A DNA stretch of 48,042 bases, from assembly GCA_017860575.1 (NCBI GenBank), contig JAGDMS010000003.1, positions 1 through 48,042 on the forward strand, given 5' to 3'. The notes beneath the pieces are model-generated. The model ran no database searches and was not told the origin of the DNA. It saw only the letters and a list, made by a program, of their open reading frames with translations. This DNA comes from Deltaproteobacteria bacterium. GTDB taxonomy: Bacteria > Desulfobacterota > Binatia > HRBIN30. The position numbers and the translations under genes are program-made. Below, piece by piece: positions 1 through 48,042 of the stretch. Position 1 is the stretch's first letter, and each line of letters opens with the position of its first letter.

Positions 1-1
1 C

Positions 2-658
2 GGCCGTGTCAGCCTTCCACCCCTGCTCCTGGCGCTGATGGGACTGGTGTACGTATCGATTACCTACAGCGCCATCTTCACGATGGCGGAACGGCCAGAC
101 CTCATCCGCGCACTCTACGCCAAGGATCAATCCGGCCTCGTGTGGAACCCGGAGTGGAGCGATTATCTCCTGCGTTGGCTGCACATGGTGGCGGGTGCGG
201 TGACGGTCGGCGGCTTCTGCGTCGGTCTGCTCGGCCGCAACGACCCGGAAACCTACGGCACGGGTAAATCGTTCTTCGTCACCGGCATGGCGTTGGCCGC
301 CGTACTGGGCTTCGGCTACCTGTTATCGTTGCTGCCGATCCTGGTGGCGTTCATGCGCACGCCGGCCATCTGGGCCTTGACCGCCGCCATCATCTTGTCC
401 CTCGGATCCCTGCATTTCTTCTTCAAGAAGCAGTTTGCGGCGTCGGGTGTGATGCTCTTTCTTTCGCTGTTCGGGATGGTGTATGCGCGTCATACCGTGC
501 GCTTGCTGAAGCTCGCCGGGCAGTTCGACCCAGCCAGTTGGCGCGTCGCGCCGCAATGGGGTCCGTTGGTCCTGTTTCTGGTGTGTTTCGTGCTGGCGCT
601 GGCCGTCGTGGCGTATATGCTGCGATTGTTCTTTAGCCCGTCAGAGCGCCCGGCCTGA
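2..658 (+). CDS. Polytopic membrane protein, 5'-partial (the frame is open from the window edge)
   Basis: About 6 hydrophobic segments; no stop between position 2 and the ATG at 38; WLHMVAG motif; family not recognised with confidence. Confidence 0.75.
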   Translation, partial: GRVSLPPLLLALMGLVYVSITYSAIFTMAERPDLIRALYAKDQSGLVWNPEWSDYLLRWLHMVAGAVTVGGFCVGLLGRNDPETYGTGKSFFVTGMALAAVLGFGYLLSLLPILVAFMRTPAIWALTAAIILSLGSLHFFFKKQFAASGVMLFLSLFGMVYARHTVRLLKLAGQFDPASWRVAPQWGPLVLFLVCFVLALAVVAYMLRLFFSPSERPA

Positions 659-707
659 CACACGCCACAACGACCCGAGGCCACGTGCGCTGCTCGCAAG
701 ATCCTAT

Positions 708-1379
708 TCAGCGTAGCGTCCGTGGTCTGTCGGATACGCTGATCGGCTCAACCGCAGCTCGGGGCGGGCTGGGGCGATCCAGCTGTCCAACGGCCCCCGG
801 CAACAAGAGATCCTCCAAAAAGAAGGCGGACAGTTCAGCACGGCCCCCCACGCCCGCTTTGCGGTAAATCGCCTGGGCCTGCTGGCGCACCGTTCGTTCA
901 CTGGTGGTGCGCAGGACGGCTATCTCTTTCAAGCTGAAGCCTTTGATGAGGAGTAGGCCCACGTCGCGTTCGGCTTGACTCAAGGACCACCGGCCGAACT
1001 GCCGGTCGATAGCCACACCCAGACCCTCCAACAGCCCGTGCGCTTCGCCCCGCCAGACCGTCGCCTCGGCTCGCCAGGTGGCGAGTTCCTTGGAAAGGTC
1101 GCTGACATCCCGGCGGGCACGGACCAACGACCGCCCGAGGGCAGCGACGCCCGCTAGACTCGAGGCCAAGACCGAGCCTTCCAGCAACAGATGCCACGGC
1201 CGGATCCCCCCTCGGGCATCCGAGATGAGGTCCAGGGCCACCAGCAGCGCGATCAAGCCGAACAGGATGATGCCGATGCTGGCGATGCGTCCGTCAAACG
1301 GCCGATCGGATGCAGGTAAGTCATTGAATAACGCCCGGTTCTTTGCCTGTCCGTCATCTGTCGGATGGTCCGCCATCAC
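708..1379 (-). CDS. Membrane-anchored LuxR-family HTH transcriptional regulator
   Basis: Two N-terminal TM helices, a coiled segment, then a LuxR HTH (LSQAERDVGLLLIKGFSLKEIAVLRTTSERTVRQQ...IYRK); exact start uncertain. Confidence 0.85.
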   Translation of the reverse strand: MMADHPTDDGQAKNRALFNDLPASDRPFDGRIASIGIILFGLIALLVALDLISDARGGIRPWHLLLEGSVLASSLAGVAALGRSLVRARRDVSDLSKELATWRAEATVWRGEAHGLLEGLGVAIDRQFGRWSLSQAERDVGLLLIKGFSLKEIAVLRTTSERTVRQQAQAIYRKAGVGGRAELSAFFLEDLLLPGAVGQLDRPSPPRAAVEPISVSDRPRTLR

Positions 1380-1427
1380 CTACCTGCGCTATTCCCGATC
1401 GCATCTCAGCAGTCACAAGGAGGATCT

Positions 1428-1961
1428 ATGAACACTCTACCGCTCCACCCTGCAGTCGTCCACCTGCCACTCGGCCTCGCGGCAGTCATGCCGTTGTTAG
1501 CCGCGGGGCTTGCCGTTGCCATTTGGAGGGGATTCCTACCCAGAAAGGTCTGGTTGGTCGTCGTCGTGTTCCAGGCGGTGCTCTTCGCGGGTGCCGTCGT
1601 TGCCCTGCGCACGGGCGAGGCTGAGGAAGAGCGAGTCGAAAAACGGATTGCCGAGCGGACCATCGAGCGCCACGAAGAGATGGCGGAGCAATTCGTCTGG
1701 GGCGCGGGGGTAACCTTGGCGCTCAGCGCCGCCGGCATGGTGCTCGGCACCGGTCACGCACCGGCAGCGCTGATGGCTGCCGCCACGCTGGCCACTATCA
1801 TCACCGGCGGATTGGGTTTGCGCGTGGGGCATGCGGGCGGGCAACTGGTGCACGGACCGGACGGGCTGACCAGCATCACACGAGCCCCCGGCGGGGAGAC
1901 TGGCGACGGCAACCCGCGCGGATCACAACGGATTGAGCAGCGCCACCGGCACAATGACTGA
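1428..1961 (+). CDS. DUF2231-like membrane protein
   Basis: AAGGAGG RBS before ATG 1428; LHPAVVHLP start, ERHEE and GHAGGQLVH motifs; 4 TM segments. Confidence 0.75.
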   Translation: MNTLPLHPAVVHLPLGLAAVMPLLAAGLAVAIWRGFLPRKVWLVVVVFQAVLFAGAVVALRTGEAEEERVEKRIAERTIERHEEMAEQFVWGAGVTLALSAAGMVLGTGHAPAALMAAATLATIITGGLGLRVGHAGGQLVHGPDGLTSITRAPGGETGDGNPRGSQRIEQRHRHND

Positions 1962-2057
1962 GACGCCACGCTCGCAGCACGGATCCTGCCGAGCGGTGTT
2001 TGACATCACCGACAATGACGTCCACTGTTTTCCCTGACCCAACCCGGAGGAGTTCTC

Positions 2058-2669
2058 ATGAAAATGCACGTGGTTCCAATCCGACTTGCACTGTGTTTTC
2101 TCGCCCTGGCCGTTGGCTCGTCGACGGCCGCGTTTGCGCACTGTGACACGCTCGATGGACCGGTGGTCACAGCGGCGCGCGCCGCGCTCGCGGCTGGCGA
2201 TCCGAAACCCGTCCTGATCTGGGTGTCGGCTAAAGACGAGGCGGAGGTACGAGCGGCTTTCGAGAAGACCCTGGCGGTACGCAAACTGGGTGATGCCGCG
2301 CGAGACCTTGCCGACCGGTACTTTTTCGAGACTGTTGTGCGCATTCATCGGGCCGGAGAGGGCGAACCCTACACCGGCCTGAAGCCGGCCGGTATTGATC
2401 TCGGTCCAGCCATCCCGGCGGCGGATCAGGCACTGCAGAGCGGGTCCGTCGACCCGTTGGTCAAGCTGCTGACCGACGCGGTCGGGCGCGGCGTGCGCGA
2501 ACAGTTTGGCGTGGCGAACGCCCGCAAGCAGTTCGACAAGCAAGACGTCGATGCCGGCAGAAAATACGTGGCCGCCTATGTCGCTTTCATGCACTACGTG
2601 GAAAGGATCTACCAAGCGACCGCCGTGCCGGCGCACGAGCATGGCCACGCGGCGGAGCACGCCCACTGA
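2058..2669 (+). CDS. Secreted DUF6448-like protein with His-rich C-terminus
   Basis: GGAGGAG RBS; signal peptide ending AFA followed by HCDTLDGPVV; FFETVVRIHRAGEGEPYTGLKPAG; HEHGHAAEHAH tail. Confidence 0.8.
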   Translation: MKMHVVPIRLALCFLALAVGSSTAAFAHCDTLDGPVVTAARAALAAGDPKPVLIWVSAKDEAEVRAAFEKTLAVRKLGDAARDLADRYFFETVVRIHRAGEGEPYTGLKPAGIDLGPAIPAADQALQSGSVDPLVKLLTDAVGRGVREQFGVANARKQFDKQDVDAGRKYVAAYVAFMHYVERIYQATAVPAHEHGHAAEHAH

Positions 2670-2753
2670 AGCGGCGTCTCGCGCATCATCCACCACACCC
2701 GTCATCGCTGGTTGGCGAAAGCGTCGGAGGAGTGACCGGAGCGCAGCGCACAC

Positions 2754-5700
2754 ATGCACGTCCATCGCAGCAATCGCACGGAGACCTTGCTGGCCGAGCT
2801 GGCGGCTGTGGTGGCGCGGCCGGCCGGCGGCCCGTTCGACCCGGAGTGCATCGTGGTCCAGGGCAAGGGCATGGAGCGCTGGCTGGCGATGGAGCTGGCG
2901 CGCCGCCTGGGGGTGTGGGCCAATCCCGACTTCCCCTTTCCACGCCACCTCATCGAACGCGCGCTCACCGCGGTGCTCGGTCCGCGGGAACCGGAGACGG
3001 ACTGCTTTACGCCGGACATTCTGCTGTGGGCGATCGCCGAATTGCTGCCCCGCTTGGTTGGCGGGGCCGAATTTGCACCCATTCGCCGCTACCTGGCACG
3101 CGAGGATCAGGGCCTGCGACGGGTTCAGCTGGCCCAACGCATCGCCGACACCTTCGATCAGTACCTGGTGTACCGCCCCAAGATGATTCTCGATTGGGAT
3201 GACGGCCACGACACGCACTGGCAGGCGGTTTTGTGGCGTGCGTTGACCGAGCACCTCGCCTCGCGCGACCACATCGCCGCCCGCGCCCGCGGCTTTCTCG
3301 ACAGCGTGCGGGCCACACGACCGCACCTCGATGGCTTCCCCGCGCGTGTGAATCTGTTCGGTGTCTCGACGTTACCGCCTTTGTACCTGGACCTCCTTAG
3401 CCGGTTGTCGCCCTGGGTCGAGCTGCATCTGTTCGTTCTCAGCCCAACGCGCGAATACTGGGGCGACATCCGGTCGCGCCGCGAGCTCCTGCGCCGGCCG
3501 CCGCGGCGCAGCGGCACGGGGACGGACATGGACAGGCTCGTGGATCAAGCGGAGGGCAACCCGCTCCTGGCCTCGATGGGCCGCCTGGGACGGGACTTCC
3601 AGCAGCTGCTCGAAGACGCCGGCGATTATCAGGAAGACGAACGTGATCTCTATCGCGACCCCGGTACCCGCACCATGCTGGCCGCCGTGCAATCCGACAT
3701 CCTCGCGTTGCAACACCGCGTAGCTCACGGCGAGGTGCCACCGCTCGCGCTTGATCCGGATGACGACTCGATCCGCGCACACGCCTGCCACAGCCCGATG
3801 CGCGAGGTGGAAGTGCTGCATGATCAACTGCTCGCGCTTTTCGACCGGGATTCGACACTGGAACCCCACGACGTGGTAGTGATGTCGCCGGACATCGACA
3901 CCTACGCACCGTTCGTCGAGGCCGTCTTCGGCCGCACGGGCGCGGACCGGCCCCGCATCCCGTATCGGATCGCCGACCGACACGTGCGCGCCACCGAAGT
4001 GGTGTTCGACGCGTTTACCAAGCTGCTCGACACCCTGCGCGGCCGCATGACGGCGAGCGATATTCTCGACCTGCTCGGCAACGACGTCATTGGCGCCCGC
4101 TTTGACCTTGCGGGCGAAGAGTTGGACCGGGTGCGCCGTTGGGTGGCCGACGCCGGCATTCGCTGGGGCGTGGACGCCGAACACCGGGAAGAATTTGGGC
4201 AGCCGGTCCTGCCTCAGAACACCTGGCGCTTCGGGCTCGACCGGCTGCTGCTCGGCTACGCCATGCCGGGCGAGCGCCGCACGCTCTTCGGCGGTGTGTT
4301 GCCCTACGACGATCTGGAGGGCACCGAAGCCGAGGCGCTCGGGCGATTGGCCGACTTCTGCGAGCAGCTCTTTGGGTTCCGTAGTGCGCTCCGGCAGCCG
4401 CGCAGCGTCGCCGCCTGGTGCGCTGCGCTGGCCGGCCTGGTCGACGGCATGCTCACCAGCACCGACGCCATCGCGTACCAGCACCAGCGCATCCGCGACG
4501 TTCTGGACGAGCTGGCCACGGCCGCGGAGCGTGCCCGCTTCACGGAGCCGATCGAACTCGACGCCGTGCGCGCGCAACTCGAGCAGCGCCTGCAGCGCGG
4601 TGCAACGGAACGCGGCTTTCTCGCCGGTGGCGTCACTTTTTGCGCCATGGTGCCGATGCGTACCATTCCCTTCCGCGTGCTCTGTCTGCTCGGCATGAAC
4701 GACGGCGCCTTTCCGCGCCTGCGCCGCCCGCTGGGCTTCGACCTCATGGCGCAGCAGCCGCGGCCTGGCGACCGCAGCGCGCGCGATGATGACCGCTACC
4801 TGTTTCTCGAAGCCCTGCTGTCGGCACGCGAGCGGCTCATCCTGACGTACGTCGGGCAAAGCATCCGCGACAACGCCCAGCTGCCACCGTCGGTGGTCGT
4901 CAGCGAACTACTCGACGTCCTCGACGAGTCTTTCGTTGCCGCGCCACCGCACCCGTCGGCCAGCAGCCGCGTTTGCATCTTCCACGCGCTGCAGTCGTTC
5001 AGTCCGGCATATTTCGACCAGCGTGATGCGCGCCTGTTCAGTTATGACGCCAGCGCCTGTGCCGGGGCGCGCAGTCTCGTGGGACCGCGCCAGCCGGCGC
5101 CCGCGTTCTTGTCCGCCGCAATGCCGCCGGACGGTTCCGCGGCACCGGCCGTGTCCCTCGACGATCTCGTGCAATTCTTCGACAACCCTGCCCGCGCGCT
5201 GCTGCAGCGGCGACTGGGGCTGCATCTGGGTGACGACGCGCCCGCGTTGCTCGACCGCGAACCGATTGCGCCGGACGCGCTCGAGCAGTGGAGCATCGGC
5301 GACGATCTGCTCGCCCGGACCCTCGAGGGCGACGATCTGCGCGTGGCATTCAGCGCCATCAAGGCCAGCGGTGTGCTACCGCTGGGAACGCCGGGCAATT
5401 GCCTCTATGAGGAACTCCAACCGCGGGTTACGGCCCTGGCGGCCTCGGCTGTCCCACTGATCGGAGGGACCCGCCTCGAGCCGGTCGTGGTGGACCGGAC
5501 ACTCGGCGACGGCACCCGCATCACTGGCGTGCTCCGCAACCTGTGGCCCGCCGGCCAGGTCGAGTGTACATACTCGAAGCTGGGCGGCACCCGTGAACTG
5601 CGCCTGTGGATCCGCCACGTCATTCTCAATTGGGCAGCACCGGAATCCGTCCCACGCGCCAGCACCCTCGTCGGACGGCCCGCGAAGGATGACGGACCGG

Positions 5701-6098
5701 TCTGCCTGCGCTTTCGGCCGGTCGGGAACCCCGAAGCCATCCTGCAGCAGCTGGTGGCGTTGTACCGCCGTGGCCAGCAGTGCCCGTTGCCCTTCTTCCC
5801 GAAATCCTCTCGCGCATACGTCGAGGCATTGCTTTCATCCGGCGGCGACGAGAGACGAGCAAGCACCGACGCGAAGAAGAAATTCAAGGTCGATCGACAT
5901 GCAGCAGTTCCGGGTGACGCGGAGGACCCGTATGTCCAGCAGATCTTCGGCAATACCAACCCGCTTGACCCCGCTTGCCCGCTGCTGTGCGTGACGGCAC
6001 CCCTGTACGACTCGTTCGACATGCGGACATTTGCTGAGATCGCGCGCGCCGTTTTCGAGCCCTTGCTGCAGCATCGGGAGGATGGAACGCTGTCATGA
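2754..6098 (+). CDS. recC: Exodeoxyribonuclease V gamma subunit
   Basis: HRSNRTE start, IVVQGKGMERWL, FDQYLVYRP, NPLLASMGRLGRDF, CHSPMREVEVLHD, PMRTIPFRV; ATGA overlap with recB. Confidence 0.96.
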   Translation: MHVHRSNRTETLLAELAAVVARPAGGPFDPECIVVQGKGMERWLAMELARRLGVWANPDFPFPRHLIERALTAVLGPREPETDCFTPDILLWAIAELLPRLVGGAEFAPIRRYLAREDQGLRRVQLAQRIADTFDQYLVYRPKMILDWDDGHDTHWQAVLWRALTEHLASRDHIAARARGFLDSVRATRPHLDGFPARVNLFGVSTLPPLYLDLLSRLSPWVELHLFVLSPTREYWGDIRSRRELLRRPPRRSGTGTDMDRLVDQAEGNPLLASMGRLGRDFQQLLEDAGDYQEDERDLYRDPGTRTMLAAVQSDILALQHRVAHGEVPPLALDPDDDSIRAHACHSPMREVEVLHDQLLALFDRDSTLEPHDVVVMSPDIDTYAPFVEAVFGRTGADRPRIPYRIADRHVRATEVVFDAFTKLLDTLRGRMTASDILDLLGNDVIGARFDLAGEELDRVRRWVADAGIRWGVDAEHREEFGQPVLPQNTWRFGLDRLLLGYAMPGERRTLFGGVLPYDDLEGTEAEALGRLADFCEQLFGFRSALRQPRSVAAWCAALAGLVDGMLTSTDAIAYQHQRIRDVLDELATAAERARFTEPIELDAVRAQLEQRLQRGATERGFLAGGVTFCAMVPMRTIPFRVLCLLGMNDGAFPRLRRPLGFDLMAQQPRPGDRSARDDDRYLFLEALLSARERLILTYVGQSIRDNAQLPPSVVVSELLDVLDESFVAAPPHPSASSRVCIFHALQSFSPAYFDQRDARLFSYDASACAGARSLVGPRQPAPAFLSAAMPPDGSAAPAVSLDDLVQFFDNPARALLQRRLGLHLGDDAPALLDREPIAPDALEQWSIGDDLLARTLEGDDLRVAFSAIKASGVLPLGTPGNCLYEELQPRVTALAASAVPLIGGTRLEPVVVDRTLGDGTRITGVLRNLWPAGQVECTYSKLGGTRELRLWIRHVILNWAAPESVPRASTLVGRPAKDDGPVCLRFRPVGNPEAILQQLVALYRRGQQCPLPFFPKSSRAYVEALLSSGGDERRASTDAKKKFKVDRHAAVPGDAEDPYVQQIFGNTNPLDPACPLLCVTAPLYDSFDMRTFAEIARAVFEPLLQHREDGTLS

Positions 6099-9000
6099 AG
6101 CCGCTCGATCCGCTCGCCGTCTCGCTGCGCGGCGCCCATCTCATCGAGGCGAGTGCCGGCACCGGCAAAACGCACACCATCACCACGTTGTATCTGCGGT
6201 TGCTGCTCGAGGCCGAGCGACCGGTCGGCAACATCCTGGTGGTGACCTACACCGACGCCGCCACGGCCGAGTTGCGGACACGCATCCGGCACCGCCTGCG
6301 CGCAGCGCTGCACGCGATCGAGGCCGGGGGCGCTTCCGACGACGAAGTGCTCGACCAGCTGCTGCAAGGGCGCCGCACCCCCGATCGGATTGAACATGAC
6401 CGCCGCATCTTGCTCGCCGCACTGCACGGGTTCGACGAGGCGGCGATCTTTACCATCCACGGCTTCTGCCAGCGGGCGCTGCAAGAGCACGCGTTCGAGA
6501 GTGGAGTGCTGTTCGACACCGAACTGATCACCAGCCAGGCCCCGCTGCTCGACGAGGTGGTCCAGGACTTCTGGGTACGCGAGCTGTGCGACGCGCCGCC
6601 AGCGTTCGTCCGCTCCCTGCAGAGGAAAAACCTCACGCCGACGAGCCTGGCGTCGCTGGCCGTCAAGGTCGTGGCACACCCGGACATGCCGGTGCTCCCC
6701 GAACACGTCGACGTCGATCTCGACGCGGCCCTCGCGGCCTGGCGGCAGGCGTACGGGCCGGCCGCGGCCATCTGGCGCGAGGCCCGTAACGACATCGTGC
6801 GTCTGCTGCGCGAATCACCGGCGCTGAATCGGGTGAAGTATAAGCCGGCGAGCATCGCCTCCAGGTGGGTGCCGCAAATGGACCGGGTGATGACGGACGA
6901 ATGGCCCGGGTTCTCCGCAGACTTCACCGACTTCACCAAGTTCGGAACAACGAAGCTGGCGGAGGGAACGAAGAAGAACGGCGTAACGCCGCGGCATGCG
7001 TTTTTCGACGCTTGTGAAACCTTGCTCGAAGCCGAACAGCAAGTGTGCGACCAATTGGCGGCCCGGTTGCTGCAGTTTCAGCGTACGTTCGTGGAGTATG
7101 CTCGCGCCGAGTTGCGCCGCCGCAAGGAGGCGGCGCACGTACAATTCTTCGACGATCTCCTGCAGCGCCTGGACCAGGCCCTGGCCGGGTCCGGCGGACC
7201 GGCCCTGGCCGAGAAGATCCGCGCCCAGTTCGGCGCCGCACTGATCGACGAGTTTCAGGACACCGATCCCGTGCAGTATCGGATTTTTCACCGCCTCTAC
7301 CACGGCACGGAGGCCACGCTGTTCCTGATCGGCGATCCGAAGCAGGCCATCTACGCCTTCCGCGGCGCCGATGTCTTCGCCTACATCGCCGCCAAGGCGA
7401 ATACGGTGGACGGCCACACGCTGCTCACCAACTGGCGCTCCGACCGTAGCCTCGTCGAGGCGGTCAATGAGTTGTTCGCAAACGCTGATGCACAGTTCCT
7501 GTTGCCAGAGATTCCATTCGAGCGGGCCAAACCGAGTGCCGCGGATTGTCTCGGCGGCACGGCCGCCGGCAGCGCACCGTTGCAAATTCTGTTCGTGCGT
7601 CGCCCGGGTGACGACGCCATCACCAAGACCTGGGGCAACGACCATCTGCCCGACATGATCGCCACCGAGATCGTCCGCTTCCTGGGCTCTGGCACAACGA
7701 TCAAAGACAAGGCGGTCGCGCCGCACCAACGAGCAGGCGAGCAAGGTACAAGTCGCCCTGCGCGCGCGGCGGGTCCCCAGCGTCCTACAAACGCAGGCCA
7801 GCGTCTTCTCCAGCCCCGAAGCGGTCGAGATCGAGCGGGTGGTCCGCGCCATCGCCAACCCGGGAGATACGGGAGCGGTGAAGGCCGCCCTCGCCACCGC
7901 GGTGCTGGGCCTCAGCGGCGACGAACTTTTCGCCCTTCAGGAGGACGAACGCGGCTGGGACGCCTGGATGGGCCGCATGCAGGACTGGCACACGACCTGG
8001 CTGCAGCAGGGCTTCGTCGTCGCATTTCAGCGGGTGATCGAGGAGTGCGATGTGCCGCGGCGTCTCCTCGGCCTCAGCGACGGCGAGCGCCGGCTCACCA
8101 ACGTGTTCCACCTCGGCGAACTGCTGCACGCAGCGGCCATCGAGCGGCACGGCGGGCCGCTGGCGCCGGTGCGCTGGCTGAGCGAGATGCGCGCCGACGC
8201 CGCCGAGCGCGGTGACCTGGCCGGTGACACCGCACAGGTTCGTCTTGAATGCGACGAGGCCGCAGTGAAGCTGGTGACCGTCCACAAGGCCAAGGGGCTG
8301 CAGTATCCAATCGTCTACTGCCCGTTCCTGTGGGACGGTGCGCTCTTACGAGAGGCCGACGAGGCATACCCGCGCTTCCACGATCCCAACGACAACCATC
8401 GGCTGAAACTCGACTTGGGCTCACCGGATCTGGCGCAGCACCTGGCACGCGCCGAGCACGAGGCGCTGGCCGAAAACCTGCGCCTCCTGTACGTCGCACT
8501 GACACGGGCGCAGCACCGCTGCACCATCGTCTGGGGCGCGTTCAACGAAGCGCAAACCTCGGCGCTCGGGTATTTGTTGCATCAGCCCACGTCGGATGGG
8601 CCTGTTGAACACCGCAAAGACGTGCTTCTAGAGCCCCAGCACGAACGGTCTCAGAATCCATCAAATGAATCACCTTCCGCTCACCCTGAGCCTGTCGACG
8701 GGTGCTTCCGCACAATAGCGACAAGGTCTAAGGGTGGCGGCGATCTCGCCTCGGCCACCGCCGCGAGCATCAAGTCGCTCGTCGAAAGGGGTGACGACGC
8801 CTTGCTCGCCGACCTCCATGCGTTGGCGGCGAGAGCGGCGGGCACCATCGCGATCGGCCAATTGTCCGAACAGTCGGACGAGTCCTACAACGGCGCAGCG
8901 AGGCCGCCGCAGAAACTGCAATGCCGCACGGCTTGTCGCACCTTACCCCTGACCTGGCGCACATCGAGCTTCACGGCATTGACGGCCGCCGCAAGGGAGA

Positions 9001-9905
9001 TCAGCCTGCCGGCGGAGGAAGGTCAGGACCGCGATGAGGAGGCGGCAGCGATTGCCGAGCGGGCGTCGCGTCCACCCAGCACGGCTGCACCGACCTTACT
9101 CCTGCACGACTTCCCAAGCGGCACGCGGCCGGGGCTATTGGTCCACGACATCTTCGAACACCTCGACTTCCAGAACTCCGAGCCCGCGGCGCTCCAGCAG
9201 CAGGTTTCAGGGGCAATTACCCGCTTCGGTTTCGAGCCACGCTGGACCGACCCGTTGTGCGCGGCGATTCGTGATATCCTTGACACGCCGTTCGACGGCG
9301 GGTCCGAGCCGCTGACCTTGCGTCGGATTCCGCAGGCCGCGCGCCTCAATGAGTTGGAGTTCCTTTTCCCGGTCGCCGACCGACGTGACGACGGCGAGGG
9401 TGCGCCGGTACCGCCTATGGTGCTGACGCGCGGGCGCCTGGCGGCCGTGTTTGCCGACCATGCGCGCGCACCCGTGCCACCCGACTACGCTCAGCGGGTT
9501 GGTGCACTGGGGTTCGCCCCGCTCGCCGGCTTTCTGCGCGGCTTCATTGATCTGGTATTCACCCACGCCGGCCGCTGGTACCTCATCGATTACAAGTCGA
9601 ATGCCCTCGGTTCCACGGTGCGGGATTACGATACGCCGCGACTGGCGTCGGTCATGGACGCGCACCATTACTTCCTGCAGTACCACCTCTACGTTGTCGC
9701 CCTGCACCGCTATCTGTCCGCCCGCCTCCCGGACTACAACTACGACCGGCATTTCGGCGGTGTCTATTACCTGTTCCTGCGGGGCATGTCGCCGGCGCAT
9801 GCGCTCGGCTGCGGCGTGTTCCGCGACCGGCCGGCGCGCGAACTCGTGGAAGCATTGTCCGCCGCGTTGGCCGGCGAGACCTCGGCTCCCGGAGCGACGG
9901 CATGA
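6095..9905 (+). pseudogene. recB: Exodeoxyribonuclease V beta subunit, frameshifted at about 7721 (split into ORFs 6095-8215 and 7839-9905)
   Basis: IEASAGTGKT and IDEFQDTD in frame 1. The sequence continues in the +1 frame from 7722 (RTNEQA...SVFSSPEA), then VTVHKAKGLQY, YVALTRA and the nuclease motif GFIDLVF...IDYKSN. The expected DIAVL-type motif is missing at the junction. Could be an assembly error. Confidence 0.88.
8598..8729. mobile_element. ~132-bp hairpin mini-element (MITE/REP-like) inserted in frame in recB
   Basis: 8675-8704 matches 10441-10470 at 29/30 nt; 8621-8648 matches 10388-10415 at 22/28 nt; AT-richer central spacer; boundaries approximate. Confidence 0.75.
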
Positions 9906-11983
9906 TCCCAACCATCGAATCGCTGCGCCACGCCGAGATCCTCTCGCCACTCGACGCGCACTTCGCCTGCGCGATCGGACGCATCGCCGGCGAGCCCCGG
10001 CCGGAGGTGTTGCTGGCGGCGGCGCTGGTCAGCCGCCATGTCAGCAACGGACACGTCTGCCTCGACCTCGCACAGGTCACGGAGCGCGACGGGTTGGTGG
10101 ACGAAGGCGGTGAACGGCTCGACGTCACTTGGCCGCCGCTGGGGCAGTGGCTCGACGCGCTGCGCTCGAGCCCGATGGTCAGCAGCGGCACGGCACCGGC
10201 GCCGATGGTTCTGGATACTGCGGGCCGGCTGTATCTACGGCGCTACTGGGCGCATCAGGAGGGCCTGGCTGCCGCGATTCGTGCCCGGGCGATCCAGGTG
10301 GACTCGGCAATCGACGGCGCGTGGCTGCGGCGGACCCTCGACCGCCTCTTTCCCCGCGACAGTGGGGTTTTCGACATGCCCGGCCATCGTGCGTCGACAG
10401 GCTCAGCACGAGCGGAGAGATCATTACTTTCAAAGGAGAATTCCGCTCACCCTGAGCCTGTCGAAGGGTGTGGTTTCGATTTATCGACAGTCCCTGCTGC
10501 TGCGGATAAAGCCGAGCCGGACTGGCAGCGGGTTGCCGCGTTGCTGGCGGCGCAGCGGCGGTTCTGCGTCATCTCCGGCGGGCCCGGGACCGGCAAGACC
10601 TACACCGTGGTGAAGATTCTCGCGCTGCTGGTGGAACAGCAGCAGGCACGCCGGCCGGACACGCCGCTGCGCGTGATCCTGGTGGCGCCCACGGGCAAGG
10701 CGGCCGCACGTCTGGCGGAGTCGATCCAACGGGCGAAGGCAACGCTACCGTGCTCCGCGGAGGTGCTGCGGGCCATTCCGGAGGACGCGAAGACGATCCA
10801 CCGCTGCCTCGGTTCCAAGGGTGGCAGCTCGACGGACTTTCGCCACAACGCCGACAATCCGTTGCTGGCCGACATCGTCCTGGTCGACGAAGCCTCGATG
10901 GTGGATCTGGCGCTCATGCGCCGCCTGGTGGCCGCCGTGCCGCCGGCAGCACGGCTGATTCTGCTTGGCGACAAAGACCAACTCGCGTCGGTGGAGGCGG
11001 GCGCCGTGCTGGGTGACATCTGCAACACCGGCGCGCCGCGAAGCTACTCGCGACCGCTGGTGGCGGAAATCAAGGAAAGCAGTGGGGACCGCCTGCCGTT
11101 GGAAACGAGCGCGCCGGCCACGACCGGCATCTGGGACTGCATGGTGCAACTGAGGCGCAGCTACCGATACGGTCCGCACAGCGGGATCGGGCAACTGGCG
11201 CGGGCCATCAACGACGGCGACACCGCCGCGGCTCTCGACATTCTCGCCTCGGACCGGTACCCGGACGTGAGCCTGGTCGAAACGTCCACCGGTCCAAACC
11301 TCTCGCACGCCCTCGAGGCATCCGTTATCGCAGGCTTCGATGGCTATCTGCGCCTGCACGCGCCCGAGGAGCAGTTGCACGCCCTCGAACATTTCCGCGT
11401 GCTGTGCGCGCATCGTCGCGGTCCGTGCGGGGTCGAGGTCGTGAACCGTCAGATTGAGGACATTCTCGCCACCGCCGGACGGATTCAGCCGGAGGGACAG
11501 TACTACATCGGGCGGCCGATCATCGTCAGCCGCAACGATTACCAGCTGAATCTGTTCAACGGCGATGTCGGCCTGCTGCTGGATGCCGACGGGAAAAAAG
11601 AGGACAGTCCCCCTAACAAGGGGACTGTCCCCGGCAACGGGCCGGAAGGCACGCACCCGCGAGCGGAGGCCGGTCACCGCACCGCGGTCTTCCTCGGCAC
11701 CGGCGGCACGTTGCGCCGGCTTTCTCCGTCGCGGCTGCCACCGCACGAAACCGTGTACGCTATGAGCGTACACAAGAGCCAGGGCTCGGAGTTCGACGAG
11801 GTGGCGGTCCTGCTGCCGCCACGCCCATCGCCGGTGATATCACGCGAGCTGCTCTACACCGCCGTGACCCGGGCCCGCCACCGCGTCACCATCCACGCCA
11901 GCCGGGAGGTCGTCGAGCACACCATCACCCACCGCATCGACCGCGCCTCCGGCCTCCGGGATGCATTGTGGGGCGAAGGGTGA
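9902..11983 (+). CDS. recD: Exodeoxyribonuclease V alpha subunit
   Basis: YLRRYW, DWQ, Walker A GGPGTGKT, APTGKAAARL, TIHR, VDEASMVD, GDKDQLASVEAG, NGDVG, AMSVHKSQGSEF, LLYTAVTRA; ATGA overlap with recB. Confidence 0.96.
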   Translation: MIPTIESLRHAEILSPLDAHFACAIGRIAGEPRPEVLLAAALVSRHVSNGHVCLDLAQVTERDGLVDEGGERLDVTWPPLGQWLDALRSSPMVSSGTAPAPMVLDTAGRLYLRRYWAHQEGLAAAIRARAIQVDSAIDGAWLRRTLDRLFPRDSGVFDMPGHRASTGSARAERSLLSKENSAHPEPVEGCGFDLSTVPAAADKAEPDWQRVAALLAAQRRFCVISGGPGTGKTYTVVKILALLVEQQQARRPDTPLRVILVAPTGKAAARLAESIQRAKATLPCSAEVLRAIPEDAKTIHRCLGSKGGSSTDFRHNADNPLLADIVLVDEASMVDLALMRRLVAAVPPAARLILLGDKDQLASVEAGAVLGDICNTGAPRSYSRPLVAEIKESSGDRLPLETSAPATTGIWDCMVQLRRSYRYGPHSGIGQLARAINDGDTAAALDILASDRYPDVSLVETSTGPNLSHALEASVIAGFDGYLRLHAPEEQLHALEHFRVLCAHRRGPCGVEVVNRQIEDILATAGRIQPEGQYYIGRPIIVSRNDYQLNLFNGDVGLLLDADGKKEDSPPNKGTVPGNGPEGTHPRAEAGHRTAVFLGTGGTLRRLSPSRLPPHETVYAMSVHKSQGSEFDEVAVLLPPRPSPVISRELLYTAVTRARHRVTIHASREVVEHTITHRIDRASGLRDALWGEG
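10364..10494. mobile_element. Second copy of the ~132-bp hairpin mini-element, in frame in recD
   Basis: Perfect IR TCGACAGGCTCAG (10394-10406) / CTGAGCCTGTCGA (10452-10464) plus GAGCGGA/TCCGCTC; degenerate outer IR; encodes STGSARAE...SAHPEPVEG. Confidence 0.8.
11602..11630. repeat. REP-like palindrome within recD
   Basis: Perfect 11-bp IR GGACAGTCCCC-ctaacaa-GGGGACTGTCC inside an apparently inserted peptide (KKEDSPPNKGTVP). Confidence 0.7.
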
Positions 11984-12075
11984 ACGGGAACGAAAAGGCG
12001 GCACTTCATCCCTCGGCCGAGCCCTTACCCCAGCCCGCACCCAAATCCCCCGGAGATTGGGCAGGGGCTTGGGGC

Positions 12076-13347
12076 TTACGCTTCGTCGGGAACCCCGTAC
12101 CGTTGCTGGTACCGCCTGAACAGGGGCCGGCTCTTCGCGACTTGCGCGGGATCCATGCGCCTGTAGTCGTGTGCCCCGTGTTTTCCCTTGGGCTTGAACT
12201 CGAGGTAACGGCGTACGCGTACGCCGACCGCTTCATCGTACGGGATCCCGAGCGTGCGGTAGATCTTCTCGACGGCGGCAACCGAGTCGTCCATCAGATC
12301 CTGATAGCGCGAGTCCACAATCTGGTTCGACGGGACAAGGCCTTTGTCCCGGAGTTCCATGACCGCTTCCAAGCGCTGGGCGGTGGGCTCGGCCACCGTG
12401 ATTTCCTCGAATCCCGGCGCGTCGAAGTCCCGGTCGCTCCGCTGCCAGTAGAACGTCCGCAGGAGATTGGTGACCGAGGCCATACTGCGCAGCGGATCGC
12501 GGTGCGTGTGGATGATGCGCGCGTCTGGGTACACCGTGAACAGCTCGGGGAGATGGCCGAGATGGTACAGGGTTTTGCCGAACCATTGCTTGCGCGGCGC
12601 CCGCCACTGCAACACCTGCAGGAAGAGCTTGTGATAGCGGTAGAGCGGGACCGCATCGACGCTGTTCACGTACGCGTGGTAGCTGGGGATCTGGTAGAAG
12701 GACATGATGTGGTCGCTGACCAACGTATAGGCCAGCACCGTAGCGTCTTCGGCCGGGAGATGCCCGGCGGTTTCGTGCAGCGCCTGGATCTCAGGGGTAA
12801 CCCGGATCCACTGCGTGATCAGTGCGTCGCCGTTCGCCATGGCCCGTTGATCCTGGCCGCCGGAGAGCGCCGACTCGACCGGATAGATCGTCTCCCAGAA
12901 GAGCGGTGTCCGGAGGTTCGGATCTTGCCAGAGGACTTCCTGCAGAATCGAGGTGCCGGTGCGCGGCAGTCCGGTGATGAACACCGGCCGCTCGATGGGC
13001 ACGTCACGAATCTCCGGATTTCGCTTCACCAGAGCGACGATCTTCAACCGGTTCTCGAGCCAGATGAGCAGTTCGCTGCGGGTGCAGAGTCGGCCCATCA
13101 AGTTGAGATCGGCTTCCTCCTCCAGCGCCCTGAGCAGGACGCGCAACGGTTCCTGCCAATCGTCGGCGCCGAAATCATCGAGGCCGGTCGCCCGGCGGGC
13201 GGTGTCCAGCAGGGACGCCTCGTCCAGCGGCACCACGTCGGCCAACATGTCCGCCGCCGCCCAGATCCGGCCCTCCTCGTTGACGGCGCGCACCCATTCG
13301 GGCCGCGGCAAGGGTCTTTTCGGATCAACGAACTCCTGCGGCATCAC
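12076..13347 (-). CDS. Sulfotransferase family protein
   Basis: 5'-PSB loop PVFITGLPRTGTSIL; IIHTHRDPLRSMAS 3'-PB motif; YQDLMDD. Confidence 0.92.
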   Translation of the reverse strand: MMPQEFVDPKRPLPRPEWVRAVNEEGRIWAAADMLADVVPLDEASLLDTARRATGLDDFGADDWQEPLRVLLRALEEEADLNLMGRLCTRSELLIWLENRLKIVALVKRNPEIRDVPIERPVFITGLPRTGTSILQEVLWQDPNLRTPLFWETIYPVESALSGGQDQRAMANGDALITQWIRVTPEIQALHETAGHLPAEDATVLAYTLVSDHIMSFYQIPSYHAYVNSVDAVPLYRYHKLFLQVLQWRAPRKQWFGKTLYHLGHLPELFTVYPDARIIHTHRDPLRSMASVTNLLRTFYWQRSDRDFDAPGFEEITVAEPTAQRLEAVMELRDKGLVPSNQIVDSRYQDLMDDSVAAVEKIYRTLGIPYDEAVGVRVRRYLEFKPKGKHGAHDYRRMDPAQVAKSRPLFRRYQQRYGVPDEA

Positions 13348-13377
13348 TTGCGCTCCGACTCCGTTCCGTGTCCACCG

Positions 13378-14598
13378 TTAGTATCCGTAGCGACGCAGCG
13401 CGCTTTCGCGGCGCTCGCGCAGATGCCGTGCCCTGTCGTCCGCACTGACCCGGCAGGTCTCTGGCGGCAGATGGTCGAAGAGCCGGGACAGCTTCACCTT
13501 GGTGGTGGCGGGGACGGGATAGCGGTCCGTGAAATACCACCGTAGCAAGGCCACTCCCCTGCGGTTGCCGACAGTGTCCAGCCAGTTGGCCACGCCCGGA
13601 TCGCGCGCGGCAATCACGATGCGCGCTTTGCCGTCCGGATCCAGTAGCGTTTGATGCCCATTGAGGCTGCTTTGATGGTACACGAAGTCGGCAACCTGGA
13701 ACCACACGTCGCCGAGGTGGATGCTCCAGTACCGTGCCCGGGGCACTTCGAACTCGACGATCAGCGCCTCGTCGGCGTCGAGGTCAAAGACGGCCGGAAT
13801 GTACCCCGCCGAGGGGTTGGCCGCAGCTTCGTTCTTGCTCGTGTCGACGAGCAAGAAACGATTCACGCCAACCGCGTTCATCACATTCATCGTCAGCTGC
13901 CCGGAGAAGGTCTTGTGGCAGAACCAGATCATGCGCAGCGCCGCATCCATGCGGCGCAACAGTTCCGCCTCATCCACGACATCGGCTCCCGAAGAGGGAT
14001 TGTCCACCGCCTCGATGCGCAAGTCCGACGCCTCTTCGCGGCCCCAGTCGTAGAACGCCTCGCGCACCAGAAGCGTATTCTTGTTGGTTGCCGGGTCCGT
14101 CGTGATCCAATCCGGCATGCCCGGCTGGGGCTGCGGCCCGACCATCACCTCGAAGGTCCCATCGGCGGCAATGGCAAACTTGTCGAAGTCATAGGTCTCG
14201 CGCATCCTCATTGCGGGATCGCCCCAGAAGCCGCTGATCACCTGCAGTTCCAGGAAGCGCGCATTACGGCGTGTGCCGCGGATGCGGAAGGTCCTGGCCC
14301 CATCGACAAACGCGTAGCGATACAAGAAATCCGCATTGGGCAGCAGCCACGTGTAGTAACTCGGCTCGAAAACGGTGTGGACCAGGAATCGAGGCCGACC
14401 CGTGTCGGGAGCGATCACCAGATTGAAGGCCGCAGCTTGAGCTTGCAGGAGCCAGTACTGAGCCTTCACCTGATCGGCAGGGTCTCTTGCCAGGTCGGCG
14501 CTGAAGAGTTCGGTTCGCAATTCGGCGAGGCCGTCGCAATACGCCTTCCACGCGGCCGCCAGTGCCGGAGACTGATGCAGAGAGCTTTCGCCGGTCAT
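13378..14598 (-). CDS. DUF1214-domain protein
   Basis: PNADFLYRYAFVD, DEALIVEF, YWSIHL, SSLNGHQ, DPDGKARIVIAARDPGVANWLDT..LLRW; AAGGAGG RBS. Confidence 0.85.
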   Translation of the reverse strand: MTGESSLHQSPALAAAWKAYCDGLAELRTELFSADLARDPADQVKAQYWLLQAQAAAFNLVIAPDTGRPRFLVHTVFEPSYYTWLLPNADFLYRYAFVDGARTFRIRGTRRNARFLELQVISGFWGDPAMRMRETYDFDKFAIAADGTFEVMVGPQPQPGMPDWITTDPATNKNTLLVREAFYDWGREEASDLRIEAVDNPSSGADVVDEAELLRRMDAALRMIWFCHKTFSGQLTMNVMNAVGVNRFLLVDTSKNEAAANPSAGYIPAVFDLDADEALIVEFEVPRARYWSIHLGDVWFQVADFVYHQSSLNGHQTLLDPDGKARIVIAARDPGVANWLDTVGNRRGVALLRWYFTDRYPVPATTKVKLSRLFDHLPPETCRVSADDRARHLRERRESALRRYGY

Positions 14599-14763
14599 CC
14601 GTTACCCTCCTTAAATTGACGCGTGCTGCCAACACGGCGCTTGCGGACGCCGGGAGCGCAAACCATAGGCCTCTCCACAGAACTCCCATCCCTTGCCCAT
14701 CTCGGAGCTGGGGCTCGGGCTGGAGCGTGCATGCCCACGACGTACCTTCCCCGGCCTGCCTCG

Positions 14764-15789
14764 CTACTCTCGGCCAGCGCTCGCCGGATCGAGGTACGGA
14801 AACGGCGTGGGGGGAATGCCGTGTTTGGCACAACCCGGCGCAACGCAGTTCTCGACGAAGCCGATGCCGCGCTGGGTTCCGAGAGTGAAACGCGTGTGCT
14901 GCTCGAACCACAGCGCCGTGGTGTCGGCTTGTGCCATCGCCTGGGGGTCGGTCTCCGACCAGTAATTGGGCATCATGGCCATTGGAATACTGCCGATCTC
15001 CTCCCCTTCCAGTTGCAGCACCTCGCCATTCGCCATGGTCAGCTGGACATGCCGCGCCTTGACCCGCTTGGCACTCCCGGGATGCAACTCCAATTCGTGC
15101 GCCACCTTGACGACCGGGGTCACCTCCCCGCGTTCGGTCGTGAGGGCCCCGTCCACGTAGAGCGGGTTGCCGTCCTGATCTTCGAAGAGCCAGGTGTTGA
15201 TCGAGAAGTCGGCGAACTGCGCGGTCGTCCAGTGATACATCGGCAGATGGTGCCAATTGCGCACGCCCCACGACCGATTCTTCATGCCGACAAAATCGTG
15301 GTACTCACGGCCCCCCACACGCAGGCTCCCGTGCAGGTGTCCCGACTGGGTGTAGTGCCGTTGGTCGATGGCTTTGGCGTACTGGCCCGGAAGCAGCGTG
15401 TGCTTGAAAGCATAGGCCGGACAGCGCGCGGTGAAGTCGACACCGATCGTGATGTCGTTCGCCGCATCGCGCAGGTCGAGCCGCCAGTGTTTCATCGGCT
15501 CAACGCACGCGAAACGAAAGCCCTCCGCCTGCAGCACCGGCCCCGGCTCGTCTTCCCACCGTTGCACGGCGGCGCCGCGGTAATGTTCGGTACCGTGTCG
15601 CAGGAACAATGTCGCCCGCTGCAACGGTCGGTTCGGGAACACCTCGAAGCCACAGAACACGCCGACCTCGCCGGCCGCATCACTGAAGAAGAAGTAGAGC
15701 GCGTGATCCCAGTCCGGGGCCTCCGAGGCCAGTTCTCCGACGAGCTTCTGCGTCTGGTGGATGAAGTATTCGTTCATGCGCGCCAGCAT
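14764..15789 (-). CDS. Uncharacterised beta-barrel protein (tocopherol-cyclase/lipocalin-like, DUF7064/7065-like)
   Basis: GGGAGG RBS before ATG 15789; EYFIHQ, YFF, CVEPMKHWRL, HYTQSG, KNRSWGVR motifs. Confidence 0.65.
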   Translation of the reverse strand: MLARMNEYFIHQTQKLVGELASEAPDWDHALYFFFSDAAGEVGVFCGFEVFPNRPLQRATLFLRHGTEHYRGAAVQRWEDEPGPVLQAEGFRFACVEPMKHWRLDLRDAANDITIGVDFTARCPAYAFKHTLLPGQYAKAIDQRHYTQSGHLHGSLRVGGREYHDFVGMKNRSWGVRNWHHLPMYHWTTAQFADFSINTWLFEDQDGNPLYVDGALTTERGEVTPVVKVAHELELHPGSAKRVKARHVQLTMANGEVLQLEGEEIGSIPMAMMPNYWSETDPQAMAQADTTALWFEQHTRFTLGTQRGIGFVENCVAPGCAKHGIPPTPFPYLDPASAGRE

Positions 15790-15832
15790 GGTCGCCTCCC
15801 TGTGTCGGGCATTGGTTTGCCGTGATGCCGCC

Positions 15833-15861
15833 ATTAATCAGCGGCAGGCACCTCGGGTCAA
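15833..15861 (-). promoter_or_regulatory. Putative sigma70-type promoter for the sulfotransferase operon
   Basis: Minus strand TTGACC-17 nt-ATTAAT, preceded by an A-run. Confidence 0.4.
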
Positions 15862-15944
15862 GGGCTTTTTGTCAGGGCGTTGCGCCGTAGGGTGGTAGCG
15901 ATCCGCGCAGGGATCACCGGCAGAAGGAGGGCAAAGAGGTGAGA

Positions 15945-15980
15945 GCAACGGATGACGGGGACGCGGTCGTCATCCGTTGC
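15945..15980 (-). terminator. Stem-loop downstream of the RRM gene
   Basis: 13-bp perfect stem GCAACGGATGACG / CGTCATCCGTTGC; weak U-tract. Confidence 0.6.
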
Positions 15981-15992
15981 CGACAGATGACA

Positions 15993-16328
15993 CTAATAGC
16001 GCCGATTCCAGCCGCCGCGGCCACCACCACCGCCGCCGCCACCGCCGCCACGGCCGCCACGACCGCCACCGCCGCCGCCCTCGCGCTCGCGCGCTTCGTT
16101 GACCTTGAGCGCGCGGCCCTTCAACTCCTGGCCATCGAATTGCTGGATGGCCTTCTGCGCATCGGCATTCGAACTCATCTCGACGAACCCGAAGCCGCGC
16201 GATTGGCCGGTCGCCCGATCGGTGATCACGGACACCGACTCACAGGCGCCCGCTTGCGCGAACAGTTCTTCGAGATCCTTCGTGGTCACGTCGAAGCTGA
16301 GATTCCCGACGTACAGTTTCTTGCCCAT
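15993..16328 (-). CDS. RRM RNA-binding protein with Gly/Arg-rich tail
   Basis: RNP2 KLYVGNL, RNP1 RGFGFVEM, LKVNEAR, GGGRGG tail; GAGGAGGAG RBS. Confidence 0.95.
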   Translation of the reverse strand: MGKKLYVGNLSFDVTTKDLEELFAQAGACESVSVITDRATGQSRGFGFVEMSSNADAQKAIQQFDGQELKGRALKVNEAREREGGGGGGRGGRGGGGGGGGGGRGGWNRRY

Positions 16329-16609
16329 TGGCACTTCTCCTCCTCTTCGGGCCGCCGCCGCGGCCAGGTCGCCGTCGATCTAACTGAATGTGCGTGCGGG
16401 AGGCGTACCAGACGCCGGGAACAGGCGGATTCTCGCCCAAACAATCAGTAGCGCAATTACGCTAGCAGCGCCGATCCCGGCACACAACGGGGGGCGCGCT
16501 GCAAGAAGACCGGTCCCGGCTGCCGCGGCGGGCGCCGCGTATGGCCTTGCCCGCACCAGCCAAGCATGCCAGAAGCTGCAAGCGCGTATAGTGGCGCGAT
16601 CACAAACGG

Positions 16610-18655
16610 ATGATGCACGGCGGAGGTACACCGGAGGCTCCGGTTCCTGGCGCAGCCCCCCCTGCGGGCGGCGTCGTGGTGCGGAACGGCACCTGGCTCA
16701 TCCTCGGTGTCGGATTGGCTTCCCTAGCCCAGCTCGCAAAGATAACGCAGATGTTTCTGCCAGCGGTTTGCTGGCTCGACCTCACGGCGGCCATCGTTCT
16801 TGCGGTCGTGTTGCCGCAGGCCGTTTCGGTCACCGACGAGTTTAGCGGTGCGCCGATCCGGCCGGCTCCAGGCTCGCGCGCGCGCCGCCTCGGCACCGCC
16901 CTCGCGGCGCTCGGCAGCGCGCTTGCTGCCGCCTGTTCCGTTTGGTTGGTCGTCGACTGGAACGGTGCCCTGCTCCGGGTCTTCCTTCTGGGGCCGGTGG
17001 CACTGACCACGCTTGCCCTGGGGCTCGATCTGCACGCGGGCTATGCTCCTCGATGGCGCAGCGGGCTGGGCACGCTCCTCGCCGCGGCGCGTAACCGCGA
17101 AGTGCAAGCGGTGGCGGCGATTGTGGTCGTGGGCCTGTACTTCCGGTTTGGCAGCATCGGCTATTTCCCGCCCGTCGACGGCTTTGCGTCGATCGAGGAA
17201 ACGCAGCGCGGGACGGGGGCGCGCCTCATTCTGGAGCAGGGCGCCCGACCCTGGGAATGGCCGCTGTCCCAGTACGTTGCCGCGGCGGCGTTTTCCGTCT
17301 TCGGGTTCACCATCCACGCCCTCCGGGTACCGACCACGTTGCTCGGCTGTCTGGCCCTCGCTCCCTTTTACCTGCTGGTGCGCGAGCTAGCCGCAGCGCC
17401 GGCGGCGCTCTTCGCCACCGCCCTGCTCGCCGTGGCGCGCTGGCACGTGCAAGTGAGCTGGTACAACGAGGATGTCTACGTTCCGCTGTTCTTTTTCGTC
17501 ACGGTCCTCTACCTGCTGATCCGCACACGCCGCCAGCCGCGCCCTTTGTGCACGGTGATCCTCGGTGCGTGTTGCGGCTACACGCTGTACGATTACGCCG
17601 GTTTTCGTGTCACGCCGGTCCTGGCGCTGGTCTTCTTGGCTAGCGGGGTGCTGCACCGGGGCCACCGGCGGACCGCATGGTTCCACCTCGTTCTGGCAAG
17701 CGCGGTCATAGCGTTGTTTGCCATCCCGCTGATGGGCCGGTTGGCGCATCAGGGCCCCGAGGCGTACGTCGAAGCCTTTCGTCGTTCGCTCGCCAACAAG
17801 GACTATTACACCAGCGATGCGCACCGTTTCCTGTGGCAGCGCGTCGAGCGCATCGGTGCCGCCGCCGACATGTTCACTTTCTCGGATCGCGGCGCCTTTT
17901 TGGAAACCCTCAACACGCGGCAGGCGCCGCTGCTCGACCCGTGTACCAGCGTCGCCTTCGTCGTGGGCTTCGGCACGACGCTTCTTCACATGCGGCGGCG
18001 GCATCACGCCTTCTTCTCCCTGGCCTTCCTGTTCCTCGTGCTGGCGTCGACCACCGTTGTCCAGAACCTGGACTTCCGGCGGCTATCGATCCTGGTCCCG
18101 TTCGTCTTCGTGTTCATCGCGCTGTTCGCCAGCAAGATCGACGGCTGGGCCGCCGGTGCGGGCCGTGGGCGGGCCGTGCGGGTGGCGTTTGCGCTCGTGG
18201 CAGTGCTGGCGGGAGCGTACAATTATGTTTTCCTGTTTCACGTGCTCGCCGTCGATCACAAGGTGCGCGGGTTTCACCGCGACGAGTACAGCACCCCGGC
18301 GTTCTATCTGCAGCAGCACTATCGTAACGAGTGGGTGGTGCTGGTGACCCCGATGGTGGAGAACTTCTTTCTCCCCAACGACTACGACTGGATCAAGCCG
18401 CCCGGGTTGCAGGGCGATTTCGCCCTGCGCCCGGAGGCGGTGCTGCCAATCGAGCACACACCGCCAGCCGGCCGCGACGTGTTGCTGCTCATCGAGCGCC
18501 CCTTCCAGCTCGAGGGGCTCATGGCGCAGGTGCCCGCGATGTACCCAGGCGCGTCGTGCGAGCTGCGCCGGGATCCCGACGACAGCCGCTGGGACCTTGG
18601 GGTCTGCCGCATCCCCGCGGCGGCTGTCGGCCAGGGGAAGGCAACGGAGGGATGA
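16610..18655 (+). CDS. GT-C (family 39/ArnT-PMT-like) membrane glycosyltransferase
   Basis: More than 12 TM segments; EE loop motif, HALRVPT, ALFATALLAVARWHV..S; periplasmic C-terminal domain; start uncertain. Confidence 0.7.
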   Translation: MMHGGGTPEAPVPGAAPPAGGVVVRNGTWLILGVGLASLAQLAKITQMFLPAVCWLDLTAAIVLAVVLPQAVSVTDEFSGAPIRPAPGSRARRLGTALAALGSALAAACSVWLVVDWNGALLRVFLLGPVALTTLALGLDLHAGYAPRWRSGLGTLLAAARNREVQAVAAIVVVGLYFRFGSIGYFPPVDGFASIEETQRGTGARLILEQGARPWEWPLSQYVAAAAFSVFGFTIHALRVPTTLLGCLALAPFYLLVRELAAAPAALFATALLAVARWHVQVSWYNEDVYVPLFFFVTVLYLLIRTRRQPRPLCTVILGACCGYTLYDYAGFRVTPVLALVFLASGVLHRGHRRTAWFHLVLASAVIALFAIPLMGRLAHQGPEAYVEAFRRSLANKDYYTSDAHRFLWQRVERIGAAADMFTFSDRGAFLETLNTRQAPLLDPCTSVAFVVGFGTTLLHMRRRHHAFFSLAFLFLVLASTTVVQNLDFRRLSILVPFVFVFIALFASKIDGWAAGAGRGRAVRVAFALVAVLAGAYNYVFLFHVLAVDHKVRGFHRDEYSTPAFYLQQHYRNEWVVLVTPMVENFFLPNDYDWIKPPGLQGDFALRPEAVLPIEHTPPAGRDVLLLIERPFQLEGLMAQVPAMYPGASCELRRDPDDSRWDLGVCRIPAAAVGQGKATEG

Positions 18656-18875
18656 ATCTGACGCCACGGTTCCAGCAGGCGTTGCAATTTGGCGCCGAAC
18701 GGCACCCTGGCTACGTGCGCAAGGGAACGGACATCGCCTGGGTCTCCCACCTGATCGCGGTTGCAACGCTCTGGTACTACCGCGCCTTGGTGAACGCCTT
18801 TCGCTCCGCCGGTTCCACCCCGATGATCGACGAGCTGGACGGCGTCGTGTCGGAACTCGAACCTCTCGCCGGGGA
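18652..18875 (+). pseudogene. HD-domain (Mesh1/small alarmone hydrolase-like) remnant with the catalytic core deleted
   Basis: MNLTPRFQQALQF..ERH..VRKGTDIAWVSHLIAVA is fused directly to the C-terminal TLWYYRALVNAF...IDELDGVVSELE; no HD motif; no proper stop; ATGA overlap with the upstream gene. Confidence 0.75.
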
Positions 18876-18904
18876 GCGCTGCCCCACCGCCGCATACGGG
18901 CGCC

Positions 18905-20059
18905 TCATGCTGGAATCCTTTGTGCGCGACGCGGCGGCATCGGAAGCGGGGGTTGGTGTGCGTGCAGGAACCAGCGATCGAGGACAACATGGCGCGCGAA
19001 TCGCGCGTTGCCAAAGAGTTTGCCCGCGACGGTTTGCAGCAAGGCACGCGGAAAGACGCGCCACACGTTCACACCGCCCCGGCGTGGTCCAAAGCGCGCA
19101 ACCACGCGTTGCTCGTACGGGGCAAGGGCGTCGGACCCGTACCTGCCATTGGCCTCGAGGATTGTCTGTGCGGCGAGCAGACCTGACTCGATCGCCGGCC
19201 GGATCCCTTCACCGCTGCGGCCATAGGCAAGTCCCGCCGCATCGCCGATCAGCAGCACCGCGTCGCCGTAGAGCGGCCGCTGCGCCTCCCCGTATAACAG
19301 ATAGGCGTGCCCCCGGAACTTCGCCGGCAATCCGGCGGGGATGGTCCCGCGCCGCTCGAGAAAATTGACGAACTGCGCCACGTGATCGGACAGCTGATGC
19401 GTATCCTGCCGGCCGAGCCCGATGTTGATGTACGCGCCCTTGCGAAACACCCAGCCGTAGCCCTTGAGGTCGCGCGTGAAGAACAGTTCGGGCACCTCGG
19501 GTTCGACCCGGCATGCCTGCTCCTGTTCGCGGCTCAGCGGAAACTCCGCCTCCTGGGCGGCCACGATCGGCTCACTGGCGGTGCGCAGGACGCCGAGCAT
19601 CTGTGCCACCGGGCAGAAGTGGCCGCCCGCCCCGACCAGTACCCGTGCGCGGATGTCGGCGTTCAAAACCCACTCGCTCCCCTCGCGGCGCAGGGAGTCC
19701 ACCTGATGTCCGAGTTGCAAGCGGGCACCCGATCGCCGCAGCAGGTAATCGTCGAATTCGCAACGCCGGATCCCGTAACTCACCGGAGTGGGGTAGCGGA
19801 CGTGGGATTCCGCGTCGCCCACGCGGCTGATGCGGAAGCCCCGGATGGCTTGCGCAGTGAGTCCGGCAGCCGCATAGGCGGTGAGGTCGAGGCCCAGCGC
19901 CGCCAGCACCTGCGGCGTGATCCAGCCGGCGCAGATCTTGTCACGCGGGAACGTTCGCCGGTCGCAAACCACCACGTCGAGCCCGGCCCGCCGTAGCCAC
20001 CACGCACACGACGAGCCTGCGGGCCCGCCGCCAACGATCAGGACGTCACACGCCGCCAC
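18905..20059 (-). CDS. Geranylgeranyl-reductase-family FAD oxidoreductase
   Basis: DVLIVGGGPAGS, FPRDKICAG, RCEFD, GYGWVF, IGDAAG...GEGI. Confidence 0.92.
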   Translation of the reverse strand: MAACDVLIVGGGPAGSSCAWWLRRAGLDVVVCDRRTFPRDKICAGWITPQVLAALGLDLTAYAAAGLTAQAIRGFRISRVGDAESHVRYPTPVSYGIRRCEFDDYLLRRSGARLQLGHQVDSLRREGSEWVLNADIRARVLVGAGGHFCPVAQMLGVLRTASEPIVAAQEAEFPLSREQEQACRVEPEVPELFFTRDLKGYGWVFRKGAYINIGLGRQDTHQLSDHVAQFVNFLERRGTIPAGLPAKFRGHAYLLYGEAQRPLYGDAVLLIGDAAGLAYGRSGEGIRPAIESGLLAAQTILEANGRYGSDALAPYEQRVVARFGPRRGGVNVWRVFPRALLQTVAGKLFGNARFARHVVLDRWFLHAHQPPLPMPPRRAQRIPA

Positions 20060-20079
20060 CGGCCCTCAGTGTCTCGCCG

Positions 20080-21327
20080 TCACTGGTAGAGATGTGCCCG
20101 CGTCCAGGGAATGTCGTTGTTGCTTCGTCGCGCGAAACTCACCTGGAACAGTTGCAACGAACCCATGCTGAACGCCGCCACCGATCCCGCGAGGTACAGG
20201 CGCCACGCCCGCACGAAGCGGTCGTCGAACATGGAAGCCACCCGGTCGGTCGCCCGCTCGAAGCGCGCCAGCCAGTGCCGCAGGGTCGCCGCGTAATGCA
20301 ATCGCAGGTTCTCAAGGTCGAGGACCGAGAAACCGTAGGGCTCAAGCACGGTCAGCATCTCGCGCAGGCTGGGCGGGTAGGCACCGGGGAAAATGTGTTT
20401 CTCGATCCACGCATTGAGGTGATCGGGCGCGTTCCGCCCGATGCTGTGCAGGAATCCGCGGCCATGGGACGCGAGGCACCCATCAATGACACGGCCGAGT
20501 TCGTCGAAGTGGTCGAGGCCCACATGCTCCAGCATGCCGACGGAGACAAAGGCGTCATAGTGCCCCGACACGTTGCGATAGTCGTCCTCGATGAACTCGA
20601 CCCGGTCGCTCAGCCGCTGCGCGCGGGCCTGTTCACGCGCATAGACGATCTGCTCGTGAGAGATGTTGAACGCCCGGACGAAGACGCCATGCTGGCGCGC
20701 CATGTACAAGGCCAGCGCGCCCCAACCGCAGCCCGCCTCGACGACACGATCACCGGGGCGCAGCCCGACCTTGCGGCACACGTGTTCCATCTTGGCCAAC
20801 TGTGCCTCCTCGAGCGATGCGGTGGGCGTCGGGAAGTAGGCGCAGGTGTAGACCATACGTTCGTCGAGCCAGAGCCGGTAGAACTCGTTGCTCAGATCGT
20901 AGTGACGGTGGATGTTGTCGCGCGAGCCACGTAGCGTGTTGGTATGCGCCCGCCGCGGCCGGCGCAGCAGTCGGCTTGCCCGCGGAGCGGCGGGCGCCCG
21001 CCCCAGCGCCTCCAGGAGACAGACGAGGTCGCCGTCCACCTGCAAGCGGCCGTCGGTGTACGCTTCGCCGAACTCGAGTTCCGGATTGTACATCAAACGC
21101 AGCAAGCTCCGGCGGTCACGAAGCCGGACCGTCGCCACTGGCTCCGTGTCGGTGGGGCACACACTGTCTCCGCTCCACAACGCCAAGCGCACCGGCGGGT
21201 TCCCCAGGGCCCCGAGGAACGTCCGCGCGAGCCACAACTCGGGAGACGGCTTGCTGACCGCCGCAACACCGCCGTTGCGCGACGATGGTTCACCCTCCGC
21301 CAACCGGACACGCGATGAGAACGGCAT
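20080..21327 (-). CDS. Cyclopropane-fatty-acyl-phospholipid synthase family SAM methyltransferase
   Basis: NIHRHYDLSN, YTCAYF, EAGCGWG, SVGMLEHVG, HIFPG, HYAATL..W; AAGGAGG RBS. Confidence 0.93.
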   Translation of the reverse strand: MPFSSRVRLAEGEPSSRNGGVAAVSKPSPELWLARTFLGALGNPPVRLALWSGDSVCPTDTEPVATVRLRDRRSLLRLMYNPELEFGEAYTDGRLQVDGDLVCLLEALGRAPAAPRASRLLRRPRRAHTNTLRGSRDNIHRHYDLSNEFYRLWLDERMVYTCAYFPTPTASLEEAQLAKMEHVCRKVGLRPGDRVVEAGCGWGALALYMARQHGVFVRAFNISHEQIVYAREQARAQRLSDRVEFIEDDYRNVSGHYDAFVSVGMLEHVGLDHFDELGRVIDGCLASHGRGFLHSIGRNAPDHLNAWIEKHIFPGAYPPSLREMLTVLEPYGFSVLDLENLRLHYAATLRHWLARFERATDRVASMFDDRFVRAWRLYLAGSVAAFSMGSLQLFQVSFARRSNNDIPWTRAHLYQ

Positions 21328-21555
21328 GCTCCTACCTCCTTGTGATCGTGGCGATTCTCACAAAGACTCACAACATGTTTGCCACAAAACGCCCGAACCG
21401 ACTAGTCCGGCGGAGGAAGGAACCGAGTTGAGATATGTGTCGCCAATCCGCTGGTCGAGATTGGCGCCCGGGTGACATGCCCGCGCGACTATAGCCCCGT
21501 GCACCGATGTGCTACGAGCAGCGGGGAGATACGCGATGACCCGGCGAGGGCTGCC

Positions 21556-22686
21556 ATGAAGTTCCTGCATACCGCCGATTGGCAGATCGGGATGCGAGCG
21601 GCCCATGTGGGTGCCGCTGGGGAGCGTGTGCGCGAGGAGCGGCTGGCCGCAGCGGCCCGGGTGATCGACGCGGCGCGGCACGCGGGCGCGGCGTTTGTCG
21701 TCGTTTGCGGGGACACGTTCGAGGACAACGGTGTCGAGCGTGTGCTGGTGCAGAGAGTTGCGGACCTTCTGGAGGCGTTTGGCGGACCCGTGTACGTGAT
21801 CCCGGGGAACCACGACCCGTTCATGCCAGGGTCGGTGTGGCAGCACCCCGCCTGGCGGTCGAGCCGCAACGTTCACGTTCTGCACGAGGAGACGCCGCGT
21901 GCTGTCCCGGGCGGGACGCTCTTCCCGTGCCCGGTGCGCGAGCCGCACTCCGGCAGGGATCCGACCGCCTGGATCCCCCCGGGCCCGCCGCAAGGAATTC
22001 GTGTCGGGCTGGCACACGGAACCGTGGAAGGGGTGTATCAAGAGGAGCCGGACTATCCGATTCCCCGCGATGCGGCAGTGCGCTTGGGGTTGGACTATCT
22101 CGGCATCGGGCACTGGCACTCGACGACGCTCTATCCGGGGCCGGACGGCGCGGTGCGCATGGCCTACGCGGGCACGCACGAGACCACGAAGTTCGGCGAA
22201 CGTGACAGTGGTAACGCGCTGCTGGTGGAGATTGCCGGTGCCGGCGCCACACCGGCGGTGACGCCGATCCGCACCGGCGGGTTGTCTTGGGTCGTCATCG
22301 AAGAGGCGGTGCGGGAACCGGGCGATCTGGGGCGCGTGCGCCATCGACTCGACGCCATCGAGACTCCCGACACCGCCCTGATTGACCTCCGGCTGAGCGG
22401 CCTGCTCTCGGCGCACGATCGCGACGAGCCGTCCCGCCTGGAGGAAATTCTGGCGTCGCGATTCCTCTACGGCCGGATCGACGCAACGCGCCTGCGGCCC
22501 TCACCCGCCGATGACAGCTGGATCGTCGGCCTGCCCGCCGGGGTGCTGCGTGAGGCCGCGACCACCTTGCGCGCGTTGGCCGATCCGGCGTTCGCCGGCC
22601 CCCGGCCCGAGGGCGCGTCGTCGCCAGAGGTGGCCGGCCGGGCCCTGCTGGAATTGTGTGCGTTGCTCGACGAAGGTGACACGTGA
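21556..22686 (+). CDS. Mre11/SbcD-like metallophosphoesterase nuclease
   Basis: HTADWQIG, GDTFE, PGNHD, LAHG, GHWH, YAGTHE. Confidence 0.92.
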   Translation: MKFLHTADWQIGMRAAHVGAAGERVREERLAAAARVIDAARHAGAAFVVVCGDTFEDNGVERVLVQRVADLLEAFGGPVYVIPGNHDPFMPGSVWQHPAWRSSRNVHVLHEETPRAVPGGTLFPCPVREPHSGRDPTAWIPPGPPQGIRVGLAHGTVEGVYQEEPDYPIPRDAAVRLGLDYLGIGHWHSTTLYPGPDGAVRMAYAGTHETTKFGERDSGNALLVEIAGAGATPAVTPIRTGGLSWVVIEEAVREPGDLGRVRHRLDAIETPDTALIDLRLSGLLSAHDRDEPSRLEEILASRFLYGRIDATRLRPSPADDSWIVGLPAGVLREAATTLRALADPAFAGPRPEGASSPEVAGRALLELCALLDEGDT

Positions 22687-25403
22687 TCTTACGCTCGCTT
22701 CGTGTCCAGGGGTGGCGGTGCTTTGCCAATCCCGTCCATGTCGGACCGTTTGCGGACGGACTGAATGTGCTGCACGCCCCGAACGCAACCGGGAAATCGA
22801 CGCTGTTTGAGGCGCTGCTGCACGGGCTACTCGACGGACACCGCGTCGGCGGGCGCGAGGTCGAGTGCTTGCGGCCGTGGGGGCGGGTGTTGGCGCCGGC
22901 GGTGACAGTGGAGTTTCGCGACGGCGGCGTCGACTACCGCGTCACAAAGCAGTTCCTCGACCGTGCGTCGGCGGAACTGGAGCGCCGCGAGGGTGGACGG
23001 TGGATCCGCCTGGCCGCGGGGGACGCGGCGGATCAACGCGTACGCGAGCTGCTGACGCGCACAACTCCCGGACGTGGGTTGGCGCGGACGGAGCACTGGG
23101 GACTCGCCCAGGTGTTGTGGGCGCCACAAGGAGAGCTGGCGATCCCGAAGCTGTCCGGCGATCTGGTCGCCGACGTCCGCGCGGCGCTCGGCGCCCAGGT
23201 GTCCGGCCCGGGCAGCGGGCCGCTCGAAGCCCGCATCACGGCGGCCTACCTGCGCTGCTACACCCCAACCGGTCAACTCAAGCGGGGCAAGGACGCACCG
23301 CCCGTCGTGCGCCTGCGGCAGGACCTGGAATCGGCGCGGGCGGCGCAGCGCGCCGCTGCCGAGCAGCACCAGCTTTTCGAAGAGACCGCCCGCCGCCTGG
23401 AGGACCTGCAGGCCCGCCGGGAGCACGCCAGGCGCGATGCCGCGGCGCTGGTCAAGGCGCTGGACGCCGCCCGTGGACGCACGGAGACGCACAAGGCCTT
23501 GCTGTCAGAAAAGGCCCAGCGCACGGAGCGCGCGCGGGCGGCGGAGGCGCAGCACGGCGAATTGCACCAGCGCATCGCGGCGATTACGGCGGCGGATCGG
23601 GACCTGCGGAGTGCGCGTCAGGAACTGGGCCGCCTCGATACGGAGTGGCCGGCGCGGGTGCGCGAGGCGGACGCGTGCGCGCGGGCGCTGGCAGAGGCAA
23701 AGGCGCGGGTCGAGGACGTCCGCAGGATGCGTGACCTCGTCGAAGCTGCCGCGCAGCAGGCGGCGGTGGCGCGGCGCTACCGCGAGCACCTGGACCGGGC
23801 GGCCGCGTTGGATGATCGGCTGCGTCGCATCGCCACGGCGACGGCGGCACGCGCGCACCACCAGCAGGCGCGCCGCCGTCTGATGGCCCCGGATGCGAAT
23901 ACGCTGCGGGCCATCCGGACAGCGATCAAGCAGTGTGACGATACACGGATCCGCTTCGAGGCCGCCCTGATCACGCTCGAAATTGTCCCCGCCCACGGTG
24001 GTGAGATCCTGGTGATCGCCGGTGAACCGCCGGGCCCGAGGGAGCTGGCCGCGGGGGTGCCGATGCGCATCGCCGGTTCGCCCGAGGTTGTCGTCGATCT
24101 TCCCAGCGTCGCGCGCCTGCGCGCCCGCGGACCCGCCGGTTCGATCGCGGAGATCCGGACCGAACACGAGCGGGCGGTGCGCCGACTGCAGACGCTGACG
24201 GAGGAATTCGACACCACGGACATCGAAAGGCTCGAGACCTTACACGAGCAGGCCCGGACCCTGGACGCCGCGGTTGCAGCGGCCGAAACCTTGATTGACA
24301 CGCTGTGCGCCGGGGACACGGTCGAACGCCTCGAAGCCGAGCGCGCCAGCAGCGCCGCCATCGTCACGCACCTGGACGAGAGCCATCCGGACTGGGCCGA
24401 CGCGCCCCCCGACGCGGAAGCCCTACGCCAGGCCGCGGAGTCACAGCGGCGGCTGTTCGTGGAGGCGATCGATGCGGCGGAGGCGGAACAGGAACGCGCA
24501 CAGGCGGCGCTGAACCTCGTGTTCGAGCGGCGCGCGGCAGTGACGGCACAGCGCGAAGCGATGCAGCGGCACGAACGCACGTTGGCGGCACAGTTGGACG
24601 ACCTCACCAACGACGGTCAGGACGCCGCGGAGCGCCACCAAGCCCTGCGCCGCTTCGCCCTGGCGTGGACTGCGGCTCGGGCTGAGTTGGAGACGATCCA
24701 ACAGCAACTCGCAGATTTCGGTGACGATCCCGCCGCGGTGGTGGCGACGTTGGAAAATCAATTGCAGGCTGCCGATGCCAGGGCCACCGCGGCACTCGAG
24801 CAGGAAAAGAGCGAAGAAGGCCGCCTGTCCCAGCTGGCAATGCAGGGCCCGTACACGGCGCTGGCGCGGGCGGACGAAACCGTTGCCCGCTTGGAGCGCG
24901 AGACCGCCACGGAAGCGCTCAGAGTGGCAGCGATCCGCTTGCTGCACGACACCGTCGCGCAGTGCCGCAGCGCGGCCATCGCCGCGGTGGCAGGACCGGT
25001 CGAGGCGGCCGCCACACGCACCGTCCAGCGCATTGCCGGGTACCGCCTCGGCCACGTGCAGCTGAGTGACACCTTCGAACCGGTGCATGTGCTCCCGACC
25101 ACGGCCACGGCGCCGGTACCACTCGAAAGCATGTCGGGGGGCGAGCGCGAGCAGATCGCCCTGGCCACACGACTGGCGCTCGCCGAGGTGCTCGCCAAGG
25201 GCGACCGTCAACTCGTGGTGCTGGACGATGTACTGGTGGCGACCGACACGGCCCGCCTGGCACGTGTGCTGCGCGTGCTCGAGGAGGCGGCACAGCGACT
25301 GCAGCTCTTGATTCTGACCTGCCACCCCGAGCGCTACGCCGGGCTCGAGGGCTCCACGTTCTTCGACCTGGAACGCATCTTGCGTGAGCAGCCGGCAGCG
25401 TGA
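22683..25403 (+). CDS. Rad50/SbcC-like SMC-family ATPase (YhaN/Rv1278-like)
   Basis: Walker A APNATGKST, long coiled coils, signature MSGGE, Walker B VVLDD, H-loop LTCH; GTGA overlap with the nuclease gene. Confidence 0.9.
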   Translation: MILRSLRVQGWRCFANPVHVGPFADGLNVLHAPNATGKSTLFEALLHGLLDGHRVGGREVECLRPWGRVLAPAVTVEFRDGGVDYRVTKQFLDRASAELERREGGRWIRLAAGDAADQRVRELLTRTTPGRGLARTEHWGLAQVLWAPQGELAIPKLSGDLVADVRAALGAQVSGPGSGPLEARITAAYLRCYTPTGQLKRGKDAPPVVRLRQDLESARAAQRAAAEQHQLFEETARRLEDLQARREHARRDAAALVKALDAARGRTETHKALLSEKAQRTERARAAEAQHGELHQRIAAITAADRDLRSARQELGRLDTEWPARVREADACARALAEAKARVEDVRRMRDLVEAAAQQAAVARRYREHLDRAAALDDRLRRIATATAARAHHQQARRRLMAPDANTLRAIRTAIKQCDDTRIRFEAALITLEIVPAHGGEILVIAGEPPGPRELAAGVPMRIAGSPEVVVDLPSVARLRARGPAGSIAEIRTEHERAVRRLQTLTEEFDTTDIERLETLHEQARTLDAAVAAAETLIDTLCAGDTVERLEAERASSAAIVTHLDESHPDWADAPPDAEALRQAAESQRRLFVEAIDAAEAEQERAQAALNLVFERRAAVTAQREAMQRHERTLAAQLDDLTNDGQDAAERHQALRRFALAWTAARAELETIQQQLADFGDDPAAVVATLENQLQAADARATAALEQEKSEEGRLSQLAMQGPYTALARADETVARLERETATEALRVAAIRLLHDTVAQCRSAAIAAVAGPVEAAATRTVQRIAGYRLGHVQLSDTFEPVHVLPTTATAPVPLESMSGGEREQIALATRLALAEVLAKGDRQLVVLDDVLVATDTARLARVLRVLEEAAQRLQLLILTCHPERYAGLEGSTFFDLERILREQPAA

Positions 25404-25494
25404 GGGACCGTCGACAGACCCTCGAGGCCGGGGCGGGGGGCCATGTGCACTTGAACCAACAGCGCAGGTCCGCTACTTCGCACACTGCCGGCAC

Positions 25495-27879
25495 ATGAAA
25501 AAAGCAAGAAAGGCTGCCACAGCGGGAGCGGTGCACGCGCCGGCGGTGAACGATGCACGCTGGCACGCGTTGCTCAACGCGGTGCGCGATGCAATCGTCA
25601 GCATCGACGACGCCGGGCGCATCACGCTGTTCAACCCTACAGCGGAGCGCATGTTCGGCTACCGGGCCGAGGAAATCCTGGGCCGCAGCATTGAACTGTT
25701 GATGCCGCCGCCCTATCGCGAAAGACACGCGCAGCACGTGCGCGAGTACCGCGAAACCGGCAACCCGAAGGCCATCGGTCGGATTCGGAAGCTGCACGCG
25801 CTGCGGAAAAACGGCGAGGTGTTCCCCATCGAGCTATCGCTGTCGGAAATTCGGGCGGATAACCAGTTGGCGTATTCGGCCGTGATTCGCGACATCACGG
25901 AACGGGAAGCCACCGAGGAGGCGCTCCGGCGGGAACGGGATTTTGCGGAACGGCTGCTCGAGACGGCGCAGGTCATTGTTTTGGTGCTCGACATCGACGG
26001 CCGCCTCGTCCGCTTCAATCGCCAGATGGAACGCATCTCCGGCTATCGTTTGGACGCGGTCAGGGGCGCCGACTGGGTTTCGACGTTTGTGCCACCGCGC
26101 GAGCAGCAACGCATGCGCGAGGCGTTTGCCGTATCCGCCAACGACGTGTCCACGCAGGCGCACGTCGGTACCGTCATCACCAAGAACGGAACCGAACGCT
26201 TGATCGAGTGGTACGCCAATAGCCTCAAGGATCACGACGGCAACGTTTTCGGCATGCTCGCTATTGGCCAGGACGTGACGGAGCGACAGCGGGCGGAGCG
26301 CCGATTGGTATCACAGTACGCGGTGACGCGGGTACTGGCCGGCTCGGTATCCTTGCAGGAAGCGACGGCGGCGGTTTTGCAGTCGTTGTGCGAAGCAACG
26401 GGGTGGGAATTCGGCGAGCTGTGGTGTCTGGATCGCGAACTCGACTCCCTGACGTGGCGGGGAGCGTGGCACACGCCGACGCTTGACACGACGGAGCTCG
26501 AGGCCGCGAGCCGCGGCATGCATTTGACTGCGGGACAAGGCTTGCCAGGGCGGGCCTTTGCGAGTGGTCGGCCGGCGTGGGTTGGGGATGTGACGACACT
26601 GCTTCAGTCCGTGCGTGCGCCGATCGCCGCCAAGCTGGGACTGCGCTCGGCCTTTGCCTTCCCCCTGCGTGCGCGGGGGATGGTCATCGGCGTCATTACC
26701 TTCTACTGCCGCGACAACCGGCCGCCGGACAACGAGTTGCTGCAGATGTTGGATGCAGTCGGCAGCCAGATCGGCGACTTTATCGAACGGAAGCGCGCAG
26801 AAGAAGACCTGATGCGCATGAGCAAGGCGATCGAGAGCACCAGTGACGGCGTGTGCATGGCCGACCTCAACAAACGCTCGATCTATCACAACCAGGCCTT
26901 TGCGAATTTGTTCGGTTACAACCGGCAGACGCTCAACGCCGCGGGGGGCCCGCCCGCTTTGTTTGCGAACGCAGCGACCGCCGCCAAGGTGTTCGGGACA
27001 CTGGAAAAGGGCCGGTCCTGGAGCGGCGAGGTCGATATGAAGTCCGCGGACGGCCGCCTGATTCCCGCCCTGCTGCGCGCAGACCGTATTGTCGACGAGA
27101 CCGGCATCCTGGTGGGCTTCATTGGGACCTGTACCGACATGACGGAACGCCGGCGCGCGGAGGCCGAACTGCAGGACCTGCAGAAACGGTCGTTGCAACG
27201 CGAACGGTTGGCGGATATCGGTGCCATCACGGCCAAGCTTGTCCATGACATCGGCAACCCCTTGGCGGGCCTGTCCATGCAGGCACAGCTCGTCCTGCGC
27301 CGCGTGCGCTTGAACGAAACCGGAGACAGCCTCCTGCGCCCCGCGGAAAAGATCGTCTCGGAGGTGCACCGGCTCGAGGGCCTGATCAACGAATTCCGGG
27401 AATTTTCGCGCGAGCAGCGCTTGCACCGCCAGGCCATCGACATCCCGCGCTTCCTGCGTGAGGTCGTGGATTTGTGGCAGCCCGTTGCCCGCCCACACGC
27501 CATCACGATCTCCCTGGAGTCGCCGATCGATGTGCCAACAATTCAGGCAGACCCGGACAAGCTCCGCCGCGTCTTCGACAATCTGGTGAAGAACGCGGTG
27601 GAAGCCATCGAACCGGGACCGGGGCAGGTGACCATTCACGTCGCTCTTCCCATCCCCGGTAAGCTGCGTATCTCCGTTGAGGATTCCGGTCCCGGAATTC
27701 CGGAATCGGTGGACGTCTTCCATTTGTTTGAGACAACAAAGTCGCAGGGCTCCGGCCTCGGCCTCACCATTGCTAGGGAAATAGTGCTGGCGCACGGCGG
27801 GAGCATTGCATTTGTCCCAAGACAGCCCCACGGTACGATCTTCCACGTCGACCTCCCGGTCGACAGACCGATTGTGTGA
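25495..27879 (+). CDS. Cytoplasmic PAS-PAS-GAF-PAS sensor histidine kinase
   Basis: PAS motifs (RDITER, QDVTER, TDMTER), GAF (GLPGR..AFAFPL), H-box VHDIGNPL, NLVKNA, DSGPGI, GSGLGL; no TM segments. Confidence 0.93.
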   Translation: MKKARKAATAGAVHAPAVNDARWHALLNAVRDAIVSIDDAGRITLFNPTAERMFGYRAEEILGRSIELLMPPPYRERHAQHVREYRETGNPKAIGRIRKLHALRKNGEVFPIELSLSEIRADNQLAYSAVIRDITEREATEEALRRERDFAERLLETAQVIVLVLDIDGRLVRFNRQMERISGYRLDAVRGADWVSTFVPPREQQRMREAFAVSANDVSTQAHVGTVITKNGTERLIEWYANSLKDHDGNVFGMLAIGQDVTERQRAERRLVSQYAVTRVLAGSVSLQEATAAVLQSLCEATGWEFGELWCLDRELDSLTWRGAWHTPTLDTTELEAASRGMHLTAGQGLPGRAFASGRPAWVGDVTTLLQSVRAPIAAKLGLRSAFAFPLRARGMVIGVITFYCRDNRPPDNELLQMLDAVGSQIGDFIERKRAEEDLMRMSKAIESTSDGVCMADLNKRSIYHNQAFANLFGYNRQTLNAAGGPPALFANAATAAKVFGTLEKGRSWSGEVDMKSADGRLIPALLRADRIVDETGILVGFIGTCTDMTERRRAEAELQDLQKRSLQRERLADIGAITAKLVHDIGNPLAGLSMQAQLVLRRVRLNETGDSLLRPAEKIVSEVHRLEGLINEFREFSREQRLHRQAIDIPRFLREVVDLWQPVARPHAITISLESPIDVPTIQADPDKLRRVFDNLVKNAVEAIEPGPGQVTIHVALPIPGKLRISVEDSGPGIPESVDVFHLFETTKSQGSGLGLTIAREIVLAHGGSIAFVPRQPHGTIFHVDLPVDRPIV

Positions 27880-28246
27880 CACCATTCGGGTGCTGCTCGT
27901 CGATCCGGACGAGTGCTTCCGTAACGGCCTGGCCGAAAACCTGCGAGACGATGGGCACACGGTGTTTGAGTGTGCCGCCGCCAGTGAGGTCCCGCCGGTG
28001 GGAAGCATGGGTGGCATCACGACTGCCGTGCTGGACTTTTCGCCCGGCAACAGCGACGGACTGGCGCTCGCTGATGCCATCCATCAAGCATGTCCCACCG
28101 CCGCAATCATCCTGATCACCCCATGCTGGTCAGAGGGGAACGACGTCGCGCCGTCGCCACGGCCGTTCCTGCACGTACAATCGCGGCCGCTCGATTACAC
28201 GATCTTGCACGACCTGATTCACCGCCTCGGCCCCGATCGGTTGTAG
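27872..28246 (+). CDS. Single-domain response regulator receiver (atypical)
   Basis: RVLLVDPD, AVLDFS, DGLAL, IILIT; conserved Lys replaced by Arg (SRPLD); probable TTG start overlapping the kinase stop. Confidence 0.75.
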   Translation: MCDTIRVLLVDPDECFRNGLAENLRDDGHTVFECAAASEVPPVGSMGGITTAVLDFSPGNSDGLALADAIHQACPTAAIILITPCWSEGNDVAPSPRPFLHVQSRPLDYTILHDLIHRLGPDRL

Positions 28247-28316
28247 CGGTGGCCGCTTGATTGTAGCCTGATCCCAGTTAGAACCGAGGGAACACCTGCT
28301 ATTGGGAGGAGGGCCC

Positions 28317-28787
28317 ATGGACACCGCGAGAACGCGTGCCGTACTGACGGTCCTGCTGCTGGTGACGGCGCTACAGAGTGCGCCATCGCAGGCGCAGCTT
28401 GCACCCGCCATCCAGGCAGAGCTGGCGCGCAGCAAGTACGTCTACATCGCCACGACTCGAAAAGATGGCAGTCTCGGCAAAGCGGCTGAAATCTGGTTTC
28501 TGTACCACAACGGGGCGGTGTACGTGGCCTCGCCGCCGACCGCCTGGCGTGTCCGCCGCATCAAGGCTGGGCGCCCGGGAGCGAAGATCGCGGTCGGTAA
28601 ACCCGATGGCCCGTCCTTCATTGCCACTGGAACCGTGGTCAACGAGCCCGAGACCTACCCGATCCTGTTCGAGACCTATGCCAAGAAATACCCCGACGGC
28701 TGGCCAAGATTCGAGGAAAAATTCCGTAGCGGGCTCAAAGATGGCAGCCGCGTACTGATCAGGTACACGCCGGACCAACGTCAATAG
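28317..28787 (+). CDS. Secreted PPOX/split-barrel-like protein
   Basis: GGGAGGAG RBS; signal peptide; YIATTRKDG...EIWF, WRVRRI, YAKKY. Confidence 0.7.
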   Translation: MDTARTRAVLTVLLLVTALQSAPSQAQLAPAIQAELARSKYVYIATTRKDGSLGKAAEIWFLYHNGAVYVASPPTAWRVRRIKAGRPGAKIAVGKPDGPSFIATGTVVNEPETYPILFETYAKKYPDGWPRFEEKFRSGLKDGSRVLIRYTPDQRQ

Positions 28788-28834
28788 TCGAGAGCCACGA
28801 GTCGAGTGTAGGCCGCCAGAGGAGCAACGCGGGC

Positions 28835-29383
28835 TCAGATCGCCCCCGCCTTTGCCAGCCACTCCAAGGCGAACGGCCACGGTCCGTGGCCGGAGTCAAC
28901 ATTGATATGCCCACCGCCAGGGATGATTTCCGAGCGGATCCCGAGCGCGTTGGCGATACCGTTGATCTCTTCGGGGGTGGTGAAATCGTCGTTGTCACTC
29001 CCGACAAGCAGCGTCCGCGCTGCAATTGGTGCCCAGACATCGTCCCGGCACGGGGGAGGGAGGAAGCTCTCCACCGGTTCGAACAACAGATACGGCGAGG
29101 GCGGCGCCACCAGCAGTGCGGCTTGAGCGCCCAGCAGGCCGCGTTCGGTGAACAAATGATCCACAGCCCAGCAACCCAGGGAGTGGCACACGAAAACAAG
29201 AGGGGGTGGGACACCGCCAACCAGCTCGGCGAGCGCAGTCACCCAGCGGTCCTTCTGGGGCGCCGCCGGTTCCGGGAGATCAGGAAAGGCCACTGGCACC
29301 CGGCGCTGCCGTAGTTCGTCCTCCAGCCAGCGCTGCCAATGCCCGGCCCCCGAGCCGTCGTAGCCGTGGACGATGACGATCAT
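28835..29383 (-). CDS. RBBP9/YdeN-family alpha/beta hydrolase
   Basis: IVHGYDGS..HWQ.WL, CHSLG nucleophile, SDND, GGGHIN. Confidence 0.9.
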   Translation of the reverse strand: MIVIVHGYDGSGAGHWQRWLEDELRQRRVPVAFPDLPEPAAPQKDRWVTALAELVGGVPPPLVFVCHSLGCWAVDHLFTERGLLGAQAALLVAPPSPYLLFEPVESFLPPPCRDDVWAPIAARTLLVGSDNDDFTTPEEINGIANALGIRSEIIPGGGHINVDSGHGPWPFALEWLAKAGAI

Positions 29384-29454
29384 GCAGGGGAACTGCTTCG
29401 CACGGACATCGGGCCCGCGCAAGTTGGCCGGGGCCCCTGCAACGATTGCCTCAA

Positions 29455-29566
29455 GACTGACCGACGACAGACTCGGAGACGACAGATTACAGACGCATGC
29501 CGTTGCAGCGATCGTATGAATTTGGGGCCGTTGTCTGTCCGTCTGTTGTCTGTGTCGTCCGCTGTC
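29455..29566. repeat. Inverted array of degenerate RACAGAC heptamers
   Basis: GACAGAC-like units at 29455-29494 and complementary GTCTGTY units at 29530-29566. Confidence 0.55.
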
Positions 29567-29614
29567 CCCCTGACCGGCTTGCCGCTGGGCGGGCCACGGC
29601 ATAGTAAGGACGTG

Positions 29615-30037
29615 ATGCCCACCGGCGAACTGATAGAAGTGGCCCGATATCGGGTGATCTTTGGTGATTGTGATCCGATGCGGATCATGTATTACGGCAG
29701 CTACTTCCGGCTGTTCGAAATCGGGCGCGCCGAACTGTTCCGGCGCCTCGGGCACCCCTTTCCGGAGTACATCGCGCGTGGCCTCTACCTGGCTGTCATT
29801 GAGACGCATTGTCGCTACCTGAAACCGGCGCGCTACGACGATGAACTGGTCATCCGCGCCGCGGTGACGGACGTTGGACGCGCGCGTTTGCAGATCGCCT
29901 ACGAGGTGGCGGGAACCGCGGGTGATGTCCGCGCGCAGGGCTCGACGTCACATGTAGTGCTCGACGAGGGCGGGCGGCCGCAGCGGCTACCGGCGGATTT
30001 CCGGGAAATGGCCCAGGCAAATTTGCGGCGAGCTTGA
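29615..30037 (+). CDS. Acyl-CoA thioesterase, YbgC/FadM family
   Basis: RVIFGDCDPMRIMYYGSYFRLFEIGR, CRYLKPARYDD. Confidence 0.9.
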   Translation: MPTGELIEVARYRVIFGDCDPMRIMYYGSYFRLFEIGRAELFRRLGHPFPEYIARGLYLAVIETHCRYLKPARYDDELVIRAAVTDVGRARLQIAYEVAGTAGDVRAQGSTSHVVLDEGGRPQRLPADFREMAQANLRRA

Positions 30038-30185
30038 GTGACCGCACGGGCGACCCGAATGCGGCGGGTGTTCGGTGTCGGATGGGCACCAGGGAACGCC
30101 CACGGGTGCACGGCACTGGAGTCACCTTGCGGGCCGCCGTTCGCTTATGCTATCGATTGTTCAAACTTAGGCCGCTGAGCAAGAG

Positions 30186-30210
30186 GTGGGCCGCCGCGCC
30201 CACTTTTTTA
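30186..30210 (+). promoter_or_regulatory. rimP leader attenuator hairpin
   Basis: GTGGGC-cgccgc-GCCCAC-TTTTTT just upstream of rimP, matching the known GGGC/GCCC rimP-leader motif. Confidence 0.8.
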
Positions 30211-30221
30211 TTTGAGGTCAC

Positions 30222-30680
30222 ATGCACGAAACAGTCGCTGAGCGGGTCTGGGAAATCGCCGAACCGTTAGTTACACACGAGGGTCTGGAAATGGTCGATG
30301 TCGAGTATCGTCGAGAGAGCCGAGGTATGGTGTTGCGCCTCTATCTCGACCGCGTTGGCGGCGTCTCGCTCGACGATCTGACCCGTGTGAGCCAGCAGTT
30401 GGGTGATGTCCTTGACGCGCACGACGCCGTTCCCGGCTCCTACATGCTGGAGGTGTCCTCGCCCGGGATCAATCGCCGTCTGCGCCGGCCAGACCACTTT
30501 CGGCGCTACCTGGGCAAGAGGGTACGGGTCCGCACGACTGTTCCCGTGAACGGGCGTCGCGACTTTGTCGGCAACCTGGAGTCGGTTGATGCCGACGGCA
30601 TCGTGCTCGAGGCGGTCGGATCTACCCATCCCATCCGCTTCGTCGAGATCGGCCGCGCCAACTACGAGCCGGAGTCGTAG
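30222..30680 (+). CDS. rimP: Ribosome maturation factor RimP
   Basis: LRLYLD, YMLEVSSPGINRRL; first gene of the nusA-infB operon. Confidence 0.96.
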   Translation: MHETVAERVWEIAEPLVTHEGLEMVDVEYRRESRGMVLRLYLDRVGGVSLDDLTRVSQQLGDVLDAHDAVPGSYMLEVSSPGINRRLRRPDHFRRYLGKRVRVRTTVPVNGRRDFVGNLESVDADGIVLEAVGSTHPIRFVEIGRANYEPES

Positions 30681-30697
30681 GAGCGAAGGAGGTCGTC

Positions 30698-32047
30698 ATG
30701 CAACCCGAATTGAGCCGGGTCATCGAGCAGGTCAGTAAGGAGAAGGGCATCGATCGCGCCATCGTGGTCAACGCCATCGAATCGGCCATGCTCTCGGCGG
30801 CCAAGAAACTCGTCGGACAAGACACGCAGCTGGAAGCCAAGTTCAACCCCGAAATCGGGGAAGTCGAGCTGTTCAAGATTCTCACCGTCGTCGAACAGGT
30901 CACCAATCCGGAAACCCAGATCTCCTTGGAGGATGCGCGCGACAATCTCGACCCGGAAGCCCAAGTGGGCGACGATCTGCTCGAGAAACTGGATCCGCAC
31001 CATGGACGCATCGCGGCGCAAGCGGCCAAACAAAGCCTCATTCAGCGCTTGCGCGACGCCGAGCGGGACATCATTTACAACGAATTCAAGGATCGCAAGG
31101 GAGAGCTGACGCATTCCGGCATCGTCCAGCGGTTCGAGAAGAAGAACATCATCGTCAACCTGGGGCGGACCGACGCCATCCTGCTCGAGAAAGAGCAAAT
31201 TCCGCGCGAGCGCTATCGCCAGGGCGACCGGATCCGGGCCTATATCCTCGAAGTGGAGATGAGCAGCAAGGGTCCGCAAATCATTTTGTCACGGACGCAC
31301 CCTGGCTTTCTCGTCAAATTATTCGAACAGGAAGTCCCTGAAGTCTACGAGGGTATCGTGGAGATCAAGGGCGCGGCCCGCGAGCCGGGCGGTCGGGCCA
31401 AGATCGCGGTCGTCTCCAACGACGCAGACGTCGATCCGGTCGGCGCGTGCGTGGGGATGAAGGGCACCCGCGTTCAATCCGTGGTGCAGGAACTGCGGGG
31501 AGAGAAGATCGACATCGTCCACTGGACCCCGGATCCCGCCGAGTTCGTCTGCCGGGCGCTGGCCCCCGCCAAGGTGGCCAAGATCATCATGGACGAAGAT
31601 GAGCACAGCATGGAAGTCATCGTTCCCGACGACCAACTCTCGCTGGCCATCGGACGCAAAGGACAGAACGTGCGTTTGGCGTCACGCCTGACCGGTTTCA
31701 AGTTGGACGTGCGCAGCGAGTCCGAGGCCGATGACGAAGCCCGTCAGGCACGTGCCTCGCTGATTGCCGTTCCGGGCATTGGTGACGTTGCAGCCGAGTT
31801 GCTCTACCAGAACGGCTTCAAGTCCGCGGAAGAGGTGGCGCAGGCGGACGAGGCCATTCTGGCGGAGATCGAAGGCCTCGGGCCGGAACGGGCGGCCTCG
31901 ATCTTGCGCGCGGCGCGCGCCTACGTCGAGGCGAAACAGCAGGCGGCCGCAGCCGCGGCGGCCGAGGCAGAAGCCACCGGCGAAGAACCGGCGACGCACG
32001 ACGCCGAACCCGAGATGACAGCTGCGGCTGAGGACAAATCGTCGTGA
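30698..32047 (+). CDS. nusA: Transcription factor NusA
   Basis: GRIAAQAAKQ, AREPGGRAKIAV, VGACVG, LSLAIGRKGQNVRLA; C-terminal HhH repeats. Confidence 0.98.
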   Translation: MQPELSRVIEQVSKEKGIDRAIVVNAIESAMLSAAKKLVGQDTQLEAKFNPEIGEVELFKILTVVEQVTNPETQISLEDARDNLDPEAQVGDDLLEKLDPHHGRIAAQAAKQSLIQRLRDAERDIIYNEFKDRKGELTHSGIVQRFEKKNIIVNLGRTDAILLEKEQIPRERYRQGDRIRAYILEVEMSSKGPQIILSRTHPGFLVKLFEQEVPEVYEGIVEIKGAAREPGGRAKIAVVSNDADVDPVGACVGMKGTRVQSVVQELRGEKIDIVHWTPDPAEFVCRALAPAKVAKIIMDEDEHSMEVIVPDDQLSLAIGRKGQNVRLASRLTGFKLDVRSESEADDEARQARASLIAVPGIGDVAAELLYQNGFKSAEEVAQADEAILAEIEGLGPERAASILRAARAYVEAKQQAAAAAAAEAEATGEEPATHDAEPEMTAAAEDKSS

Positions 32048-32319
32048 CCGGAACGGCGGACCCGCTTCGCATGTGCGTGGGCTGCGGTGGGCGCGCGCGG
32101 CAAGCCGAGTTGCTGCGCGTGGCCGTAGCCGAAGACAACACGCTCACGGTGGTCACACGACGGCACGGCGGCCGGACCGGCTATCTGCACAGGCAACAGG
32201 AATGCTGGGAGCGGTTTGCGGCTCGCAAAGGCATGGTACGGTCGCTCGGCCGCAACCTGGGAACAACGGCGCGAGCGCTGTTTGTGCAACAGCTGAAAAG
32301 ACTCGAGCAGTCCGCATGA
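32044..32319 (+). CDS. ylxR: YlxR/RnpM (DUF448) RNA-binding protein
   Basis: PLRMCVGC, ELLRV, GRTGYLH..C; located between nusA and infB. Confidence 0.85.
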   Translation: MTGTADPLRMCVGCGGRARQAELLRVAVAEDNTLTVVTRRHGGRTGYLHRQQECWERFAARKGMVRSLGRNLGTTARALFVQQLKRLEQSA

Positions 32320-32331
32320 TGAGGTAGTCAG

Positions 32332-35022
32332 ATGTCGCGCAAACGTGTACACGAGCTCGCAAAAGATTACGGGATCGAGGCCAAGGGCTTCCTCGAGAAA
32401 CTGGAGAAGCTGGGCATCCGCGGCAAGCGGTCGCAGAGCGCGTTGACCGACGACGAAGTCGACCGGATCAGAGCGGAGCTTGCGCCCGACGAGAAACCGT
32501 CCATCGCGGTCGGCGATGAGCGCGTCGTCCAAGAGACCGAAGGCCAGACCGTGGTAGAACGCCGTGTGCGCACCAACGTCATTCGCCGGCGCACCACCCG
32601 CACCGAGGTCCCGCACGTACCGGAAAGTTCGCTGCCGATCGAGCCGCTGCCGGCACCGAGCGAGGCATTCGAATCCTTCGAGTCCTTCGCGATGCCGGAG
32701 CCGCTCCCGGAAGCCTTTCCGGAACCGGCACGGCCCACGACGCCGCCAGTGTCTGCAAGGGTGACGGCACCGGCCGCGGAAGCCGTTGTCGAAGCGGTAC
32801 GGCCCGCGCCCGAGCCGCCTCCTCCGCCACCGCCCCCCCCAGCTCCGGTTGCCGCACCGCCACCGCCCGCAGCCGCCCAGCCCCCTCCAGGACCGCCCGC
32901 GATCCAGGAGATGCGCGGACCGCGCGTCCTGGGCAGAATCGATTTGCGGAAACTGGAACCGCCTGCGCCGGCGGCACGCCGCGAGGCGGCGACAGAAGCC
33001 GGTCGGGAGCGACCGCGGCGCGAGGCCGCTGCCGGACCCGAGGTGGCGGCGCCGGTGGAATCGGAGGAAGGGAAGCCGAAGAAGAAGAAACGCCGTGTCA
33101 TCCGCAAACCGGAGCTCGCGGAGCTCAGCGAGCAGGATCGGCGCCGCTCGAAGCTGCCGCGCAAGAAGAAAGCCTTGCCCGGCAAGGAACAGAAAAAGAC
33201 GGAAATCACCACGCCGCGAGCCAGTAAGCGCGTGGTGCGCATCTCGGAAGTCATCACCGTCGGCGAACTTGCCAAGGCGATGGGTGTCAAGGCTGGGGAA
33301 ATCATCAGGAAGTTGATGGACTCCGGCATGATGGCCACCATCAACCAGGTCCTCGATTTCGATACCGCCAGCCTGATCGCCGCAGACTTCGAGTACAACG
33401 TCGAAAATGTCGCTTTTGACGCCGAATCGGCCCTCGAAGAAGGCCATGAGGTCCAGGCGGACGAAGCCATGCAGTCCCGACCACCCGTCGTCACGATCAT
33501 GGGCCATGTTGATCACGGGAAAACGTCCCTGCTCGATGCCGTGCGGCGGACCAATGTCACGGCCCAGGAGGCGGGCGGCATCACGCAGCACATCGGCGCG
33601 TACAGCGTGGACGTGCACGGCAAGCAGGTCACTTTCCTCGATACCCCTGGTCACGAGGCGTTTACCGCCATGCGCGCCCGCGGGGCGAAAGTCACCGACG
33701 TCGTCGTCCTCGTGGTTGCGGCCGATGACGGGGTAATGCCGCAGACCGTCGAGGCCATCAACCATGCGCGCGCGGCAAACGTGCCGATCATCGTCGCCAT
33801 CAACAAAATCGATAAGCCGGAGGCCAATCTCGAGCGGATCAGGCAGAATCTCGCCGACTACGGACTGGTATGCGAAGAGTGGGGCGGCGATACGATCTGC
33901 GTGCCGGTATCGGCCAAGACCAAAGAGGGGATCCCACACCTCTTGGAGATGCTGCTCCTGCAGGCCGACGTCCTTGAACTGAAGGCCAATCCGGACAAAC
34001 TCGCCCGCGGCACGATCGTCGAGGCGAAGCTGGACCGCGGCCGGGGCCCGGTCGCAACCGTCCTGGTGCAGGAAGGAACGCTCAAAGTGGGCGATCCGTT
34101 CGTGTGCGGCGGCAACTACGGCCGCGTGCGCGCGATGGTCGATGACAAAGGGCGCAAGGTCGAGGTCGCCGGCCCAGCGAAGCCGGTTGAAATTCTCGGG
34201 TTGCAAGGCGTACCGGAAGCCGGCAATCCCTTCGTCGCGGTGGGCGACGAGGCCACCGCGCGGCAGGTGGCCGAGCACCGCCGCGGCAAACAGCGCGAGG
34301 CCAGCTTGGTAAAGACGGCCAAGGTCTCCTTGGAGGATCTCTACCATCAAATCCAAGCGGGCGACATCAAGGAGCTCCGCGTCGTGGTCAAAGCCGACGT
34401 GCAAGGCTCGGTGGAGGCCTTGAGCGAAGCACTCAGCCGGCTCTCCACGGACGAGGTGCGGCTCAACGTCCTGCATGCCTCTGTCGGCGGCATTACCGAG
34501 AGCGACGTGCTGCTTGCCTCCGCGTCGAACGCGGTCGTCATCGGCTTCAACGTGCGCCCGGAGTCGAAAGCGACCGAGGTCGCGGAACGGGAGGGGGTCG
34601 ACATCCGGCTCTATACCGTGATCTACGATGCCTTGAATGACGTCCGTGACGCCATGGAGGGCCTGCTCGAACCCACGGTCCGTGAGAAGACCGTTGGGCG
34701 CGCGGAGGTGCGGCAGGTGTTCAGCGTACCCGGCGTCGGGGTCGTGGCCGGCTCGTTCGTCCTCGACGGCAAAATCACACGCAATGCGGCGGCCCGGCTG
34801 GTCCGGGACCACGTCGTCGTTTACACCGGCAAGATCGCCAGCCTGCGGCGCTTCAAGGAAGACGCCCGTGAGGTGCTGTCAGGGTATGAATGCGGCATCG
34901 GGCTGGAGAACTTCCAGGATGCCAAGGTCGGTGACGTCATCGAGGCGTATGAAACCGAACGCGTGGCACGCAGACTGACGCCATCCAGTGGCAAGACCGC
35001 GGCCGCCGAGCGCCGCGTCTAG
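32332..35022 (+). CDS. infB: Translation initiation factor IF-2
   Basis: [42 protein letters not shown]. Confidence 0.99.
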
Positions 35023-35153
35023 GTGGGGCCGCAAATATGCGCGCGGGAACCAGGCGGAGCCGCCGTGTACGCAGCGGCAAAATGACCGCCCGCCGCCGCA
35101 TAAACCGCTGCCTGGTTGGGTGAGCAGCGCGCGGGGCACGCTCACGCACGAGG

Positions 35154-35450
35154 ATGGCAGCCGTGGTGATTGGCGTTCTCAAGCTGACCCTGTTCCTGCC
35201 GGAAAACCATTCGCTCAAAGGCAAGCGCGGTGTTATCAAAAAAATCAAAGCCCGGGTGGCCAACAGCTTCAATGTGTCGATTGCGGAGTGCGACGACCAT
35301 GACCTCTGGCAGCGCGCGGTACTTGGAATCTGCCAGGTGGGGAACGATGTCCCATATGTCGACGGCGCACTACGGCAGGTCGTGCGGTTCATCGACGACA
35401 TGCAGGTGGCGGAACTGGGAGAGGAGCGCTTCGAGGTCCTTCACTGCTAG
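35154..35450 (+). CDS. DUF503 (YlxP) family protein
   Basis: HSLKGKR, FNVSIAE, DLWQRA; standard position after infB. Confidence 0.9.
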   Translation: MAAVVIGVLKLTLFLPENHSLKGKRGVIKKIKARVANSFNVSIAECDDHDLWQRAVLGICQVGNDVPYVDGALRQVVRFIDDMQVAELGEERFEVLHC

Positions 35451-35516
35451 ACAGGGGGAACGCGTGCCGGGCGTCCGTCCGCCGTTTGGGCAGGCTCCCC
35501 GCATGATGGTCGTGCC

Positions 35517-35870
35517 ATGACCGTGCGGCGGGCGGAACGGGTTGCGGAGGCCGTGCGCGAGGTCATTGCGGACTTGCTCCTGCGCGATATCAAGGACCCT
35601 CGCATCGGCATGGTCACGCTGACGACGGTTGAGTTGACTGACGACCTCAAGCACGCGAAGGTTTATTTCAGTTGTGTCGGCGACGCGGCCGCACGGCAGC
35701 GGTCGCTCGATGGGTTGCACAGCGCCGCCGGGTTCATCCGGGCGCAGGTCACACGTCGGCTGCAGTTGCGGTATGCGCCCGAGATGCTCTTTTACTTCGA
35801 CCCCACGCTTGAAGTCGCAGACCGGCTGGCGAGCTTGCTGAAGGCCGCCACAGAGAAGGACCCCGGGTGA
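35517..35870 (+). CDS. rbfA: Ribosome-binding factor A
   Basis: RAERVAE, IKDPR, DLKHAKVY, LRYAP..F.FD. Confidence 0.96.
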   Translation: MTVRRAERVAEAVREVIADLLLRDIKDPRIGMVTLTTVELTDDLKHAKVYFSCVGDAAARQRSLDGLHSAAGFIRAQVTRRLQLRYAPEMLFYFDPTLEVADRLASLLKAATEKDPG

Positions 35871-35873
35871 ACG

Positions 35874-36758
35874 ATGCGCTGGGATGGCATCCTGATCATC
35901 GACAAGCCGGAAGGCGTCACGTCGACCGACGTGGTGCGGGCGGTCAAACGGCGCCTCACGAGCAAGACCGGCCACCTGGGCACGCTCGACCCGTTTGCCA
36001 GCGGCGTCCTGCCGGTGTGCGTGGGCGACGGCACCAAAATCGCCCAGTTCCTCAACGTTGCCGACAAAGAGTACACCGGGATCATCGGGCTTGGCGAAGA
36101 AACGGATACCGGTGACCCAACCGGACGGGTCACCATCACGGCGCCCGTGCCCCCAATCACCGCCGAGCAGTTGGCGGAAACGGCCCGGCAGTTCCATGGT
36201 GAACTGCTGCAAACGCCACCGATGTACTCTGCACTGAAGCATCACGGGGTGCGGCTGTATACGCTGGCACGGCAAGGCATCGAGATCGACCGCCACCCCC
36301 GGCGTGTCCAGGTTGCGCGCCTCGAACTGCACCACGAAAGTGCTGTGCGCATCGCCTTCTCCGTGTCGTGCTCGAAGGGAACGTACGTCCGCGTCCTCGC
36401 CCAACAGATCGGCGTCGCGCTTGGCACGGTGGCGCACCTGCAGGTTTTGCGCCGGACACGCTTCGGCCCGTTCCATCTGCAACAGGCGATCGGATTGGAC
36501 GCACTCGACGGTACGGAGTTGCCCGTATTGCGCTTGCCGCAAGCACTCCCCCAGTTGCGGGAAATCCGCATTGATGCCGCGGTTGCGGAACGCGCCCGAC
36601 AAGGGTACGAACCCGTGTTGGGAACCATTGCGTCGCCCGGCCGCGAAGAGACGGTGAAGCTGGTGGGGCCTGATGGCGAACTGGCGGCGGTCGTGGTTGC
36701 GGATCGGTTCGGGCGATGGCGATTCGGACGAGTGTTCCCGGCGCGGGGTTCAGCATGA
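35874..36758 (+). CDS. truB: tRNA pseudouridine-55 synthase
   Basis: IDKPEG.TS, GHLGTLDPFASG, PPMYSALK, CSKGTYVR. Confidence 0.97.
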   Translation: MRWDGILIIDKPEGVTSTDVVRAVKRRLTSKTGHLGTLDPFASGVLPVCVGDGTKIAQFLNVADKEYTGIIGLGEETDTGDPTGRVTITAPVPPITAEQLAETARQFHGELLQTPPMYSALKHHGVRLYTLARQGIEIDRHPRRVQVARLELHHESAVRIAFSVSCSKGTYVRVLAQQIGVALGTVAHLQVLRRTRFGPFHLQQAIGLDALDGTELPVLRLPQALPQLREIRIDAAVAERARQGYEPVLGTIASPGREETVKLVGPDGELAAVVVADRFGRWRFGRVFPARGSA

Positions 36759-37957
36759 CGGCGCGCCCGAAGCACGTGCTCCCGGTTCTCATCCTCGGCG
36801 GCGTCGGGTTAGGCATCAGTATTGTTACGGAGGTGGTCCATTCCAGACTGGCCACCAACCCCGGCTACACCAGCTTTTGCAACATCAGCGCCAACGTCAA
36901 CTGCGACGTCGTCATGGGGAGCCGGCATGCACTCTTGGCGGGCGTCTCCGTGTCGCTCTGGGCCATCGTGTATTATCTGACGCTCGCAGCCGTAACCGTG
37001 GCACTCGCCCGTGCGACGCGCGCGCAGCTTCGCGAGAAGCTGGCGCTGGCGCTGGTCCTATTGGCGGCGTGGGGTCTCCTCTTTTCACTCTACATGGCCG
37101 CCATCGCATTCGGCGTGCTGCACGCCGTGTGCGCGTTATGTGGGGGGTTGTACCTCGTCAACATTGCAATGTTCCCAGCGGCATGGCGTTTGCGCGCCCA
37201 GGTGCGGCTGCAGAGTCGTCGCCAGGCCGCCGCGCAGGCGGGACGCGAACGCCTGGTGCTGATTGCCGGCGTGGCGATCGCGGTGATCGTGCTCGCAATC
37301 GGTAGTTGGGAAGTATTCGGCCGCGGCATGCGCCAAGCGGACATTGCCACCATCAAGCGATTGCGGCCGGATTTTTACCGCTGGTACGTGGCCCAGCCGA
37401 TTGTGCAGGTGCCGCGCGATGGCGGGCATGCGCGCGGCAACGCGGATGCGCCGGTGACCATCGTGGCGTTCTCAGATTTCGAGTGCGGCCACTGCGCCAA
37501 CTTCCACCGTAGCCTCGACAGCACTCTGCGGCGTTTGGGTCCGGGCATTCGCGTCGTCTTCCACCATTTCCCTCTGGACTCGGCATGCAATCAGAAATTG
37601 CATGCGCGTTTCCACCCGCAGGCGTGCCTCGCCGCCGTCGCAGCGGAGTGCGCGGCCGAGCAGGAAAAGTTTTGGCAGTACCACGACATTCTATTCGACA
37701 ATCAACAACACCTCGATCGCCCGTCGCTGATTACGTACGCCACCCGACTGGGATTGGATGGCCCGCGTTTCAGCGCCTGCTTGGACAGTCCGGCGTCGCT
37801 GGCGCGGGTACAGGCGGACATCGCCACCGGCGTCAGTCTCGGCATCGACTCCACCCCCACCGTGTTCATCAACGGCCGCTTGATCAAAGGGACACTCGAG
37901 CCCGATCTGCTCAGCGACGCGGTGACGCTGGCGGGCGCACCGGCACACTCCCAGTGA
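36755..37957 (+). CDS. VKOR-DsbA/thioredoxin fusion membrane oxidoreductase
   Basis: VKOR loop Cys pair FCNISANVNC and CALC; DsbA-like FSDFECGHC, HHFPL, STPT; ATGA overlap with truB. Confidence 0.92.
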   Translation: MTARPKHVLPVLILGGVGLGISIVTEVVHSRLATNPGYTSFCNISANVNCDVVMGSRHALLAGVSVSLWAIVYYLTLAAVTVALARATRAQLREKLALALVLLAAWGLLFSLYMAAIAFGVLHAVCALCGGLYLVNIAMFPAAWRLRAQVRLQSRRQAAAQAGRERLVLIAGVAIAVIVLAIGSWEVFGRGMRQADIATIKRLRPDFYRWYVAQPIVQVPRDGGHARGNADAPVTIVAFSDFECGHCANFHRSLDSTLRRLGPGIRVVFHHFPLDSACNQKLHARFHPQACLAAVAAECAAEQEKFWQYHDILFDNQQHLDRPSLITYATRLGLDGPRFSACLDSPASLARVQADIATGVSLGIDSTPTVFINGRLIKGTLEPDLLSDAVTLAGAPAHSQ

Positions 37958-38419
37958 AACCGCACCCGCGCCGCGGCGCGGGTGCATCAGCATTCGTGCC
38001 AAGCGTCACGACTCGGAGTTTTCGCGCCGCACCCGCCTTTGGTTCGCGCCACCTCCACCGTGAACGGCGTGCGCGACCCGTCGCGATCACGCAGACGCAT
38101 GGCTTTTCAGCGACTTAGCGGGACGCCGGCGGATGGCACCATTTGCTCATATCGTGGCACGATATAACGGTCGACGCCGATGTGTGCGGAAACTCAGCAC
38201 AAGCACCACGACGCGAAAAGTTCCTTGACAGTACCGAGAGCCCTCCACTATGAGGGCCCCGCTCTCAGTGATTTTTCCGAACTCTTGAATCGCGATGACT
38301 CTTGTTGGCTGCGCGCGTTGCCTTCCCGAAGCGGAGGGGCGGGCAGGTATTCGGTGGGAGGCTGTGTACGGCGGTGTGGAGGACGGATGGAAGTGGTGCG
38401 GCGGCGGTGACTTACCGCG

Positions 38420-38439
38420 TTGTCCCCAGGTGTGGATAA
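38420..38439. promoter_or_regulatory. Inverted pair of DnaA boxes upstream of dnaA
   Basis: TGTGGATAA (38431-38439) is the reverse complement of the perfect box TTATCCACA; TTGTCCCCA (38420-38428) has 2 mismatches. Confidence 0.75.
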
Positions 38440-38497
38440 CCACCGCGCGCAGCCAACAGGACTTTTGACCTGAACTCTCGGAGGGGGGCGGCGATTG

Positions 38498-39829
38498 ATG
38501 CAGGCCGAGTGGTTGGAAGCTTTGCCGCAGCTGCGGCAGCTTGTTGGCGAGAGGAATTTTGCAACTTGGATCGAACCGATTCGGTGTGCCGACGATGCCA
38601 ACGGGTTCGTCCTCGAAGTGAGTAGCCGGTTCTTTCAGGAATGGGTCACGCGTCACTTCCTACCGATCATTCGCCAGGTGCTGACCCGTCGTGACGGTAC
38701 CACGCCTGGCATCCGGCTGGTCGTCGCCGCAGACCACGCAGCGCACACCGCACACGGTCGCAAGCCGGGAACGGTGCCGGCACGACCAGCCGCGCCCCGC
38801 GGTCCCCGCATCGGGCGTTTGGTCGCAGATTACACGTTCGACACGTTCGTCGTCGGTCAAGCCAACGAGGTCGCCTATCGGGCGGCGCGGTCGGTGGCGG
38901 AGACACCGGGGCGCCGGTTCAACCCATTGTTCGTGTGGGGCGGCGTTGGCCTCGGGAAGACACACCTCATCAACGCGGTGGCCCATGAGTTGCTCACGCA
39001 GCGCCCCCGCCGACGCCTGGCCTGCCTGGCCGCCGAGGCTTTCATGAACAGCCTCATCGGCGCCCTTCGCCAAGACCAGATGGCGGCATTCCGTGACGGC
39101 TTCCGCGCCGTCGACGTGTTGATTCTTGACGACGTGCAATTCCTCGCCGGCAAGGAACGGACCCAGGAGGAATTTTTCCATACTTTCAATGCGCTGCATT
39201 CCGCCGGCCATCAGATCGTGCTCACCTCGGACAAGCCGCCGCATGCCATCGCGGAACTCGAACAGCGCCTGCGCAGCCGCTTCGAAGGCGGGCTGATCGT
39301 GGACATCCACCCGCCCACCCCCGAGATGCGCATCGCGATTGTCACCCAGAAAGCCGCCATGCACGGCGTACCTCTGCCCCGCGACGTGGCCGCGCTTGTA
39401 GCCCAGCGTAGCGGTCCGAGTGTTCGTGAACTGGAAGGCGCGCTGACCCGCGTCCTGGCCACGGCGGCGTTACGCGGGGTACCACTCGAAGCCGCGTTGG
39501 TGGAGCGTCTGCTCGCACCGATTGCGCCCCTATCCAGCTTGCTCTCCGTCGAAGCCATTCAGGAGAAGGTGAGCCAACATTTTCAGGTATCGGTGAGCGA
39601 CCTCAAGTCGCATCGGCGCGACCGTGCCGTGACATTTGCCCGCCAGGTCGCCATGTATCTGAGCCGGACCATTGCCGAGGTCTCCTTTCCCTGCATCGCC
39701 GAGAAATTCGGCGGCCGCGACCACTCCACCGTGATGCACGCCGTGCGCGCGGTCGAGGACAAGCGCAAGCAGGATCCGCACACGGGGAATCTGCTCCTTA
39801 CCCTGGAGACCGAACTGCGTAGCCACTAG
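38498..39829 (+). CDS. dnaA: Chromosomal replication initiator DnaA (displaced or paralogous)
   Basis: Domain I FATWIEP; [47 protein letters not shown]; domain [17 protein letters not shown]. Confidence 0.96.
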
Positions 39830-39945
39830 CAAGCGGCGGGTTCCCTCGGCGAGGCGAGCCCGCCATTGCGGTCCCCGGCCGCGCCACTCGGCCAGTGGCG
39901 CGGCACGGATGCGTTTCGCCACCCAAAATTCTGTTCCCACGGCCC

Positions 39946-39973
39946 TTGACTGCCCGAGTTCGGTGGTTACTTT
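39946..39973 (+). promoter_or_regulatory. Putative sigma70-type promoter of groESL
   Basis: TTGACT-16 nt-TACTTT; no CIRCE element visible. Confidence 0.45.
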
Positions 39974-40035
39974 GCCGCCGGCTTGAGCGTTTCCGCTTAG
40001 CCCTTCAAAACCATTTCTCGGAGGAGGTTGGCAGC

Positions 40036-40326
40036 ATGAAGATTCGGCCGCTGCAAGATCGTGTCATCGTGCAACGAATCGAAGAAGAAGAGAAAACGAA
40101 AGGTGGAATCATCATTCCCGACACCGCGAAGGAAAAGCCCCAAGAGGGGAAGGTAATCGCCGTCGGCAAAGGCAAGGTCAGCGACGAGGGCAAGGTGATG
40201 CCTTTGAGCGTGAAAGCGGGAGACAAAATCCTCTTCGGCAAATACGCCGGCACCGAGGTGAAGTTGGAAGGCAAGGATTACTTGATCATGCGCGAGGACG
40301 ACATCCTCGGCGTGGTGGAAGGATAA
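40036..40326 (+). CDS. groES: Co-chaperonin GroES
   Basis: [23 protein letters not shown]; GGAGGAGG RBS. Confidence 0.98.
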
Positions 40327-41961
<1,635 letters not shown>

Positions 41962-41987
41962 GCCCTTTGCCATCAGTGACGGGCGGT

Positions 41988-42030
41988 CAACGGCCCGGTC
42001 TCAAGTACGAGACCGGGCCGTTGCTTTTTT
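41988..42030 (+). terminator. Intrinsic terminator after groEL
   Basis: 15-bp perfect stem CAACGGCCCGGTCTC / GAGACCGGGCCGTTG followed by C and T6. Confidence 0.92.
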
Positions 42031-42105
42031 GGTGCACCGACGCACAGTTCCGCCGCTGCAGGCGATTGACAAAGGTCGGCGGGAGGGCGAAAAAGGCCTA
42101 CACTC

Positions 42106-44961
42106 ATGCGATTCGCCGCCCCCCTGAGTTACGCCATCATTGGTATCTGCCTGTCGGTTTCACCGGCGGTCGCAGTGCTTCAATTCGCCACTCCAAAGGC
42201 GCTGACGGTCAACGTGGCGCCAAACAGCGGCCCGCAAGCGACCGCACTGGTCGATGTGAACAAAGACAACCGGGCGGACATCCTGGTCGTCAATCGCATC
42301 GCCAACGTGGTGCAGGTCTACCTCAACGACGGGAACGGTGGCTTCTCCGATACGCCTTCCAGCACCACCGGCACCGGCCCGGCGCCGGTGGCCGTCGCCA
42401 CGGGAGATTTCAACAATGATGGCAATGTCGATTTGGTGACGGTCAATTCCGGGGGGAATAGCGTCACTGTTCGCCTCGGGATCGGCGCCGGGGACTTCAG
42501 CTCATCGTCGCGTGATTTCACTGTAGACGCAAATCCCGTTGGCGTCGCCGTCGGCGACTTCAATAATGACGGCAAGGCCGACCTCGCCGTGCTCAGCAGC
42601 ACCACGATCCACCTGTTGAAGGGGAACGGAGACGGCACCTTCGCGAATTTCCCCACCGCCAGCATTGCCACCGGCGGTGGCAGCAATGGCGGCGCCACCA
42701 TGATCATGACCGGGCTGATGGATGCCGGCTCCTTCCCGGATCTGGTCATCAGCAATCACGACAGCCGTCGGATCACCGTCTTGCTCGGTAACGGTGATGG
42801 GACCTTCAAGTCCCCGCTCGTAAAGTCAGTCACGGACGCGCCCAGAGCACTGTACATTGCGGAATTGAACGGGGATGCCTTCCAAGATGTGGCGGTCGCC
42901 TTGGAACGGACGGGCGCAGCCACCGACCAGAACGTGCAACTGCTCTACGGAAACGGCGATGGAACGTTCTCCTCGGAAGTCGCCTTGACCACTGCCGCGG
43001 AGGAGGTGACGTCGGTGGTGGTGGCCGATTTGGATGCTGACGCCAAGCCCGACATGGTCGTTCCGAACGCGTCGGGCGGCATTGGAATCATGTTCCTCTG
43101 CAATGAACAGGGTGTGTGTTTCGATACCGGCCAGTTCGCGAATCCCCCGGAGAGCGGTTTTCAGCAACAGCAGCCTAGCAGGGTTTCGGTCGGGGATTCG
43201 GTCGCCATCGAAGCCGGCAAGATGAACGCCGACGCGTACCCAGACCTCATCGTGCTGAGTGCCGACGGCGGCGTGCTCGATGTCATCATCAACACCACCG
43301 GAGGCGCACCGCCCTCACCGACCACCCCATCAGGCCAGGGAACACCGACCCCCACGCAAGGAGTTCCGCCAACCGCCACCCCCATAGCTCCCACGCCAAC
43401 ACCCACCCGCACGTTCACCCCGGTCCCCACACCTACGCCAACGCCTATCCCAACGGCACCCTATGGCCTCTGCAACACGAACGAGCCGGGTCAACCGGCC
43501 GTAGGGGGGAAACCGGTCGCTGTCACAACCGGAAATTTCTATAACGATGGCAACCCCGCCATCGCCGTCGCTGACAACCAGGGCAACAAGGTGGTCCTGC
43601 TGCGAACCCAAATCAACTCAACAGCGTCCGGTGCCTGCGGGGTGCTGGGCCTCACCCGGGGGACGGAACTGCAGAACATTGCCGCGCCGATCGCACTCGC
43701 AGCGGCGAACTTTGACAGCCGTGACGGCGACGGGAACCTTGATCTTGCCGTCGTCGGTTCCGCCGGTCTGAGCGTCTTTTTTGGCGACGGCAACGGCGGC
43801 TTCCAGGCTGCCAGTGCCAATCCCATGGCAGCGGGAACGTCCCCGAGGTCTGTTGCCGTGGCCGACTTCAACCGCGACGGCTGGCCAGACATCGCGGTCG
43901 CCAACGCCGGCAGCAACGATGTGACGATCTTCTTCGGAAAGGGCCAGCGTGCGTTCGATGCAGCCTGCACGGTGCCGGTCGGGCGGAACGCCAGTCTGGT
44001 GGTTGCCCAGGACTTGAATGGGGACAATCGGGCGGACTTTGCGGTCGCCAGTCAGCAAACGAACGATGTCGTGGTGTTCCTCCAATCCGTTTCGACAGGG
44101 ACCCCAGCCGTGCCGACCTGCCCGACGGCATCGCTGACGTTCACCAGCCTGCCGGCAGTTCCTTTGCTGCAGCAGCCGCACGCAATCGCCTTCGACAATT
44201 TCGATCAGACCAATCCCAGCAGGCCGGGTTTTGCCGTCGCGCTCTCGTCGAACGCCAGCGGAGCCGACGGAAGTGCCAAATTCTTCCTGGCAACTGCGCC
44301 GACAAGTGGGGGATTGTCCTACAACAGCGGAGGAACCTTGACGGTCACGTCGCCGGCCGGGCAATCCGCATCTTCCCCGTCGGCGATGGGCACAGGGGAC
44401 GTGAACCGGGATGGCCGTCCCGACCTGATCGTGACGGATCAGGCCAATGGGACGGTGGTCATTTTCCTGGCCAATGGTAACGGCAGCTTTGCAACCTCGC
44501 TGATTCCATTCGTGATCAATGGGCGGGGACCAGTCGGCATTGCGGTGGCTGACATCGACGGCGACGGCGTTCCCGACGTTGTCACGGCCAATCAGGGCGA
44601 CGGCAGCGTGAGTGTGCTGGTGAGCAGCCGGCCACCCGCCACACCGACCCCCCTGCCCACGCTGACACCAACCATCACCGGAACGCCAACCCCAACGCCC
44701 ACCGCCACCGAAACGGGAACGCCAACCCCGACGCCCACCGCCACCGCGACCGTCACCTGGACACCACTGCCCACCCTCACCCCGGTTCCCAGTCCGGTCC
44801 CCACGGCGACACTGAAGCCCGGCGCAATCGCACTGCAGGGTTCCTGCACGCTGGATCCGCAGGCACCGGGTGACTGGACGTGGGTCGCGTTCTCGCTCGC
44901 AGCGGTACTCGGATTGGCGTGGCGGTCGCGCATGATTCGGGGTACGAGGGACGGACGATGA
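42106..44961 (+). CDS. Secreted FG-GAP/VCBS-repeat surface protein (two repeat blocks, Pro/Thr linkers, C-terminal TM anchor)
   Basis: Signal peptide; many DFNNDGxxDL repeats; two TPTP linkers; QGSC...TM...WRSR tail. Confidence 0.92.
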   Translation: MRFAAPLSYAIIGICLSVSPAVAVLQFATPKALTVNVAPNSGPQATALVDVNKDNRADILVVNRIANVVQVYLNDGNGGFSDTPSSTTGTGPAPVAVATGDFNNDGNVDLVTVNSGGNSVTVRLGIGAGDFSSSSRDFTVDANPVGVAVGDFNNDGKADLAVLSSTTIHLLKGNGDGTFANFPTASIATGGGSNGGATMIMTGLMDAGSFPDLVISNHDSRRITVLLGNGDGTFKSPLVKSVTDAPRALYIAELNGDAFQDVAVALERTGAATDQNVQLLYGNGDGTFSSEVALTTAAEEVTSVVVADLDADAKPDMVVPNASGGIGIMFLCNEQGVCFDTGQFANPPESGFQQQQPSRVSVGDSVAIEAGKMNADAYPDLIVLSADGGVLDVIINTTGGAPPSPTTPSGQGTPTPTQGVPPTATPIAPTPTPTRTFTPVPTPTPTPIPTAPYGLCNTNEPGQPAVGGKPVAVTTGNFYNDGNPAIAVADNQGNKVVLLRTQINSTASGACGVLGLTRGTELQNIAAPIALAAANFDSRDGDGNLDLAVVGSAGLSVFFGDGNGGFQAASANPMAAGTSPRSVAVADFNRDGWPDIAVANAGSNDVTIFFGKGQRAFDAACTVPVGRNASLVVAQDLNGDNRADFAVASQQTNDVVVFLQSVSTGTPAVPTCPTASLTFTSLPAVPLLQQPHAIAFDNFDQTNPSRPGFAVALSSNASGADGSAKFFLATAPTSGGLSYNSGGTLTVTSPAGQSASSPSAMGTGDVNRDGRPDLIVTDQANGTVVIFLANGNGSFATSLIPFVINGRGPVGIAVADIDGDGVPDVVTANQGDGSVSVLVSSRPPATPTPLPTLTPTITGTPTPTPTATETGTPTPTPTATATVTWTPLPTLTPVPSPVPTATLKPGAIALQGSCTLDPQAPGDWTWVAFSLAAVLGLAWRSRMIRGTRDGR

Positions 44962-46490
44962 GCACGCGGCTGGCCGACAATGACCTGCGTTCCACTCTTC
45001 GTAAAATGGCGGTCCTGGCCTGCCTCTTCCATGGAGGGACGGCGCTGGCGGCCAGCACCCTGGCGGGCTTTACGAGTTGCGACATCCCGCTCCAGTCCGG
45101 CACCAACCAGGTCGAGCCTGTGGCAATGACGACGGGACAATTCAAAACGGGGACGGAGCCAGGGCTTGCCATCGTCGATCGCGCAAATAATCAAGTCATC
45201 GTGCTACAGACGGACCATGCGCAGTTTCGTGCCGGCAACTGCCAGCAGGGGACGACCGCGAGCGCTGTCGGCATCAGTGCCGGGGGCACGGCTATTGCGA
45301 ACGGGGACATCGATAACAACGGCACCACGGACTTGGCGGTAGCGGTTCAGGCGGGGGTGTCCGTTTTGCGTGGCAGCTCCTCCGGGACTTTCACGGCTGA
45401 GACACCAATCGCCGCTGGGACTGATCCTCGCACCGTGGTCATTGCGAATGTCGATGGAGACCAGTGGCCGGACATCATCGTTGGCAGCGGTTCTGGCAAC
45501 AGCGTCATGGTGCTCTATGGTAAGACCGGAGGCGGTTTCGACGTCTCCGCTAGTATCCCGGTCAACGGGCCCGTTGCCTTCATGGCTGTCGAGGACTTCA
45601 ACAACGACGGCTTCCTCGATATCGCTGCCGGAAGCAACGTCAGCGGCAAAATCACGGTATTGCTGCAGCAGCGCACCGCTCCGCGCACCTTTCGGCCGCC
45701 CACCTCGTTTGACGTCGGGGTGGCGCCGACGGCGCTTGGTGCGGGGTATTTCAACAAAGATAGCTGGATCGATCTCGCAGTCACAAGCGGCGGGAGGTTC
45801 GGCATTCTCGACGTGTTTCTGAACACCGTGGACAACGACCAAGTCTCCTTCTCACCGGCCCCTCAACCCACGCCCGCGCCCGTACTCCTGAACCCATCCG
45901 CACTGGCGACCGCCGACTTCGATCGGGACTCAAATCTCGACGTTGTAGTGGCGAACCAGGAGAACGGTGTCGTCACCTTCTTCCTGGGCAATGGCACTGG
46001 GGCAATGTCTGGGGTGGTCAACGCCTGCGGGCTTCCCGGAGCCGAATTGACACCATGCGCCGCCATCGGCGAGCCGGCGGCGATCGTGGTGGCTGATGTC
46101 GACGGTGATGGCCGCGACGATGTGATCACCGCCAATCAGAATCCGGGATCGATCACGGCGCTGCTGAGCAGCCGCCCCGCGGCGACGCCAACACCCACGG
46201 CCACGCCGACGAATACACCAACCGATACGCCAACGGTCACCCCCACCACGACCCCCACTCCCACCCCGACCCCCACTGCAACCGAAACCCCAACACCGAC
46301 CCCGACCAACACGCCACGTGCAACCTTCACCTTCACGATCACACCAACACCGGGCCCCACGTGCTTTGGAAGCGTCTGCGTACAGGGAAGCGGCTGCGAG
46401 ATCGGCCAGCAGGCACCCGGCACCTGGAGCCCGGCGTGGCTGTTGCTTGGAGCCTTGATCATCTGGCTGCTCCGGCGCCAGCCAGAATAA
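44958..46490 (+). CDS. Secreted FG-GAP/VCBS-repeat surface protein with Pro/Thr linker and C-terminal anchor
   Basis: ATGA overlap with the upstream gene; signal peptide; DxDxDGxxD repeats; TPTP linker; QGSGC...TM...LRRQPE tail. Confidence 0.92.
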   Translation: MSTRLADNDLRSTLRKMAVLACLFHGGTALAASTLAGFTSCDIPLQSGTNQVEPVAMTTGQFKTGTEPGLAIVDRANNQVIVLQTDHAQFRAGNCQQGTTASAVGISAGGTAIANGDIDNNGTTDLAVAVQAGVSVLRGSSSGTFTAETPIAAGTDPRTVVIANVDGDQWPDIIVGSGSGNSVMVLYGKTGGGFDVSASIPVNGPVAFMAVEDFNNDGFLDIAAGSNVSGKITVLLQQRTAPRTFRPPTSFDVGVAPTALGAGYFNKDSWIDLAVTSGGRFGILDVFLNTVDNDQVSFSPAPQPTPAPVLLNPSALATADFDRDSNLDVVVANQENGVVTFFLGNGTGAMSGVVNACGLPGAELTPCAAIGEPAAIVVADVDGDGRDDVITANQNPGSITALLSSRPAATPTPTATPTNTPTDTPTVTPTTTPTPTPTPTATETPTPTPTNTPRATFTFTITPTPGPTCFGSVCVQGSGCEIGQQAPGTWSPAWLLLGALIIWLLRRQPE

Positions 46491-46672
46491 GCGCCAATCG
46501 GCTTCGGCTGCGCGCCTCCAGTTCCTCTCTAACGAACGAAACCTGCTTGGTGTATCGAAATGCCACACCAAGTAAGCTTCGTTTTGATACAACAGTTGCC
46601 CCAAGCGTGAGGGGGCGACTTCCATACAGCTGATTTTATTGCATTTTTATTCGCGAGACGGCTGCCGTGATG

Positions 46673-46688
46673 CGGCACGATTTCTGCT
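46673..46688 (+). promoter_or_regulatory. sigma54 (-24/-12) promoter
   Basis: cGGCACGatttcTGCt with exact GG-N10-GC spacing, about 30 nt upstream of the ORF at 46720. Confidence 0.7.
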
Positions 46689-46719
46689 TTCTTCTGGTGC
46701 CTCGACAAGGAGCACTCTG

Positions 46720-47205
46720 ATGGAAGCGGCAGCGCCGAGCATGCAGTGGTCAAAAGAATACGAAGGCACGAGCTTTGAAGGTGTGATGCCCCGCCTGATC
46801 GAGCCGGAAATCTTGTTGCCATCCCAGTTCTTCGATCGTTTCCGTGGCAGGAGCATTCTGGAAGGGGAGCGCCGCCTGATGTTGGCGGTCCTCGAAGACG
46901 GGATCATGTGCTACCAGAAGTATGCGGGAGCAGCGAGACCGCGGGCGCGACGTTTGTTTGAAGAGGCCGAGCAGTGGATCTTCGAGGAAGGCGACGCATG
47001 GCCGTTTTCCTTCGAATCCATCTGTGGGATGTTCAACCTTGATCCCGGATATTTCCGCCAGCGCCTCAACGGCTGGCGGCAACAGTTGTTGGCTCAGTCA
47101 CCTGAAGAGCGAGTGAAGGTAGCCAGGGTGCGCTTGCGCGCCGCGCGGCGCCACAAGATACTGCCGTTTGTGCCGCGCAGGCGCCAGAAAGCTGCGGCGG
47201 CCTAG
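46720..47205 (+). CDS. Conserved-looking hypothetical helical protein
   Basis: AAGGAG RBS; EPEILLPSQFF, ERRLMLAVLED, EAEQWI, PFSFESIC..LDP; basic C-terminus. Confidence 0.8.
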   Translation: MEAAAPSMQWSKEYEGTSFEGVMPRLIEPEILLPSQFFDRFRGRSILEGERRLMLAVLEDGIMCYQKYAGAARPRARRLFEEAEQWIFEEGDAWPFSFESICGMFNLDPGYFRQRLNGWRQQLLAQSPEERVKVARVRLRAARRHKILPFVPRRRQKAAAA

Positions 47206-47252
47206 TTCAGGCTCCGCGTCTGGGCGGGAGGCCGTGCTGCACCACACAGGCC

Positions 47253-47579
47253 TCAAATACTCTTCAAGAACACTGCCGCGAAATTCCCCAACCAGGGACA
47301 GAGCGAGAACGCGCTGTAGGCTCCAGCAGTAGCCGTCAGCGCTGGCTCTACGCTCCTGTGGCTAGCATTGCGGTTCATAAGGAAGAGCAATCCGCAGGCG
47401 ACGGCTTTGAAAAGTAGAAGCGCCGGCAACACCCCGAACTCGTCGAATGCATTCCGCAGGAGAGGGTTGCCCTCGCGGAAACCCAGCTGCACTCCTTGGT
47501 AGGTTGCGACCGCATCGAAGAGCTGCAGCGCAATGTTCAATACAAACAGATCATAGACACGCCTGCATGGCGCGGTCAT
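47253..47579 (-). CDS. DUF5658-like small membrane protein
   Basis: LQLFDAVATY..EGNPLL..LLFK pattern; 3 TM segments. Confidence 0.7.
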   Translation of the reverse strand: MTAPCRRVYDLFVLNIALQLFDAVATYQGVQLGFREGNPLLRNAFDEFGVLPALLLFKAVACGLLFLMNRNASHRSVEPALTATAGAYSAFSLCPWLGNFAAVFLKSI

Positions 47580-47702
47580 GGCGTCTAGTCTGGCAGACCA
47601 AGCCGGCACCGGCAAGACGCAGATGCCAAAGCAAGAGGAAGGCGAGGATGAGGGCGGCATCTGATCACGACCACGCTCATGAACGTAACCTTTCGCTCAG
47701 GT

Positions 47703-47775
47703 CCGTCATGCCCGCAATCTTTCAGCGGGCATCCAGGCTGGGGGGATTCCCGCTTAAGGATTGCGGGAATGACGG
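47703..47775. repeat. Nested palindromic REP-like element
   Basis: CGTCATGCCCGCAATC / GATTGCGGGAATGACG (15/16) enclosing AGCGGGCATCC / GGATTCCCGCT (10/11). Confidence 0.8.
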
Positions 47776-47840
47776 GATCTTGGGATTTGTGGCCGATCCA
47801 AGCCTGCGTCGCGCCTGATGGCGCTCGACGCACCACAAAT

Positions 47841-48041
47841 TCAGCTGGGCAAAACGAAGTCGGGAAGGTCGGCGCGCATGAACCCAACCACCATGTGTTC
47901 CGTGTTGAAGGCATGCCCCAGGCGGCCAAGCGAATCGACGACGATTATCCCGCCCCGCCCCGCCACACGGCGCTCCATGTACGCGATCTGTTCTCGGGCC
48001 ACAGCTTGCGGATCCCGCCCTTCACGAAGCGCCGCAACGAC
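47841..48041 (-). CDS. Isoaspartyl peptidase/L-asparaginase family, C-terminal fragment (5'-partial, absent from the ORF track)
   Basis: Hand translation: VVAALREGRDPQAVAREQIAYMERRVAGRGGIIVVDSLGRLGHAFNTEHMVVGF...PS*; GGxIxxD..G...FNT..M is typical of this Ntn-hydrolase beta chain. Confidence 0.8.
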   Translation of the reverse strand, partial: VVAALREGRDPQAVAREQIAYMERRVAGRGGIIVVDSLGRLGHAFNTEHMVVGFMRADLPDFVLPS

Positions 48042-48042
48042 A

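Follow-up and report, generated by a model that had tools for sequence, protein, structure and literature searches.

Why should two genes of one recCBD operon each carry, within its own reading frame, a related stretch of 132 bp? The window, by which we mean the whole 48,042-nt stretch of DNA analysed here, belongs to a 5.8-Mb genome in 601 contigs, a fragmented metagenomic bin with ~6% contamination; the host is a free-living wetland bacterium of 64% G+C. All operon features considered here lie on the + strand. First in the operon of the ORF list is recC (2754..6098; Pfam Exonuc_V_gamma, E = 2.5e-95; RecC_C, E = 2.8e-53), whose stop overlaps the recB start; the recB stop in turn overlaps the start of recD (9902..11983), an ORF of 693 codons with Pfam matches to RecD_N, AAA_19/AAA_30 and UvrD_C_2 and with similarity to E. 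coli RecD (E = 7.5e-127). Both recC and recD are full-length, intact ORFs with normal domain matches.

An earlier note on this DNA had described a hairpin mini-element shared by recB and recD, and we find the copies at 8598-8729 and 10360-10491, respectively. Their common core is a 30-mer (8676-8705 in recB, 10442-10471 in recD) that differs at two of 30 positions, our 30-mer ending one base past the version previously counted as 29/30. At three mismatches or fewer there is no third match within the 48,042-nt window, and none of 100 shuffles contained any match. Realignment of the two copies recovered the same core, alignable upstream arms and, between the arms, unrelated spacers. Each copy amounts to a net 132 bp, exactly so in recD against a same-genus orthologue and end to end in recB, and adds ~44 residues to its protein; both are stop-free in the frame of the host gene, the translations reading SAHPEPVDGC in RecB and SAHPEPVEGC in RecD. 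Folded as single-stranded DNA, the recD copy keeps the noted 13-bp plus 7-bp stem (z = -3.3 for the + and -4.6 for the - strand, 0/200 shuffles folding equally well), whereas the recB copy, whose left arm was said to have decayed, does not rise above its shuffles (z = -0.6 and +0.1). The sequence observation on the two copies is confirmed, including where they sit in the proteins, which we take up below.

If the two stretches are copies of one element, further copies should exist, and a profile search of the host genome found about 89 non-overlapping loci. The 30-mer alone has 27 matches in this genome at up to two mismatches and 78 at up to six, and 69 exact occurrences of a 15-mer loop pattern contrast with 0 for its reversed control. 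The unit of the family is a 131-bp doublet in which two inverted hairpin modules lie inside 12-bp terminal inverted repeats of consensus GGGACTGTCGAT ... ATCGACAGTCCC, this spacing of the terminal repeats being kept in 10 of the 13 full-length loci. Each module consists of a 5-bp stem and a 13-nt loop whose sequence is TGAGCYYGTCGAA or the complementary one, and the whole doublet can be folded into one long hairpin. Over 161 modules the five stem positions are paired in 108-120 cases, compared to 25-79 with a one-position offset of the partner, and three fully complementary alternative stems occur on the same loop: CACCC/GGGTG (32), CGTGC/GCACG (21) and CATGC/GCATG (17). The hairpin module as an exact 24-mer is present in many phyla; the element is not restricted to the host lineage. 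One copy contains a nested second repeat. Intergenic empty sites of the element were also examined, and none was precise.

In recD, where the profile match is strongest of the two (E = 3e-33, against 2e-14 in recB), the terminal inverted repeats delimit the element as 10364-10494 (131 bp). The left hairpin module, together with the GAGCGG half of a central stem, occupies 10389..10415, and its loop is complementary to that of the right module (10443..10470), which begins with the CCGCTC half of the central stem and continues as a CACCC / 13-nt loop / GGGTG hairpin. All eight aligned orthologues have an empty site here, as the idea of an inserted element predicts, and that of the same-genus genome G003 is precise. 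Judged by this alignment, the recD copy is shown to be a precise, lineage-specific insertion of exactly 132 bp, and with its hairpin intact and a precise empty site in the same genus it is a young one. No target duplication is seen at the junction, where a single base is ambiguous. On E. coli RecD the insertion maps between residues 147 and 150, immediately ahead of the (D/N)WQ residues. A second in-frame insert in recD (11585..11653, residues 562-584) is older and common to G003 only; it holds, at 11602-11630, a palindrome with an 11-bp stem composed of the two end sequences of the element, the right one preceding the left, and its sequence has three BLAST matches in the host genome. AlphaFold models RecD with a mean pLDDT of 79.5, and long stretches of low confidence are confined to these two inserts (154-203 and 565-591), where the low values are partly due to a lack of sequences to align. 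The ~44 residues added per protein are probably floppy.

The history of the recB copy (8598..8729) appears longer. Its left module is decayed, and the conserved right module (8676..8705) retains the 5-bp stem and 13-nt loop. The insert lies ~25 residues downstream of the VALTRA stretch of motif VI; the alignment with E. coli RecB runs to residue 815 ahead of the insert and is taken up again at residue 886. Of eight aligned orthologues, six lack the ~44 residues, and the other two (G003 and G028) have different, unrelated inserts at the same site, which was struck independently in these two lineages. The comparison of orthologues shows that the linker is variable and that the recB copy in it is a decayed insertion of greater age. 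A separate complication lies upstream of the insert. Compared to G003, 23 bp are missing at the junction 7719..7720, as seen in the DNA alignment and the three-frame translations, so that the codons for PGDIAVLC are lost and the frame is shifted. The 5' part (6095..7719), with the N-terminal domains of a UvrD-type helicase (Pfam UvrD-helicase, E = 5.5e-52), is read in its own frame to the junction, and its translation becomes nonsense past about residue 545; the 3' part (7720..9905), with the helicase C-terminal domains, the linker and a PD-(D/E)XK nuclease, is read in another frame (ORF 7839-9905, open from 7659; Pfam UvrD_C and PDDEXK_1; E. coli RecB 600-815 and 886-1176 aligned). Because of this deletion it is not assured that the element creates, as proposed earlier, new peptide in a RecB that works, and translation of the insert within such a protein is doubtful.

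Further genes carry the element in frame, at least 5-6 of the about 89 loci being of this kind. RecG has a copy of 45 residues that is absent in G001, G002 and G004 and has a diverged version in G003; a TlyA-like methyltransferase has one of 104 residues, absent in all five relatives, and a two-domain CoA-transferase one of 43-45 residues that G001 and G002 lack. All six in-frame copies examined share one frame across the right module, whose translation is a peptide of the type (S/T)A(H/R)(P/A)E.VE. Of 11 other full-length copies, 7 are open in the reading frame used in recB and recD.

What might have spread such a repeat? A transposase or nuclease gene with the same ends had been anticipated, and a single-domain GIY-YIG ORF of 104 residues (C51:6780-7091) is flanked by one hairpin module on each side, in inverted orientation. 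A module adjoins the gene at all seven homologue loci of at least 60% identity but at only 2 of 17 of lower identity, and the flanking modules of remoter homologues are co-varying, expanded versions. The six genomes with a homologue of at least 60% identity hold 56-101 modules and the other 25 hold 0-22, an association that comes from related, and hence non-independent, genomes; within one genus the counts are 2 versus 57-69. A complete module-gene-module cassette is also present in a Nitrospinaceae contig (L089). The host genome has six Y1_Tnp loci, and no module lies in the fetched flanks of any of them, compared to two at the GIY-YIG locus. We consider the GIY-YIG nuclease a likely partner of the hairpin modules on these grounds of neighbourhood and co-occurrence. 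The nearest solved relatives are UPF0213 proteins. The G000 nuclease differs from its homologues at conserved positions (YSA for YVG) and may for that reason be inactive, and its contig may belong to another organism, since the genome is a bin with ~6% contamination.

Taken together, we think it quite probable that recB and recD each hold a copy of a non-autonomous repeat element, spread in connection with a nuclease and tolerated as an in-frame insert, and the earlier interpretation, a non-autonomous palindromic element in coding sequence, is supported by the 89 loci, the empty sites in orthologues and the module-flanked nuclease gene. In such a scheme, the nuclease would recognise the hairpin modules in single-stranded DNA and drive, or once have driven, the spread of the doublet, perhaps in parallel to Ssn nucleases with SRM repeats or RAYT transposases with REPINs. 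Insertion might occur more or less anywhere, and genic insertions would survive only where the length gained is divisible by three, the frame that is read has no stop and is polar, and the insert lies in a surface linker; the 44 residues would then be translated as disordered loops of little effect on the enzyme.

Could the inserts instead be the product of mis-joining in the metagenome assembly? Fragmentation into 601 contigs and the attraction of repeats for mis-joins make one think of it, as does the read depth at 10428-10528, inflated by other copies. However, the recB copy is read through at 0-1 differences by contigs of runs X1, X5 and X6, from three studies, and an X8 contig, from a fourth, reaches across 8602-8939. 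In X1 the left recD junction is crossed by one contig (9094-10465) and the right by another (10444-10600), and the frame is kept in both inserts with the same gene on both flanks; we find such an artefact scarcely credible. A decaying RecBCD operon, with neutral inserts in an unselected locus and frame kept by the accident of the net 132-bp length, deserves more attention while still being unlikely. The 23-bp recB deletion takes conserved helicase residues, any 132-bp addition keeps frame without selection, and the element's frame is commonly open elsewhere. On the other side, recC and recD are intact, similar in-frame copies interrupt the unbroken RecG, TlyA-like enzyme and CoA-transferase, and the deletion is seen in this assembly only, its junction not covered by independent contigs except for one X8 contig that ceases to fit at 7723 (29 loose letters). 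Because contigs from other studies match it, the recB insert also predates at least some of the spread of the population.

The modules might rather serve the host, as sites that a domesticated nuclease binds or cleaves and that spread by recombination, not transposition, with genic copies as by-products; a role in, for example, limiting recombination of incoming single-stranded DNA is described for Neisseria NTS/SsnA (PMC11893778). One nuclease gene for ~89 element loci, as with RAYTs, would fit, and so would the sharing of an exact 24-mer by many phyla, since this argues that a conserved protein partner constrains the sequence. The precise recD insertion with terminal inverted repeats resembles element insertion, not recombination of flanks, while the uneven copy number inside one genus and the nested repeat, typical of selfish repeats, also speak against it, and we hold this reading improbable to about the same degree as operon decay. 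Selection of the inserts for function, such as regulatory or interaction loops, seems very improbable. The frame and peptide shared by the six copies and the share of repair and recombination helicases among their hosts (RecB, RecD and RecG, 3/6) might suggest it; yet close relatives lack the inserts in otherwise conserved proteins, the recB copy is decaying as DNA, the inserts are predicted to be unstructured, and the unrelated inserts in the RecB linker of G003 and G028 point to tolerance, not specific function.

Likening the element to Rickettsia palindromic elements as the same kind of thing was fair: these (Ogata et al.; Claverie & Ogata), as cited and described in PMC3733652, are likewise dispersed palindromic repeats of roughly 100-150 bp, found in frame in apparently functional genes and adding a few dozen residues. 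Their hosts are obligate intracellular, unlike the wetland bacterium here, the sequence family is likely different, and here a candidate nuclease partner is identified. A comparable build is described for the GTAG- and CGTC-tagged REP dimers of Di Nocera, De Gregorio & Rocco (2013, PMC3733652), in which small hairpin repeats form inverted pairs that lie mainly between genes, an intragenic minority encoding 20-30 or more residues; there, too, many of the genes hit serve repair and replication (uvrA, uvrB, dnaE2, ligase; recB, recD and recG here), recB and recD not being among the examples in the passages covered. Outside the stem our modules bear neither a GTAG nor a CGTC tag, with (C/T)GTC inside the 13-nt loop instead, and the element differs further in having 12-bp inverted repeats at its ends and a constant length of 131 bp.

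The Ssn nucleases with their NTS/SRM repeats (Chenal et al., 2025, PMC11893778), as there described, share the small single-domain GIY-YIG gene between inverted hairpin repeats in an IS-like repeat-gene-repeat layout, tens to hundreds of further repeat copies per genome and co-variation of repeat with nuclease lineage. In contrast, our modules fail the published SRM pattern (0 matches beside any of 24 GIY-YIG loci), their GTC tag lying in the loop, not 5' of the stem; the candidate nuclease is likened to Ssn (cd10448) by layout, with its closest solved structures among UPF0213 proteins; and NTS are rarely intragenic (2%), compared to the in-frame share found here. REPIN-RAYT systems, as described, also pair a non-autonomous doublet of inverted hairpin repeats, in many copies per genome, with a repeat-flanked enzyme gene in about one copy, which there is a Y1/HUH transposase and here, as a candidate, a GIY-YIG nuclease. 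With in-frame palindromic repeats in repair genes already in print (PMC3733652), the recB and recD copies are a good, not a new, example of their kind, and the layout of the element is both Ssn-like and REPIN-like.

Both element copies in the window lie in an operon of recC, recB and recD in which stop and start codons overlap between neighbouring genes, and all the features that the earlier note had described for them were found, in support of its interpretation of a palindromic element that colonises coding sequence. The shared 30-mer, which falls in the right module (one of the two hairpins that make up an element), occupies 8676-8705 in recB and 10442-10471 in recD. It aligns between the two copies together with the upstream arm, the spacers between the arms are unrelated, and both copies are stop-free in the frame of their gene, encoding SAHPEPV(D/E)GC. 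No third copy of the 30-mer occurs in the window at up to three mismatches, and 100 shuffles produced no match. Folded as single-stranded DNA, the recD copy has stems of 13 bp and 7 bp (z of -3.3 and -4.6; none of 200 shuffles matches it); the recB copy is decayed, its hairpin fold lost (z of -0.6 and +0.1 against shuffles). An Rfam search of window positions 8000-11000 returned nothing at E up to 1, so that nothing pointed to a known RNA family or to a self-splicing element. The recB copy is spanned, with 0-1 differences, by contigs from three separate studies (runs X1, X5 and X6), a contig from a fourth study (X8) covers 8602-8939, and both recD junctions are crossed by two contigs of X1, which is possibly the source sample. 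No contig skipping either element was found in these four runs, all of them read as consensus contigs and with recD poorly covered outside X1.

The recD insertion has a precise empty site. Aligned with recD of G003, a genome of the same genus (87% protein identity), the gene shows a single gap of exactly 132 bp, at 10360-10491, with one base of positional ambiguity at the junction. The insert is absent from all eight aligned orthologues, and in a RecD search of 31 genomes no match outside the genome under study (G000) spans residues 159-197. On E. coli RecD the site maps to 147/150, where the N-terminal domain meets the first helicase domain. In an AlphaFold model built with nine sequences (mean pLDDT 79.5, pTM 0.79), RecD folds normally except in two places, the insert (residues 154-203) and an older, second insert common to G000 and G003 (565-591); the low pLDDT in the inserts is partly due to empty alignment columns there. 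Judged from this model, the element-derived segment would be a tolerated surface loop. In the DNA, the second in-frame insert lies at 11585-11653 (residues 562-584) and is shared only with G003; it holds a palindrome at 11602-11630 with an 11-bp stem, whose arms carry the element's right-end and then its left-end sequence, so that it resembles an end-to-end junction or a footprint, and BLAST found only three places like it in the genome. Further matches to the RecD insert peptide lie at C186:31-183, C503:20-220 and C437:6957-7118, each within an open frame (630, 321 and 388 codons); two are at contig starts, and all three may be further in-frame copies.

At the recB insertion site, six of the eight aligned orthologues have nothing. 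The site is about 25 residues after motif VI, within a stretch of variable length, and over the linker orthologous to window 8590-8740 two related genomes carry inserts of their own: G003 (locus L026) a different one, made of AGTCCAA-type repeats and encoding SKVQGPKSK, and G028 (locus L027) a third, whose module is related to that of the element and has an expanded loop. Three different inserts mark this linker as a permissive spot that has been hit independently at least three times. Upstream, recB is 23 bp shorter than its G003 counterpart at 7719/7720; the conserved stretch PGDIAVLC is thereby lost and the frame shifted, which is why the gene reads as two overlapping ORFs (6095-8215 and 7839-9905). 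If this deletion were real and fixed, RecBCD would be decaying in this organism, and the recD insertion perhaps simply unopposed by selection. Parts of window 7600-7900 are without contig cover in X1, X5 and X6, and the sole independent contig that reaches the deletion, from X8, stops fitting at 7723 and runs on for 29 further letters, a loose end that may be a weak hint of an intact form of recB. We think such decay unlikely.

The two copies belong to a large family in this genome (5.80 Mb, 64% G+C). The genome-wide search for the 30-mer gave 27 matches at up to two mismatches and 78 at up to six, a profile search gave 89 non-overlapping element loci, and the exact loop 15-mer occurs 69 times, its reversed control not at all. 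Aligned copies define ends that form a 12-bp terminal inverted repeat, with consensus GGGACTGTCGAT ... ATCGACAGTCCC, and the order terminal repeat, left module, spacer of about 25 nt, right module, terminal repeat. An alignment of 54 loci shows the inverted doublet architecture. Of 13 full-length loci, 10 measure 131 bp from end to end, and a second subfamily has other ends and the stem CATGC/GCATG. Each module is a hairpin in which a 5-bp stem closes the 13-nt loop TGAGCYYGTCGAA. The five stem positions are paired in 108-120 of 161 modules, compared with 25-79 when the partner is shifted by one, and the one loop is found with three fully complementary stems, CACCC/GGGTG (32 modules), CGTGC/GCACG (21) and CATGC/GCATG (17). 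Pairing that is kept across alternative stems indicates selection on the hairpin itself, and the pattern points to single-stranded nucleic acid as the form that would matter. Modules are also paired in relatives, at a spacing of about 60 nt. One locus of G006 (L164, on its contig C110) has seven modules in tandem with a 40-nt period, directly 3' of a GIY-YIG gene.

Several other genes of G000 with Pfam domains on both sides of the insertion contain copies. RecG has a 45-residue insert that is absent in G001, G002 and G004 and present in diverged version in G003. A TlyA-like S4/FtsJ methyltransferase has a 104-residue insert, absent in five of five relatives, which amounts to 312 bp in frame (C505:7089-7400, locus L021) and is composite: nested in the element copy is a repeat of another palindromic family, of CCCCTCCTT..AAGGAGGGG type, and a query containing this type of repeat gave 50 BLAST hits in G000. 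A two-domain family III CoA-transferase has a 43-45-residue insert in its inter-domain linker, absent in G001 and G002, and a paralogue on contig C360 probably carries an element copy too. Such CoA-transferase fusions, open frames of about 800-880 residues, are numerous in the genus (21 matches in G003), and the two G000 fusions with an element in the inter-domain linker lie at C400:20467-23058 and C360:1-2055. The right module has one and the same reading frame in all six intragenic copies (recB 8676-8705, recD 10442-10471, and those on C82, C505, C400 and C360), where it yields a peptide of the (S/T)A(H/R)(P/A)E.VE type. As we read the module sequence, four of the six frames have no stop, three besides the one used, which makes the sameness of frame notable, in a sample of six of which two defined the finding and with the copies in other-frame ORFs unconfirmed as genes. 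We did not count as genes the ORFs on C288, C45 and C404 (other frames) and on C444, which have no Pfam support, or as intragenic the copies on C334, C2 and C15, which are upstream of or near the start of recognisable domains. Three of the six host genes encode recombination helicase or nuclease subunits (RecB, RecD and RecG); in the accessible portion of Di Nocera et al. (2013, PMC3733652), intragenic REPs are likewise described as often lying in replication and repair genes, for example uvrA, uvrB and dnaE2.

A plausible partner for the element is a small GIY-YIG nuclease. G000 has three PF01541 (GIY-YIG) matches, one of which is a small stand-alone ORF (C51:6780-7091) for a 104-residue protein, P0004 (38.1 bits, cut-off 22.6). 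Its nearest solved structures are UPF0213 proteins, 1zg2 and 1ywl, and an NCBIfam search with it returned no family. The earlier note had suggested looking for a transposase or nuclease gene flanked by the element's own ends; this ORF lies between two inverted modules, at C51 6706-6735 (+) and 7070-7099 (-), whose stem is extended to 9 bp, and the cassette shares with the element its modules, not its outer ends. The 31 related genomes gave 24 homologue loci for comparison (26 minus L186, a 36-residue fragment, and L187, on the same contig as L185); a module stands beside the gene in seven of seven at 60% identity or more versus 2 of 17 below. A 15-mer scan finds modules on both sides in five of the seven close homologues, and a sixth, L177, has by eye a more diverged module on its other side. 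Distant homologues are flanked by matching expanded modules with an extra hairpin in the loop, the same type as in the G028 recB insert, and a complete module-gene-module cassette is present in a Nitrospinaceae contig. Module counts are 56-101 in all six genomes whose homologue reaches 60% identity and 0-22 in the 25 others, G003, with its empty recD site, having two; this is suggestive of a copy number that tracks the close nuclease homologue, the genomes being kin and not an independent sample.

The module is also widespread beyond these relatives. An exact 24-mer of it is found in at least 124 stretches, whose sources among the matches listed include Nitrospirota, Eremiobacterota, Alpha-, Beta- and Gammaproteobacteria, Bacteroidota, Dehalococcoidia, Binatia, Thermodesulfobacteriota, Clostridia and others. 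The labels of two contigs with the exact 24-mer, Rickettsia typhi for L061 (a metagenome bin) and Rickettsiales for L051, raise the question of whether some families of Rickettsia palindromic elements (RPEs) are relatives of the module.

What kind of mobile unit this is can be weighed against several known systems. A REPIN-RAYT system was considered and rejected: modules were present in the flanks examined at none of six Y1_Tnp loci, and the same scan detected two at the GIY-YIG locus used as positive control. As regards a classical MITE, the element has 12-bp terminal inverted repeats, and the one precise empty site, that of recD, shows at most 1 bp of duplication; no parent IS with the element's ends was found, the GIY-YIG cassette alone sharing modules with it. 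Two intergenic copies, on C15 and C334, have no counterpart in relatives over about 150-200 bp, but the spacers have diverged too far to place exact borders or to see target duplications. With the GTAG/CGTC-tagged REPs of Di Nocera et al. the doublets share frequent inverted dimers; those REPs carry the tetranucleotide at the stem end; the modules here have no such tag outside the stem, and their (C/T)GTC sits within the loop, whereas the SRM tag is 5' of the stem. In architecture the system matches Ssn. According to the accessible text of Chenal et al. (2025, PMC11893778), Ssn is a GIY-YIG nuclease of a single domain, which cleaves single-stranded DNA next to hairpin repeats, these repeats flank the nuclease gene and litter the genome, and the layout is remarked upon as IS-like and parallel to RAYT/REP. 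Here too we find a single-domain GIY-YIG protein of about 100 residues, a gene flanked on both sides and repeat-rich genomes that hold a homologue. However, the published degenerate SRM pattern has no hit within 250 bp of any of the 24 GIY-YIG loci (genome-wide it has 69 hits, none of them related to the element), the tag is in the loop, and the nearest structures are UPF0213, so that Ssn membership is not established. The proposed pairing lies outside the published SRM definition, and the example suggests that the SRM pattern misses a large, cross-phylum branch of nuclease-repeat pairs. A search of the accessible literature found no printed description of the module motif or peptides, returning one unrelated paper, and among literature linking GIY-YIG with REP, REPIN or UPF0213 it found only the Ssn paper.

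One might go further and imagine a pan-bacterial, nuclease-borne class of elements distinct from the SRM repeats of Ssn, in which a UPF0213-like GIY-YIG enzyme would be paired with a stem-loop whose recognition tag is in the loop. The doublets would then be shaped to survive in genes, with a net 132 bp and one polar stop-free frame in all six copies seen. The recurrent hits in RecB, RecD and RecG (uvrA, uvrB and dnaE2 in the literature) would not be chance: either such loci would expose single-stranded DNA that is targeted, or the element would gain from perturbing enzymes that process its hairpins. Taken as a whole we hold this scenario to be quite improbable.

Irrespective of that scenario, the finding is real and well documented. 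Insertions of three kinds occur in one genome: that in recD is young and has a precise empty site, that in recB is decayed, and that in recG is old and shared. The case is a clean and datable example of selfish hairpin repeats adding predicted peptide segments to working enzymes. In-frame hairpin repeats, a long-known oddity, are now tied to a candidate enzyme, a small GIY-YIG nuclease, and the mechanism thus becomes testable with the assays published for Ssn nucleases. For annotation, such repeats make spurious ORFs and odd "insertions" in conserved proteins of many metagenome-assembled genomes. The earlier note had likened the two insertions to Rickettsia palindromic elements, and the likeness holds: a palindromic repeat lies in frame in a conserved protein here too, it belongs to a dispersed family of 89 loci, and in recD the ORF is kept open and orthologues are without the insert, as most of them are in recB, there with a frameshift upstream. 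The type of event is therefore the RPE or intragenic-REP kind already in print, judging by the accessible portion of PMC3733652, to which the present case adds a plausible nuclease partner outside the SRM definition, a RecB linker hit three times, and a frame bias.
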